A stretch of DNA of 52,178 nucleotides from NCBI GenBank assembly GCA_964617505.1, contig CAZTZB010000004.1, positions 1 through 52,178 of the forward strand, given 5' to 3'. Source of the stretch: an uncultured Peptostreptococcaceae bacterium (GTDB lineage Bacteria > Bacillota > Clostridia > Peptostreptococcales > BM714). A program made the translations under genes and the position numbers. Below the pieces are notes generated by a model. It searched no databases. It was not told where the DNA came from and saw only the letters and a program-made list of their open reading frames with translations. Of this stretch, positions 1 through 52,178 are shown one piece after another (positions within the stretch are counted from its first letter, which is position 1; each line of letters starts with the position of its first letter).

Positions 1-59
1 CCCCTGTCATGTCCGTCAAGACCGGGTTTTGCAACTAATACTCTAATGGTTCTTTCCAT
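1..59 (-). CDS. Cobalamin-binding small subunit of methylmalonyl-CoA mutase (5' part only; runs off window edge)
   Basis: Not in the ORF track. Manual translation from ATG at 59 gives MERTIRVLVAKPGLDGHDRG, containing the DxHxxG B12 base-off motif. RBS-like GGGAGG upstream; lies directly downstream of the mutase large subunit. Confidence 0.9.
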   Translation of the reverse strand, partial: MERTIRVLVAKPGLDGHDR

Positions 60-79
60 TTCAATCGTCCTCCCGTTTC

Positions 80-1756
80 CTATATTCGAACCGACTGTTG
101 ATATTCACCGAAAACTTCTCTCATTACCCCGCAAATTTCTCCCAGCGTAGCATAAGCTTTTACCGCATCCAATATTAAAGGCATTACATTGTCATCACAT
201 TCACAAGCTTTCCTTAATAATTCAAGCTTGATCTTAACATCTTCACTATTCCTTTGGGCTTTAAGCTCTTGCAATTTTTTCTTTTGCCCTTCACCTACCG
301 ACATGTCAACTCTAAGCAAGCCCTTAGGCGGTTCTTCTTCTATTACGAATTCGTTCATGCCAACCACTATTGCTTTCTTCTTCTCAATGTCTTTTTGACA
401 TCTGTAAGCAGCATCCATTATTTCTTGTTGAATATATCCATTATCGATTGCTTTGGGCGCTCCCCCAAGTTCATCGATTTTTTTGATATAGGCATATGCT
501 TGATCTTCGATATCTTTTGTTTTGCTTTCTATGAAATATGATCCCGCAAGCGGGTCAATCGTATTCGTAACACCACTTTCATGAGCCACTATCTGTTGAG
601 TTCTAAGAGCTATCCTTACAGAAGCTTCAGTCGGAAGTGCAAGGGCTTCATCTCTAGAATTTGTATGCAGTGATTGAGTGCCTCCAAGAACCGCAGCCAG
701 TGTTTGAATTGCTACACGCACGATATTGTTGTCAGGCTGTTGAGCTGTAAGTGTAGAACCTGCTGTTTGCGTGTGGAATTTAAGCATCATTGATTTTGGA
801 TCCTTAGCATGGAACCTTTCCTTCATTATCCTTGCCCAAAGCCTCCTAGCAGCTCTGAATTTAGAAACCTCCTCAAGCAAATCATTGTGTGCATTAAAGA
901 AAAATGAAAGCCTGGGAGCAAATGTATCCACATCAAGACCCGCTGCTATAGCCGCCTCAACATATGCAATTCCGTCTGCCAATGTAAAACCAACTTCTTG
1001 TGCCGCTGTTGATCCAGCTTCTCTTATATGATATCCCGAAATACTTATTGTATTCCATTGGGGAACATTCTCAGAACAATATTCAAATATATTTGTTATA
1101 AGCCTCATGGATGGTTCTGTAGGGAATATATATGTACCTCTTGCAATATACTCCTTTAGAATATCGTTTTGAATTGTTCCTCTAAGCTTATCCATCGAAA
1201 CGCCTTGCTTCTCTGCAACGGCAATATACATGGCAAGCAATACAGCTGCCGGCGCGTTGATGGTCATGGATGTACTAACCTTGTCAAGCGGTATTCCACC
1301 AAACAATATTTCCATGTCCTTTAACGAATCTATTGCAACACCTACTTTTCCAACCTCTCCTTCGGAGAGTGAATGGTCGGAGTCGTATCCAATTTGGGTT
1401 GGAAGGTCAAAGGCAACCGAAAGACCGCTTCCTCCCTGGGCAAGTAACATCTTGTATCTTTCATTTGACTCTTCTGCTGTTGCAAAACCAGCATACATCC
1501 TCATTGTCCACAAACGGCCTCTATACATGGTCGGTTGGACACCTCGGGTATACGGATACTGTCCCGGAAAACCTATCTCTTCCATGAAATCGATATTTTC
1601 CATATCCGCCGGCGAATATAGTCTTTCTACTTCATCACCCGAAGCAGATATGAAATTTTCTTTACGCTCAGGACGTTTCTTAATTGCCTTTTGAGTTGAT
1701 TCTTCAAAAGACTTCGCCCCGTTTTTAATGTCATCAAGCTTATCCCTGTCGAACAT
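80..1756 (-). CDS. Methylmalonyl-CoA mutase, substrate-binding (large) subunit
   Basis: Motifs [18 protein letters not shown] (Tyr89-equivalent kept), [28 protein letters not shown] (Arg207-equivalent kept), [11 protein letters not shown]. No C-terminal B12 domain, so the enzyme is split. Confidence 0.93.
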
Positions 1757-1873
1757 GATGTTCCTCCTTTAGATTTTAAGGCTATGTGTTTTTATTCCCG
1801 AAAAAACCTATGGGTATCGCCTATAATATATCATAAATACAACAATTTTTTTTATCTTGCTCTAAAAATATAC

Positions 1874-1942
1874 TTGTATACATACTTATTTTGAAAGATT
1901 TAATTCAAAATGCCATGTGTATAATTTAACAATTGTATACGA
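1874..1942. promoter_or_regulatory. Two TTGTATAC sites upstream of the mutase operon (candidate GntR/FadR-type operators)
   Basis: TTGTATACAT at 1874-1883 and TTGTATACGA at 1933-1942, with a palindromic GTATAC core, in an AT-rich intergenic region. Confidence 0.4.
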
Positions 1943-2260
1943 TTTGGTAATTGCCTGAAATCCTTGCAGTCACAGTCATTTTACCTCTATACCATTAATG
2001 CTTGCACTATCAATTTTATTCTATATGAGTATATAATCTTTTACAAATAGTTACAATCATCATTTTAATTCAAAATTTTGCATAATATATTTCATTTTTC
2101 CTTCAAACTGTGCAAAGAAATTCCGCAGTTTGAAATGCTTTGAAATTTCAAATCAAATCGCATCAGCACTGCAAACACAATATATAATTTTCTTCAATAC
2201 AACAAACCATTCTCAACTTGCTTCGCCGTTTTAATTCCATACTCCTTTTGAAAGCCGTTA

Positions 2261-3676
2261 TTAATATGTAAAAGCATTAAGCATAAGAGTAAAAATCACC
2301 ATGCCAATTAGAGCAAATGGATATGTGGCTCCATAACCTGCCGCAGGATCATTGCTTTTTGTTGCATCTATCGCAGCGCCAAGCCCCGGTGTAGATGTCA
2401 TCCCTCCACAAATAGCGCCAGAAAGCATAATCCAATTGATATTAAATACGTATCTCCCTGTTAAATAGCCCACTAGCATGGACCCCGTTCCGACAGCCAA
2501 GGCAGCCAATGCCAACGCAATGCCTGATTCTCCAAGTGCAGCATAAACGGCATAACCATTTCTTAGTCCTACAATCGAAAGAAAAAACGCTAGCGACAAC
2601 TGTCTAAGTACACCTAACACAAGGCTATCCATCCTAAAATTGAAAGGTCCAATTTTACCTATATGTCCCAAAATCAATGCCCCAATCAGAACGCCTCCAG
2701 TGGATCCCAATGTGAATACACCGAGCTCACCCAACGGAACCCCAATTTTGCCAAGGCTGTATCCTACGAAACACACCAACGCAAAGGCTGGCAAATCAAA
2801 TACATTTGACTCAATTTGTCTTTCAGACACATTTTTTTTCATTTTAAACATTTCATCTTTAAATATGCGCTTTTCCTCGTCAATATCTATCTTGAAAACT
2901 ACAGGTATAAAATTCATTGCAAGAATTACTACTAGAACCCCAAAAGGATAAGCTATAGCATTCCCAACACCCACACCGGACTCGGCCATTTCTATAAGCC
3001 TTGCCTTTTGCTTTGTTGATAGCTCCCTTGTATTTTGAGGAGTCAAATTACCAGACGAATCCAATCTATGCAATATGCTTTTTTTATCTTCATCATTCAT
3101 TCTTGTATAATTTTCAGCTTCTCTCGTAGACTTATCTTCAGCCATCTCAATCGCGGCCGCAAAACCCGGCGAGCTTGTCAAAGCTCCTGTATAAAGTCCC
3201 GTCATTTCGTATGTATCGCCTACATCTCCTAAAACCATAACTCCAAATGTAAGCAGCCCGCCAGTAAAAGTAACAATTATTCCAATGGCAATAAATTTCA
3301 AGCCGTATTTTTTAATGACTAGTCCCATATCTTTTGAAGCAAGAAGCCCAACAGATGCGACAAACAAAATTAAAAAAAGCTGAAAAAAATCCTTGCTGAC
3401 CACTCCGGAAGAAATCACACTCTGGCCAAGAGTATAAGCAGCATCGGTTTTTGAAAGACCACGAGCAAATTCATATGCGTATTTCCCAATTATCAATCCG
3501 CTAAAAAGCGCTCCCGACACTCCAAATTTGAACTTCCCTAATGTTATACTTCCAAGTAAAAGTCCAAACAATGTCGATGCAAAAATCAAAACAAATGGAT
3601 TCAATAACCAAGAATGATAATCAAATAGCAAATTAACCACCCCATAATTTCCATCATTTCCAAACTCTTTTATCAA
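2261..3676 (-). CDS. AAE (AspT/YidE/YbjL) family transporter lacking TrkA_C domains
   Basis: Duplicated membrane domain with GLYTGALTSSPG and GAICGGMTSTPGLGAA, ending GYGATYPFALIG. The true start is probably the TTG near 3628 behind a GGGGTG RBS. Confidence 0.8.
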   Translation of the reverse strand: MIKEFGNDGNYGVVNLLFDYHSWLLNPFVLIFASTLFGLLLGSITLGKFKFGVSGALFSGLIIGKYAYEFARGLSKTDAAYTLGQSVISSGVVSKDFFQLFLILFVASVGLLASKDMGLVIKKYGLKFIAIGIIVTFTGGLLTFGVMVLGDVGDTYEMTGLYTGALTSSPGFAAAIEMAEDKSTREAENYTRMNDEDKKSILHRLDSSGNLTPQNTRELSTKQKARLIEMAESGVGVGNAIAYPFGVLVVILAMNFIPVVFKIDIDEEKRIFKDEMFKMKKNVSERQIESNVFDLPAFALVCFVGYSLGKIGVPLGELGVFTLGSTGGVLIGALILGHIGKIGPFNFRMDSLVLGVLRQLSLAFFLSIVGLRNGYAVYAALGESGIALALAALAVGTGSMLVGYLTGRYVFNINWIMLSGAICGGMTSTPGLGAAIDATKSNDPAAGYGATYPFALIGMVIFTLMLNAFTY

Positions 3677-3715
3677 AAAATAAATGGCACAAAATATGTA
3701 TTTTTATGCCATTTA
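3675..3715 (-). terminator. Intrinsic terminator-like hairpin after the thioesterase gene
   Basis: TAAATGGCA...TGCCATTTA stem followed by a T-run on the minus strand. Confidence 0.55.
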
Positions 3716-3723
3716 GACTTTTT

Positions 3724-4125
3724 TCATTTAGAACAAGCTTTTTCTTCGGTCATCTTTAGGAATTTTTCCTTGTTTATAATAAATCTGCTGTGAAATCCTT
3801 CTCCTATTTTTTCTTTTTCGTCAAAAGCCTCTACCTTGAAAACAAGTTTTTTTCTGTCCATATCTATAAGTTCCGCATTAGCAACAACTTTCATTCCCAC
3901 GGGCGTTGCCGCTAAGTGCTTAATATCCAAGTGGGTACCTACAGTCGCATATCCCTCTGGCAAAAATGGATCTACTGCATTAAGTGATGTGTTCTCTAAA
4001 AGGCCTACCATTGCAGGTGTAGCATATACACTTACTCCCCCGCTTCCATAGCTTGCAGCGGTCTGATTCTCGTCTACTATGATTTCCATGCTAGCTTTCA
4101 TACCTATTTTTAGATTAAAGTCCAT
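3724..4125 (-). CDS. Hot-dog fold thioesterase, FlK (fluoroacetyl-CoA thioesterase)-like
   Basis: GSGGVSVYATPAMVGLLEN, TVGTHLDIKHLAATPVG and GEGFHSRFII. Start reassigned to ATG 4125 (MDFNLKIG) behind a GGAGG RBS. Confidence 0.85.
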   Translation of the reverse strand: MDFNLKIGMKASMEIIVDENQTAASYGSGGVSVYATPAMVGLLENTSLNAVDPFLPEGYATVGTHLDIKHLAATPVGMKVVANAELIDMDRKKLVFKVEAFDEKEKIGEGFHSRFIINKEKFLKMTEEKACSK

Positions 4126-4149
4126 AAAAACCTCCTTTTTATTCTTATT

Positions 4150-4180
4150 AAAAACAACTCCGGCATAAGACTCATGCCGG
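4150..4180 (-). terminator. Hairpin after ftsH
   Basis: CCGGCAT-N7-ATGCCGG followed by a T-rich tract on the minus strand. Confidence 0.55.
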
Positions 4181-4189
4181 AGACGGTTT

Positions 4190-6232
4190 CTAGGATTCTT
4201 CACCGGATACTTTTTCTAGTTCTTCTTGTTCTTCCGATTCCGATAGTTTTTCTTCTTGGTTTATATTTTCCATTGCTTCTGGGCTAACTTCTGGATCTTT
4301 TATGATTTCAGCGATTTTTTCTTTTTCATTTTCATCGCCGTACAATTCCATAAATTCCTTTCTTCTCTCATCTTCGATTTCTTTGACTGCTTCTTCTGGG
4401 TTAGCAATGAATTTATCAAAATCATTTCGGAAAATATACTCAAATTCTTCCGAATTGATTGTCTCTCTTTCAAGAAGCGCATTAGCAATCTGGTGCAACT
4501 TATCCACATTTTCCTGGAGCAGCTTCATTGCCTGGTCATAGGATTCATCCATGATTCTACGAATTTCCTTGTCTATCTCATAGGCGACCTCTTCGGAATA
4601 ATTCTTCATCGTTGTCAAATCCCTGCCAAGGAACACTTCGTCGCCATTTCCGTAGGTCATTGTCCCTAGCTTTTCACTCATTCCGTAATGAGTAACCATT
4701 GCCCGGGAAATCTCGGTAGCGCGTTTTAAATCATTCTGCGCTCCGGTGCTTATGTCATGCAGAATCAAAGATTCTGCCACACGACCACCCAAAAGTATAA
4801 TCAATCTCTTTTCCATTTCAGACTTAGTGGCATAGTACTTATCTTCCTTGGGCAATTGCATTGTAAAACCGCCAGCTCTACCCCTTGGAATTATTGTAAC
4901 CTGATGAACTGTATCAGTGTCAGGAAGCAATCTGGCCAAAACTGCATGCCCACCCTCGTGGTATGCTGTAAGTCTTTTTTCCTTGTCGCTTATTACCCTG
5001 CTTCTTTTTTCCGGTCCAGCTATAACCTTCGTGATGGCTTCCTCTATAGTAATCATTTTAATGGTCTTTCCGTCTACTCTTGCAGATAGCAAGGCCGCCT
5101 CGTTTAAAAGGTTTTCCAGATCAGCAGGCGTAAATCCCGGTGTTCTCCTTGCAAGCACTTTAAGATTTACATCCTCATCGAGAGGCTTGTTCTTAGAGTG
5201 AATCTTGAGTATGGCCTCGCGGCCCTTGATATCTGGTATTCCTACGCTTACCTGTCTGTCAAATCTTCCAGGCCTAAGCAAGGCCGTGTCAAGTATGTCC
5301 GGTCTGTTCGTGGCTGCAATGATTATGGTTCCATCGTGGTCTCCGAATCCGTCCATCTCTACGAGGAGTTGATTTAGGGTTTGTTCCCTTTCATCATGTC
5401 CCCCACCCAAACCGGCGCCTCTTTTTCTTCCGACTGCATCTATTTCATCTATGAAAACAATGCATGGAGAACTCTTCTTGGCCTGCTCGAAAAGGTCTCT
5501 TACTCTCGAAGCTCCCACTCCTACAAACATTTCAACAAAATCCGAACCACTGATGCTAAAAAACGGCACTCCCGCTTCTCCTGCAACAGCTCTCGTCAGG
5601 TAAGTTTTTCCCGTTCCCGGAGGACCCACCATAAGTACGCCCCTTGGAATACGCGCACCCAATTCAATATATTTTTTCGGATTCTTCAGGAAGTCAACTA
5701 TTTCCTTAAGTTCTTCCTTTTCCTCATCAAGACCGGCTACATCGGCGAAACTAATTTGTTTCCTGTCATCTTCCTTGTGAAGTTTGGCTTTGCTTTTCCC
5801 GAAGGACATAACCTTTCCGCCGCCGCCTTGAGACTGGTTCATGAATACAAACCAGAACACTACGAAAATCAGAACCATGAATATCGATGGAAGAATATCT
5901 ATAAACCATGGTGTCTGAACGGGAGGTTCTCCTGTCAACTTGATCTGTCCGGTTTCCAATCCCGGAAGAATGTATCTTGCAACGAACGAATCCGTAGCAA
6001 TCACTTTGGGAATATAGGCGGCGAATGTTGAACCATCGCTCTTAAGAACGCCTATGATTTGGTTTTCATTGAAATTTATTTCCTGGACATTGTCGTTTGT
6101 AAGTTCACTTATCAAGCCAGACATATCCAAGGTTTTTTGCTCCTGCGGCGCTCTTCCGTAAAACTGTACAATCATAATTATTATGATGAACACTAGTATA
6201 TAGAAGCTTGCACCTTTAAAATACTTTCTCAA
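4190..6232 (-). CDS. ftsH: ATP-dependent zinc metalloprotease FtsH
   Basis: Two TM segments, Walker [21 protein letters not shown] motif ([16 protein letters not shown]), HEGGH zinc motif, long acidic tail. Confidence 0.98.
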
Positions 6233-6286
6233 AAATATACCCCCTTCAACTGCATTAAAACTTGCGTCTTTTCATTCTAACACATT

Positions 6287-7699
6287 TCATTTTTCATAAC
6301 AAGCTTGCAGAATCGTTATTTTAAGCATGTTTTTAGTGCCTGCATCAGTCTTGTAAAGTTCACTCATTCGATGTCCTGCAACCCAAATGATTTCATTTTC
6401 GTCGCAAATAAGCAACACCCCATCACGCTTTACTTTTTCAACTTTTTCGTCAATCAGAAAATCCTTTAGTTTTTTTGTTCCCTTCATCCCCAGGGGAGAA
6501 AACCGATCTCCAATCCTCCTGTTTCTTACACTGAGTGATGCACTTTCAACCTTGCCTGCATCAATGAAAACAGTCCAAGCGTCTGTTCGCAGTTTAAACT
6601 CTTTCGAAAAAGGTATCAATTCCATTTCAATCAGATTTCCTGTTTCTTCAATGCAAAGTTTTTCCCCTATCTTGAGTGCATATTCAAATTCCGCCGTTAC
6701 TTGCCTTCTCTCCTTTACAGAAACAGAAATTAGCTTTCCTTGTATAGTAACATCAATTGATCCAGGAAATTCAATTGTCTTTTTTATCGAAGCCATTTCG
6801 ATTGCATTTATCGCCGATAACACGCGTTCACCTGTTATGTTTATCATATTACCCTTAACAATTTTAATGGCTCGCCTCAATATTCTAGTTTTTACGGCAA
6901 TGTGCTCTCGATTGAAATCTTCCCTCGCAATTGAAACCCTTCCACATTCGGAAACTTCAGCCATTTCATCAAATGCCTTTGCCGCAACTTTTTCGATAAA
7001 GTCACTGTCATTTCTTATCATATCCCCCATACGGTAAAGCGAATCTATTATTTTATTGTTGAAATTGGCCTCAATGTAGGGTAAAAGCTCAAGCCTTATT
7101 TTATTCCTTGTGTATACCGGTTCAAGGTTGGTAAGGTCTGTGCGCGGATTCAATTCATTTTCCGCACAATAATGCTCTATCTCTAAGCGTTTAAAAATCA
7201 ATATGGGCCGAATAAACAGTTTATCCCGTTTATGCTCTATTCCTGCAAGACCCTTAAGACCTGTACCCCTCATGATGCGCATCAATATAGTTTCCGCCTG
7301 ATCGTTCTGGTTTTGACCAAGAGCTATGCATCTGCTATTGTTATCTTTTGCTACCGACCTAAAAAGGTCATACCTTATTCTTCTCCCGGCTTCTTCGATG
7401 GACATTTTCCATTTTACAGCCATACCGGATACATCCCTTTCAACGGAAACGTATTCCAGCCCGTTTTGTCTGCAAAACTCAGAAACGAATAATGCGTCTC
7501 TTGCAGAATCTTCTCCTCTTAGCATATGGTTAATATGCACAGGTATCAGTATTAAGTCCCATTCTTCCCTGAGTCTTAAGAAGAGCGAAAGCATACAAAT
7601 GGAATCCGGTCCTCCTGAAATGCCCAGAACAACCGTATCCCCTTTTTTTAGCAATTCTTTTTCAACTATGTTTTTCTTAAATCTTTCAAACATTGCCAT
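6287..7699 (-). CDS. tilS: tRNA(Ile)-lysidine synthetase
   Basis: PP-loop SGGPDS, RRIRY, NQNDQAETILMRIMRGTGLKGL, YTRNKIR, C-terminal KKLKDFLID..IIWVAG. Confidence 0.96.
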   Translation of the reverse strand: MAMFERFKKNIVEKELLKKGDTVVLGISGGPDSICMLSLFLRLREEWDLILIPVHINHMLRGEDSARDALFVSEFCRQNGLEYVSVERDVSGMAVKWKMSIEEAGRRIRYDLFRSVAKDNNSRCIALGQNQNDQAETILMRIMRGTGLKGLAGIEHKRDKLFIRPILIFKRLEIEHYCAENELNPRTDLTNLEPVYTRNKIRLELLPYIEANFNNKIIDSLYRMGDMIRNDSDFIEKVAAKAFDEMAEVSECGRVSIAREDFNREHIAVKTRILRRAIKIVKGNMINITGERVLSAINAIEMASIKKTIEFPGSIDVTIQGKLISVSVKERRQVTAEFEYALKIGEKLCIEETGNLIEMELIPFSKEFKLRTDAWTVFIDAGKVESASLSVRNRRIGDRFSPLGMKGTKKLKDFLIDEKVEKVKRDGVLLICDENEIIWVAGHRMSELYKTDAGTKNMLKITILQACYEK

Positions 7700-7702
7700 T
7701 TT

Positions 7703-9052
7703 CTATTCTCCTGAAATATCCAGCTTCCCAATCAAAATGCTTGGCGATCCAAAATGTCCCGATCCAGGCATTATAAATTTAAGATCGCTGCATATAGTTT
7801 CTATATCCATAAGCATCTCAAAAAAATTGCCGGCAATCGTTATTTGATGAACAGCATCAGTTTTTTTGCCTTCGCAAACGACAAACCCCGTCGCGGAAAG
7901 TGAAAAATCTCCCGAAACAGCATTCAGACCCGCATGGAGTCCCTGAACATCAGTAATATACAAACCTTCTACCATTTCATCAATGACTTCATCCAAAGAA
8001 ACGGATCCCGGACTTATGAAAAAATTAGTGGGTGCTATGGAAACAGGAGATTTGTATGAAGCCTTGTAAGCGTTGCCGGTTGACAAAACGCCTTCCTTGC
8101 CTCCTGTTTTTTTATTATGCAAAAAGGTTTTAAGTACCCCGTATTCTACCACATTCTTCCTTAATGTGCATGTACCTTCGTCGTCAAATTTTCTCGAACC
8201 TGCTTTATTGCATAGAAACGGATCGTCTATTATCGCGAGATTTTTGACACCTATGGACTCTCCAATTTTTCCTTTTAAAAGCGAAAGGTTCCTCTGGACA
8301 TTTTCACCTGAAAAAACCGAGGAAAAAGCCTGAAGCAAACTAGCTGAAACCTCGTTTGACAAAAGCGTTTTCATTGACTTTGAAGCAATACTTTTGGCCC
8401 CGAGCTGCTCTATTGCCTTTCCCGCAGCCTCTTCGGCCAAAGACAAGGCATCAAAGTCATTGAATCTATTAGAAACCATATATGCGCTACCCGTTTTTAC
8501 TGTCTCGCCTTCTCGCGCAACAGTTGAGATATATGCGAATGCAATATTTTTTTCCTCATATAGATCTAAGCCCTTGGAGTTCTTTATCATCCGACCGTCT
8601 AAGCTTTCTCCAAACATGCAATAGTCAACTGCCTCTATCCTCTTGTCTACCAAAAATGCATTCTTCTCCATTTCCAGCGCAAGATCTATTTTCTCTTTTT
8701 CCGAAACCTCTTCAAGGTCCGGATTCTTAAGCTCCAATGATTTGCAATTCTTATTGTCAAAATGTATTTCCTCTTTTTCCGATGCTTCCATTATTTCAGC
8801 GTTTTCCATCAAAGCAGCAACTAATTCCTCCGCGTTCAATTCATTCAATTTTTCAGTATAAATATAGCCCATTGATTTTTTGTAAATACCTCTTACCGAA
8901 AGGCCACTATTTTCTTCAATGCTTAAATGTTCAACTTTCCCATCCGATACCCTAACATTAAAGGATTTGGAATCTCCAAAATACACCTCGATATCTTTAA
9001 TATTTTTATCCTTAGCCAATTCAAAGAGGGCTTCCGTCTTTATTTTTTTCAT
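7703..9052 (-). CDS. TldD/PmbA family protein (PmbA/TldE-like)
   Basis: FDDEG motif, GLHAG/SGDFS C-terminal signature, no HExxxH. Start MKKIKTEAL at 9052. Confidence 0.88.
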   Translation of the reverse strand: MKKIKTEALFELAKDKNIKDIEVYFGDSKSFNVRVSDGKVEHLSIEENSGLSVRGIYKKSMGYIYTEKLNELNAEELVAALMENAEIMEASEKEEIHFDNKNCKSLELKNPDLEEVSEKEKIDLALEMEKNAFLVDKRIEAVDYCMFGESLDGRMIKNSKGLDLYEEKNIAFAYISTVAREGETVKTGSAYMVSNRFNDFDALSLAEEAAGKAIEQLGAKSIASKSMKTLLSNEVSASLLQAFSSVFSGENVQRNLSLLKGKIGESIGVKNLAIIDDPFLCNKAGSRKFDDEGTCTLRKNVVEYGVLKTFLHNKKTGGKEGVLSTGNAYKASYKSPVSIAPTNFFISPGSVSLDEVIDEMVEGLYITDVQGLHAGLNAVSGDFSLSATGFVVCEGKKTDAVHQITIAGNFFEMLMDIETICSDLKFIMPGSGHFGSPSILIGKLDISGE

Positions 9053-9056
9053 ATAG

Positions 9057-10445
9057 CTACCGCTCCTTCCTGCCGCCAACGGTTATTGATTCGACACGCA
9101 AGGCCGGTTGCCCTACATTAACAGGAATGCTTCCGCTTATTGATCCGCACATTCCCTGGTCAAATGCCAAATTATCAGCCACCATATCTATTTTAGTAAG
9201 TATTGAAAGCCCATTTCCAATAAGTGTTGCGCCTCTTACCGGCTTTCCTATTCTCCCGTTTTCGATCAAGTAGCCCTCCATAACCGCAAAATTGAATTCT
9301 CCGCTTGCAGGATTCACAGATCCTCCGCCCATCTTTTTAGCATACAACCCATTATGTGTGTTTTCAATCAGATCTTCAAAACTGCTTTTGCCCGGAGCTA
9401 TATAGGTATTGGTCATTCTAGATGTCGGCGTATATTTATATGACTGGCGCCGCCCTGAGCCGGTTGGAGCCATCCCCATTTTCTTTCCGTTGAGTCTATC
9501 TATCATGTATCCCTTCAGAACTCCATTTTCTATCAAAACGTTCTTTCTAGTTTCTATTCCCTCATCGTCAAGTCTTGCTGAACCCCATTGCCCCGGAATA
9601 CTTCCGTCATCAATTGCAGTCAATACATCCGATGCAATTTTTTCTCCGATTTTACCTGCGAAAACAGATGTCCCCTTGGCAACAGATGTGGCTTCAAGTC
9701 CATGTCCACATGCTTCGTGAAAAATAACCCCTCCGAATCCATTGTCTATTACAACGGGCATTTTTCCGCTTGGAGCAAAATCGGCATGAAGCATTTTAAT
9801 AGCCGTTTCCGAAGCCGATACCGCATAGGCATTAAGATCAATCGTATCGTAGAATTCAAATCCCATTGAGGCCCCCGGTGCTGCGTGACCCGTTTGCATT
9901 TCACCGCCATATTCCGCTACCGTCTGTATTGATGTCCTTGTCCTCACCCTTTCGTCCTCTGCCCATAGACCTTCAGAGTTAGCAACGAGAATCTTTTGAA
10001 CGATATCCATATAATTGATTCTAACCTGTGTTATTTCGTTCGAAAAACCATTTGCCGCTTCATGTGCACTTTTTAGGATGCGTACTTTTTCTATTTTTCC
10101 TATGTCTCCGGGATATTTTAATATCTCCAAGAGATGGCTTCCATCGTATTTTCTAAAATCAAGCAAAACGCCTCTTCCTTTTCCCAAAAGTGCGAAAGAC
10201 GCTTTCCTCGCTACGGTCTTCAAATTTTCTAGAGATGTGTCGTTAGTATATGCATAAACGCTTTCGGTTCCTCTAATTATTCTTATCCCTACTCCATAAT
10301 CCTGACCCGAAACAGTCTTCTCCACAAGACCTCCAACCAATCCTATGGTTTGATTATTTGTCTGTTCTGCAAATATCTCAGAAAAATCAGCTCCATTCGA
10401 TAGAGCCGCATCCAATGTTTCCGCAATCACTCTTTTATCCAGCAT
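9057..10445 (-). CDS. tldD: TldD metalloprotease subunit
   Basis: FHEACGHGLE zinc motif, DDEG, RMTNT, CG..SGSIPV.VGQP. Start MLDKRV at 10445 behind a GGAGG RBS. Confidence 0.93.
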   Translation of the reverse strand: MLDKRVIAETLDAALSNGADFSEIFAEQTNNQTIGLVGGLVEKTVSGQDYGVGIRIIRGTESVYAYTNDTSLENLKTVARKASFALLGKGRGVLLDFRKYDGSHLLEILKYPGDIGKIEKVRILKSAHEAANGFSNEITQVRINYMDIVQKILVANSEGLWAEDERVRTRTSIQTVAEYGGEMQTGHAAPGASMGFEFYDTIDLNAYAVSASETAIKMLHADFAPSGKMPVVIDNGFGGVIFHEACGHGLEATSVAKGTSVFAGKIGEKIASDVLTAIDDGSIPGQWGSARLDDEGIETRKNVLIENGVLKGYMIDRLNGKKMGMAPTGSGRRQSYKYTPTSRMTNTYIAPGKSSFEDLIENTHNGLYAKKMGGGSVNPASGEFNFAVMEGYLIENGRIGKPVRGATLIGNGLSILTKIDMVADNLAFDQGMCGSISGSIPVNVGQPALRVESITVGGRKER

Positions 10446-10533
10446 TTTTTCCTCCTTGGCTAAAATATCAAAAAGCATGAATAGAACCATGCTCCAAATG
10501 GGGAATAATCCGATACTTGTTTTTTTCGCGCAT

Positions 10534-11445
10534 TCATCTTTGCCTCATCATTAAATAACCTTCAAGGTTATCGCAATCGCTTATTAATATATCATTGCAA
10601 ACAAAATAATTCAAAACCTCTTTAAGTATAAGGCTTCCCGCATATATTATATCGGCTCTTTCACTGTCAAGTCCTATTATCGATTTTCGGCTTTCCAAAG
10701 GAAGTCTCCCTAACTCACCTACTATGCCGCAGATTTCCTCTTTGCCAATTCTTGTCAAATGAATTTTTTCCCGATCGTATTTTTCCATTTTCAATTTTAT
10801 AGCCCCTAGTGTCGTTATGGTTCCGCCAATTCCTATTAATGCAACTTTTTCGAAATCATTTATATCCAAAAGATTGTTTTTTATAATATCTCTTATATGC
10901 CTTTCCAAATTAATCGAATCCTCTATATCTACAGGATCGGACTTTATGAACTGCTCAGTCATTCGAACTGCACCCATATCAAGGCTCTTCTTGTAGTAAA
11001 TTCGATCCCTGCTTCCGAGGGCAAATTCGGTACTCCCTCCGCCTATGTCAACCATCATGAATACACCTTGCACTTCAAAGCTTGAAACAACACCAAAATA
11101 ACCCATTTCAGCCTCGTCATCTCCAGATAAAATCTCAACATCTATTGGAAACTCAGATTCTATTCTTTCTACAATTTCCTTCCTGTTTTTCGCGTCTCTA
11201 ACCGCGCTCGTAGCCAAGGCCTTTATCCTTACATCGTTTTCAATTGCGGCTATCTCTACAAATTCCTTAAGTACATTCATGCATCTTTCAATCGCCGCTT
11301 CTCCTATCACTCCCACTTGGTCGACCATTTCTCCCAATCTAACCATTCGAACGTATTTTTTCCCATTCGTTATTTTTCCGTTTTCCATCTCCGCGACAAG
11401 AAGTCTTATGGAATTTGTTCCAATATCTATTACTGCACGCTTCAT
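10534..11445 (-). CDS. ppx: Ppx/GppA family exopolyphosphatase
   Basis: AVIDIGTNSIRL, ATSAVRDAKN, EAEMG, DIGGGSTE, GIGGTIT, RADII.AG. Confidence 0.9.
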   Translation of the reverse strand: MKRAVIDIGTNSIRLLVAEMENGKITNGKKYVRMVRLGEMVDQVGVIGEAAIERCMNVLKEFVEIAAIENDVRIKALATSAVRDAKNRKEIVERIESEFPIDVEILSGDDEAEMGYFGVVSSFEVQGVFMMVDIGGGSTEFALGSRDRIYYKKSLDMGAVRMTEQFIKSDPVDIEDSINLERHIRDIIKNNLLDINDFEKVALIGIGGTITTLGAIKLKMEKYDREKIHLTRIGKEEICGIVGELGRLPLESRKSIIGLDSERADIIYAGSLILKEVLNYFVCNDILISDCDNLEGYLMMRQR

Positions 11446-11459
11446 GTTTTCACTCCGTC

Positions 11460-11792
11460 CTAATTCACATCGTTGTTACTATCGCCTTCATCCTTAAAAC
11501 GGTATACTATGTCATTTTCCCTTACCAAATCCAACTCTTCTCTCGCTACATTCTCTATATAACTTTCCGTCTCGGCATCTTTAATTTCTTTTTCAATCTT
11601 TGCAAGCTCCTGCTCCTTTAGAGAAAGCTCATCCAATATTTTAGCCTCTTCCTGTTTCAAGTTATTTAGCATGCTTTGCTGTTTTAATATGACCATCGTA
11701 GAATATGAAGCAAGTACAAGCATTATTGCTATTGCAATAAAATTCCTTTTGATGAAATTTCCTTTCTTTTTCCGCTTTTTAGCAACAGCCAT
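11460..11792 (-). CDS. divIC: Septum formation initiator DivIC/FtsB
   Basis: Basic N-terminus, one TM segment, coiled coil, YIENVAREELDLV. Conserved position. Start at ATG 11792. Confidence 0.85.
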   Translation of the reverse strand: MAVAKKRKKKGNFIKRNFIAIAIMLVLASYSTMVILKQQSMLNNLKQEEAKILDELSLKEQELAKIEKEIKDAETESYIENVAREELDLVRENDIVYRFKDEGDSNNDVN

Positions 11793-11808
11793 GCAAAACA
11801 CCTCTCTT

Positions 11809-12054
11809 CTATTCAAATATTTCCTCAAACAAATCGGCCGCTTCTTCCTTTTTCACATGTTCCCTTACATCTTTAATCCTAAATCTCATTACTCTGCTTC
11901 CCGTTTCGATGGAAAGAATATCTCCAATAGCCACTTCCGCCCCCGGTTTTACAGCTTTCTCATTGATTTTTATGCGGCCCTTCTCGCATGACTCTTTAGC
12001 TATGGTTCTTCTTTTTATAATCCTCGATACCTTTAAAAATTTATCTACTCTCAA
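11809..12054 (-). CDS. yabO: S4-domain RNA-binding protein (YabO/RqcP)
   Basis: MRVDKFLKVSRIIKRRTIAKE..GRIKIN..KPG.EV..GD. Confidence 0.93.
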   Translation of the reverse strand: MRVDKFLKVSRIIKRRTIAKESCEKGRIKINEKAVKPGAEVAIGDILSIETGSRVMRFRIKDVREHVKKEEAADLFEEIFE

Positions 12055-12071
12055 AATTTATACCTCCTAAA

Positions 12072-12097
12072 TAAAAAAGCAGCCATAGGCTGCTTTT
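12072..12097 (-). terminator. Intrinsic terminator downstream of hup
   Basis: AAAAGCAGCC-ATA-GGCTGCTTTT with an A/T flank. Confidence 0.7.
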
Positions 12098-12208
12098 AAA
12101 ATGACTAAGATCTACCGATCAATGCTCTAGGCATTAAATAGAAGATCTCATCATTCTATCATTTGCGACTCTGACAACAACCTCAAAGCGGCCACAGGCA
12201 GCTTGTTT

Positions 12209-12487
12209 CTATTTGTTGACCAAATCTTTAAGAGCTTTACCAGCTTTAAATACAGGAGCCTTTGATGCCGGTATTTCTATTACTTGTTCCGGATTTCTAG
12301 GATTTCTTCCCTGTCTTGCCTTTCTTTCTTTTACATCAAATGTACCAAATCCTACAAGTTGCACTTTTTCTCCTGCAAGCAATGATTCTTGTATACTACT
12401 GACAAAAGAGTTCAAAGCCACCTCGGTATCTTTCTTAGTAAGCCCGGCTTTTTCAGCCATGCTAGCAATTAATTCAGCTTTATTCAT
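12209..12487 (-). CDS. hup: DNA-binding protein HU
   Basis: MNKAELI..., VQLVGFGTF, RQGRNP, PVFKAGKALKD. Confidence 0.97.
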   Translation of the reverse strand: MNKAELIASMAEKAGLTKKDTEVALNSFVSSIQESLLAGEKVQLVGFGTFDVKERKARQGRNPRNPEQVIEIPASKAPVFKAGKALKDLVNK

Positions 12488-12589
12488 AAATTTACTCCTC
12501 CTATAATATATTAATAATAATCATTCGTATATTTCATATTCTATGCAAAAGGGCTATTTCCTTTTTTTATTGCTTATTTTTTTTGAAAA

Positions 12590-14071
12590 TCAGTCTTTTT
12601 TTATTAATTTAGCCTCTTCCCACAACAAATCCATATCCTCAAGGGTCATTTCCTGCAAACTCAAACCTTTTTTCATTGCTGTTGTTTCAATATAGCTGAA
12701 TCTTTCGATAAATTTATCCACTGTAGAATTTAATGCTTCCTCGGGATCTATTTTCATGAATCTTGCTACATTAACCACGGAGAAAATCAGATCTCCGATT
12801 TCTTCTTTTGCCCTTTTCCTCGATATCACAGGCTTTTGGAAAACCTCGAGAAGTTCATCGGTTTCTTCTCTTACTTTATCAAATGCAGGACCGGCATCCG
12901 CCCAATCAAAACCCACCTTAGCAGCTTTCTTTTGAATTTTAACGCTCTTCATTAGTGCAGGCAAAGATTCAGGGACTCTTTTCATTGATTCAAAATGCAT
13001 CGTTTCCGATTTCTCTTCTCTTTTTATTTCTTCCCACTTGTCTTTGACTTTTTCTGCCGTTCTTATATCCTCTTCACCAAACACATGCGGATGTCTCCTG
13101 ACAAGCTTTTTGCATATTCCTCCAATAACATCTCCTATATCGAAAATACCGTTTTCTTCAGCCATCCTGCTATGAAAAACAACCTGTAAGAGAACATCTC
13201 CAAGCTCTTCGGTCATTAGCCCATAGTCATTCTTGTCAATGGCGTCCACCACTTCGTACGCCTCTTCAATCATACAGTTTCTTATGCTTTCATGGGTCTG
13301 TCTGCGGTCCCATGGACACCCGTCCTCGCTTCTAAGGCGAGCCATGATATCGATAAGATCTACGAAGCTTGGTTTCTCCTTTTGGCTACTTTCAAGAGCT
13401 GGGACATATAGACTTGTGAGATGGTCCAAGAAGTCGAGACGGTCTATCTCATACACCGGAATTTCTTCTATCCGCTCCATTCCCTTTATGCCGGCAGCTC
13501 TCACCGCCATCAGCATATGTTCATCACCAAAAAGTTCCGAAAGCGCCAGTTTGACTTCTGACGCCGTATATCGATCATATACCTGCGTAATCAATGTGTC
13601 CATTTTTGTATCGAACAATTGCTCCCGTATTTGAAGTCCGTCGACTATTCTAATTCCCATTACCGGATCTTTCCTGACCGCGGCAAGTACCGCATCTACA
13701 AAGCTGGCTGCTGGAATAAATTCCAAATCCAATAAACCTTCTTTTGATTTTTCAATCAAAAGCTGCACGGTATTTTCAGCCACAAAAGGGCTTCCCGGTA
13801 CCGCATAAACGATGTCGCCGTTTTTAGACTCCAAAATCAGGTCTTTGACTATATTCTCATATACCTCTTCAAATGTATCGTAGTTATCGTAGTAGGAATC
13901 AAATGTATTGAAGATAACTCCTTTCGCTCTTAGCCATTCTACCGTAGGGTGCTTTTCAGTTCTAAAAAAAAGTTTCTCTTTTTGTGTTCCCTTAATTTTT
14001 TCGTAGACATTAAATGATAGGTAATCCACACTTCCCGGTCCGAGCCCCACAATTATTATCTTATTTTCCAT
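12590..14071 (-). CDS. mazG: YabN-type tetrapyrrole methyltransferase-like / MazG NTP pyrophosphohydrolase fusion
   Basis: N-terminal IVGLGPG/LRTEKHP/YAVPGSP. MazG domains GCPWDRRQTH, EEAYEV, EELGDVLLQVVFH, RRHPHVF and second EEIGD. Confidence 0.93.
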   Translation of the reverse strand: MENKIIIVGLGPGSVDYLSFNVYEKIKGTQKEKLFFRTEKHPTVEWLRAKGVIFNTFDSYYDNYDTFEEVYENIVKDLILESKNGDIVYAVPGSPFVAENTVQLLIEKSKEGLLDLEFIPAASFVDAVLAAVRKDPVMGIRIVDGLQIREQLFDTKMDTLITQVYDRYTASEVKLALSELFGDEHMLMAVRAAGIKGMERIEEIPVYEIDRLDFLDHLTSLYVPALESSQKEKPSFVDLIDIMARLRSEDGCPWDRRQTHESIRNCMIEEAYEVVDAIDKNDYGLMTEELGDVLLQVVFHSRMAEENGIFDIGDVIGGICKKLVRRHPHVFGEEDIRTAEKVKDKWEEIKREEKSETMHFESMKRVPESLPALMKSVKIQKKAAKVGFDWADAGPAFDKVREETDELLEVFQKPVISRKRAKEEIGDLIFSVVNVARFMKIDPEEALNSTVDKFIERFSYIETTAMKKGLSLQEMTLEDMDLLWEEAKLIKKD

Positions 14072-14073
14072 GT

Positions 14074-15684
14074 TCACCACTTCCCTATTTTCATTTTATT
14101 TAAAACTCTATATATATTTTTACCCTTGGGAATCAATTCAAAGTCCTCCGAAGTTAGTGCTCCGGTATTTATAAGCATCCATCCATAAACAAAAGCTCCT
14201 GCTAATATAGAAATCACCGTTGCCACGTTGCTTCCGACAACTGGTCCCATCACTCTATATCCAACATAAACTACAGCTCCCATAAAACCCGCAGAAATCA
14301 ATGGTTTGATTGAAATCCCGAATATCGGGAGATCCATCTTAAGTTTCCTCTTGATGTATATAACATTCAATGAAGCCGCCAGAGCATAGCCACACACAGT
14401 TCCTATGGCAGCACCTCTTACATTAAGCGAAGGCACTCCTACAAGCACATACGTCAAAACAATTTTCAGGAGGGCTCCTGCCACCAAGTTCCATACAGGT
14501 ACAATCGGCTTTCCTAATCCCTGAAGAATTCCCGTAAGCGTCTGAAACAACGAAAGAAATACTATTCCGAATCCAAGCACCGATAAAATAGTGCTTGCGC
14601 TCATTGCACTTTCAATTTTTAGTGGGTAGAGAAGGCGCATGATTGGACCGGCAAGAACCACCAATCCGAACGCCGCCGGCAAAGCGATAATCATTGTTAC
14701 CCTTGCTCCCGATTTTACAGTTTCTCCCAATGAGGAATAGTCTTTTTGAGCAATCATATGGGCAACTGCCGGAACAAGACTTATCTGAATTGCTGCGGTA
14801 ACTATTTGCGGAAGATTCATGAGCGGAGTAGCCATTCCAGTAAGTTGACCATATAAACCATTTGCCGAAGCCTCGCTGTATCCTATTTGTTGAAGCCTCC
14901 TCAGCACAATTCCAACATCAATGGAATTCATTACCGGCAAAACAGAAGCCCCTATCGTAATAGGCACCGCTATCATCAAAAGCGATTTGGTAATTTGGGA
15001 AAACTTTTCAACCTTCTCCGGTCTTTTGAATTTCTTATTTTTCCTGTGCTTTGCATAGATAGCCATCATTACGAATGCGCTTATAAAGGCACCCGCTCCG
15101 GCTCCAAAGGTAGCCCCCGCCGCAGAAATTTCAAGGCCTCTTCCAAGAAGCGCATAAGCAAGGCTAAGTCCAACAATTACTCTTATCAATTGCTCAATAA
15201 TCTGCGAAATGGCTGTAGGCCTCATGTCTCTTAGACCCTGAAAATATCCTCTAAACGAGGACATTATCGGTACAAACAACAAAGCCGGTGCTATTGCCAT
15301 TGTAGAATAATAGGCTTTCGGATTTCTAATCATTATATCCGAATAGTACCTAGCTCCAAAAAAAAGTGCCAAAGACGTAATTAGACCAATACCCGCAAGT
15401 ATAAAAAAAGAGACCTTGAAAACACGAGCAGCCCCATAGCTATCACCTTTTGCCGTTTTTTCAGAAACCATTTTGGCTATTGCAGTAGGAAAACCCGCCG
15501 TTGATGCAACAACGAGAATAAGATATATGGGGTAGGCGCTTTGATAATATCCCATACCCTCAGCACCTATTATGTTTCCTAGAGGTATTCTGAAGAAGGC
15601 TCCTATTATTTTAATTATAATTCCGGCGATTCCAAGAATCGCAGCCCCTTTCAGGAACGAATTGTTTTTTTTATATTCAGTCAT
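14074..15684 (-). CDS. YabM/SpoVB-like MOP flippase (polysaccharide biosynthesis protein)
   Basis: KGAAILG..IIKIIGAFFRIPL, RGYFQG, SQIIEQLIRV, about 14 TM segments, position of yabM. Confidence 0.88.
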   Translation of the reverse strand: MTEYKKNNSFLKGAAILGIAGIIIKIIGAFFRIPLGNIIGAEGMGYYQSAYPIYLILVVASTAGFPTAIAKMVSEKTAKGDSYGAARVFKVSFFILAGIGLITSLALFFGARYYSDIMIRNPKAYYSTMAIAPALLFVPIMSSFRGYFQGLRDMRPTAISQIIEQLIRVIVGLSLAYALLGRGLEISAAGATFGAGAGAFISAFVMMAIYAKHRKNKKFKRPEKVEKFSQITKSLLMIAVPITIGASVLPVMNSIDVGIVLRRLQQIGYSEASANGLYGQLTGMATPLMNLPQIVTAAIQISLVPAVAHMIAQKDYSSLGETVKSGARVTMIIALPAAFGLVVLAGPIMRLLYPLKIESAMSASTILSVLGFGIVFLSLFQTLTGILQGLGKPIVPVWNLVAGALLKIVLTYVLVGVPSLNVRGAAIGTVCGYALAASLNVIYIKRKLKMDLPIFGISIKPLISAGFMGAVVYVGYRVMGPVVGSNVATVISILAGAFVYGWMLINTGALTSEDFELIPKGKNIYRVLNKMKIGKW

Positions 15685-15758
15685 GATTCCTCCAAACTTT
15701 TTATGGGCACATCTTTAACAAGTACATTATACATAAAAATCCACAAACCAATCAATAT

Positions 15759-15784
15759 AAAAAAAGGCCCTAAAACGGGCCTTT
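15759..15784 (-). terminator. Intrinsic terminator after prsA
   Basis: AAAGGCCC-TAAAAC-GGGCCTTT with a minus-strand T-run. Confidence 0.7.
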
Positions 15785-15790
15785 GCGTTT

Positions 15791-16762
15791 CTACTTGATA
15801 TTATCCTCATACCTTACAATTTCCGCTGTATCCATCAATGCATTTATTTTTTCAACAATCTTGGCTTCCATAAGATTGTTCCGAATGGATTCCTTCTCCA
15901 TTTCAAGCTGTTCTTCGGTCATTTCATTTTTTAAATCGGAAATGGTTTTCCTATCTTCAACTCTAATGATATGATAACCGTAATCAGTTTTTATAGGTTC
16001 TCCGATGACTCCAATCGGCTGTGAAAATGATGCCTCTTCAAACGCCGGAACCATGGTTCCTCTTGCAAAATAGCCAAGGTCACCTCCGTTGACAGCCGAA
16101 TTCGTGTCTATTGAGTATTCCTTCGCAAGCTCTTCAAAATCAGCCCCTTCATTGAGTTTTCCTTGCACTTCGGCGAGAGCTTCCTCTGTTTCAACGAGTA
16201 TATGGCGTGCTCTGACATTGACTACATATCCATCGTAGATTTCCTCAAGACTCGTTTCATCAAATCCGAGATCCTCGAGTGTCTGCGCCTTATATATTTT
16301 CAGGTATTCTTCCATTTCAAGTTGTTTCCTTATGAAGGCCTCTCCAATTTCATTGTCATCATAAAATGCCTTCATTTCTTCGCTGCTTTTCAGATCTTCC
16401 TCAAATGCCTTGTATGTTTCGTCGATTGCCTCGGTATCCAATTCCGTATTCTGTTCAACCATGTATTGGCGAATCAGTTCTTCTGTAATCATCTTCTCCA
16501 TTATTTGCTCTTTGGCAATCTGCATTATCGTTTTACCCTGGATTTCCTGGGACCAAATCTGTTCTCCATAAAGCTGGGTGTAGTTCTCTTCGAAAACAAC
16601 AAAATTCTTGTTGAATTCATCAAAAGAAATCTGTTCTCCATTTACTTCAGCTATCAGACCCTGCGAAGCCGTATCAGTTTCCTGCTTTTGGCAACCCGCA
16701 AAGGAAGCGACGATTAACGCAATTATTATGGCAAGTGCTATGGCCATTTTCTTTTTGTTCAT
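15791..16762 (-). CDS. prsA: Parvulin-type PPIase lipoprotein (PrsA foldase)
   Basis: Lipobox FAGC, ARHILV, FEELAKEYSID, GGDLGYF, GYHII. Confidence 0.9.
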   Translation of the reverse strand: MNKKKMAIALAIIIALIVASFAGCQKQETDTASQGLIAEVNGEQISFDEFNKNFVVFEENYTQLYGEQIWSQEIQGKTIMQIAKEQIMEKMITEELIRQYMVEQNTELDTEAIDETYKAFEEDLKSSEEMKAFYDDNEIGEAFIRKQLEMEEYLKIYKAQTLEDLGFDETSLEEIYDGYVVNVRARHILVETEEALAEVQGKLNEGADFEELAKEYSIDTNSAVNGGDLGYFARGTMVPAFEEASFSQPIGVIGEPIKTDYGYHIIRVEDRKTISDLKNEMTEEQLEMEKESIRNNLMEAKIVEKINALMDTAEIVRYEDNIK

Positions 16763-16806
16763 ATTAGATATCCATCCCTTTCTGTTTTTAATATTTATAA
16801 CTAATA

Positions 16807-19800
16807 TTATAGCTTAATAAATGAATCTTTGAAACTGTTTATTTCTTCCATAAATAAAATGGCTTCCTTGAGTTTTTTTTCAGGGCTTAGCTTTATACCC
16901 TTGAATCTGTATAGCAAACTCGGCTGCTCTCCCGCATGCAAATGCACTCTCGAACTGTATCTTCCAAGTATCTCTACAGCTATTTCAGGTCCGAAACTAT
17001 TTTCCTTTTGCATCTCGAACCGGTAAAAAACATCATTCTCCTTAATTTCGACTACGCCCATTTTACCCGCTAAAGCTTTTATATATGAAATATCCAAAAG
17101 ATTGTATACTTCCTGAGGCGGCGTACCAAACCTGTCTTCAATCTCCGCCTGTATTTCTTGGTAATCGTTTTTATTCTCAATTGATGAAATCCGTTTATAT
17201 GCCTCGAGTTTTAGAAGCTCATTTGATATATACTCATTGGATATATACGCTCCTATTTCTATTTCAATTGTAGTTTCAAGAGATTTTGTTTTTTTAACGC
17301 CCCTTATTCTCGCTACTGCCTCTTCCATCATCTTAACATACAAGTCATATCCGATGGCTTCCATCTGTCCATGTTGCTGGGACCCAAGCAAATTTCCGGT
17401 TCCTCTTATCTCCAAATCGCGCATTGCTATCTTGAACCCCGAACCAAGTTCGGTAAATTCCCTTATGGCTTTTAGCCTTTCCTCAGCCACAGAGCTAACA
17501 ATTTTATTCTTCTGATACATAAGATATGCTCTTGCAACCCTGTTGCTCCTGCCCACGCGGCCTCTAAGCTGATATAATTGAGAAAGCCCCATGTGGTCCG
17601 AGTTGTCTATGAGTATTGTGTTTACATTTGGTATGTCTAGTCCCGTTTCTATTATTGTTGTGCAAACAAGCACATCTATATCCTTATTCAAAAAATCTAT
17701 CATTATGTCTTCAAGCTTGCGCTCATTCATTTGCCCATGTGCATAGGCCACCTTGGCATACGGCACAAGATCAACAATCTTCCTTGCCACCTTACCGATA
17801 TCGTTTATCCTGTTGTGCACAAAATAAACCTGACCCCCTCGGGAAATTTCCTTAATAACAGCTTCCCTTATTATGCCGTCATCCCTTTCAATCACGAATG
17901 TCTCAACAGGATGTCTTTCATCGGGCGGATCTTCTATTACACTTATGTCTCTTATCCCTACAAGTGACATATGAAGAGTCCTCGGTATTGGTGTAGCAGA
18001 AAGAGACAAAACATCTATTGCGCTTTTGAGCTTTTTCAATTTTTCCTTATGTTTAACCCCAAAACGCTGCTCCTCGTCAATGATGAGCAAACCCAAGTCC
18101 TTGAAGCTAATATCACTAGACAACAACCTGTGGGTCCCTATTATCAAATCGACGCTTCCTCTTCTGAGTTCGTCTACTATCTTGTCCTGCCTGCTCTTGC
18201 TTCTGAAACGACTAAGCATTTCCACAGAAATCGGAAAAGGGCTCATCCTTTTCTGTGCAGTATTGTAATGTTGCTGCGCCAATATGGTTGTCGGAACCAT
18301 AATCGCCACCTGTTTGCCATCATTTATGGCTTTAAACGCCGCCCTCAGGGCAACCTCAGTCTTTCCAAAGCCTACATCGCCACACAAGAGTCTGTCCATG
18401 GGCTTTGGCTTTTCCATGTCCTTCTTTATTTCTTCTATAACCTTTATCTGGTCAGGAGTCTCGTCATATTCAAAGAGGTCCTCAAATTCGCTTTGCCAAT
18501 TCGTGTCCGGCATGAATGCATATCCACTTGCCGTCTCTCTTTTTGCATATAGTTCAAGAAGCCCATCAGTAAGGTCTTCGATTGATTTTTGCACTTTCTG
18601 TTTAGTTTTTTGCCATTCCACTCCGCCAAGGGAGTTCAATATTGGATTGGAATTGTTTGCTCCTAGATACTTCTGGATAATATCCATCTGATTTACTGGA
18701 ACATAAAGAAAATCGCCTTTTTTATATGCAAGCTGCAGATAGTCCTTTTTTATTTTATCGACCTCTAGCTGCTTAATTCCTATGAATTGCCCTATACCAT
18801 GGTTTTCATGAACCACATAGTCTCCAGGCTTCAAATCCGTGAAGCTCCCTATCGCTCTTTTCTTTGATTTTGACAGGTTTTTTTTATGCCTCTTTTCAAC
18901 CCCGAAAACATCCATTTCGGAAAGCACATTCAGTCTTCCATTGTCGTAAACAAACCCCTTTGAAAGTTGTCTTTTTGAAATCGCAATTGTCGATGGTATT
19001 AAAGACTTAATCCCATCGACATATTCACAAACTTCCAAACCCCTATTGAACAACTCCGAACGAAGCCTTGATGCTTTTTCATTTCCTCCGGCAAAAATAA
19101 CCGTCCCGTATCCCTTCGTTTTTAACTCTCTCAGGTCGCCGGTCAAGTCATCAATTCTTCCTTTAAACCCTATTTGAGGCTTAACTGAAAATTCAATGCT
19201 TCTCGAAATATTTTCAGTACTATCTATTGCTTTGTCCAAATAAATACATTTTCCAGGAAAAATCTCCGGCTTATATTCTCCCACCAATGAATGTTGCCCT
19301 GTTAGTATTTTGTTTTTCTCTAAATGAATTTTAAATCGTTCCAGAAAATCGTCATGGATAGCTTTTGCCCTTTGCCGTATTCTCTTTTCATCCATTAATG
19401 CAAAGACAGCGTCACTTTCAAAATATGTCAAAAAATCATCATGCTGCATATAGCAACTCAGATTGAAGATATCCCCGGTAACTATTCCGTTTTTAAGGCC
19501 ACCTAGTATTTCATCGTACTTTCTGCGAGACTCATAGCCAATATTTTCCCCTAGGGTCTCCATTTCTCTTTCTATTTTTTCAATTACACGCAGTATGGAT
19601 TCATCATCCTCTACAAATTCCCTCGCCGGAAAAATGACAGCATCCTTCCTTTTTTCTGTTGAAATCTGGGAAGATATATCAAAAACCCTTATTGAATCAA
19701 TCTCATCATCAAAGAACTCTATACGAAACGGCTTCTCGCTTTGAGGCGAAAACACATCCAGTATACCTCCTCGCCTACTAAACTGGCCCTTGATTCTTAT

Positions 19801-20280
19801 CTGGTCAACCGATTCATATCCAGCCCTCACCAATAACTCAATCAAACTCTCTATAGGGTATCTTTCTCCCCATTTGACAGTCACTATGCAGTCCCGATAA
19901 TCATCCGGTTTTCTAAATGGAATAAGCATATTGTCAACGGCAGTTGTAACAATAATGGGCTTGCCATTAAGCACATGTCCAAGCACCATGGCTCTTTCGG
20001 ATTCCGTTTCCCGGCTGTGCGCATACGCATCATAAAAGTTTATCTCTCTTCCGGGCAAAAAAAACACCGGCTTCTCGGTGAAAGTTTCGATATCTTTCGC
20101 CATTCTTTTAGCCTGTGCTTCGCTTTCGGTTATTACAAGAATCTGTCGATTTCCACAATCGGACAATAGAAGAGCTGCAAAGGAATCCGTTATGCCAGAA
20201 AATGCAATCTTCTTAATGTCTGATTTAAGCCATTCATTTATTTTATTTATTTGATTATACCTATCGACTTTCGGTATCAT
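16807..20280 (-). CDS. mfd: Transcription-repair coupling factor
   Basis: UvrB-homology module, CarD-like YVVHENHGIG, GDVGFGKT, DEEQRFG, QLRGRVGRS, TRCF C-terminus. Confidence 0.97.
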   Translation of the reverse strand: MIPKVDRYNQINKINEWLKSDIKKIAFSGITDSFAALLLSDCGNRQILVITESEAQAKRMAKDIETFTEKPVFFLPGREINFYDAYAHSRETESERAMVLGHVLNGKPIIVTTAVDNMLIPFRKPDDYRDCIVTVKWGERYPIESLIELLVRAGYESVDQIRIKGQFSRRGGILDVFSPQSEKPFRIEFFDDEIDSIRVFDISSQISTEKRKDAVIFPAREFVEDDESILRVIEKIEREMETLGENIGYESRRKYDEILGGLKNGIVTGDIFNLSCYMQHDDFLTYFESDAVFALMDEKRIRQRAKAIHDDFLERFKIHLEKNKILTGQHSLVGEYKPEIFPGKCIYLDKAIDSTENISRSIEFSVKPQIGFKGRIDDLTGDLRELKTKGYGTVIFAGGNEKASRLRSELFNRGLEVCEYVDGIKSLIPSTIAISKRQLSKGFVYDNGRLNVLSEMDVFGVEKRHKKNLSKSKKRAIGSFTDLKPGDYVVHENHGIGQFIGIKQLEVDKIKKDYLQLAYKKGDFLYVPVNQMDIIQKYLGANNSNPILNSLGGVEWQKTKQKVQKSIEDLTDGLLELYAKRETASGYAFMPDTNWQSEFEDLFEYDETPDQIKVIEEIKKDMEKPKPMDRLLCGDVGFGKTEVALRAAFKAINDGKQVAIMVPTTILAQQHYNTAQKRMSPFPISVEMLSRFRSKSRQDKIVDELRRGSVDLIIGTHRLLSSDISFKDLGLLIIDEEQRFGVKHKEKLKKLKSAIDVLSLSATPIPRTLHMSLVGIRDISVIEDPPDERHPVETFVIERDDGIIREAVIKEISRGGQVYFVHNRINDIGKVARKIVDLVPYAKVAYAHGQMNERKLEDIMIDFLNKDIDVLVCTTIIETGLDIPNVNTILIDNSDHMGLSQLYQLRGRVGRSNRVARAYLMYQKNKIVSSVAEERLKAIREFTELGSGFKIAMRDLEIRGTGNLLGSQQHGQMEAIGYDLYVKMMEEAVARIRGVKKTKSLETTIEIEIGAYISNEYISNELLKLEAYKRISSIENKNDYQEIQAEIEDRFGTPPQEVYNLLDISYIKALAGKMGVVEIKENDVFYRFEMQKENSFGPEIAVEILGRYSSRVHLHAGEQPSLLYRFKGIKLSPEKKLKEAILFMEEINSFKDSFIKL

Positions 20281-20860
20281 CTTCTCCTCCAGGTTCGCAA
20301 TTCATAGCGTTGTACTTGTTCATTGCCTTGTCGACACCCTCGGTTACAATCGTTTCAAGAGCTTCAGATGCCCAAGCAACCGTCCTACTTATTGGTTTTA
20401 TTTCGTTTTCATCAAACCCACCAAGAACATGTCCTATTATATCTTTGTTTCCAGATGACCCAATCCCAACCCTTATTCTCGGGAATTCATCGAACATTAG
20501 ATTGTAGATTATATCCTTCATACCATTGTGGGTGCCCGCGCTACCATTTTTGCGTACGCGAATTCTACCCAGCGGCGTATCTATGTCGTCATATACAACA
20601 ATCAGTCTGCTTGGCTCAATTTTATAAAAATTCACTATTTCACGCACGCTGTGGCCACTAAGGTTCATGAATGTCTGGGGTTTTAAAAGTATAACTTGTT
20701 CTCCTTGAATCCGGCCCTCTCCAAGAAGTCCCTTGAATTTTATTCTATTCATTTTAATCCCATGTTCTTTAGCAAAATTATCCAAAACTTCAAAGCCCGC
20801 ATTGTGACGCGTTCCCACATATTTTTTTCCAGGATTCCCCAGACCCACGATGATGTGCAT
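20261..20860 (-). CDS. pth: Peptidyl-tRNA hydrolase
   Basis: IIVGLGNPG, TRHNAGF, LKPQTFMNLSG, VVYDDID, HNG, RIRVGIG. Confidence 0.97.
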   Translation of the reverse strand: MHIIVGLGNPGKKYVGTRHNAGFEVLDNFAKEHGIKMNRIKFKGLLGEGRIQGEQVILLKPQTFMNLSGHSVREIVNFYKIEPSRLIVVYDDIDTPLGRIRVRKNGSAGTHNGMKDIIYNLMFDEFPRIRVGIGSSGNKDIIGHVLGGFDENEIKPISRTVAWASEALETIVTEGVDKAMNKYNAMNCEPGGEDDTESR

Positions 20861-20911
20861 TTGAAAACACCCCTTTATATCTCCTTTGTATAAAAAAAGG
20901 AAAACTGCAAT

Positions 20912-20938
20912 AAAAACCCCTGCTTAACAGGGGCTTTT
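20912..20938 (-). terminator. Intrinsic terminator after prs
   Basis: AAAAACCCCTG-CTTAA-CAGGGGCTTTT. Confidence 0.7.
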
Positions 20939-20949
20939 ATTGCTATACC

Positions 20950-21900
20950 TTAGACAAACAGATTGCTTACAGATTCATTCTTGTAAACTCGTTTCATTAC
21001 CTCTGCAAACAAAGGCGCCGCTGAAAGAATGGTCATTTTGTCCATTATCTTATCTTTGCTTAGATCAATAGTATCCAAAACAACCAATTCCTTTATAACC
21101 GAATTTTCAAGCCTCTCTATTGCAGGACCTGAAAGAATAGCGTGGGTACAGCATGCGTATACATCATTAGCTCCAAGGTCTTTTAGTGCTTTGGCTCCCT
21201 GTACAATTGTGCCGGCAGTATCAATCATATCGTCAATGAGAATGACATTCTTACCTTTTATATCCCCTATGATATTCATTATTTCTGCAACATTCGCCTT
21301 TGGACGCCTCTTGTCTATGATTGCTATCGGTGCATCAAGGCGATCCGCAAATTTTCTTGACCGTGCAACACTTCCAAGATCCGGCGATACAACCACCAAA
21401 TTTTCAATATTTTTGCTATTGAAATATTTCGCTAGAATCGGAACACCCATGAGATGATCTACGGGAACATTGAAATAGCCCTGTATCTGTGCAGCATGCA
21501 GATCCATAGCCAAAACCCTGTCCGCTCCTGCCTTTTCAAGCAAATCAGCCACCAACTTTGCTGAAATCGGATCACGCGCCTTAGCCTTGCGGTCTTGCCT
21601 TGCATAGCCATAGTATGGAATAACTGCAGATATGCTTTTTGCCGAAGCCCTCTTGCATGCGTCTATCATAATCAAGAGCTCCATCAGGTAACGATTAACC
21701 AAAGGTGGGCTTACGGATTGTATTAAGTATACATCTCTACCCCTTACTGATTCATTGATATTTACAGTTATCTCACCATCACTGAAGGATCCAACTTTAG
21801 CATCGCCCAATGGCAAATCCAGCTCCTCACAGATTTTTTCAGCCAATTTACGATTTGAATTTCCAGAAAAAATCTTAACCCGTTTACTTGCCTCTTGCAT
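20950..21900 (-). CDS. prs: Ribose-phosphate pyrophosphokinase
   Basis: [50 protein letters not shown]. True start ATG 21900; the track's longer N-terminus overlaps glmU. Confidence 0.97.
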
Positions 21901-21943
21901 TTGAAGAAACCCTCCTCTAAATTGTCTGAATGTTTTGTTTGCT

Positions 21944-23317
21944 TTATTTATCATCAATGGATAGTTTTCTATCCACCCATTTCTCTTTATTTTCCTGCCT
22001 GCTCCTGCCAATGCTAAGAGCTCCTGCGGGAACATTCTGTGTGACGGTCGTTCCTGCAGCCACATAGGCCCTGTTATTAACAGTCACAGGAGCAACTAGA
22101 TTTACATTGCATCCTATGAACACATCGTCTCCCACAAGCGTTCTGTGTTTCTTTTTTCCATCATAATTTACAAAAACAACACCACAACTAATGTTGACTC
22201 TTTTACCAACATCCGCATCACCTATGTACGCCAGGTGTGACGCCTTACTGCCTTCGCCTATAGTTGAATTCTTAACCTCTACAAAATCGCCTAACTTCAC
22301 ATTGTTGCCGATATTGCTTCCTGGACGCAAATATGCATATGGTCCAATCTTGGTATCGTTGCCAATACAGCTTTCATTTACGGTTGACTGGCTTATGCTT
22401 GTTCCATTTCCTACCGTTGAGTTTTTCAAAACAGTGTATGGCCCAATCTCGCAGTCCGAACCTATCAAGGTGTTGCCAATCAACTGTGAACCCGGCATAA
22501 TCACAGTATCCGTTTCTATCTTCACATCAATTCCAATTGTCGTGTCCGATGGATTCAATATTGTCACTCCCGCAATCATGTGCCTCTTTAGAATCCTTGC
22601 TTTCATGATTTGTTCAGCCATAGAAAGCTGAACCCGGTTATTAACTCCCAAAATCTCGCTTGGATTATTTATTGCATATGTTCCGGTTTTTTTGCCTTTA
22701 TTGTGGAGTATAGCTATAACATCTGTCAAATAGTATTCACCTTGGCTATTGTTGTTCTCTATGCGTTTAAGTGCTTCCTTGAGTTCTTTAGAGTCAAAAC
22801 AATACATTCCGGAATTGATTTCATTTATTAGCTTTTCTTTTTCATCAGCGTCTTTTTCTTCAACAATCCCGATAAATTTGCCATTTGAGTCCTTCAAAAC
22901 CCTTCCATAACCTAAAGGATTATCCAAGGCAGTAGTCAAAACAGTGACCGCATTCTCCTTTCTTTTGTGATAATCTATCAAGCCCCTCAGTGATTCACCA
23001 CAAATAAGCGGAGTGTCTCCGCATAAAACCAATACGGTTCCTTCACTTGGTATGCTGTAAATCGCCTGCATTACCGCATGTCCCGTTCCAAGCCTTTCGC
23101 TCTGAACAGCAAATTCCAACTTCCGCCCGCAAAGATTTTGACGTACCTCGTCAGCTTCATGCCCAACTACGACTACCGAATCGGAAACGCCAGCTTCCTC
23201 TGCAGCTCTCAATACATATTCTATCATAGGAATCCCGCAAACTTCGTGAAGAATCTTAGGTTTTTTCGATTTCATTCTAGTTCCCGCACCAGCCGCAAGA
23301 ATTATTGCCTTCAGCAT
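21944..23317 (-). CDS. glmU: Bifunctional UDP-GlcNAc pyrophosphorylase / GlcN-1-P acetyltransferase
   Basis: [28 protein letters not shown], hexapeptide repeats, HLAYIGDA. Start ATG 23317. Confidence 0.97.
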
Positions 23318-23388
23318 ATTCACACCCCCAACACATCTGTCTTCCGTCATAGATTATAACATGTGGCAAGCATTATTTCCATTACGAA

Positions 23389-24216
23389 TCAAACACACTT
23401 ATTTTCTTTAGGGTGTATTGTTATTTTCTTATCTTTTGTTATTCCATCAAGAGCAATAAGTGAAATGTAATCATCCACCATCTTAGCTTCCGGCTCTTTC
23501 GTTGCTATCAGAACCCCTATTCCGACAACGTTGGCATCAAACTCCTTCATCAAATCTACAAGGCCTTTTGCTGTGCCTCCAGCTCTCATGAAATCGTCTA
23601 TGATCAATACATTAGAACCCGTCTTGACCGCGCGTTTAGATACATACATCGTGCTTATGCTTCCAGTTGATCCGGATACATAGTTTATACTCACCGTCGA
23701 TCCTTCCGTAACTCTGTTGTCATCCCTAGCAATAACAAGCGGCACATTAAGAGTATTGGCAGTCATAAGTGCCAACGGTATCCCCTTTGTTTCAAGCGTC
23801 AAAATGTAATCAATAGGCTTGCCCGCAAAGATTTTGCCGAAAATTTCACCAATTTTCTTTACATAATGCGGATTGTAGATAATATCGGCAGTGTAAAGAA
23901 ATCCTCCTGATATTACCCTGCTTTCATCTCTCAATCTTTCGCAGATTTCGCATAAAACTTTCCCTGCCTCAAAATCGTTAATCAGAGGAATATACCTAAC
24001 GCCTCCCGCAGCTCCCGAAATCGTTTCGACCAATCCAAGCTCCAGATCCTCCATTACCTTTTTAACGATTACTATGTCCTCGCTAATTGTAGATTTCGCA
24101 GCATTAAACATGGCAGTAAAATGATTCAGCGTGTAAATCTTGTTTGGAGTGTCGCAAAGTACTTTGACTATGCCTCCAATTCTCTCGTTTCTCTTAAATT
24201 TGCTCAAATTCATCAC
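23389..24216 (-). CDS. purR: Pur operon repressor (Bacillus-type)
   Basis: KRNERIG, AAKSTISEDI, GAAGGVRYIP, ETKGIPLA, PRPP-binding VLIIDDFMRAGGT. Confidence 0.95.
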   Translation of the reverse strand: MMNLSKFKRNERIGGIVKVLCDTPNKIYTLNHFTAMFNAAKSTISEDIVIVKKVMEDLELGLVETISGAAGGVRYIPLINDFEAGKVLCEICERLRDESRVISGGFLYTADIIYNPHYVKKIGEIFGKIFAGKPIDYILTLETKGIPLALMTANTLNVPLVIARDDNRVTEGSTVSINYVSGSTGSISTMYVSKRAVKTGSNVLIIDDFMRAGGTAKGLVDLMKEFDANVVGIGVLIATKEPEAKMVDDYISLIALDGITKDKKITIHPKENKCV

Positions 24217-24218
24217 CC

Positions 24219-24260
24219 ATCCGAATTATTTTTATGGTTATTATTAATTTTATTCGTTTT
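24219..24260. promoter_or_regulatory. Candidate inverted PurBox pair in the purR/murC divergent region
   Basis: CCGAATTA (24221) and TATTCGTT (24251): CGAA...TTCG cores 27 nt apart, similar to Bacillus PurBox geometry. Confidence 0.4.
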
Positions 24261-24381
24261 TTTGCAAAATTTCAATAGACAAGATCATTTTTTTAAATTA
24301 ATAAAAGCAAAATTCACCATCAAATGGTTTTATGGTATAATTCATTGAGTATCAGATTACACAATGAATGGAGAGATTATT

Positions 24382-25785
24382 ATGAAAAATGCAATCAATA
24401 AATCCGATTTTAACCCATATGACAAAATTCATATGATTGGAATCGGCGGAATCGGAATGAGCGCAATAGCCGAGTTGCTTCTGTCAAATGGAAAAACAAT
24501 CTCCGGTTCGGATATAAATTCATCTACAATTATAGACAAGCTCGTCAAGAAAGGCGCAAATATCTTCATAGGCCATTCAGCGGAACATATAAAGAACACG
24601 GATCTCATAATATATACATCTGCTGTAGCGCCCGACAATCCAGAACTGTCAAAAGCCATAGAACTCGGCATGCCCATCATGGACAGGGCTGAAGCATTGG
24701 GGCTCATTATGAAGGCCTACAAAGAACGAATAGCCGTTTCCGGTGCACATGGAAAAACTACAACAACTTCTATGCTTTCAATGATTATGGAGGATTCGGG
24801 CGTAGACCCAACCATTCTGGTAGGAGGAGTAATTGAAGAGATTTCAGGCAATGTTAAAATAGGCAAAATGGATTACATGATAACCGAAGCATGCGAATAC
24901 AAGGAAAACTTTCTAAAGTTTCATCCTACCCTTGAAATAATACTCAATGTTGACGAGGATCACCTTGACTACTACAAGGATTTGAAGCATATAATGGAAG
25001 CCTTCGAGCGTTTTACCGAATGTCTTCCAAACAAAGGAATCATAGTAGCTAACTATGATGACTACAATGTCAAGATTGTTTGTGCAAGCTCAGACAAAAA
25101 AATAATCAGCTATGGAATAAACACAGAAGCAGATTACCAAGCTTTACACATAGTATACAACGACAGCGGCTTTCCAAGCTTTGATGTAACAAAAAATGGA
25201 AAGTTTTACGGACACTTTGATCTTTCGGTACCTGGAACACACAATATTTACAACGCTTTGGCTGCCATAACTGTCAGCGATGTTTACGACATTAAAATAG
25301 AAATTATTCAAAAACGTTTAAAATCTTTTTGTAATCCCAAGCGCCGTTTCGAGATAAAACATACTTGCAATGGAATAACTATAATAGACGACTATGCACA
25401 TCATCCAAGTGAAATAAAGGCAACACTCGAAGCCGCAGGAAGATATCCGCATAAGAGGATATGGAGTATATTCCAGCCCCACACTTTCACCAGGACAAAA
25501 GCCCTTCTTTCGGATTTTTCATCATCATTTGGAAAAGCCGACCTCGTGGTAATAACCGATATCTATGCCGCTAGGGAAAAAGATTTAGGAGAGGTGCATA
25601 GCAGCGATTTGGCACGCCTTGTAAACGAAGAGGGAGTTTCAGCTAAATATATCAGTTCTTTCGAGGATGTAGCTGAGAATGTTGCAGACCTTGTTGCGCC
25701 AGGAGATGTCATCCTTACAATGGGAGCCGGAGATGTATATAAGATAGGCGACCTTATCGCAATTCGATTGGAAGGCAAAAAATAA
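24382..25785 (+). CDS. murC: UDP-N-acetylmuramate--L-alanine ligase
   Basis: IGIGGIGMS, SGAHGKTTTT, EACEY, DEDHLDYY, DDYAHHPSEI, FQPHTFTRT, MGAGD. Confidence 0.97.
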   Translation: MKNAINKSDFNPYDKIHMIGIGGIGMSAIAELLLSNGKTISGSDINSSTIIDKLVKKGANIFIGHSAEHIKNTDLIIYTSAVAPDNPELSKAIELGMPIMDRAEALGLIMKAYKERIAVSGAHGKTTTTSMLSMIMEDSGVDPTILVGGVIEEISGNVKIGKMDYMITEACEYKENFLKFHPTLEIILNVDEDHLDYYKDLKHIMEAFERFTECLPNKGIIVANYDDYNVKIVCASSDKKIISYGINTEADYQALHIVYNDSGFPSFDVTKNGKFYGHFDLSVPGTHNIYNALAAITVSDVYDIKIEIIQKRLKSFCNPKRRFEIKHTCNGITIIDDYAHHPSEIKATLEAAGRYPHKRIWSIFQPHTFTRTKALLSDFSSSFGKADLVVITDIYAAREKDLGEVHSSDLARLVNEEGVSAKYISSFEDVAENVADLVAPGDVILTMGAGDVYKIGDLIAIRLEGKK

Positions 25786-25804
25786 TCTTTAAATATTCGA
25801 GTCC

Positions 25805-25843
25805 AAATAAAGCCCCGGGGATTTTTCCCCAAGGGCTTTATTT
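25805..25843. terminator. Bidirectional terminator between murC and the ClC gene
   Basis: AAATAAAGCCC...GGGCTTTATTT 11-bp arms between convergent genes. Confidence 0.75.
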
Positions 25844-27149
25844 AGTCTATATCTATCAAATTGTCCCCAAGCGGTTTTGTATATATGCTGTACTTATGCA
25901 TGATTTCCATTGTAATGCTCCCGATGGCGCAAGCTATTAGGGACGGAAAGAGGATTGCAAAATTGTCTGTGAGCTCGGCAATCATTAAAGCCGCCGAAAT
26001 AGGAGCCTCTGCAAAACCCGCAAACATAACTCCAATACCTATTATCGAATATGTATTGCTGTTGAATATGAGTGTCGGGAAAAACCTTTCTAAAAAATTT
26101 CCATAAACGGCTCCGAAAGTCGCCCCTATGTATAATCCCGGTACGAACACCCCTCCGATTCCTCCGCTGCCTAGAGTCAAGAAGGTCGCAAGCAATTTGA
26201 ACACCAAAAGCATCAAGAGCAGCTTCATTCCAAATTCACCTTCTACAATCCTTGGAATCGTATCAAATTCAATGTCGTATATAAGTGGCAAATTGTATCC
26301 TATGATTCCAACAAGCCCTGCTCCGATTATGGGCTTCACCATTATCGGCAATTTCAACCTTTTTTCGAAAAATGCTTTCGTTAATTCAAGTCCTTTTATG
26401 TATATAAATGCAATAAGGCTAGTCGCAACTCCAAGCAAAATGTAAAAAATAATTTCACGATAATCCTTCAAACCATAGCTTCCTTTTATTATAAGAAAAG
26501 GTGTATGTCCTATAACAACCCTTCCTAAAAATGCTGCTGTTATAGATGAAATGAATATTGGTGTAAAATACTCAAAAAAATCTCTATTCATAAGAACTTC
26601 CATTACAAACAGAGCTGCAAAAACCGGAGCATCGAAAACAGCCGACAAACTTCCCGCCACACCACACCCAATCATTATTCTAATCTTCTTGTCTGAAAAA
26701 CCGGCCCTATATCCTATATTTGATCCAATTGCACCACCAAGATGAACTATTGGGCCATGCCTCCCTGCCGACAAGCCACTTGAAAGTGTTATTAAGGTTC
26801 CAAGCATTTTTATAAGCACAGTCTTGGGTTTCATTAGCATTCGGTTTATGTATTTCAGTTCTTCTATTACCTCGGTAACCCCACAACCTCTTTTGTCATC
26901 TTCAATGAGATATCGATTTATTAAGCCTATGGCTAGGCCCGCAAGCAAGGGTATGATAAAATACTTGGATTTGCCTAAATTAAACGATTGAGAGAAGGTA
27001 TTGTACAAAATGAAATGGAGGGCGTCCAAGAGCCAATTGAACAAAATCCCTCCAAAGCCGGTCAAAAGACCGACTAAAAGAGCCAAAAGAAAAATCGAGA
27101 GTCTCTCGAATCGCCCATCTTCATTTTTTTTGAAGGTTTTTTCTTTCAT
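25842..27149 (-). CDS. ClC-family anion transport protein (no CBS domains), non-canonical motifs
   Basis: ClC motif order present: GCGV, GRHGP, GVAGSLSAVFDAP, GGVFVP, EAPISA..MIAELT, IY. Confidence 0.85.
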   Translation of the reverse strand: MKEKTFKKNEDGRFERLSIFLLALLVGLLTGFGGILFNWLLDALHFILYNTFSQSFNLGKSKYFIIPLLAGLAIGLINRYLIEDDKRGCGVTEVIEELKYINRMLMKPKTVLIKMLGTLITLSSGLSAGRHGPIVHLGGAIGSNIGYRAGFSDKKIRIMIGCGVAGSLSAVFDAPVFAALFVMEVLMNRDFFEYFTPIFISSITAAFLGRVVIGHTPFLIIKGSYGLKDYREIIFYILLGVATSLIAFIYIKGLELTKAFFEKRLKLPIMVKPIIGAGLVGIIGYNLPLIYDIEFDTIPRIVEGEFGMKLLLMLLVFKLLATFLTLGSGGIGGVFVPGLYIGATFGAVYGNFLERFFPTLIFNSNTYSIIGIGVMFAGFAEAPISAALMIAELTDNFAILFPSLIACAIGSITMEIMHKYSIYTKPLGDNLIDID

Positions 27150-27305
27150 ATCCCTTCATCCCTCTTATAAAAAATTTTTAAAAAAAATGTTTAATATTAT
27201 TTTTTAAGGTTATATATATAATATCTTAATCCCTACTCCCCCTAAAATAATAGGGGCGGAAGAATCCGCTCTTGTTATTCTTTTTTTTTTGAAGCTTTTA
27301 CCAAT

Positions 27306-28259
27306 CTATTCCTGAGTATATATGGATGTCATCAATTCTTCTACAGCCATCGGATCATGAAGAAAATAGGAAAGCCCTATGTTGGTAACTCTTCCCGGTA
27401 TACGATAGGTATTGATGTCATTTCTGGTCATTCCGACAGCACTCTTTGCATAATAAAGTATGTCGGGAAGGCTCATGTCGGTTTTAACATATTGGAACAT
27501 TGTGTTTGCTACCACCGGCAATTTGAAACTCAATATATTCTTAGCCGCTGATTTCAAAAATTCCTGCTGAGCCTCTATTCTTCCCAAGTCTCCATTTTGA
27601 TATCCCGTACCATCATTGTTTTTCCTAAACCTAAGATACTCAATCGCATTGTCCCCGCGAAGAGTCTGCACTCCCTCTTCAAAATGTATGTGCAATTCAG
27701 GTTCAGCGTAAATATCGTCGTAATCCATTTTTATGGGTATGTTAACTTCTACTCCACCTATTGAATCAACTATTCTCTCTATACCGGAATATGTCACCTT
27801 TACATATTCATGTACCGGAACATCAAGTATGTCCGAAACAATCGCCATAACCTGCTCTGCTCCCCCATGACCATAGGCTGCATTTATCTTTTTCTGATCT
27901 GAAGCGTCATAGCCGCTCCTATAATAATAGGTATCTCTTGGAATCGAAACTATATCCAGTTTTCCATTGTCCGGATCAAAGCTGGCCAACATTATGGTAT
28001 CGGTTCTGTATCCTTCAAGTCCCAAAAGAAGCACATTGACACGCCTGCTTTCTTTTATCGCTTTCTCTAAAGGCGTTTCTATTTCATCTTCAGTTCCAAT
28101 CCCATTCGGATAAATGCCTTCTTCCGTATTTACTTCCGCCTCGGCGCTAGATGTCGGATCATAGTATTTTATGAAAGCAAATGTACCTGATCCTATCAAT
28201 ATCGTAAAACAAAGAAATGCCACAGCAAATACTTTAAAAAATGTTTTCATATATACCAC
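27306..28259 (-). CDS. LCP (LytR-CpsA-Psr) family glycopolymer transferase
   Basis: N-terminal TM, NVLLLG, RTDTIML, SIPRDTY, KINAAY, YLRFRK, GDLGRIEAQQ. Confidence 0.92.
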   Translation of the reverse strand: MVYMKTFFKVFAVAFLCFTILIGSGTFAFIKYYDPTSSAEAEVNTEEGIYPNGIGTEDEIETPLEKAIKESRRVNVLLLGLEGYRTDTIMLASFDPDNGKLDIVSIPRDTYYYRSGYDASDQKKINAAYGHGGAEQVMAIVSDILDVPVHEYVKVTYSGIERIVDSIGGVEVNIPIKMDYDDIYAEPELHIHFEEGVQTLRGDNAIEYLRFRKNNDGTGYQNGDLGRIEAQQEFLKSAAKNILSFKLPVVANTMFQYVKTDMSLPDILYYAKSAVGMTRNDINTYRIPGRVTNIGLSYFLHDPMAVEELMTSIYTQE

Positions 28260-28500
28260 TCCATAGTATCAAAAGATTTATTTCGATTATTTGAATACCG
28301 CCCACACACAAGTGGGCCTTTTCAATTCTAACATACATTATAATTATGTTTGCATAAAAAAACTTTACAATTCTGTTACTCTTGGACAAAAACAAAAAAA
28401 CTCACACTATTTCAATCTTATTCTATCATACACAAAGAAAATTATGTGCATAGATTTGCCCCAATAGCAATACCTCGCCATCGGGGCAAACAATTTTATT

Positions 28501-29706
28501 TTACAGATCAAACACTTTAGCTATTGCATGAACAGCTTTTATCTTGTCCTTTGGGTTTATTGTATAGGATATTCGAATTTCAGACGTTGTAACCTGCTTG
28601 AATTCTATGTCGTTTTCGGCAAGAATTTTAAACATTTTTGCTGCTACTCCAGAATGGCTTCTCATTCCATTTCCTACTACAGAGAGCTTTGTAATCTCTT
28701 CGTCAATTTCAGCTGCAATTCCACCTGTTTCTTCTTCAAATATTCTAATCACTTCACGTATTGCATTTAAATCTACTTTATTTGCCGTAAAGGAAATATT
28801 TATGAAATTGTCATAAGGCGCCGTTTGGCTTATCATGTCAATATTTACGTCCCTCTCTGCAAGTTTCTCAAAAAGTCCTGAAACGACTTTTGAAGAATAT
28901 GGTATTGTGTTGATGGTTATCATAATATCGTCATCGCTAACAGACAATCCCGTTATCACTTTTTCTTCCATGCTCACATCATACTCCTTTATATAGGTCC
29001 CCGGACGTTCCTCCGTACTCAAGGCGACATAGATTGGAACTCCGAATTTCTGCCCTATTTCAACAGAACGAGGTTGCATAACTCCGGCTCCCAAACTCGC
29101 CATTTCCAGCATTTCTTCGTAGCTTATTGTCTCAAGTTTTTTGGCCTCAGTATATAGCCTCGGATCCACCGTATAAATACCTTCGACATCCGTATAGATT
29201 TCACAACTACATGACAATTTTGCCGCCAAAGCTACAGCCGTGGTATCCGACCCCCCCCGACCCAGAGTGGTTATACTTCCTTTTTCGTTGACTCCCTGAA
29301 ATCCGGCAACAACTACTATATTTCCATTGTCTAATTCCTCTTTGACATTTGATATTTCAATGTCTGTTATTCTCGCTTTGGTGTGTAGTCCCCCCGTGTG
29401 AATTCCTGCCTGAAATCCAGTCATGGATATCGAATCAAATCCAAGCTCCTTAAGTGCAATTGAAAGAAGCGAACTCGATATTTGTTCACCTGTCGACATC
29501 AACATATCCATTTCCCTTTTCGAAGGATTATCCGAAATCTCTTTTGCCATTTCAACCAACATATTTGTCGTTTTACCCATGGCCGAAACAACGACTACTA
29601 CCCGGTCTCCATTTTCTCGCCTTTTGGCAACGCGCCTTGCTACATTTTTAATTTTTGCTATCGTTCCAACGGAACTTCCTCCGTATTTCTGAACTACAAG
29701 TGCCAT
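28501..29706 (-). CDS. lysC: Aspartate kinase with ACT domains
   Basis: VQKYGGSSV, VVSAMG, GFQG, TLGRGGSDTTA, YTDVEG, C-terminal TTSEIRIS. Confidence 0.95.
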   Translation of the reverse strand: MALVVQKYGGSSVGTIAKIKNVARRVAKRRENGDRVVVVVSAMGKTTNMLVEMAKEISDNPSKREMDMLMSTGEQISSSLLSIALKELGFDSISMTGFQAGIHTGGLHTKARITDIEISNVKEELDNGNIVVVAGFQGVNEKGSITTLGRGGSDTTAVALAAKLSCSCEIYTDVEGIYTVDPRLYTEAKKLETISYEEMLEMASLGAGVMQPRSVEIGQKFGVPIYVALSTEERPGTYIKEYDVSMEEKVITGLSVSDDDIMITINTIPYSSKVVSGLFEKLAERDVNIDMISQTAPYDNFINISFTANKVDLNAIREVIRIFEEETGGIAAEIDEEITKLSVVGNGMRSHSGVAAKMFKILAENDIEFKQVTTSEIRISYTINPKDKIKAVHAIAKVFDL

Positions 29707-29724
29707 ATCAAGATGCCTCCCTTC

Positions 29725-31023
29725 CTATATGATATCGTTTCTTATTAAATCATCCAATGTCTCTCTTTTGACAGTAACTCTCGATTTCCCTTCCGATGCA
29801 AATACAACCGCAGGTCTCCCCAGCCTATTGTAGTTGCTTGACATTGAATAGTTATATGCTCCTGTTGTAAATACAGCTATTAAATCACCTTTTTTTACCT
29901 TTGGAAATTCAATATCGCGTATTATTACATCTCCAGACTCGCAACACTTTCCGGCTATTGTATACCTTTCCTCAGGCTGGTCGCTCATTCTGTTTGCAAG
30001 AGCCGCCTCATATCTTGCATCGTAAAGAGCAGTTCTCGGGTTGTCGGCCATCCCTCCATCAACAAAAATATAATTTCTTCCTCCATAGGTTTCTTTTACC
30101 CCACCCACACTATAAAGCGTTATTCCAGAATTACCGACGATTGCCCTTCCCGGTTCAATCATCACTTTTTTTACGGCCAAATCATTGCGTTCGATTTTTG
30201 ATTCAATATGTTTTACCAATTTGCTCAAGAAATCCGAAAGCTTAATAGGACTGTCCTCTCCAGAATAATAAACTCCAAAGCCTCCGCCTAGATTAAGTTC
30301 TTCGGCTTTATATCCGTTTCTCTCTTCTACAACCTTTATAAAATCAGTCATTACCGACACCGTTTCAAAAAAAGGATCCTCGTCATTGATTTGAGAACCT
30401 ATATGACAATGAAATCCATGAAGATTGATAGCTGGACTATCCAAAATTCTTTCAATTATTCCAAAAATTTTTCTCCCATATATAGATTCCCCAAACTTGG
30501 AATCATGCTTCGATGTCTGGATATACTGATGGGTATGGGCTGTAACACCAGGATTCAGTCTTACAAGAACATCCGCCTTGACTCCCTTTGACATAGCAAT
30601 TCGTTCTAAGACATCCACTTCATCCATATTGTCTACGACAATTCTTCCTATACCCTCTGAAACGGCCATCTCAATTTCCATGTCTGTTTTGTTGTTTCCA
30701 TGCATATATATGTTTTCTCTCGGAAAATCCGACCTTACAATCGTATAGAGTTCTCCAGCGGACACTGCATCTATTCCTATTCCCTCTTCCATTGCTATTC
30801 GGCACATTGCCATATTCAAGAAAGCCTTAGACGCATAAATAACCTGGCAATCCAATTTTTCTGAAACAAAATGTTCTCTAAAAAGTCTCATATTTTCCCT
30901 TACAAGATTTTCATCCATAACATATAAAGGAGTGCCATGGGTCTTCGCCAACTCTGCAGCATCGCAACCGCCTATTTCCAAATGATTCTGCGCATTCATT
31001 TTCATTGTTCCAAATAATTTCAA
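29725..31023 (-). CDS. lysA: Diaminopimelate decarboxylase
   Basis: GTPLYVMD, YASKAF (PLP lysine), HCHIGSQI, LNLGGGFG, EPGRAIV, GKCCESGD, TGAYNYSM..NYN. Confidence 0.96.
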   Translation of the reverse strand: MKLFGTMKMNAQNHLEIGGCDAAELAKTHGTPLYVMDENLVRENMRLFREHFVSEKLDCQVIYASKAFLNMAMCRIAMEEGIGIDAVSAGELYTIVRSDFPRENIYMHGNNKTDMEIEMAVSEGIGRIVVDNMDEVDVLERIAMSKGVKADVLVRLNPGVTAHTHQYIQTSKHDSKFGESIYGRKIFGIIERILDSPAINLHGFHCHIGSQINDEDPFFETVSVMTDFIKVVEERNGYKAEELNLGGGFGVYYSGEDSPIKLSDFLSKLVKHIESKIERNDLAVKKVMIEPGRAIVGNSGITLYSVGGVKETYGGRNYIFVDGGMADNPRTALYDARYEAALANRMSDQPEERYTIAGKCCESGDVIIRDIEFPKVKKGDLIAVFTTGAYNYSMSSNYNRLGRPAVVFASEGKSRVTVKRETLDDLIRNDII

Positions 31024-31073
31024 AGCAACGACCTCCGTGTTCAGATGATTTACATACTATCTGCAAAATACAC

Positions 31074-31103
31074 AAAAAATGCCATGAGCAAGGCTACATG
31101 ACA
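31074..31103 (-). terminator. Terminator of the lysine riboswitch expression platform (lysA-lysC leader)
   Basis: Minus strand TGTCATG-tagccttgct-CATGGCA-TTTTTT, immediately after the aptamer. Confidence 0.65.
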
Positions 31104-31122
31104 TCCATCATTTTCAACCCTG

Positions 31123-31299
31123 CAAATCAGCGCCTCATCAATACTCATGCATTGATGACAGTGGCATGCCTATTTGACATGTCCCCAACATGCGGAACCG
31201 TTCAGGCCAATTCCCCACATTTCGGCGGTTGCACCTTTCATGACGCCAAGCCTGACAAAACAGCTGACATTACTCATTACATCCGCACCTCTAACTCAC
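31123..31299 (-). ncRNA. Lysine riboswitch (L-box) upstream of lysA-lysC
   Basis: Minus strand reads AGAGGTGC...GAGTA...GAAAGG...GCCGAA...TTGGG...GCCACTGTCA...GAGGCGCT, the conserved L-box blocks in order, upstream of lysine biosynthesis genes. Confidence 0.92.
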
Positions 31300-31330
31300 A
31301 ATAGAAGTTCACATATTCATTTATTCGTAT

Positions 31331-31359
31331 AGTCTATAGCATGCGCGACATGTTGTCAA
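31331..31359 (-). promoter_or_regulatory. SigA promoter for the lysA-lysC leader
   Basis: TTGACA (31359-31354), 17 nt, TAGACT (31336-31331). Confidence 0.75.
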
Positions 31360-31401
31360 CACGCACAAGATTGTTTCTTTGTTTATGCAATACGTTTTCG
31401 T

Positions 31402-31430
31402 TTGACAAACATTGTACGCTATTATATCAT
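31402..31430 (+). promoter_or_regulatory. SigA promoter for the NhaC/LysW leader
   Basis: TTGACA (31402), 17 nt, TATCAT (31425). Confidence 0.8.
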
Positions 31431-31482
31431 TAATATGTAATAGTTGTTTCTTTTAATAAAACACAACTTAATATTCGTTTTG

Positions 31483-31668
31483 TGCGATCAGAGGAGCGAA
31501 TGCAATCAGTAAACCGATACGTCATGGGAAACGGTATCGATTGAAAGGTGCATTTGCCGAAACCGTTTTTTCCGCCCGGGAAAACACAGTTGGGATCATG
31601 TCCGAACAGGCATGGTACTGTCAATCACCTTAAAAAAGGCGATTGAAGCGCTTTTTGCATGGATGAAA
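31483..31668 (+). ncRNA. Second lysine riboswitch, upstream of the NhaC-family transporter
   Basis: AGAGGAGC...CAGTA...GAAAGG...GCCGAA...TTGGG...ACTGTCA...GAAGCGCT blocks in order. Confidence 0.92.
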
Positions 31669-31690
31669 GATTAACTATGTAGCTGCTTAT

Positions 31691-31727
31691 AACAGTCATG
31701 GATACTTTTATCTGTGACTGTTTTTTT
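31691..31727 (+). terminator. Terminator of the second lysine riboswitch
   Basis: AACAGTCATGGAT-actttt-ATCTGTGACTGTT followed by a T-run. Confidence 0.8.
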
Positions 31728-31756
31728 ATTTACAAAAATATAGAAAGGAGATTTTT

Positions 31757-33439
31757 ATGAATCTGAAAAAAGCATTAGGTTTTTCATTAGCTATCATTTT
31801 ATTATTCAGTTTAGCTCTTCCAGTCTTTGCCGATGGAGGCGGAGAGGCTGTCAGTTTCGGTTTTTGGTCTTTGATGCCTCCGCTAATCGCAATCGTTTTG
31901 GCTTTTGTTACAAAGCAAGTCATTCTATCCCTCTTCCTTGGAATATTTGTAGGAGCGACAATGATGAATGGGGGCAATGTCTTCTTCGGTTTTCTCAGAA
32001 CCCTCGATGGTTACATCCTTGGTTCCGCCGCAGACAGTTGGAACGCAGCCATCTTGATTTTCACCCTGACAATCGGAGGGATGATTGGTGTAATCTCAAA
32101 AATGGGAGGCACCCACGCAATAGCCGAAGCCTTGGCTAAAAAAGCGAAAAATGCTAGGAGCGCTCAACTCGTAACCTGGGCAATGGGTTGCCTGGTCTTT
32201 TTCGACGACTACGCAAACACCCTTATTGTAGGCCCTACTATGAGACCTCTTTCTGACAAAATGAAAGTTTCAAGAGAAAAGCTTTCCTATATAGTTGACT
32301 CCACAGCCGCACCGGTAGCCGGAATGGCCCTCATATCAACATGGGTCGGATACGAGCTTGGATTGATCAATGATTCCATGACAGCACTTGGCCTTGAAGT
32401 CAATGCATACGGAATATTCCTTAGATCGATTCCTTATCGTTTTTACGACATCTTCGCCATAGTCATGGTTTTCCTTGTAGCATACATGATGAGAGATTTC
32501 GGTCCCATGTACAAAGCTGAAAAACGCGCACGCCTTACAGGAGAAGTTCTTGCCGTTGGAGCCAACCCAATGGCCTCTACCGACATGGAACGGAACATTC
32601 CGGAAGGTACCGTCCTCAAGGTTTCCAACGCCGTAATTCCCATACTGACATTGGTTGTTGTATCCTTTGTGGGCCTTTGGTATTCCGGTGGCGGAACTGA
32701 GCTTCCCGCAACAATGGAAGGCATACGTACCGCCTTCGGCGACGCAGACGCTTCAGTTGCCCTCATTTGGGGATCAGCAACTGCAAGCATCGTGGCCATA
32801 ATATTGTCCATATCCCAAAAGATTATGAGCATCGGAGAAGCCTTTGACGCTTGGGTTGACGGAGCCAAATCTCTCGTAATCACGGCTATAATACTAATAC
32901 TAGCCTGGTCTATCGGATCGGTAGCAGGAGATGTCGGAACCGCAAACTACCTAATCGGCATCGTAACCGAAACACTTCCTGCCTTCATGCTTCCGCTTTT
33001 GGTATTCGCCATTTCATGCGTAGTGGCATTTGCAACCGGAACATCTTGGGGAACAATGGCAATCATGATGCCCCTAGCCATTCCTTTGGCTGCTGCATTC
33101 AACGGAAATGTAGTCGATTCACTTATGCTTGCAACCCTTTCAGCAGTTTTGACAGGGTCTATATTCGGCGACCACTGCTCGCCTATATCGGATACGACAA
33201 TCATGTCGTCAATGGCTTCCGCCGCCGACCACATAGACCACGTAAAAACGCAGTTTCCATACGCGCTTTTCGTAGCATTTACAGCCATTGCCGTAGGCTA
33301 TTTGCCGGCAGGTCTAGGTATGAATCCGTTCATTTCCTTGGTCGCAGGCGTTCTGGTAATTTGGAGCGTTTTGAAGTTCTACGGTAAGAGCACAAGAGAA
33401 GAAGACCTCAGAGCACTTGAAGAAAGAAAAACGGCCTGA
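31757..33439 (+). CDS. NhaC-family transporter, probable lysine permease (LysW-like)
   Basis: FFDDYANTLIVG, SREKLSYIVDSTAAP, AFATGTSWGT, GDHCSPISDTTIMSS, DHVKTQ.PYA. Sits behind a lysine riboswitch. Confidence 0.88.
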   Translation: MNLKKALGFSLAIILLFSLALPVFADGGGEAVSFGFWSLMPPLIAIVLAFVTKQVILSLFLGIFVGATMMNGGNVFFGFLRTLDGYILGSAADSWNAAILIFTLTIGGMIGVISKMGGTHAIAEALAKKAKNARSAQLVTWAMGCLVFFDDYANTLIVGPTMRPLSDKMKVSREKLSYIVDSTAAPVAGMALISTWVGYELGLINDSMTALGLEVNAYGIFLRSIPYRFYDIFAIVMVFLVAYMMRDFGPMYKAEKRARLTGEVLAVGANPMASTDMERNIPEGTVLKVSNAVIPILTLVVVSFVGLWYSGGGTELPATMEGIRTAFGDADASVALIWGSATASIVAIILSISQKIMSIGEAFDAWVDGAKSLVITAIILILAWSIGSVAGDVGTANYLIGIVTETLPAFMLPLLVFAISCVVAFATGTSWGTMAIMMPLAIPLAAAFNGNVVDSLMLATLSAVLTGSIFGDHCSPISDTTIMSSMASAADHIDHVKTQFPYALFVAFTAIAVGYLPAGLGMNPFISLVAGVLVIWSVLKFYGKSTREEDLRALEERKTA

Positions 33440-33819
33440 TGATCCGGGCCTATCCACTGAAGAAAAGCAGGAAATGGCAAAGCCTTTTTCTGCTTTTTCT
33501 TGGTTCATATCTTATTTTGACGCGCGACTTGTCCGATTCAAGGTATCTTATCGGTGCTGTGGTATTTCTTTCGATAGGTTCATGGCAGGAAAAAATATCA
33601 GTCGACAAAGATGGAATAGTTTATGAATCCCGCCTTCTGTTGATTTTTAAGATGAAAACCAGCTGCAGCTTTTCCGATGCCGACAAATTGGAGCTTCTAC
33701 CTTTCAATGAAACATACAGGTTGCTTCAACATCTCAAGGGCCGAAAGCTAAAACGTGTCCTCATCAAGACCAAGGACGAACCTGCCGTCAAGGAATTCCT
33801 TAAGCCTTACAAGGCATGA
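33439..33819 (+). CDS. Small membrane protein of unknown function, coupled to the LysW-like gene
   Basis: TGATG one-base stop/start overlap, two short hydrophobic segments followed by a soluble beta-rich tail, terminator directly after. Confidence 0.7.
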   Translation: MIRAYPLKKSRKWQSLFLLFLGSYLILTRDLSDSRYLIGAVVFLSIGSWQEKISVDKDGIVYESRLLLIFKMKTSCSFSDADKLELLPFNETYRLLQHLKGRKLKRVLIKTKDEPAVKEFLKPYKA

Positions 33820-33847
33820 AAAAACTTATATAATCAAAGTCATAGTC

Positions 33848-33880
33848 AAAAGTCGGCCTCACAAGAGTCCGGCTTTTTTT
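33848..33880 (+). terminator. Intrinsic terminator of the lysW-like operon
   Basis: AAAGTCGGCCTC-ACAA-GAGTCCGGCTTTTTTT. Confidence 0.75.
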
Positions 33881-33942
33881 ATTTATTCTTACCCAAATAA
33901 GACCTTTTGCTATATAATGAGTATGGAAAAGGAAGTGATAAT

Positions 33943-34620
33943 ATGAATCTTCATTATTTTGGCCATTCGGCATTCCGTTTGACCGGAGAAAATTTCAATC
34001 TCTTAATCGATCCGTTTCTACTAGGAAACCCCCTGTGCGAAACAGACCCTAAAAGCCTTGATGGAATAACACATATACTTGTTACCCACGGACACGGAGA
34101 CCATATTGGCGATACTGTCAGCATCGCAAAACACAACGACTCGCTTATAATTTGCAACGCTGAAATGGCTTCCTTCTTTTCGAATATGGGTCTAAAAACA
34201 CATGCTATGCACCTTGGCGGAGCATATCAATTCTATTTTGGAAGAGTGAAAATGACTCAAGCTGTCCACGGCTCAGGCATACAAACCGAAAAAGGAATGA
34301 TATACGGAGGAAATCCGTGTGGCTTCCTGATTGAAGCCGGCGGAAAGAAAATATACCACGCAGGTGACACCGGTCTCACGCAGGACATGAAACTACTTGC
34401 AGAAGAACATGTCGATTACGCCCTTCTACCTATAGGGGGCAACTTCACGATGGATGTTGCCGACGCTCTGCGCGCAGTTGATTTCATACAACCCAAGACA
34501 TCGATTCCGATGCATTACAACACATTTCCCCTTATCGAAGCCTCCCCCGAGCTTTTCAAGGCTTCGATTAAAAACAGCAAGGTCATAATACTAAAACCAA
34601 ATACCGCAATTGATATTTAG
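33943..34620 (+). CDS. Metallo-beta-lactamase-fold metal-dependent hydrolase (UPF0173/UlaG-like)
   Basis: HYFGHSAF, LIDPFL, THGHGDHIGD, AVHGSG, YHAGDT, LPIGGNFTMD, PMHYNTF. Confidence 0.9.
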   Translation: MNLHYFGHSAFRLTGENFNLLIDPFLLGNPLCETDPKSLDGITHILVTHGHGDHIGDTVSIAKHNDSLIICNAEMASFFSNMGLKTHAMHLGGAYQFYFGRVKMTQAVHGSGIQTEKGMIYGGNPCGFLIEAGGKKIYHAGDTGLTQDMKLLAEEHVDYALLPIGGNFTMDVADALRAVDFIQPKTSIPMHYNTFPLIEASPELFKASIKNSKVIILKPNTAIDI

Positions 34621-34632
34621 ACAGGAGCTCAC

Positions 34633-35523
34633 ATGGACAACGATCGAAAAGGGATTTTATGGATTCTGGTCTCCACCTTCTTCTACGCACTTATGGGAGT
34701 GGTTGTAAAATGGACTCCTGAAATCTCCGTATTTGAAAAAGTTCTCGCACGGAATCTTATAGGCGCAGTCATCATGTTTTTTATAATAAAAAGAAAAAAT
34801 ATGCCTTTTAAGCTTAACCATGCACCCCTCATGCTTTACAGATCAGTTAACGGAACACTTGGGATACTAACCAATTTTTGGGCAATTTCATTGTTGCCGC
34901 TTTCAAACTCAGTAATTCTAAACAGTCTTTCACCATTTTTTGTTTTGTTTTTAGCCTACTTCTTTCTTAAAGAAAAAATACAGTCAAAATCGGTTTTGGC
35001 GATATTTATTGCAATGTGCGGCGCTCTGCTGGTAGTAAAACCGGCATCCGGAATAGATTTGTTTCCCTCTCTTATAGGTCTGTCTTCCGCTTTCTTCGCC
35101 GCCAGCACCTTCGTACTTCTTCGGAAGCTCAAGGAATATAATCCCATGGAAATAAATGTCTTCTACTTTTTGATTTTTTCAGTGGTTTTAGTTTTTCCTT
35201 TGATGCTTAACGGCTTCGTAATGCCAAGCCCTTTGCAACTAACCAAGCTTATTGTAATCGGCATATTCGGAACCTTGGCCCAGATAACCATGACCGTGGC
35301 CTACAAATACGCTGAGGCCTCCAAATTAGCCATATATATTTACCTCAATATCGTCATGTCTTCTATAATTGCCATTTTCATGTTCAATGAAATCCCGGAT
35401 TTTCTAAGCATCTGTGGCGGATCTCTAATAATCATTGGCGGATATATAAACTATAAAGCGGCTTTAAAATCCAAACAAGCAATTATCAATGAGGACATTA
35501 ACTGCCAGCAATCTCATTTGTAA
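34633..35523 (+). CDS. DMT/EamA family transporter
   Basis: Ten-TM duplicated pattern, SPFFVLFLAYFFLKEK, FNEIP. Confidence 0.9.
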   Translation: MDNDRKGILWILVSTFFYALMGVVVKWTPEISVFEKVLARNLIGAVIMFFIIKRKNMPFKLNHAPLMLYRSVNGTLGILTNFWAISLLPLSNSVILNSLSPFFVLFLAYFFLKEKIQSKSVLAIFIAMCGALLVVKPASGIDLFPSLIGLSSAFFAASTFVLLRKLKEYNPMEINVFYFLIFSVVLVFPLMLNGFVMPSPLQLTKLIVIGIFGTLAQITMTVAYKYAEASKLAIYIYLNIVMSSIIAIFMFNEIPDFLSICGGSLIIIGGYINYKAALKSKQAIINEDINCQQSHL

Positions 35524-35566
35524 CAGTTAAAAGCAAAAGTAGAACGTGGCAACAATCACAAAATAC

Positions 35567-35599
35567 AAAAGCCCAATCCATAAAGGATTGAGCTTTTTA
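35567..35599. terminator. Bidirectional terminator between convergent genes
   Basis: AAAAGCCCAATCC-ATAAA-GGATTGAGCTTTTT. Confidence 0.75.
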
Positions 35600-35660
35600 T
35601 ATTTCTAAACATTAAGCAAACTTATCAAAAAAACTCTTTTCACATAAGTCAAAAATACCA

Positions 35661-36401
35661 TTACAAGATATCGATTGCTATACTGCCAATACCTTCGAAA
35701 TCAGCAACATATGAACCTCTTTTTAGCCTACTCGGCTTCATTATGGATCCCGATAAAATAACCATGCCCTTTTTTATCGTCTTGTTATGAACGCTTAATT
35801 TCTTTACAATCCATTCAATTGCATTTGCCGGATTACCCAAAACCTCTGAAGCAACTCCACTATCAATAATATCCCCATTAAAATAAAGGGTGCTATGAAT
35901 CTTCTGCAGCGACGATGCATCTTTGATTTTAACACTTTCTCCTATGCATACCTTACCCGCAACGGCATTGTCAATTACCAATTCAGTCAATGATATTTTG
36001 GGAAACCAGTCTAAATATCTTGAATCGGGTATTTCAAGGGCCGGAGCTATATCAAATTTGTCTATGCTTTCATTAATGCTCTCTTCCGGGTCAATATCTT
36101 CAGTCGCGATAAAAGCAAGCTCCACTTCAATAAGAGGCGAATTCATGTCCGAAAGATTTAATTTGTCTGATACAAAATGCTCTTCAGACAATATCCCATA
36201 AGCAGGTTCTGGAGAATTAAACCAACTTTGAGTTTCATCATTGGTCATGGATATCTTATAGCCTTTTACCTGCATGCCTTTTAGGATCCTGATTCTATTT
36301 TGAATCTCATATGCATCATCTATTGGTAGAGTCAATCCTTCTTTTTCCAGCAGCTTTTTCTCATTCCATGCAGAATACAATTTATTTGCATAATCTTCCA
36401 T
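35661..36401 (-). CDS. 2-keto-4-pentenoate hydratase-like (FAH superfamily, MhpD-type)
   Basis: DDAYEIQ, GYKISMT, EPAYG, IEVELAF, PALEIPDSR, DNAVAG, LGNP, ILSGS. Confidence 0.85.
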   Translation of the reverse strand: MEDYANKLYSAWNEKKLLEKEGLTLPIDDAYEIQNRIRILKGMQVKGYKISMTNDETQSWFNSPEPAYGILSEEHFVSDKLNLSDMNSPLIEVELAFIATEDIDPEESINESIDKFDIAPALEIPDSRYLDWFPKISLTELVIDNAVAGKVCIGESVKIKDASSLQKIHSTLYFNGDIIDSGVASEVLGNPANAIEWIVKKLSVHNKTIKKGMVILSGSIMKPSRLKRGSYVADFEGIGSIAIDIL

Positions 36402-36561
36402 AGTAGCATCTACTCCTTAATCTATTTGAATTGCTTATTTCTTGATATAAAAAACCGGTCCGAATCAATGCTTCGGATCGATAAAAATATCAATAAAACG
36501 TCTTGTTGTATATATTACCTGAAAATTCTGACTAAATCAAGATAATATATTTTAATGTTAT

Positions 36562-36598
36562 AAAAACCACTTCGGCAATTAAGTCGAAGTGGTTTTTT
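36562..36598. terminator. Intrinsic terminator downstream of asnS-lspA
   Basis: AAAAACCACTTCG-N10-CGAAGTGGTTTTT, 13-bp arms. Confidence 0.8.
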
Positions 36599-36700
36599 CT
36601 TTTGTTTATATTTGATTTTGTCTCTTTGCTTTTTCTACTTCCTACTTCATACTTTCCACTTTCCACTTTCACTGATTTCTGAGTCAACGCAGAAATCCGG
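36599..36700. repeat. Heptamer array locus A (NNNACTT x5) plus TTTG-rich tract and hairpin
   Basis: tctactt cctactt catactt tccactt tccactt (36634-36668), then hairpin GATTTCTG-agtcaacg-CAGAAATC. Confidence 0.8.
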
Positions 36701-36708
36701 CTTTCTCG

Positions 36709-37158
36709 TCATGCTGAAGCTTTGTCGAATATTATGGTGTACCCCAAAAGCACAGCCCCCACTACTATAAAACTGTCTGCTCCATTGAAAATAGCAAAAT
36801 CAATCAATCTGAAATCTATAAAATCAACTACATAATTCCACAATACGCGGTCAATAAAATTCCCTATAGCCCCGCCTATAACCATTGACATTGCAATATT
36901 TCCCAATGCACTCATATGTTTCTTTTCTCTCCAAAAGTAAAAACACATTACAACTATTACCATTCCCGTGAAGACAATCAAAAGACCCTGTTTACCGGTT
37001 AAAATGCTAAAAGCCGCTCCTGTGTTCTCCGCATAAGTCAGATGTAAAATACCGTCAATAAGCGGAAATGTGTTAATTTTCTGCAGATACTCTATTGCAA
37101 GATATTTGGTCCATCGATCGACGCAAAGAATACCTAAGATTATAATAAGATAATTCAT
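36709..37158 (-). CDS. lspA: Lipoprotein signal peptidase II
   Basis: DRWTK, NTGAAFS, GGAIGNFIDR, VVDFID, FNGAD. Confidence 0.95.
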   Translation of the reverse strand: MNYLIIILGILCVDRWTKYLAIEYLQKINTFPLIDGILHLTYAENTGAAFSILTGKQGLLIVFTGMVIVVMCFYFWREKKHMSALGNIAMSMVIGGAIGNFIDRVLWNYVVDFIDFRLIDFAIFNGADSFIVVGAVLLGYTIIFDKASA

Positions 37159-37179
37159 TTTTTGCCCCCTCAGACTTCT

Positions 37180-38574
37180 CTAGAATTCAGAGTTTTTGGG
37201 TGTTCTAGGAAATGGAAGCACGTCCCTAATATTGCTCATCCCGGTTATATACATTATTACACGTTCTAGCCCCAATCCATAACCTGCGTGTTTGGCTCCC
37301 CCATACTTTCTGAGCTCTTTATACCACCAATAGTCGTCTTGATTGAGACCCATTTCGTTTATTCTTCTTTCGAGTACATCATATCGTTCTTCCCTTTGGC
37401 TTCCACCGATGATTTCCCCAACGCCCGGAACAAGAAGGTCCATTGCAGCAACTGTGTTCTCATCGTCATTTAAACGCATATAAAAAGCTTTTATATCCTT
37501 TGGATAATCAGTAACAAATATTGGCTTTTGGAATACCTTCTCCGTAAGGTATCTTTCATGCTCCGTTTGAAGGTCGCAACCCCACTCTACTGGATATTGA
37601 AAATCAACCTTTGCTTCTTTTAAAAGTTCTATCGCCTTTGTATATGTTATCCTTCCAAAATCCGAATTTACCACATTTTCCAGTCTATCCTTCAAGCCCT
37701 TGTCAATAAATTTGTTGAAAAATTCCATTTCATCTGGTGCCTGCTCCATAACATAGTTGATTACATACTTGATCATGTCCTCGGCAAGCTCCATGTTGTC
37801 GTCCAAATCGGCAAACGCTATTTCAGGCTCTACCATCCAAAACTCTGATGCATGTCTTGCAGTGTTTGAATTTTCAGCCCTAAATGTCGGCCCAAAGGTA
37901 TATACATTTCTGAAAGCAAGCGCGAATATCTCCGCTTCCAGTTGTCCACTTACCGTAAGATTGGATTCCTTTCCGAAGAAATCATTTTCGTAGTCTATTT
38001 TTCCTTCTTCATTCTTAGGCACATCATTTAGGTCAAGAGTCGTAACCCTAAACATCTCCCCTGCACCCTCGCAATCGCTTCCTGTAATGATCGGCGTATG
38101 AACATAAACAAATCCTCTATCCTGAAAAAACTTGTGAAGCGCATAGCTAACAAGCGACCTGACTCTGAATACGGCCGAAAAGGTATTGCTCCTCGGTCTT
38201 AAGTGGGCTATCGTTCTTAGATACTCGAATGTGTGCCTTTTCTTTTGAAGCGGGTAAGACTTTTCCGACTCCCCTTGCACTTCAATTGCATCGGCCTTAA
38301 TTTCGAATGGCTGTTTGGCGTCCGGAGTCAAAACAAGGGTCCCCTCAACAGAAATGGATGCGCTTATTCCAAGTTTTTTTATTGTTTCAAAGTTTTCCAA
38401 ATTTTCCTCGAAAACGATTTGAACATTCTTGAAAAAAGTCCCATCATTCAATTCTATGAATCCAAAAGCCTTTGAAGCTCTGCTAGTTCTAATCCAGCCA
38501 GCAACAGACACCTTTTTATCTGAATATGCATCCGGATTTTTGTAGATTTCCTTAATTAATTTAAATTTTTTCAT
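37180..38574 (-). CDS. asnS: Asparaginyl-tRNA synthetase
   Basis: OB-fold [52 protein letters not shown]. Start ATG 38574. Asn T-box upstream. Confidence 0.96.
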
Positions 38575-38604
38575 TCCACATTCACTCCTCACACAATATT
38601 TTCG

Positions 38605-38842
38605 CATAATAAAAGCCTTCCATCCAGCGTAAGGGACGAAAGGCGATTCCGCGGTGCCACCCTGATTGACATTTTCTGTCCATCTCGTTTTCGATATAAC
38701 GGTCGATACCGTCTGCGCCTAATCCTCACGTTTCGGACAGAAGCTCGGAAGTGTTATTCATCGAATGCTTCGCACCAGACTCTCACCATCTCCGGTTCGC
38801 TTAAGCTTCTGCAGCCGACTACTCTCTCCCTCATCGCTTTCT
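38605..38842 (-). ncRNA. T-box leader with Asn (AAC) specifier
   Basis: T-box AGGGTGGCACCGCG (38663-38650), specifier loop GAAU-AAC-A (38755-38753), terminator GCCTTTCGTCC...GGATGGAAGGC-TTTT. Confidence 0.92.
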
Positions 38843-38856
38843 ACTTCATCATTGCC

Positions 38857-38885
38857 ATTATAATATAGACATATCATGTTGTCAA
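38857..38885 (-). promoter_or_regulatory. Consensus SigA promoter of the asnS T-box leader
   Basis: TTGACA, 17 nt, TATAAT (perfect match). Confidence 0.88.
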
Positions 38886-38898
38886 AGAATTCCCACCT

Positions 38899-40470
38899 CT
38901 ATAAAATCGGCGAAAGAAGCCTTCCATAGGATTCCAGAAACCTAATCCAAATGCCTCTTTTTTTGTATTCTTGAAGCTCGACCTCTTTACTTTCTTCTAT
39001 ATCGCTTAGAAAATCCATTTCCAGCTTTCGAACTGCCTTGCGGTTATAAATGAAAGCGTTAACTTCAAAATTGATTTCAAGGCTTCTAATATCGAGATTT
39101 GCCGTTCCTACCGATGCAACCGTGTCATCCACAATAAAAACCTTGCTGTGCATGAATCCCTTTTGATATGTATATATCCGAACTCCCGCTTCCATCAAAT
39201 CTTCAATGTTTCCGCGCGAAGCCCAGTAAACGGTGAAGTGGTCCGGCTTGCTTGGCATTATGATTCTAACATCCAAGCCGCTTAAAGCGGCCGTCTTTAA
39301 AGCAACGCTAAGACTCTTGTCGGGTACAAGGTAAGGAGTCATAATCCAAATTCTTGACTTCGCCGCCGTTATCATAGTGAAATAGGCCTGCTGAATTGAT
39401 TCCCAATCCGAATCCGGCCCGCTTGTACTTATTTGCAAAAGCTCGTTTCCTCTATAGTCAATCTTCGGGTAGTAGTCTATGCCATCAAGATATTCTCCAG
39501 ATACAAATTCCCAATCCTTCAGAAAAATATTTTGAAGTATGTAGACGCCTTCCCCTTCAATACGCATATGGGTATCCCTCCAATATCCCAAACGTGGATT
39601 GTTGCCAAGATATTCATCCCCTATATTCATGCCTCCCAAGAATCCTACCTTGCCATCAACCACTACTATTTTTCTGTGATTTCTGTAGTTAAGCTCTCTG
39701 CTCAAAACAGGAAATATTACGGGAAAAAACTCTTTTACCTTAGCCCCGCTTTCCTTAAGTGAATTCAAATATGCTTTAGATAATCCCCAGCATCCAACAC
39801 TATCGTATATTAAGCGAACTTCCACTCCCGCAAGCACTTTTTCAATCAGTATTTTGCGCACTATGTTTCCAATTTCATCATCCTTTATTATGAAATACTC
39901 AAGATGTATCTGTTCATTTGCTCCTCTTAAGGCTCTAATTATTGAGCTATATGCTTCTCTTCCATCTGAATATATCTCGGTTGCGTTATTTACTGTAAAA
40001 ACAGCATTCGAATTATTAAGCAGAAGCCTTGCAAGTCTTTGATTTACCGGGGAATCAAGGTCTCCCGTCATAGGATACTCCATAATCATTTCCTTCTGAA
40101 GATTCACCGTGTTTTCTAGATGCTTTGATCCGACCCTTTTCTTCTTTGCAAATATCCTTCTGCGACGGTAGCTCTGCCCAAACATGATGTAAAAAACAAA
40201 ACCGACGAACGGAAGCACGACAAGTACGAGAAGCCATGCCATCGTCTTAGCCGGATCCTTGCTTTCAAAAAAAATTATGACACCCACTAAGGCTGTATAA
40301 ACCGTAAACACAGTCATGATTAAGCCCTTTGCTTTTGATAAAGCATATCCAAATAATCCTATGGATATGAATTGGTAGCTCAATAAAGAAATTGCCGCCA
40401 GAATCAAAACAATAAAAGTAGTTGCCGCTATGCTTTTCTTAGATGGTTTCTTCATTTCTTCACCTGCCAA
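38899..40470 (-). CDS. cls: Cardiolipin synthase
   Basis: N-terminal TMs/PLDc_N and two HKD motifs (NHRKIVVVD, MHSKVFIVD). Confidence 0.95.
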   Translation of the reverse strand: MAGEEMKKPSKKSIAATTFIVLILAAISLLSYQFISIGLFGYALSKAKGLIMTVFTVYTALVGVIIFFESKDPAKTMAWLLVLVVLPFVGFVFYIMFGQSYRRRRIFAKKKRVGSKHLENTVNLQKEMIMEYPMTGDLDSPVNQRLARLLLNNSNAVFTVNNATEIYSDGREAYSSIIRALRGANEQIHLEYFIIKDDEIGNIVRKILIEKVLAGVEVRLIYDSVGCWGLSKAYLNSLKESGAKVKEFFPVIFPVLSRELNYRNHRKIVVVDGKVGFLGGMNIGDEYLGNNPRLGYWRDTHMRIEGEGVYILQNIFLKDWEFVSGEYLDGIDYYPKIDYRGNELLQISTSGPDSDWESIQQAYFTMITAAKSRIWIMTPYLVPDKSLSVALKTAALSGLDVRIIMPSKPDHFTVYWASRGNIEDLMEAGVRIYTYQKGFMHSKVFIVDDTVASVGTANLDIRSLEINFEVNAFIYNRKAVRKLEMDFLSDIEESKEVELQEYKKRGIWIRFLESYGRLLSPIL

Positions 40471-40576
40471 AATATATGTCTTTTATTATTATACATTTTA
40501 ATCCGTATCACTGTTAGAGTAATACCCATAATTTTCTTGAGAAAAGAATGATTTTAGTTATAATGATAGTATCTAA

Positions 40577-41137
<561 letters not shown>

Positions 41138-41174
41138 GTATCTAAATTTTTTATTATATTATTCACTAAGCAAC

Positions 41175-41203
41175 TTGACTGCCTTTTCCTTTGATGTTAT
41201 CAT
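41175..41203 (+). promoter_or_regulatory. SigA promoter of uraA
   Basis: TTGACT, 17 nt (ending TGT), TATCAT. Confidence 0.7.
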
Positions 41204-41224
41204 TATTACAGAATTGAATATGGA

Positions 41225-41348
41225 CGCCTTTAATTTAACCCCGTGAGGTTGAGAAGGAACATACAAGTGAAGCACACTTGTATGGTTTTCATGACTATAA
41301 GGATTGAAACAAGCCTTTCTGCTCGCGAAGCAGAAAGGCTTTTATTTT
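41225..41348 (+). ncRNA. PyrR-binding attenuator
   Basis: Binding loop AACCCCGTGAGGTT (41237-41250), close to ARUCCNGNGAGGYU, within a CCTT...AAGG stem; terminator AAGCCTTTCTGC-N7-GCAGAAAGGCTTTT. Confidence 0.85.
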
Positions 41349-41408
41349 ACCCGGTTGTGGGGGCGTCTTATTTTATTAACACTTAATAAAATGAGAAAGG
41401 AGATTATT

Positions 41409-42632
41409 ATGGGAAATCTTGCACAAAAGGTTGTATCAATTTCCGGCGAACCTGAAATTTCATTGAACAAAAAGGTTGTTTTGGGGGTTCAGCATACATT
41501 CACCATGTTTGGAGCCACCGTACTTGTTCCACTCATCACAGGATTCGATATATCCGTAGCGCTTTTCATGGCCGGTGTTGGAACACTTCTATTCCACCTA
41601 ATCACCAAAGGAAAGGTCCCGGCATTTCTTGGTTCTTCCTTCGCCTTCATCCCTCCTGTTATGGCGGCAATGGCAGCCTCCGACATGCAATACGCACAGG
41701 GAGGCTTGGTAGTAGCCGGCCTTATCTACCTTGTAATGGCTGGTCTAATAAGCATCTTTGGAACAGAGAAGATAGTCAGTTTCTTCCCTCCAATCATAAC
41801 AGGTCCAATCATAATAGTAATAGGACTTAAGCTTGCACCTACCGCAATAGGCATGGCCAGCGGAAACTGGATGCTTGCAGTAGTAAGCTTCGCTATTGTA
41901 ACGGTAGTAAGCATATACGGAAAGGGCTTCATACAGGTTCTACCAGTACTGGTAGGACTCGCAGGAGGCTATATTTTCTCCATAGTTACAGGCCACGTAG
42001 ACTTTAGCGGCGTAATAGCAGCAAATTGGTTCGGCGTTCCCCACTTCCAAATGGCAAAATTCAGCCTGAGCACAATAATGATGGTAGCTCCGGTAGCAAT
42101 AGCCACAATGGTGGAGCACATTGGCGATGTAATAGCCATAGGAGCCACCACGAATAATGATTTCATGAAGGATCCAGGACTCAAACGAACACTTCTTGGA
42201 GACGGAATCGCAACATCGCTTTCAGCAATGTTCGGCGGACCGGCCAACACAACCTACTCTGAGAACATAGGCGTATTGGCTCTTACAAAGGTTTATAATC
42301 CGCAAATCATGAGAATAGCCGCAGGATTTGCAATACTTCTTGGAATAATGCCTAAGCTCGGCGCTATAATAAGTTCGGTACCTACAGCAGTTATAGGAGG
42401 CATCTCTATCATACTCTTCGGAATGATAGCCTCTATAGGAGCCAGAACTTTGGTAGACAACAAGATAGACTTCAATAAATCCAGGAACCTTATCATTTCA
42501 GCAGTAATACTTGTTCTAGGACTTGGAGGAGCTTCCCTCCCCGTAAACATCGCAGGAGCAAGCTTTGCTATTGAAGGCATGGCGCTTGCAGCAATCGTTG
42601 GAATTATTTTAAACAAAGTTTTGCCTCAGTAA
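41409..42632 (+). CDS. uraA: Uracil permease (NCS2 family)
   Basis: GVQHTFTMFGATVLVP, PAFLGSSFAF, EHIGD, GDGIAT, ANTTYSEN. Start ATG 41409 behind a GAAAGGAG RBS. Confidence 0.93.
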   Translation: MGNLAQKVVSISGEPEISLNKKVVLGVQHTFTMFGATVLVPLITGFDISVALFMAGVGTLLFHLITKGKVPAFLGSSFAFIPPVMAAMAASDMQYAQGGLVVAGLIYLVMAGLISIFGTEKIVSFFPPIITGPIIIVIGLKLAPTAIGMASGNWMLAVVSFAIVTVVSIYGKGFIQVLPVLVGLAGGYIFSIVTGHVDFSGVIAANWFGVPHFQMAKFSLSTIMMVAPVAIATMVEHIGDVIAIGATTNNDFMKDPGLKRTLLGDGIATSLSAMFGGPANTTYSENIGVLALTKVYNPQIMRIAAGFAILLGIMPKLGAIISSVPTAVIGGISIILFGMIASIGARTLVDNKIDFNKSRNLIISAVILVLGLGGASLPVNIAGASFAIEGMALAAIVGIILNKVLPQ

Positions 42633-42645
42633 AATCTTAAAACTC

Positions 42646-42689
42646 AAATGAGCCACACCGGAAAGTAATTCCGGTGCGGCTCATTTTTT
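42646..42689 (+). terminator. Intrinsic terminator after uraA
   Basis: AAATGAGCCACACCGGAA...TTCCGGTGCGGCTCATTTTTT. Confidence 0.85.
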
Positions 42690-42729
42690 CGTTATTATGA
42701 AAGTAGAATCTTTATTATTTCCACAGTCT

Positions 42730-43035
42730 TCTGTTTTTTATTTTTTGTTTTTCTGACAACTGACATCTGATATCTGCCAACTGCTCTCCCACTTCTTGCT
42801 TTTTTTGTCTTTCGCTTTTTCTGTCATCTGCCATCCGATATCTGACATCTGCCCCACCTTCAAGCGCCTTTTAGGCAACGCCGAAATTGGTGTTTTAGTA
42901 GTAAGTAGTAAGTGGAACAGAAAAACAAAATCAATTATAAATGCAAATTACACTAAACATACACGTTCAATGTTTTTTGCTTTGATTTTTGTTTTAATCT
43001 TTTTCTGCAAACTGCATACTGCCAACTTGTAACAG
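42730..43035. repeat. Heptamer array locus B (three CTGNNAN arrays, AGTAAGT array, imperfect inverted A/T arms)
   Basis: ctgacaa ctgacat ctgatat ctgccaa ctgctct cccactt (42753-42794); ctgtcat ctgccat ccgatat ctgacat (42821-42848); agtaagtagtaagtg (42900-42914); ctgcaaa ctgcata ctgccaa (43005-43025). Confidence 0.85.
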
Positions 43036-43083
43036 AGTAAAATACCCTTTTATTCAATACGTGACAGAAGGATTTTTACGATG

Positions 43084-44598
43084 CTATTCTTTTTCGATTC
43101 CACCCTCATCATACTTGTTGGATGGGTTCCAAAGCATGAAGCCTTCAACTCCATTGTCATTGAGTCCCTTTATTTGAGCCTTTATCTGATCCGCGCCATA
43201 CCTTATATATCCTTTTACATATGTCGCTGTAAAATCCTGTATCCAAGGCCTTATTATTGCCGGGGTTTCTATGTTTTTGTTCTTCATTACCGAATCCTTT
43301 GTGCACCTGTAAATCGTTTCATACGGGAAAGCATCCGGAACGCTTAGTCCGTAAACTCCAGGCCCGTAATGGCTAGGATACATCATCGGGGATATATAGT
43401 CCACAACATTACTTATTGCCTCCCAATACTGACCTATTCCCATGTCGTCTCCAACCGAACCAACAAGGCCGAATACATCAGCCGAGATATATACTTCGTA
43501 TGGATCAAGTTCCTCTCTAGCGTACTTGAGGAAATTCTGAACGGCGAGCGGTTTTGATTCCCCTAGTTTGTTCTTGTAATCCAAATATGCATCTTTTTTT
43601 CCACCATTCGATGTCGGGAACCTTACATAGTCGAACTGTATTTCATTAAAGCCCGCTTCCGCAGCTTCTTTTGCCACTCCCAAGATATATTCCCAAAGCT
43701 CTCTATCGTAGGCACTGCTCCATTGTATATTTTCCTTGAAATAGAAAGGTGCCCCGCTATCCTTGTAAACAACACCTGACTCCGGATGCTCCTTGACATA
43801 CTTTGGATCTACAAAGCATACTATTCTTGCAATAGTATAGATATCGTGTTCCTTAAGTTTTTTCATTAGGGCATCTATATCCTTAACCGGAACACTCTTA
43901 TTTGCGCTCGGATTTAATCTTGATGCAGTTTCGGTTTCGAAAAGCATGCTTCCGTTATCGTCCTTCATATTTATTACGAATGCATTTATTCTTGTCTTGT
44001 CCGCAAGCTCGATCAATTCATCAACCCTGCTGCTTCCTGCAGAATACGCCGTAAGGTATATGCCGTTTGTAGTTATTCTAGGATTGCTCTCATAATTTCC
44101 CTTTATCTGTGGCGAAAAATCGATATCCTCATATCCTGGACCAAGAAGTTCCATCTTGTCTTTTACTGTATACTCTGCCGAAACCCATCCTGAATCACCA
44201 TTCTCATGCTCATAAAAAATCTTATACCAAGCAGGAAGACCATCTTCAGCAAACACTGTTTCGATTACAGAAACCTGAGATCCCTTTATGATTTTTCCTA
44301 CAATCGATGCATTTGCTTGACCGTCACTTCGTACATTAAGCACATTGGCACTGATGTAGAGTAATTCGTCCTTGTTTCCATCTTCAACTACCGTTTCCTC
44401 TCCTGCTGTTTCTTCCCCTTCTATTTCCCCTGCCGTTTCTTCGATTTCCTCGAAGCCTTCAGAAACCACTTCTTCACCAGATTGCTCTTCATCGTTTTCG
44501 GTTGCCGAAGAAGGGACTTCCTTATCTTCGCAACCTGCAAACATCAATACAATAGTCAATAAAAATAGAATTGGTATAATTCCTTTTCTCCTCTTCAT
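43084..44598 (-). CDS. Lipoprotein with SH3b domain and DUF4015-like putative glycoside hydrolase
   Basis: Lipobox FAGC, Glu-rich linker, LNVRS...WY.I...GWVS (SH3b), TIM-barrel motifs GIYLT, FNEIQFDYVRFP, SADVFG, DYISPMMYPSHY, RPWIQDF. Confidence 0.8.
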   Translation of the reverse strand: MKRRKGIIPILFLLTIVLMFAGCEDKEVPSSATENDEEQSGEEVVSEGFEEIEETAGEIEGEETAGEETVVEDGNKDELLYISANVLNVRSDGQANASIVGKIIKGSQVSVIETVFAEDGLPAWYKIFYEHENGDSGWVSAEYTVKDKMELLGPGYEDIDFSPQIKGNYESNPRITTNGIYLTAYSAGSSRVDELIELADKTRINAFVINMKDDNGSMLFETETASRLNPSANKSVPVKDIDALMKKLKEHDIYTIARIVCFVDPKYVKEHPESGVVYKDSGAPFYFKENIQWSSAYDRELWEYILGVAKEAAEAGFNEIQFDYVRFPTSNGGKKDAYLDYKNKLGESKPLAVQNFLKYAREELDPYEVYISADVFGLVGSVGDDMGIGQYWEAISNVVDYISPMMYPSHYGPGVYGLSVPDAFPYETIYRCTKDSVMKNKNIETPAIIRPWIQDFTATYVKGYIRYGADQIKAQIKGLNDNGVEGFMLWNPSNKYDEGGIEKE

Positions 44599-44693
44599 CC
44601 CGCACCTCTTTCAATTTATATGTTCTTATTCAATTATAAATGTAAATACGTGCCTTTTCACTAAAAATATATTAACAACAATGTAACATCTTT

Positions 44694-44721
44694 AAAAACG
44701 TGCATCCTTTATGGATGCACG
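44694..44721 (-). terminator. Intrinsic terminator after the L,D-transpeptidase gene
   Basis: CGTGCATCC-TTTAT-GGATGCACG with a minus-strand T-run. Confidence 0.7.
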
Positions 44722-44728
44722 CCCTTAT

Positions 44729-46177
44729 TTATTCGATTACAATAACTGATGATCTACCTACTTCTACCCATTCATACAGGAACTTTGCATGGCTTGTATA
44801 GTTTCTAACGCACTTATGGGACCTAGGAACCGTTCCTATAGTAAATAGGTATTCCTTTTTACCCGGATCCACATTCACTCCATTAACCACAGAAAAATTT
44901 ACAGGCACCCCATGGATGTATGCTCCCGCATTGAACCTGATTGTATATGGAGCGTATCCGGCAATTTCTTTTGTTATGTCATCCAAATACAAAAATTGAG
45001 GCTGTGTATTTATAACCATCCAGTATCCCAACGAGGTCGGCAATTTATGCTGTGCTTCTTCGCCTGTAGTGGCAAAAATATATGAAATCAAGTGCCACTC
45101 TCCATCAATCCATTCAAAAACCCCTTCGTTTTGATTCTTCCGGTCAACAACGACAACCTTCGTCAACTCTTCAATTGAATTTCTAAAGGAAACATATTTC
45201 TTGGGAACCCATAGTTCTTGGCCCTCCTCAATGGTTCGAACATTGTAATAGGTCTTCGCATCATTTTCTCCGAAAACCGTAAGAAGAGTTCCGTCTTCAA
45301 GGTACCTGAAATCATCTCTATTCTCCGCGTCATAGTAAGCTGGAGCCGACTGGGATCTTATTGTTCCATATGCATCCACGGTTTTCCCATTATACAGAGG
45401 AGCCATTCCATTCCTTTGCTTATAGTTTGATATATAGGCCGTTGTATTTCCGTCAACCTCCTCTTTCAGAAGTTTGACCTTTTCAAACATCTTGTCAAAC
45501 TGATATGTCCTGATTTCGGCCAATGAAGATAGTATGAATCCTTCCCTCAAATCATCCCCGTCTTTCCATAAAATCCTGTACCATAAGTCAGTGTCGTATT
45601 TCTCCATGTATTGCCCTTTGACCCTAGCCTCAAGGTTGACCTTTTGAAAATAATAAATTTTATTTATAATATTGTCGCCTACAGACGGAGTAGATCTTAC
45701 ATTTAATGTGTTCGTTGTTACAAGAACATAACTATATCCGGACGGATATGAATCGTACTTCAAATCAAGAATAAGACCATCCGGGATTTTCGTTTCAAAA
45801 ATTTCAAGCTCCACAATTGGCTCGGGCTGTTCCTCCTCTTCGATAAAAACCTCGGGTACCGGAATCACCTCGGGTTCTGGAATCACCTCTTTACTCAATA
45901 CCTGCTCGAATTCATCTTGAGAAACCATTACCTCTTGCTCAGTTATGGCCTTTTGAATTGCAATTTCAGTGAAGTCTATGCTTTCTTCAATTTCTTCTAT
46001 TGTTTTTTCTTCTATGGCATTCGATTCCAATTCGCAGCTATCACAATCGTTTTCCTCAATGGGAAAACGCTCATCGCTACCATCCACCAATCCTTGGCCG
46101 CATCCCGAAAACAAGGCTGCCATCAATGCAACTATCAAAATGAGAAATGTAAATTTAAATTCCCGTTTAATCTTCAT
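44729..46177 (-). CDS. Lipoprotein with SH3b-like domain and YkuD-type L,D-transpeptidase domain
   Basis: Lipobox FSGC, LNVRS SH3b signature, VVVVDRKNQ, ATTG, YIHG...SHKCVRN catalytic His/Cys motif. Confidence 0.82.
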   Translation of the reverse strand: MKIKREFKFTFLILIVALMAALFSGCGQGLVDGSDERFPIEENDCDSCELESNAIEEKTIEEIEESIDFTEIAIQKAITEQEVMVSQDEFEQVLSKEVIPEPEVIPVPEVFIEEEEQPEPIVELEIFETKIPDGLILDLKYDSYPSGYSYVLVTTNTLNVRSTPSVGDNIINKIYYFQKVNLEARVKGQYMEKYDTDLWYRILWKDGDDLREGFILSSLAEIRTYQFDKMFEKVKLLKEEVDGNTTAYISNYKQRNGMAPLYNGKTVDAYGTIRSQSAPAYYDAENRDDFRYLEDGTLLTVFGENDAKTYYNVRTIEEGQELWVPKKYVSFRNSIEELTKVVVVDRKNQNEGVFEWIDGEWHLISYIFATTGEEAQHKLPTSLGYWMVINTQPQFLYLDDITKEIAGYAPYTIRFNAGAYIHGVPVNFSVVNGVNVDPGKKEYLFTIGTVPRSHKCVRNYTSHAKFLYEWVEVGRSSVIVIE

Positions 46178-46183
46178 AAATAC

Positions 46184-47080
46184 CTACTTTCCAAAATAGC
46201 CGACAACTTTATAGTCATTAGGCAATTTATATTCTTTTGCTTCTCCTTCAAAACTCCAATGCCCTGTCATTCCTTTTTCAGCCATTGCCAATTCAAGATA
46301 AAGCATGGCAATTCCGGCTTCAATTTTTTCAACCTTTTCACTTATACCTTCAGCGCCCCCTTGCATAATAAGCGCGATTCGGGTGCCATCGAGTATAAAC
46401 CTCCAAGGCTGCCTGTTTCCCCAAGATGGTGCAAGCCTCATATAATAGAAAACCTCATCTATTCCTTGCTGCTTTAAATCTTCCATATCCACCTTTGCGC
46501 CCCATTCTCCCATGAATACGATTTCATCAACTGCAAGTCTCGAGCTTACCGGTTCCTTGGAATATTCAGGATCAATTTTCGGATATCCAAGCTCCGTTAA
46601 TGGAGAAAGACTTCCTTTGAGCATAGTATCATAAATATTTAGAACCTTTCTCTCCTTCTTGGAATATCCTATAGCCAAGAGAACCATTAGGTCCATTTTG
46701 CTATCGATGCCAAGAATCTTCTTTATCTCAGCCGTATCCTCAGGCACCTCAATTGTGCATGTACCAAGGTCCATATCTGTTGCAAGAAGATTGAACTGTT
46801 CAACCATGTATCCAGCATTCATGAAAGCCCCTTCTCCATGATCCGACATTACTGCAAAATAATGAGGAGCTTCGATCAACTTTCCGAAATACCCTACTTG
46901 TCCATCAAGCACATTATGAATTTTTTTTCCTTCCTTCAAGAAAATAAAATCCATGTTTATGTCTTCAATCAGTCTTGATTTCCCTTTAATTGTTTGAATT
47001 AAATCATTTATAAAACTTTGTTCAACAACTCTTGTTTTGTATTCTCTTACTGATCTTCTTTTTTCAAATAGTCTATGCAT
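46184..47080 (-). CDS. Nitroreductase family protein
   Basis: RRSVREY FMN-binding motif, GLGTC-like DLGTC, second domain RLAPSWGNRQPWRF. Confidence 0.85.
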   Translation of the reverse strand: MHRLFEKRRSVREYKTRVVEQSFINDLIQTIKGKSRLIEDINMDFIFLKEGKKIHNVLDGQVGYFGKLIEAPHYFAVMSDHGEGAFMNAGYMVEQFNLLATDMDLGTCTIEVPEDTAEIKKILGIDSKMDLMVLLAIGYSKKERKVLNIYDTMLKGSLSPLTELGYPKIDPEYSKEPVSSRLAVDEIVFMGEWGAKVDMEDLKQQGIDEVFYYMRLAPSWGNRQPWRFILDGTRIALIMQGGAEGISEKVEKIEAGIAMLYLELAMAEKGMTGHWSFEGEAKEYKLPNDYKVVGYFGK

Positions 47081-47218
47081 ATTTAATCCCCCTTAATATA
47101 TTCTTATTTAAATTATACTCCAAAACAACCTTTTATAAACTCAAATTTCAAATTTTACCTCAACAAGCTTGCCAATAATCGTTTTTTAAAACATAATGGA
47201 TATATCAAACAATATAAA

Positions 47219-48895
47219 ATGAATGGAGTGATGAATTTGAATATCAGCTTTCTAGGAGCCGCAGGAACAGTCACAGGATCTAATTATCTTATCACAACAG
47301 AAAAGTATAAATTTATATTGGATTGCGGCCAGTTCCAAGGCGGCAAAAAAACCGAAGCTCTAAACTTTATCGATTTCGCATACAACCCTGCAGATATTGA
47401 TTTTATGATTCTCAGCCATGCACATATAGACCACAGTGGCAGAATCCCCAAGCTTGTAAGAGAAGGCTTCAAGGGCCGAATCTATTGCACACGCGGAACC
47501 TCGGACCTTGCAGACATACTTCTTAAGGACAGTGGACACATACACGAAAAAGAAACCGAATGGGAAAATCGAAAAAGAACCAGAGCAGGTCTGGCTAAAC
47601 TTGAGCCACTCTACACCGTAGCCGACGCTGAAGTTGCAGTAAAATACCTTTACCCTGTACTATATGACCAGACAATAGAAATTAATGACGAAATAACCGT
47701 AAGATTCAAGGATGCAGGCCACATTCTCGGCTCAGCTATAGTGGAAGTTTGGGTCAAGGAAAACGGCAACGAGAAAAAACTTGTATTCTCCGGAGACCTC
47801 GGAATGAAGAACAAACCTCTTCTGAGAGATCCCGAATTCATTGATGAAGCAGATTATCTCCTAATAGAATCGACATATGGAAACAGATTGCATAATCACC
47901 CAGAGCAACGCATAGAAAAGCTAATTAAAATAATTTTGGACACTACCGACCGTGGGGGTACAGTAGTAATCCCTTCATTCGCTGTAGGAAGAACCCAGGA
48001 AATAATTTACGAGCTTAACAAATATTACGACGACAAGGAAGAGGGAAGAAGATTCAACCGCATACCTGTTTACATCGACAGCCCACTTGCCACTAGGGCC
48101 ACTGAAATTTTTAGAAAAAATGCCGAGGTATTCGATGATGAAACCCGCGATTTCATCATGAGTGGGGACAATCCTCTCGATTTCAAGAATCTTCACTTTA
48201 CTAAAACTGTCGAGGAATCAATAGCTCTGAATAAAAACAATGATCCGAAAATAATTATTTCGGCAAGCGGAATGGCAACTGCCGGTCGTATCAAGCATCA
48301 CCTGAAACACCATCTCTGGCGTTCACAGTCCAGCGTTATTTTCGTAGGATATCAGGCGGAAGGAACATTGGGCCGAAGAATCAAGGACGGAGAAAAAAAT
48401 GTCAAGATATTTGGAGAATCAATTCAGATAAATGCCGAAATCCATTCAATCGAAGGTTTTTCAGGCCATGCTGACCAAACTGGTCTCCTCAATTGGCTTA
48501 AGGGCTTCAATAAATTTCCAGAAAAAATCTTTATTGTCCATGGAGAAGATGATTCAAGAGATGGTTTCAAAAAACTCATTGACTCAACCTTCAATGTAAA
48601 CGCAATAATTCCAAAGATGAACGAGGTATTTAATTGTAAAATGGAAACTGCAATACCTTTAGAAATCGTTGAAGAAGTTCTTTTGGCAGACACAAGCAAT
48701 ATAACAGAGCTACTTGCAGACTTGGCGCACTTAAAAGAAATCTACACTGCAACACTTGATAAAACAGAAAAGGTACTTGATGAAAAAGTCAAAGAAGACG
48801 AATTCATTTTGATAAAGAACAAGCTTATTGAAATGGAAAGAAATGCCATAAATCTTGGAATGCTCCTTGGTGACAGATACGAAGAGGAAGAATAG
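47219..48895 (+). CDS. MBL-fold beta-CASP RNase (RNA-specificity domain, Ysh1-like)
   Basis: DCG, LSHAHIDHSG, AGHILGS, FSGDLG, ESTYGNR, PSFAVGRTQE, SASGM..GRI, FSGHAD, VHGE. Confidence 0.92.
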   Translation: MNGVMNLNISFLGAAGTVTGSNYLITTEKYKFILDCGQFQGGKKTEALNFIDFAYNPADIDFMILSHAHIDHSGRIPKLVREGFKGRIYCTRGTSDLADILLKDSGHIHEKETEWENRKRTRAGLAKLEPLYTVADAEVAVKYLYPVLYDQTIEINDEITVRFKDAGHILGSAIVEVWVKENGNEKKLVFSGDLGMKNKPLLRDPEFIDEADYLLIESTYGNRLHNHPEQRIEKLIKIILDTTDRGGTVVIPSFAVGRTQEIIYELNKYYDDKEEGRRFNRIPVYIDSPLATRATEIFRKNAEVFDDETRDFIMSGDNPLDFKNLHFTKTVEESIALNKNNDPKIIISASGMATAGRIKHHLKHHLWRSQSSVIFVGYQAEGTLGRRIKDGEKNVKIFGESIQINAEIHSIEGFSGHADQTGLLNWLKGFNKFPEKIFIVHGEDDSRDGFKKLIDSTFNVNAIIPKMNEVFNCKMETAIPLEIVEEVLLADTSNITELLADLAHLKEIYTATLDKTEKVLDEKVKEDEFILIKNKLIEMERNAINLGMLLGDRYEEEE

Positions 48896-48909
48896 AAGGA
48901 GGGATTTCG

Positions 48910-49506
48910 ATGGAACTTGCGCAACCGGATGCCAGCAAAATTTTAATTCGCAAAGCAAAATTAACAGATCTTGAAGGCATTTTTCAGTTAGCCAACGAAG
49001 TCGGATCAGCAAGAAAGAATATGAACACGGGTTTCCTAATAGACGATTACTCTGTAGATCCTGAAATGCATAAAAGAAGGTTTAAGGAATGCATAGTTGC
49101 AGAAAACTACTTCTATGTAGCAATTGAAAAAAGGAAACCCATAGCTTTCCTAATGGCTAATTCCATGGAAGAGTGGAATTCAATATGCCCGAATTGGAGG
49201 CAAATAGTACGCTGGCGGCCAGATTTTTACTGGACAAACATCAAAAACTTCGTATATTCCGAAAAAATGGCCGTCGATATAAACTATGCCGGAAAAGGTA
49301 TCGCAAGCCTTCTTTACAAAAGCATGATTAGTGACATGCTTTCAAACAATATACACGACATATTTTCAGAAACTATAATAAGCCCTGTTCCCAATATGGC
49401 TTCATTGGGTTTTCGAAGAAAGCAAGGCTTCGATCTTGCAGGTGTAAGATACGAAGAGTTCCAGAAAAACATCGTCACAAATCTTGTATTCCATAAAAAA
49501 ATCTAA
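48910..49506 (+). CDS. GNAT family N-acetyltransferase
   Basis: IRKAKLTDL N-terminus, AVDINYAGKGIASLLY acetyl-CoA motif A, N.AS..F..KQGF. Confidence 0.8.
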   Translation: MELAQPDASKILIRKAKLTDLEGIFQLANEVGSARKNMNTGFLIDDYSVDPEMHKRRFKECIVAENYFYVAIEKRKPIAFLMANSMEEWNSICPNWRQIVRWRPDFYWTNIKNFVYSEKMAVDINYAGKGIASLLYKSMISDMLSNNIHDIFSETIISPVPNMASLGFRRKQGFDLAGVRYEEFQKNIVTNLVFHKKI

Positions 49507-49537
49507 ACCGAAGGGATATGACTCCTTCGGTTTTTTC
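49505..49537. terminator. Bidirectional terminator between GNAT and bioY
   Basis: AAACCGAAGG-N9-CCTTCGGTTTTTT. Confidence 0.75.
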
Positions 49538-49550
49538 TTTTGCCTTCTTA

Positions 49551-50108
49551 TTAAATTACGCTAGATCTTTTAAGTATCGGCATTACATACACCGTAGTCG
49601 ACGCAACTACGAAAAGCTTTATCAAATCAGGCAACATAAACGGAATTAATCCTGCCGCCAATGTACCCGAAAAACCGATATCCTTTCCAAGAACAAAAGT
49701 TATTACCATATACAGATACGGCAATCCAATAAGATAAATCAAGACAGTTCCGAAAACAAGAATTGCCGACGCCTTTACTATTGTTAGTTTTTCCACTTTC
49801 TCGGAAAGTTTTCCTATTACATATGCCGCAAGCATGAAGCCCAAAAGATATCCGAAAGACGGACTGAGTACATATCCTGGTCCACTTGCACCATTTGCAA
49901 AAATAGGCGCCCCTAGAAGACCCACCAGAATATATACGGCCATTGCAGCAAAAGCCCTTCTGCCTCCCAAAATCAATCCCGAATACATAACAAAGACAGT
50001 CTGCAATGAAAACGGAACAGGTTGCATCGGTATCCTTATGAATGTTCCTATGGCTGTAAGTGCCGCAAACAATGAAATAAGAATCATATCTTTTGTCTTG
50101 AATCGCAT
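49551..50108 (-). CDS. bioY: Biotin ECF transporter S component
   Basis: LFAALTAIG, PVPFSLQT, YILVGLLGAPIFA, PSFGYLLGF, PFMLPDLIK. Confidence 0.95.
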   Translation of the reverse strand: MRFKTKDMILISLFAALTAIGTFIRIPMQPVPFSLQTVFVMYSGLILGGRRAFAAMAVYILVGLLGAPIFANGASGPGYVLSPSFGYLLGFMLAAYVIGKLSEKVEKLTIVKASAILVFGTVLIYLIGLPYLYMVITFVLGKDIGFSGTLAAGLIPFMLPDLIKLFVVASTTVYVMPILKRSSVI

Positions 50109-50161
50109 AATTAAGCCCTCTTTTCATTTAATACTCTAATAATAACTGAAAAAAGAGGCTA

Positions 50162-50193
50162 TTGTCAACTACAATCTTAATTTCAGTTAACAA
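50162..50193. promoter_or_regulatory. BirA operator upstream of bioY
   Basis: TTGTCAAC-N16-GTTAACAA, matching the Firmicute BirA box geometry. Confidence 0.85.
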
Positions 50194-50195
50194 TA

Positions 50196-51182
50196 CTATT
50201 CATTTTCTTGCTTCGCATCACTCTTCAACATTTTATTTAATAAGTTTTCATTGAATGGACATTCGGCTACGCAAATGCTGCAATCCGTACCCATCCTGCT
50301 CCATACCATATAGCATTTTTCAGCGCTGATAGCCGGCCATTCCATCTGACCGTCAACCATGCCCTTGCCACCTTCCGGTATTGCCTTAGAAGGACATTTT
50401 TCAACACAACGCATACATTTCATGCAAACGCTTTCGACTCCCATTTCGTCTTTATTGTCAGTTAGAAGTTCTAAATTCGTGGTCACAGCTCCAAATCTAA
50501 CGCTTGAACCGAAGCGGCGCGTCAATACGAGCCCCGACTTTCCTATTTCCCCAAGTCCTGCATCGACAGCCATCTTTTGCACCATGGCAAGATAGTTGCC
50601 ATCCATGTGGGTTCTTGCCTCATACCCAAGACTCCTTATATAATAAGAAAGCCACAGACCAATCACAGCCACGCTCACATAGCTCTTTACTCCCTCTATG
50701 CCCGACTCTACTTTCGGCGCCGTATTTATCATATTCCTGTCCATCTCAACAGCAAAAACTATAGCATGGGTGGCGTTGTCGAAAACATCTTGACCCCATA
50801 CCTCCTTAGGTCTCCCACGGTGGGTGTAGTAATGCTCAGGCCTGACATCTGTTATGCCTACAAGATCCGCCCCAAAATAGCGGGTCCATTTCTTTATTTC
50901 TTCCGTTATCATCCCTATATCCAATTCTTTGGGTTTGACATCTGTTTTCTTATCAGCCAAATGCTTTATATCTGATAATAGCGCGAAGCCGGCATTTCCC
51001 ACTGGACTTTTTATTTCATCAAATTCTACAGTTCCAGCTTCCCCATATCCAGGCCTTGAGCGCAGCATATCGTCAATGCCTTTTTTGTCAGGGTTCTCTG
51101 CATAATATTGTTCGTATATTTCATCTCCCTTTTCATAAGCAAGCCTAGAAAACATTATATCTCTCTCATCAACCTTTTTCAT
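50196..51182 (-). CDS. Reductive dehalogenase-like (RdhA/QueG superfamily) cobalamin/2x[4Fe-4S] protein
   Basis: ADLVGIT, HAIVFAVEMD, YIRSLGYEA, AGLGEIGKSG, GSSVRFGAVTTNL, CxxCxxCxxxCP and C-x10-CxxCxxxCP. Start ATG 51182. Confidence 0.75.
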   Translation of the reverse strand: MKKVDERDIMFSRLAYEKGDEIYEQYYAENPDKKGIDDMLRSRPGYGEAGTVEFDEIKSPVGNAGFALLSDIKHLADKKTDVKPKELDIGMITEEIKKWTRYFGADLVGITDVRPEHYYTHRGRPKEVWGQDVFDNATHAIVFAVEMDRNMINTAPKVESGIEGVKSYVSVAVIGLWLSYYIRSLGYEARTHMDGNYLAMVQKMAVDAGLGEIGKSGLVLTRRFGSSVRFGAVTTNLELLTDNKDEMGVESVCMKCMRCVEKCPSKAIPEGGKGMVDGQMEWPAISAEKCYMVWSRMGTDCSICVAECPFNENLLNKMLKSDAKQENE

Positions 51183-51332
51183 GGGAACCCTCCTCTTAAT
51201 CTTATAATCATTATACATTACTGCAAAGATTTGTTTAAGTTACATTGCGTAATTAGTAAGAATCCCGTAACAGAAACATTGCCCCAGCTAAAAAATTTCA
51301 ACGCTTCCATTTTACGTTATTTTAACCAATGT

Positions 51333-51382
51333 AAAAATAAAAATAAGGTCATCGTTTAAAGGATGTCCTTATTTTTATTTTT
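51333..51382. terminator. Long hairpin/terminator after the ferredoxin gene
   Basis: 16-bp perfect arms AAAAATAAAAATAAGG / CCTTATTTTTATTTTT with an inner CATC/GATG stem. Confidence 0.75.
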
Positions 51383-51409
51383 GCAACACTAATTTTTAAT
51401 CAAATGAAT

Positions 51410-51613
51410 CTAAACCATACGAACTGCTGCCATTGGACATACCTTAAGGCATGCTCCGCATCCAGTACATTTTTCATGATCCACAGTAGGCACTTCCGCT
51501 TTAAAAAAACCTGTCTTCTTTTGGGCCACAGCATTCACCGGACAAACCCGTTTTACCGGACAAAAAGGTGATTGATCACATTTCTTTGAATTTATTACTG
51601 CTTTCTTTGACAT
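51410..51613 (-). CDS. Small 4Fe-4S binding protein (ferredoxin-like)
   Basis: CDQSPFCPVKRVCP and CTGCGACLKVCP. Start ATG 51613 behind a GGGGGA RBS. Confidence 0.88.
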   Translation of the reverse strand: MSKKAVINSKKCDQSPFCPVKRVCPVNAVAQKKTGFFKAEVPTVDHEKCTGCGACLKVCPMAAVRMV

Positions 51614-51647
51614 CTTATCCCCCCAATTCCATATCTCTACAATTTCA

Positions 51648-51699
51648 TACAATATACCCTAGTAGGGTATATTGTAGCATGCTTTTAAACCCCGCGCAA
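51648..51699 (-). promoter_or_regulatory. CsoR-type operator overlapping the promoter of the ferredoxin gene
   Basis: 13-bp perfect arms TACAATATACCCT-AGT-AGGGTATATTGTA containing ATACCC-N5-GGGTAT. It overlaps the -10 TACAAT; -35 TTGCGC lies 17 nt away. Confidence 0.75.
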
Positions 51700-51725
51700 G
51701 TCCATTTTAAACACTATATGCTTAT

Positions 51726-51935
51726 CTATTCCATTGAAAGCACTTCGTATCCAGCATCTTCAATAGCAAAACGAAATTCAGAATCCCCCACTTCCCTTAA
51801 CATTCTAAGCTTTGCGCTTCCTTCTTCTATATCTACCACGACATTTTCGACTCCTTTGATTTCAAGCAATGCATCCTTAACTCTCTTTTGGCAATGCTCG
51901 CATGTCATTCCTTTAATCATGATTTTCTTGTTCAT
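51726..51935 (-). CDS. Heavy-metal-associated (HMA) domain protein, CopZ-like chaperone
   Basis: GMTCEHC metal motif, AIEDAGYEV. Start ATG 51935 behind a GGAGG RBS. Confidence 0.9.
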   Translation of the reverse strand: MNKKIMIKGMTCEHCQKRVKDALLEIKGVENVVVDIEEGSAKLRMLREVGDSEFRFAIEDAGYEVLSME

Positions 51936-51954
51936 TTTTTCCTCCTTGTAATAG

Positions 51955-52178
51955 TTACAGATATCAGTTGGTAGCTGGCAGTTGGCAGTAAATACAAAAA
52001 CGTTTAAACCCAAAATGTGTTTTCTATGTTTTGTTTTGTCTTTTGCTTTTACTTTTATTTGCTACTGCTTGCTGTTCTTTCTTTGCTTCTGTCTTTAAAG
52101 CTTTTTTTCACTTACTACTTACTTCTGTTATTAACGTTTTCTACTTTCCACTTTCCACTTCCTACTTTTTTGTCAACG
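51955..52178. repeat. Heptamer array locus C (runs to window edge)
   Basis: atatcag ttggtag ctggcag ttggcag (51961-51988); TTTTG(C/T) hexamer-like tract; cacttactacttact (52109-52123); tctactt tccactt tccactt cctactt (52140-52167); gtcaacg. Confidence 0.85.

Follow-up and report, generated by a model that had tools for sequence, protein, structure and literature searches.

The window analysed here is a stretch of 52,178 nucleotides from an uncultured Peptostreptococcaceae bacterium (contig CAZTZB010000004.1). On its minus strand, an open reading frame at 25842..27149 encodes a ClC protein of 435 aa (P0001), identified by Pfam, an AlphaFold2 (AF2) model, and Foldseek. The Pfam profile PF00654 (Voltage_CLC) matches P0001 with 276.4 bits (E=4.7e-82) against a cut-off of 24.8, and the match runs from residue 71 to 413 on profile positions 2-344 of 346. 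The AF2 model (pLDDT 89.3, pTM 0.89) aligns with ClC-ec1 and StClC in Foldseek at a TM-score of 0.83-0.87 over 426-433 columns. P0001 is thus a full-length ClC with the ClC fold intact. A Pfam domain search found no CBS domains in P0001; just 12 residues follow the central tyrosine, and helix R is truncated. P0001 is encoded by the single PF00654 gene of its host, as is the case in all 25 carrier genomes checked, and as the sole ClC in 25/25 genomes this type of gene must supply whatever ClC function the cells need.

Eight nt past the ClC stop codon lies a terminator-like hairpin with a T-rich tail (25813..25834, minus strand), which faces the convergent murC gene. On the other side, a conserved element between the LCP gene and the ClC gene (27155..27291, strand unassigned) presumably comprises the ClC promoter and leader. 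It is single-copy, occurs in this genus only, has a core that is 89-95% identical, and shows no covariation; its hairpin (27246-27279) pairs better on the plus strand (G-U pairs), where T10 comes next. Upstream of the ClC gene there is no Rfam riboswitch or leader at any Rfam threshold. The neighbourhood lysC-LCP-ClC-murC-purR-spoVG-glmU-prs recurs in 14 of the 22 loci examined, with other housekeeping genes elsewhere. LCP lies directly upstream of ClC in the same orientation at nine of these loci and one gene further upstream, beyond a 398-aa gene, at five more. The adjacency to LCP and murC is found in related families only and fits vertical synteny of the purR-spoVG-glmU-prs region. None of the 22 loci carries a neighbour gene that indicates a substrate; the context is housekeeping.

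We placed the pore motifs by HMMER alignment to the ClC-ec1 and StClC structures and by a MAFFT alignment of 270 homologues plus ClC-ec1, and give residue equivalences in ClC-ec1 numbering. All of the following positions are on the minus strand. The helix-D N-terminal motif reads GCGVTE (G88-E93, 26871..26888; GSGIPE in ClC-ec1), in which Cys89 (TGT, 26883-26885) occupies the position of Ser107 (Ser-cen), Thr92 that of Pro110, and Glu93 that of Glu111. The helix-F N-terminal motif reads GRHGP (G129-P133, 26751..26765; GREGP in ClC-ec1), with His131 (CAT, 26757-26759) at the gating glutamate Glu148 (Glu-ex) and no acidic residues flanking this position. LFVMEVL (26592..26612; LFIIEEM in ClC-ec1) keeps Glu202 as Glu184 and has Val185 (GTT, 26595-26597) at the internal proton glutamate Glu203 (Glu-in). 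The helix-N N-terminal anion-site motif is kept as GGVFVP (26139..26156; GGIFAP in ClC-ec1), its Phe335 matching Phe357, and so is the central tyrosine Tyr445 (Tyr-cen; PLYSA in ClC-ec1) as Tyr423 (TAT, 25881..25883) in SIYTK. The His, Val, and Cys substitutions and the retained GGVF and C-terminal Tyr, all of which the initial annotation had reported, are therefore confirmed by the alignments, the three substitutions and the Tyr also by the codons in the DNA. Tested against the superfamily motifs, GRHGP, GGVFVP, and Tyr423 are intact, and GCGVT keeps both glycines of GxGxP without its proline. In an alignment of the clade described below with outgroups (alignment A1), G90, G129, G132, P133, G332, G333, P337, and Y423 are invariant, and conservation is 90% or more at G88, R130, K114, and F335.

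The frame is intact and both Cys and His are kept in 7/7 genomes of the genus. The ClC gene is under strong purifying selection, with a dN/dS of 0.04-0.09 among genus orthologues: across six orthologues of 71-94% identity, synonymous sites are saturated (pS 0.75-0.82), the Cys codon is TGT or TGC, and the His codon is CAT or CAC. A protein identical to P0001 occurs on seven contigs from at least three independent metagenome samples. Since the His codon (CAY) is two base changes away from a Glu codon (GAR), it is no single-base miscall of Glu.

P0001 belongs to a clade of 46 short ClCs (394-442 aa) without CBS domains, nearly all from Peptostreptococcales, whose monophyly has an SH-aLRT of 100 in one tree and a UFBoot/SH-aLRT of 100/100 in another. 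The Glu148 position is occupied by Gln in 27 members, Phe in 10, and His in nine, but by Glu in none (0/46), and Glu is also absent there in 22/22 genome-derived sequences. The clade is recognised by Glu at Ala115, His or Tyr at Gln153, a non-acidic residue at Glu148, and a hydrophobic residue or Cys at Ser107, and the window protein has all four features (E97, H136, H131, and C89). Glu97 (26859..26861) is invariant in 46/46 members, where 81% of out-clade sequences have Ala, and at the position of His136 (26742..26744) 93% of the clade have His, where 79% of out-clade sequences have Gln. Clade-specific changes within the pore motifs are Ser107 to F/L/I/C, Pro110 to S/A/T, Met360 (Ser) to Gly, and Gly196 to Ala. 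Outside the window's genus, Ser-cen of the clade is hydrophobic (Phe, Leu, or Ile), and in 74% of 225 out-clade relatives it is His. The bulky Phe at Ser-cen of the window protein's relatives could occlude the central site, which counts against the anion pathway proposed below. One subclade combines Leu/Ile, Phe, Val, and Phe (L-F-V-F) with GGNFYPG, and no polar side chain is left in its pore; so apolar a pore fits Cl- conduction poorly, which likewise counts against that proposal and suggests that the substrate or the role may be a different one.

Cys at Ser-cen is confined to the window's genus (0/265 other sequences). The initial annotation had taken it as a replacement of the central Ser, but this branch of the family does not conserve Ser-cen, and the residue replaced is Phe. 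The Cys/His lineage is nested within Phe-bearing lineages in the rooted tree, and one base change suffices for Q to H, as it does for F to C. The Cys/His proteins form a sublineage that derives from an ancestor with Phe/Gln and has gained Asp at Asn191 and Glu at 111. The Asp (Asp173, GAT, in FDAP, 26631..26633) occurs in this sublineage only, the position being Asn in 80% of the remaining clade and 95% of out-clade sequences. Exactly four genus-specific non-conservative changes fall on otherwise conserved sites (C89, E93, H131, and D173), and all bring titratable or nucleophilic groups into the pore motifs. The titratable residues His131, Asp173, Glu93, Glu97, and His136 could form an alternative proton route, a further point against a proton-uncoupled pathway. 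His at the Glu148 position has at least four independent origins in the clade and alternates with Gln without Asp/Glu changes. This weakens the suggestion that His131 is a special pH gate: where Gln, Phe, and His interchange, simple loss of the carboxylate is the likelier explanation.

The clade is an uncharacterised ClC subclass that is selectively maintained and naturally lacks the gating Glu, and we found no published description of it or of an E148H ClC in the literature. The initial annotation had suspected such a subclass, and this holds, except that the unit of novelty is the whole clade and not GRHGP. It had also considered that homologues might retain GREGP, the window sequence then being a strain allele or an error, and had proposed a phylogeny and a survey of neighbourhoods; these returned the 100/100-supported clade, in which no member has Glu-ex, and neighbourhoods of housekeeping genes.

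By sequence, and in line with the initial annotation, P0001 is not a classical ClcA/ClcB-type exchanger: both proton glutamates are absent, and the scores for the NCBIfam equivalogs NF003640 (201.3 vs 350), NF002505 (207.9 vs 482), and NF002437 (133.7 vs 425) are all below the cut-off. The earlier exclusion of fluoride-specific CLC-F is upheld as well. The GNNLI, GREGT, and GEVTP motifs are absent from P0001, which matches the CLC-F structure 6D0J with E=3.6e-9 vs ~1e-31 for ClC-ec1. The fluoride riboswitch (RF01734) has no match in the window or in the host genome, which carries its own CrcB; the fluoride riboswitches of relatives are found apart from ClC, and one of them immediately precedes crcB. 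A role as a CLC-F fluoride exporter was rejected on these grounds. CLC-F resembles P0001 in being prokaryotic, in having no CBS domains, and in its non-Ser central site, but differs in keeping Glu-ex and in its own motifs and riboswitches.

On balance, P0001 probably provides an H+-uncoupled, passive, electrogenic pathway for anions, presumably Cl-. The Glu-ex carboxylate is needed for H+ coupling and gating in ClC-ec1 and in ClC channels, so uncoupled passive movement is the most likely mode for a clade that lacks Glu-ex. The clade ancestor would have lost its gating glutamate by a change of Glu-ex to Gln and exchanged its central Ser/His for a hydrophobic Phe, while the backbone scaffold of the anion sites (GxG, GRxGP, GGxFxP, Lys131, and Tyr-cen) would have been retained through these changes. 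The resulting transport may resemble that of E148Q/A mutants or ClC-K channels and could provide a shunt or an exit route for Cl-. Inheritance appears to have been vertical and largely confined to Peptostreptococcales. Later, in the window's genus, Phe would have become Cys and Gln become His, each by a single base, with Asp173 and Glu93 gained beside the pore. Sensitivity to pH, redox state, or metals may have come with these changes, which are unlikely to have restored 2Cl-/H+ exchange. In ClC channels, Val is always found at the Glu-in position, and neutralisation of the gating Glu leaves eukaryotic ClC channels constitutively open (PMC2266597). Val185, which the initial annotation had read as a channel-type mark, carries little weight alone, as Val/Ile is also the rule in Glu-ex-bearing CBS-type relatives.

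There is a smaller, still appreciable chance that the clade transports a different substrate, coupled or not, for example NO3-, SCN-, HCO3-, formate or a similar small organic anion, or HS-. The selectivity of ClCs is known to respond to substitutions at Ser-cen; in AtCLCa, Pro in place of Ser makes the protein prefer nitrate. The clade-specific changes are concerted across all three pore motifs, one subclade carries GGNFYPG, and the L-F-V-F pore is without polar side chains; with Ser-cen changed, Pro110 lost, and the carboxylate missing, the pore could have been re-tuned for another anion. Against this, no neighbour gene points to such a substrate, and the case of fluoride is opposed by the missing CLC-F motifs and riboswitch and by CrcB in the genome.

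The four titratable or nucleophilic changes of the genus raise the further prospect that proton coupling was re-invented, with His131, aided by Asp173 and Glu93, as an outer proton site of an exchanger or of a strictly pH-gated protein. Several ionisable residues, including His, can reportedly stand in for Glu at Glu203 (Lim & Miller 2009). The exchange cycle, however, needs the Glu-ex carboxylate in the anion sites as a Cl- surrogate, a part that a neutral or cationic imidazole presumably cannot play. We regard re-invented coupling as rather improbable, also because P0001 has no equivalent of Glu-in (Val185), coupling is clearly out of reach for the sister lineages that carry Gln or Phe, and His and Gln have alternated at least four times without accompanying Asp/Glu changes.

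It is more doubtful still that ion transport was lost and that the scaffold persists because it serves structure, regulation, or sensing, for instance together with the flanking envelope genes LCP and murC. Such a role would suit the members with Phe at both Ser-cen and Glu-ex, the fully hydrophobic L-F-V-F pore, and the co-oriented LCP gene upstream (9/22 loci, and one gene further in 5 more), but if no ion were bound, one would hardly expect the anion-site motifs, Lys131, and Tyr-cen to be nearly invariant, and the LCP/murC adjacency reflects vertical synteny in related families, other members lying in unrelated contexts. Finally, we see practically no chance that Cys/His stems from faulty sequencing or assembly, from a mutation of one strain, or from a decaying pseudogene, which is ruled out by the intact frame in all seven genus genomes, the low dN/dS, the use of synonymous codons for both Cys and His, the two-base distance from Glu, and the recurrence of the identical protein in at least three metagenomes.

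The uncoupled anion pathway that we favour can be taken further, in a version that we put forward as a speculation with a slim chance of being right. The Cys89-His131-Asp173 (plus Glu93) pore of the window's genus might have been remodelled, in a single step specific to this lineage, into a thiol/imidazole-gated ClC channel sensitive to pH, redox state, or soft metals (Zn2+/Cu+), and the wider Phe/Gln clade might be the first natural family of bacterial ClC channels or uniporters that are not coupled to protons. If true, a strict anaerobe would profit from a thiol/imidazole gate. The field has yet to settle how a single fold yields channels as well as exchangers, and the clade is a natural evolutionary experiment on this question: it is coherent, under purifying selection, and the sole ClC of its hosts, has no coupling glutamate, and carries unusual central residues (Phe, Leu, and Cys). 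Its members are small and CBS-free and include some from thermophilic lineages such as Caminicella, where C. sporogenes WP_072967386.1 is of the Phe/Gln type, which suits them to reconstitution and structure work, and they could show what ClC function remains without Glu-ex and whether His/Cys gates the pore.

Among solved structures, P0001 is matched best in sequence by the 2Cl-/1H+ exchangers ClC-ec1 (E. coli ClcA; 1OTS) and StClC (1KPL), with E-values of 6e-36 to 1e-31 and 22-25% identity. They share its fold, its ~18 helices, and the lack of CBS domains, and P0001 retains GxG, GRxGP, GGxFxP, Lys131, Glu202, and Tyr445 of ClC-ec1, but differs at Glu148 (His), Glu203 (Val), Glu113 (Ile), Ser107 (Cys), and Pro110 (Thr). 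Prokaryotic ClCs with solved structures have all been shown to be coupled exchangers (bioRxiv 10.1101/2025.07.07.663545). The nearest out-clade relatives, which the trees also place as the closest sister group, are CBS-type prokaryotic ClCs with GHGVPE and GREGP (e.g., the 'ClcB'-annotated proteins of Methanobacterium; 31-36% identity). Like the clade, they have a non-Ser residue at Ser-cen and Val/Ile at Glu-in; in contrast to the clade, 95% of them retain Glu-ex, Ser-cen is His in 74%, and C-terminal CBS and/or TrkA-C domains are present.

ClCs without a gating carboxylate that act as passive channels have a known precedent in ClC-K. The vertebrate ClC-K channels resemble P0001 in this respect (Val/Leu in ClC-K) and in having Val at Glu-in, but they are eukaryotic and phylogenetically remote, possess CBS domains, need the barttin subunit, and retain a flipped Ser-cen where the clade has Cys or Phe. 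The nearest relatives of P0001 are all prokaryotic, and no eukaryotic channel sequence was part of the trees. The ClC-ec1 mutants E148Q, E148A, and 'QQQ' (1OTU, 1OTT, and 6V2J) are engineered H+-uncoupled forms with an open outer gate, and 6V2J is the top Foldseek match of the P0001 model by an insignificant margin. E148Q/A ClC-ec1 is a slow uniporter and no true channel, which counts against a channel, and sequence cannot separate the two modes. The ancestral state of the clade, with Gln at Glu-ex and non-acidic residues at Glu-in and Glu113, is a natural counterpart of the three mutants. Unlike these mutants, however, the clade is natural and selected, has a hydrophobic residue or Cys at Ser-cen and ~40 more clade-specific substitutions, and carries, in the window protein, His instead of Gln.

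The ClC homologue of the initial annotation corresponds to exactly one ORF (25842..27149, minus strand), which encodes a 435-aa protein and is a bona fide member of the ClC superfamily, with Voltage_CLC assigned by Pfam to residues 71-413 (E=4.7e-82). Its motifs were placed with two alignments, one by HMMER against all PDB chains and one by MAFFT with 270 homologues and ClC-ec1, whose numbering was checked at five residues. Both alignments put GCGVTE on GSGIPE (Cys89 at the central serine, Ser107), GRHGP on GREGP (His131 at the gating glutamate Glu-ex, Glu148), LFVMEVL on LFIIEEM (Val185 at Glu-in, Glu203, with Glu184 kept at Glu202), GGVFVP on GGIFAP, and SIYTK on PLYSA (Tyr423 at the central tyrosine, Tyr445). 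The codons in the DNA are TGT for Cys89, CAT for His131, GTT for Val185, and TAT for Tyr423, and the three substitutions first noted, together with the kept GGVF and C-terminal Tyr, are confirmed. An AlphaFold2 model built from a 43-sequence alignment (pLDDT 89.3, pTM 0.89) matched ClC-ec1 and StClC in Foldseek with TM-scores of 0.83-0.87; the best match was the E113Q/E148Q/E203Q mutant (6V2J), by a negligible margin. The chain ends 12 residues after the central Tyr, so helix R is short.

Homologues were collected in two ways, by searching 5.8 billion proteins with a word index and by running HMMER exhaustively over 1.84 billion representatives. The resulting list breaks sharply after about 46 clusters of 394-442 aa that lack CBS domains and have 33-94% identity to the query; beyond the break, the list continues with hundreds of longer proteins (550-710 aa, 30-36% identity) that carry CBS or TrkA-C domains. 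The short proteins form one clade in a 104-sequence maximum-likelihood tree (SH-aLRT 100, stem of 1.01 substitutions per site), with support of 100/100 in an outgroup-rooted tree of 56 sequences. The initial annotation had asked whether homologues retain GREGP; all 46 clade members lack Glu at the Glu148 position, which holds Gln (27), Phe (10), or His (9). At the Ser107 position, the six members from the genus of the window have Cys and the other 40 have Phe (35), Leu (4), or Ile (1), and the same pattern at both positions recurs in 22 genome-derived sequences. Among 225 relatives outside the clade, 95% keep Glu148, the central serine is mostly replaced by His (GHGVPE, 74%; the nearest CBS-type prokaryotic ClCs, e.g., homologues P0033-P0121), and the Glu203 position holds Val, Ile, or Leu. 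A non-Ser central residue and a Val at Glu-in therefore do not distinguish the clade within this part of the family. Judged from the alignments, the special feature of the clade is the absence of Glu-ex throughout.

The clade has further signatures: a Glu (Glu97, 26859-26861) that fills the Ala115 position in 46/46 members, against Ala in 81% of relatives outside the clade, His at the Gln153 position (His136, 26742-26744; 93% of the clade), loss of Pro110, replacement of Gly196 by Ala, and a Gly after the GxFxP motif. Glu97 and His136 may be relocated titratable groups. Outside the clade, Glu-ex was lost independently in twelve sequences, which have Val, Thr, Lys, His, Gln, Phe, or Leu; a 580-aa CBS-type protein (G431, locus L056) has Phe at the central serine and Leu at Glu-ex. 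One Glu-ex-less subclade (P0145, P0148, P0162, P0190, P0177, and P0257; loci L049, L051-L054, and L057) is without any polar pore side chain, with Leu, Ile, Val, Met, or Phe at the central serine, Phe at Glu-ex, Val at Glu-in, Phe at the central Tyr, and a distinctive GGNFYPG, and classical Cl- binding by these proteins is hard to see.

The Cys/His type comprises six clusters (100/100, stem 0.58) that are nested in the rooted tree between Phe-bearing lineages, a placement with moderate support at its node (94/81), and parsimony therefore points to Phe/Gln as the ancestral state. The changes TTY to TGY and CAR to CAY require one base each. Within the clade, His had at least four separate origins at the Glu148 position, three of which are combined with Phe at the central serine; it is also sporadic there outside the clade. 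The group is set apart by exactly four non-conservative changes at sites that are otherwise conserved, all in pore-forming motifs: Cys89, Glu93 (position 111), His131, and, at Asn191 of the FNAP motif, Asp173. An intact orthologue with 70-94% identity is found in all seven genomes of the GTDB family of the window, which comprises a single genus. Across six orthologous coding sequences dN/dS is 0.04-0.09, with saturation at synonymous sites when the window lineage is compared with the others (pS 0.75-0.82). Cys is encoded by TGT or TGC and His by CAT or CAC, so selection maintains both residues. Independent assembly recovered the identical 435-aa protein on seven contigs from at least three metagenome samples, and its His codon is two base changes away from any Glu codon.

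The ClC gene lies between a LytR-CpsA-Psr (LCP) gene and a convergent murC, within the order lysA-lysC-LCP-ClC-murC-purR-(spoVG)-glmU-prs-pth-mfd, and has a terminator-like hairpin 3' of its stop codon. The arrangement LCP...ClC-murC-purR recurs in 14 of 22 loci from three GTDB families of the order, Caminicella included, with ClC identity down to ~31%, which indicates old vertical inheritance. In the Caminicella-like family, a conserved ~398-aa gene separates LCP and ClC in 5/5 genomes examined (L038-L042); its product has an N-terminal membrane anchor and belongs to no obvious family. The remaining clade members are in unrelated housekeeping contexts, adjoining GlnRS/NUDIX or RocB-like genes. 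Of 401 genomes sampled from the order, ~37 have a clade-type gene and ~70 others a 516-600-aa CBS-type ClC instead; a class-wide sample of 400 genomes gave one clade-type match in other Clostridia, of the Ile/Phe type. The clade protein is the sole ClC in all 25 carrier genomes scanned with PF00654. Some 5 kb upstream of the ClC locus (~19000-21000; 3331-5393 in locus L058) are an NhaC-type Na+/H+ antiporter (PF03553) and, after it, a small bPH_7-domain protein, a pair kept in congeners. The window also has two divergent lysine riboswitches ~180 nt apart (31120-31301, minus strand, 93.9 bits; 31481-31661, plus strand, 92.6 bits) and a T-box leader (38629-38843, minus strand, 112 bits), all of them outside the ClC gene.

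The 156-nt LCP-ClC spacer holds a 135-nt element (27155-27291) that is single-copy and restricted to this genus. Its core is 89-95% identical despite saturated synonymous sites in the adjacent gene; identity is 76-77% for the whole spacer, 71-75% for the murC-purR spacer, and 35-50% for most other spacers compared. The hairpin of the element (27246-27279) can form all its pairs only on the plus strand, by way of G-U pairs; on this strand, antisense to ClC, T10 comes directly after it. Neither an Rfam match nor covariation was seen for the element, which could be a terminator acting in both directions or the 3' end of a small, C-rich RNA of the plus strand, antisense to the ClC leader.

The carboxylate of Glu148 serves ClCs as gate and as external proton-transfer group; without it, H+ is uncoupled from Cl- transport and the rate is no longer H+-controlled, its neutralisation leaves eukaryotic ClC channels constitutively open, and channels carry Val at Glu203 (PMC2266597). 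The backbone anion-site scaffold, Lys131, and the central Tyr are nearly invariant, and the ion pathway is therefore seemingly preserved with the coupling residue gone. On these residues, the window protein probably, if far from certainly, lets anions move passively and electrogenically without proton coupling, as a channel or as a slow uniporter, and would serve as the Cl- release or shunt route of the cell. Of the comparisons proposed in the initial annotation, the phylogeny gave a supported clade, and the gene neighbourhoods at the 22 loci gave no clue to the substrate. We regard another anion as an unlikely substrate. Coupling or strict pH gating might have been re-invented via the pore residues His131, Asp173, and Glu93, a still less likely course. 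A ClC scaffold that does not transport, with its pathway residues nearly invariant, is very improbable. A fluoride role is unsupported: CLC-F motifs are absent, as first noted, the match to CLC-F structures is poor, neither the window nor this genome has a fluoride riboswitch, and CrcB is present in this genome and its congeners. Fluoride riboswitches of relatives are located away from ClC, e.g., just upstream of crcB.

The protein favoured here as an uncoupled anion pathway does not reach the ClcA and ClcB equivalog cut-offs and lacks two defining exchanger residues, in line with the early view that it is not a classical antiporter. Public annotation is limited to the generic "chloride channel protein", and our literature search found no description of the clade, nor of any E148H ClC, whether natural or engineered; with its full support and uniform lack of Glu-ex, the clade fits the suggested uncharacterised ClC subclass. 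A large-scale ClC survey from 2025 states that every prokaryotic ClC of solved structure is a transporter (bioRxiv 10.1101/2025.07.07.663545). The clade is a particularly coherent case of Glu-ex loss. The window protein belongs neither to CLC-F nor to the eukaryotic channel clade and, by analogy, may work like ClC-K or the E148Q mutant.

Follow-up and report, generated by a model that had tools for sequence, protein, structure and literature searches.

The spacer at positions 42730-43035 (locus B) of the 52,178-nucleotide stretch of DNA analysed here (the window) reads as one of three window copies of a lineage-wide family of heptanucleotide simple-sequence arrays that turn over by slippage, keep a selected register and have a role at transcript boundaries. 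We give this account as a whole an even chance of being right. The family is a Clostridial (Peptostreptococcales-like) counterpart of two known kinds of repeat, the STRR of cyanobacteria and the TAACTGA heptamers found in Beggiatoaceae, Cyanobacteria and Bacteroidetes.

A period-7 signal is found at only three places in the window, all of them intergenic, at 36.6, 42.7-43.0 and 52.0 kb (loci A, B and C). Lag-7 autocorrelation across the whole window flagged 36584-36706, 42698-42861 and 52101-52175 as the sole regions, and apart from a few period-9 windows no other period from 3 to 12 was flagged comparably. TRF gives period-7 rows at loci A, B and C, which identifies them as head-to-tail direct repeats of 7 nt. 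Chains of four CTG-N4 units occur twice in the window (0.00 expected from 100 dinucleotide shuffles) and chains of three ACTT-N3 units five times (0.00 expected in shuffles), so that the heptad chains exceed the expectation from local composition. Each module follows a simple grammar, in which a T-rich leader, often finishing with TYAATCTTTTYC or AAACGYTTTTGYATTT, precedes three to five units of CTGNNNN or YYACTTY that read as NAG-N4 on the other strand. The core of the unit is CTG, more rarely CTT or CTA, the remaining four positions are free, and the unit types are CTGAYAY, CTGCNNA and YYACTTY. All-against-all BLAST of the three loci reveals shared stretches consisting only of heptad words of 14-21 nt. 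The arrays match no family in Rfam 15 at gathering score, under which the window contains only a T-box and two lysine riboswitches, all located elsewhere, nor do arrays at 19 related loci (gathering score) or in two spacers searched with permissive E-values. A function as a three-frame stop module, with TGA every 7 nt, would suit the CTGA units and was discarded because half of the window units (CTGC..., YYACTTY) contain no stop.

Locus B lies between the gene for Xan_ur_permease (uraA; + strand, 41304-42632) and that for a DUF4015+SH3 protein (- strand, 43084-44598). The intrinsic terminator of uraA, at about 42647-42689 on the + strand, folds into an 18-bp stem and is usable from both strands. 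Reading of the sequence bears out the claim of the first-pass annotation that locus B is built from heptad blocks of two classes, here M1 to M4. M1 (42727-42787, + strand) consists of a T-rich leader at 42727-42752 and the units CTGACAA CTGACAT CTGATAT CTGCCAA CTGCTCT at 42753-42787, as read from the sequence and supported by TRF and shuffles. M2 (42800-42855, + strand; sequence read, TRF) has the leader TTTTTTTGTCTTTCGCTTTTT and the units CTGTCAT CTGCCAT CCGATAT CTGACAT CTGCCCC at 42821-42855. At 42861-42895 on the - strand there is a remnant of a non-heptad dispersed repeat (ACACCAATTTCGGCGTTGCC ... GGCGCTTGAAGG, with ACACCAATTTCGGCGTTGC at 42875-42893), homologous to a tandem repeat of 110 bp that relatives carry in this spacer. 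M3 (42897-42936, - strand) is inverted and reads AGTAGTA AGTAGTA AGTGGA plus ACAGAAAAACAAAATCAA, or, on the - strand, the leader TTGATTTTGTTTTTCTGT followed by TCCACTT ACTACTT ACTACT. M4 (42973-43032, + strand), whose leader TTTTTTGCTTTGATTTTTGTTTTAATCTTTTT ends in the punctuation TTTAATCTTTTT, continues with CTGCAAA CTGCATA CTGCCAA CTTGTAA and abuts the 3' end of the DUF4015 gene. The TTTTG/AAAAC tracts that had been described as separating the blocks are present, but they form the U-tract and A-tract sides of terminator-like hairpins, and a non-heptad remnant also lies between the blocks. All of the words quoted as shared with distant loci are exact. The 15-nt AGTAAGTAGTAAGTG at 42900, in M3, is the exact reverse complement of 52109-52123 in locus C, TACTGCCAACT (43017) and CTGATATCTG (42767) have inverted copies at 51980 and 51958, respectively, and AAAAACAAAATCAA and TTTGATTTTTGTTTT are found at 42921 and 42981. 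Such words are shared between loci because the heptad vocabulary is small.

Locus A, downstream of lspA, has a single arm only. Its bidirectional intrinsic terminator hairpin at 36562-36597 (15 pairs and then a T-run, from a terminator scan and from reading the sequence) is followed on the + strand by the T-rich leader TCTTTTGTTTATATTTGATTTTGTCTCTTTGCTTTTT at 36598-36634 (56% T, 6% G), which on the - strand is an A-rich stretch of the lspA 3' UTR, and by the heptads CTACTTC CTACTTC ATACTTT CCACTTT CCACTTT CACTG at 36635-36674 (+ strand; TRF, autocorrelation, shuffles). On the sense strand of lspA these heptads are (AAGT-N3)n, with the stop codon on one side and the terminator on the other, and upstream of the 36562-36597 hairpin they read AAGTGGA AAGTGGA AAGTATG AAGTAGG AAGTAGA. 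A separate dispersed motif, the 'X' hairpin CGAGAAAGCCGGATTTCTGCGTTG..., occupies 36675-36708 on the - strand directly after the lspA stop; it is also found 3' of copA and, in relatives, 3' of the DUF4015 gene. A hammerhead-like reading of this motif (CUGACGAGAAA) was abandoned on inspection by eye, since most copies lack the conserved A of CUGA and stem II.

Locus C is the copA-copZ spacer. M5 (51954-52006, - strand; read from the sequence, with an orthologous array in the related contig L008) comprises the punctuation TTTAAACGTTTTTGTATTTA and the units CTGCCAA CTGCCAG CTACCAA CTGATAT CTGTAAC, and stops just upstream of the RBS, 18 nt short of the copZ ATG (51935). M6 (52017-52178, + strand) has a long T-rich leader, then CACTTAC TACTTAC TTCTG and CTACTTT CCACTTT CCACTTC CTACTTT, and runs past the end of the window; the full spacer was read from L066 (9545-10000). 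The window and one scaffold end at locus C or carry gaps there. The punctuation was also considered as a promoter, with TTTAAT as the -10 element, and this was rejected because copZ has no -35 element at a workable distance. The arrays of the window adjoin intrinsic terminators, stop codons and one ribosome-binding site.

Comparison of assemblies and of relatives shows that the arrays grow, shrink and turn over as entire 7-nt units are added or lost, through replication slippage and not through transposition of a fixed element. Among otherwise identical assemblies of one population, locus C holds one, two or three TGGAAAG units; strain-level variation is therefore present at locus C, but not at loci A and B, whose lengths are invariant in six and four assemblies, respectively. 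The contigs L311 and L316 differ by a one-heptad and a four-heptad indel next to a conserved terminator, and heptad indels also separate L312 from L324 and L313 from L318. These whole-heptad indels at orthologous arrays, together with the one, two or three units at locus C, agree with the earlier proposal of an unannotated dispersed family that is shuffled per heptad and not copied whole. Relatives with ~78% nucleotide identity use the same grammar in the lspA and copZ spacers, with other units and copy numbers (2 vs 14). In the region 3' of lspA, L008 carries 14 CTGAYAY units, L009 carries two together with inverted CAGNNNN arms, L007 has traces only, and the more distant L015 has a plain terminator only. 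Upstream of the copZ RBS, L008 has CTGACAA CTGATAA CTGAAAA CTGAAAT where the window has the M5 units given above, with the core retained and the variable positions swapped; L007 has no array at this site. From these sequences, the 7-base register looks constrained. The CTG/CAG register would be held by selection, because it persists through complete turnover of the other four positions.

Unit-wise change would also be expected if the arrays were a neutral by-product of slippage and of quasi-palindrome correction at replication forks stalled near terminator hairpins, with the CTG core a product not of selection but of biased mutation, for example through a preference of the slippage intermediate. 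We regard this explanation as unlikely. Arrays do appear and vanish at orthologous sites, which is as compatible with a dispensable or neutral element as with a useful one. Of the long simple repeats in bacteria, heptanucleotides are the most frequent, they are generally over-represented among bacterial simple repeats, and slippage has been proposed as their source, as far as Mrazek (2007) is summarised in PMC4679880. A neutral origin accounts less well for the fixation of three adjacent positions while four are replaced, which is seen at the same copZ site across species and in dozens of independent arrays. Nor does it readily explain why some lineages are densely supplied with heptad arrays, whereas sister lineages have none at the corresponding loci (Wukongibacter L012 and L016; L341).

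The exact words of 10-15 nt that are inverted between loci, the arrangement of an inverted arm and a second arm around a centre, the modules present as blocks in one genome and missing in its relative, and the punctuation motifs common to several genomes could also be read as traces of a non-autonomous mobile element (MITE/REP-like) or of an empty cassette site. The latter had been put forward in the first-pass annotation as an empty site or scar, perhaps with four-helix-bundle, GxxExxY or TnpA(REP) cargo. We consider mobility highly improbable. The copies have no constant ends and no target-site duplications, no two of them are alike in composition, and the L311/L316-type orthologous spacers differ module by module, with no duplications at the borders. 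No cargo ORF, including the three kinds just named, was found among ~90 arrays in the 227 kb surveyed, every array examined lacks a neighbouring transposase, RAYT or cargo ORF, and a Pfam scan of ten array-flanking window proteins found no transposase domain. ORFs that overlap arrays were dismissed because they are artefacts of the repeats themselves, and a gene apparently enclosed between inverted modules in L322 proved to be a fold-back assembly artefact. In relatives, the orthologous uraA-DUF4015 spacers hold no inserted ORFs and no heptad arrays but the 110-bp tandem repeat, joined in one case by a group II intron; the array of locus B is unique to the source species among the relatives compared. 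A search of 2.9 million viral contigs with two punctuated patterns yielded no match, and thus no sign of phage carriage. Among the matches listed for generic CTGx6 and ACTTx5 patterns, the repeats were unrelated.

The family extends beyond the window to relatives, metagenome contigs, Desulfobaccales and Gemmatimonadales. A clade-specific pattern retrieved 24 metagenome contigs, and most spacers in them hold further arrays that the pattern did not force. It is in non-coding DNA, at the boundaries of transcripts, that the modules accumulate. The array-bearing contigs, 227 kb in total, were in part selected for containing one array, and their ORFs were assigned by a crude longest-ORF rule; with a coding density of 83%, they have 82 of their 91 arrays between genes and 9 within ORFs. 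Such non-coding placement would be expected of neutral arrays as well. In the same 227 kb, neighbouring arrays follow the order purine-rich (R) then pyrimidine-rich (Y) 17 times and the reverse four times, and the arrays nearest a gene 3' end are purine-rich in the sense of that gene in 40 cases vs 17. A bias of position and of order is shown by the intergenic placement (82:9) and the R-Y order (17:4). A gene 5' end is the nearest gene end for 18 of 75 arrays, and most arrays are found at 3' ends or terminators; those lying in forward orientation close to start codons include M5 of locus C and arrays in L008, L331, L332 and L338. The R and Y arms are separated by hairpins or terminators. The preferred order is a purine-rich (NAG-N4)n array, an A-tract, a terminator or other hairpin, a T-tract and a pyrimidine-rich (CTG-N4)n array. 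This order is identical on both strands, so that a polymerase arriving from either side meets the same sequence of elements.

Two further features of placement argue against a neutral by-product. The punctuation motifs upstream of unforced arrays are enriched about 36-fold and 57-fold, and arrays are precisely positioned against mature RNA 5' ends and RBSs. In the rRNA operon of L327, Y arrays finish 0-7 nt before the 5' ends of the 5S RNA, of two tRNAs and of the 23S RNA, and one tRNA is bracketed by a Y and an R array that are complementary at 16 of 17 positions. Some array ends of the form CTGYTCTTTAA seem to resemble boxA (TGCTCTTTAACAA).

The transcribed arrays might be the platform of an oligomeric single-strand RNA-binding protein with a 7-nt register, by analogy with HutP and TRAP. 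Bound to (XAG-N4)n upstream of terminator hairpins, such a protein would set read-through; a cold-shock-domain or S1-type protein on the pyrimidine strand would be a variant. We judge this rather unlikely, slightly more so than the neutral origin. The purine strand carries a near-invariant AG (as CAG, AAG or TAG) every 7 nt in all classes. HutP reads at least three XAG triplets at 7-nt spacing, with specificity for the A and the G, just 5' of the intrinsic terminator in the B. subtilis hut leader (PMC2425495), and locus A, with (AAGT-N3)5 between the lspA stop and the terminator, is arranged similarly, as are many R arrays. Series of at least three XAG triplets at 4-nt spacing occur 5' of the terminator at locus A and likewise in L009, L316 and L326, and R-type arrays predominate 40:17 in the 3' UTR sense. 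Cold-shock proteins bind heptanucleotides (PMC1904285), and Csp, S1 or CsrA have been suggested by MacGregor as ligands of TAACTGA arrays (PMC4679880). However, hut is a single regulatory locus, and for HutP the XAG triplets must recur on the 3' side of the stem, as a second cluster within the 3' half of the terminator, whereas the present arrays occur at many loci, have complementary CTG units on the 3' side and are linked to no HutP gene. Both orientations occur in the transcribed sense, with five Y and two R arrays in the rRNA operon. GTCTTTK, the consensus for CspB, shows no enrichment in the window (26 occurrences vs 18.6 expected) and is found only once in the loci. Comparable heptads are also present in phyla from which, to our knowledge, HutP has not been reported. 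A tblastn search of the contigs analysed for HutP and Csp genes found none, but with a small sample it is uninformative.

Locus B (z = -5.9) and the L009 spacer (z = -4.8) each fold as one long hairpin around a terminator, and the arms of L009 are complementary at 15 of 15 positions, while the fold of locus C is not significant (z = -1.6). Cognate R and Y arms have a duplex energy of -16.5 kcal/mol, vs -15.0 kcal/mol for non-cognate arms (p = 0.28). Since cognate arms are no more complementary than arms from different loci, specific cis pairing is not maintained, and we ruled it out as an explanation. The absence of covariation between cognate arms would also be expected of neutral arrays. The palindromy of the arrays stems only from the opposite orientation of whole arrays, and the repeated block itself is a 7-nt direct repeat.

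Both orientations of the arrays, head-to-head around a centre, could suit a protein that binds double-stranded DNA, polymerises on it with a register of 7 bp and serves between transcription units as a roadblock, as a supercoil barrier or to anchor the nucleoid. The models for this would be the omega repressor on the heptads of inc18 plasmids and REP/BIME sequences with gyrase or IHF. A core of 3-4 bp every 7 bp would suit contacts of the ribbon-helix-helix type, as in omega-DNA structures. BIMEs sit between convergent genes and after terminators, and the present arrays share this siting. We nevertheless find such a protein very unlikely. It would have to be very tolerant to accept several cores (CTG, ACTT and others) with very different flanks, no candidate gene was found, and the rRNA-operon arrays abutting mature RNA ends point to RNA and not to DNA.

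In the transcript-boundary account that we prefer, the most likely use of the arrays would be in the transcript, as register-tolerant flanks that pair with each other or are bound with a 7-nt footprint. Such flanks would act beside terminators, ribosome-binding sites and the ends of stable RNAs, and the heptads may extend or insulate these boundary structures. A broader and doubtful proposal is that CTG-core arrays in R-hairpin-Y order at transcript boundaries and at the 5' ends of tRNA, 5S and 23S RNAs constitute a 'boundary code' of several phyla, either recognised by a conserved factor whose footprint is 7 nt, or supplying register-tolerant arms that pair for RNase III-type processing and fail-safe termination. 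The phyla concerned are Bacillota, Thermodesulfobacteriota and Gemmatimonadota from the present sequences, and Cyanobacteria, Beggiatoaceae and Bacteroidota from the literature. Desulfobaccales contigs have CTG-core heptads in R-hairpin-Y order, and similar CTG-core heptads are found at Gemmatimonadales loci that had been fetched for an unrelated reason. Gemmatimonadales also show the R-hairpin-Y order with quite different units (GGTGAGA/TCTCACC), as a neutral process would allow. In Desulfobaccales the punctuation occurs only at the site orthologous to the forced match, and its sharing by several phyla could be due to chance, given the many arrays with T-rich leaders.

Among known systems, the TAACTGA repeats are close in several respects. 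They are tandem 7-nt intergenic units at many loci per genome, in 2-6 and sometimes tens of copies, often directly upstream of start codons, as are locus C and the L008 array at copZ, and their strains differ by 7-nt indels (MacGregor 2015, PMC4679880). TAACTGA is CTGATAA in another frame, which is a single unit of the L008 copZ array; no tandem TAACTGA/CTGATAA occurs in the window. Unlike that one exact heptamer, the present unit is degenerate (CTG plus four free positions) and has a second class, YYACTTY; most present arrays flank terminators and 3' ends and not start codons, they have recurrent punctuation and R-hairpin-Y order, and their host is Clostridial, a group not listed in PMC4679880. 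The STRR of heterocystous cyanobacteria, like the long simple-sequence repeats of Mrazek, are dispersed non-coding heptanucleotide arrays whose abundance is lineage-specific and which are attributed to polymerase slippage; the comparison with cyanobacterial STRR made in the first-pass annotation is apt. The STRR consensus units are CCCCAGT, TTGGTCA and CAACAGT, and none of the present units (CTGAYAY, CTGCNNA, YYACTTY) equals one of them. We know of no description of terminator association, inverted arm order or punctuation in STRR. REP/BIME sequences of enterobacteria resemble the arrays in lying after stop codons, between convergent genes and beside terminators, in being mosaics of a small motif set in variable number and both orientations, and in their potential for extended hairpins in mRNA 3' ends. 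In contrast to the palindromic REP unit of about 35 nt, the present block is a 7-nt direct repeat, it changes by unit slippage, and no RAYT transposase is known for it or was seen in the 52 kb plus 10 kb of this genome that were analysed.

No function has been accepted for heptanucleotide repeats since they became known in 1990 (cyanobacteria) and 2015 (Beggiatoaceae). An uncultured Clostridial lineage now shows the same kind of element, and hypotheses on its function become testable through several of its features: a fixed 3-nt register with free spacers, punctuation, strand-symmetric placement at terminators and an rRNA operon of one relative in which each mature RNA is abutted by arrays. 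The arrays break assemblies and create spurious ORFs, which matters for the annotation of metagenome-assembled genomes. If the register is not read, the arrays would provide a clean record, left by nature, of how slippage and quasi-palindrome correction act at terminators. If it is read by a factor, they would constitute a global layer of control at transcript ends, and if the 'boundary code' is true, the long-unexplained STRR and TAACTGA repeats would have a common function.

Lag-7 autocorrelation across the window flags only three stretches, 36584-36706 (locus A, downstream of lspA), 42698-42861 (locus B) and 52101-52175 (locus C, at copZ), and the period-7 rows from TRF coincide with them; at other periods the scan of the window gives nothing except a few period-9 windows. 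Four consecutive CTG-N4 units occur twice in the window and three consecutive ACTT-N3 units five times, compared to 0.00 expected for either pattern in dinucleotide shuffles. The exact words and inverted matches reported in the first-pass annotation are all found where it had placed them. The words common to the loci, to which it drew attention, are accounted for by a small heptad vocabulary. The host is an uncultured Clostridial organism, whose DUF4015 protein shares 74-82% identity with proteins from Peptostreptococcaceae/Clostridiales MAGs and ~55% with Wukongibacter. The plus strand of the window is rich in C and T (GC skew ~ –0.2) and the minus strand carries most of the genes. Rfam also identifies two divergent lysine riboswitches 180 nt apart (31120-31301, minus strand; 31481-31661, plus strand) and a T-box leader (38629-38843, minus strand) upstream of a class II (Asp/Asn/Lys-type) tRNA synthetase gene (37180-38607).

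All modules follow one plan, a T-rich leader with 3-5 heptads after it on that strand. Three unit classes occur: CTGAYAY, CTGCNNA and YYACTTY. They share a frame in which each unit starts with CT plus G, T or A, and the opposite strand shows CAG, AAG or TAG at 7-nt intervals; each leader forms the U-tract side of a hairpin. Locus B separates uraA/pyrP (41304-42632, plus strand; Xan_ur_permease, preceded by a PyrR-like gene) from the convergent DUF4015+SH3 gene (43084-44598, minus strand). The sequence over 42400-43400 reveals four modules after the uraA terminator: M1 and M2 follow it, and M3 and M4 form an inverted pair with a 36-nt centre. Read along the lspA strand, locus A begins with the stop codon and the small hairpin X, continues with five AAGT-N3 units and an A-rich stretch, and closes with a strong bidirectional terminator. 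Locus C is truncated by the window end, and L066, a 74-kb scaffold of the same organism, identifies it as the 456-bp copA-copZ spacer. There an X hairpin comes first, then a different motif in two copies, AAGT-N3 arrays, an extended A-rich stretch, a centre, TTTAAACGTTTTTGTATTTA and finally five CTG-N4 units, which stop just short of the copZ RBS. Motif X, (CAGACTGR)CGAGAA-N-TTTCTNCGTTG, is a second dispersed element in these lineages, found in several genomes immediately past the stop codons of unrelated genes (window 36685-36708, minus strand; L066 9546-9577; relatives L008 2272-2303 and 19567-19590, and L009 14487-14510; contigs L311 8282-8313 and L316 13275-13306). Between copZ and a small ferredoxin gene lies a perfect 13-bp palindrome, TACAATATACCC-TAG-TAGGGTATATTGTA (51648-51676), listed as a hairpin by the terminator scan, which we take to resemble a CsoR-type copper operator.

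Within the species, locus B is identical in six assemblies and locus A shows no length variation among four. At locus C, TGGAAAG is present in one copy (L068), two (window, L067) or three (L066, L069, L070), the remaining sequence being identical. Both the window end (52178) and an N-gap in the L067 scaffold from another sample (~9550-9600) lie directly beside this copy-variable array; heptad repeats break short-read assemblies.

Three syntenic relatives (L007, L008 and L009) have ~76-80% nucleotide identity to the window over coding DNA. L008 and L009 share with it the terminator hairpin downstream of lspA, which CAG-N4 arrays adjoin on the side of the gene and CTG-N4 plus TTTCYAC arrays on the opposite side. 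The CTGAYAY units there number 14 in L008 and 2 in L009; L007 retains only traces of heptads, and L015 (49% amino-acid identity) has a plain terminator only. Upstream of copZ, L008 reads CTGACAA CTGATAA CTGAAAA CTGAAAT where the window has its array, and L007 has no heptad array. The uraA-DUF4015 spacer holds heptads in none of the relatives; it is filled by a ~110-bp tandem repeat, TTGACGAGAAACACCAATTTYGGCG...CGCCTTGAACTTGAAGATTCTCGTCAA (L007 11300-11730, L009 8270-8420, L008 11520-11600), of which a remnant (42861-42895) with the core ACACCAATTTCGGCGTTGC (42875-42893) persists in the window. From presence or absence and rebuilt units at orthologous spacers, we therefore conclude that arrays are gained, lost and rebuilt at the species level; the CTG register is kept wherever an array persists. 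The ~110-bp repeat contains inverted repeats, and an assembly gap falls within its L007 copy. In one relative, L008, a group II intron (11700-13600; GTGCG 5' end, 470-aa ORF) lies directly after the uraA terminator.

A single scan of metagenome contigs used a clade-specific pattern, in which three CTG-N4 units come after TTTAATCTTTTY. It matched 24 contigs, all 24 of which exceed the required unit number, and most hold many further, unforced arrays. The window, four relatives and 19 non-redundant contigs make up a 227-kb set, in which the metagenome contigs were picked for one array each and have crude gene calls. In this set, with a coding density of 83%, intergenic arrays number 82 and those overlapping ORFs 9, the ORFs concerned being mostly repeat artefacts. 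Neighboring arrays of opposite orientation run from purine-rich (R) to pyrimidine-rich (Y) in 17 cases and from Y to R in 4, and a hairpin, often a terminator, usually separates R and Y. Arrays closest to a gene 3' end are purine-rich in the sense of that gene (40:17), and those closest to a 5' end are pyrimidine-rich (11:7). Two punctuation motifs precede unforced arrays, YAATCYTT (17%, vs 0.5% of background positions) and AAACGCTTTTGYATTT (9% vs 0.2%). The related contig pairs L311/L316, L312/L324 and L313/L318 differ by whole-heptad indels adjoining conserved terminators. As judged from these sequences, the data fit a slippage-driven simple-sequence family rather than a transposable unit. 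The arrays show no constant ends, target duplications, like copies or associated ORF, and a mobile element is to us a highly improbable identity for them. One contig (L322 1-4228) is a fold-back palindrome over its entire length with arms 100% complementary, and was rejected as an assembly artefact.

Contig L327, whose 23S most closely matches a Peptostreptococcales species (77%), carries an rRNA operon (1-2010, Rfam) of unusual order, 16S-5S-tRNA-tRNA-23S. The 5' ends of 5S, tRNA 1, tRNA 2 and 23S lie 3, 7, 0 and 2 nt beyond the ends of CTG-N4 arrays that have a GTTTTT leader, and CAG-type arrays, with AAAAAGATTRA after them, follow 16S and tRNA 2; the arrays flanking tRNA 2 are complementary at 16/17 positions. 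Both orientations are therefore tolerated within heavily transcribed, processed RNA. A conserved ~230-nt element (L324 473-704 and 6671-6908, L312 978-1209, L311 ~7300-7495; strong predicted fold, –42 to –50 kcal/mol) is flanked, like tRNA 2, by arrays of the CTG type and the CAG type on opposite sides. Rfam yields no match for the element, which may be a novel small RNA or a further repeat.

Similar arrays are found in other phyla. L333 (53% GC), one of whose proteins shares 82-90% identity with entries labelled Desulfobaccales or Thermodesulfobacteriota, has a spacer reading CAGTAAT CAGTAAT CAGTGGC CAG AAAAAGATTAAAAC AACTGAC AACTGAC; its relative L338 (58% GC) bears arrays of CTGATCA, CTGATTA or CTGACTA units, seven of them within 21 kb, and the more distant L341 has none. 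Gemmatimonadales loci, fetched solely for encoding DUF4015, contain CCATCAG CCATCAG - CTGAAGG x3 CTGATGG x2 and also GGTGAGA - hairpin - TCTCACC. Together with the published TAACTGA arrays (PMC4679880), TAACTGA being equal to CTGATAA, these loci show a wide distribution both of CTG-core heptads and of the R-hairpin-Y layout. We do not claim cross-phylum conservation of the punctuation motif, because many arrays have T-rich leaders and the few high-GC pattern matches could be chance. Heptads with other cores occur in more distant Clostridia, TGAAACT/TGGAACT just 5' of an RBS (L014 9902-9971) and GCTAACA/GCTAAGA (L017 6831-6889). On a 60% GC contig (L326 323-392), ten perfect CTAACCC units, whose opposite strand (GGGGTTA) is G-quadruplex-prone, are sited downstream of a terminator, with CAGGGGT arrays as counterpart on its other side. 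The kind is already known from STRR, TAACTGA and long simple-sequence repeats. To our knowledge, and within the literature searchable, the Clostridial host, the degenerate core-plus-spacer unit, the punctuation motifs and the terminator-centred symmetric order with rRNA-operon placement are new.

The arrays have real potential to pair: folding gives one long hairpin each for locus B (z = –5.9) and the L009 spacer (z = –4.8), and no such fold for locus C (z = –1.6). Pairing, if relevant, would be generic and register-tolerant rather than co-evolved, because cognate arms pair no better than unrelated arms. The purine strand agrees with the formal HutP site, in which XAG recurs every 7 nt on the 5' side of a terminator (PMC2425495), but the 3' half of that site is unmatched and no protein has been linked to it. 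The CspB consensus shows no enrichment. We consider a platform for an RNA-binding protein improbable, and a DNA-binding array very unlikely. That the arrays are purely a neutral by-product, our second-ranked reading, is possible but doubtful. The comparisons show unit-wise change, location at transcript boundaries, strand-symmetric order and a core that persists despite spacer turnover. Ranked first, with about even credence, is that the arrays may be constrained slippage repeats acting at transcript boundaries, in which the heptad core would be kept by selection.
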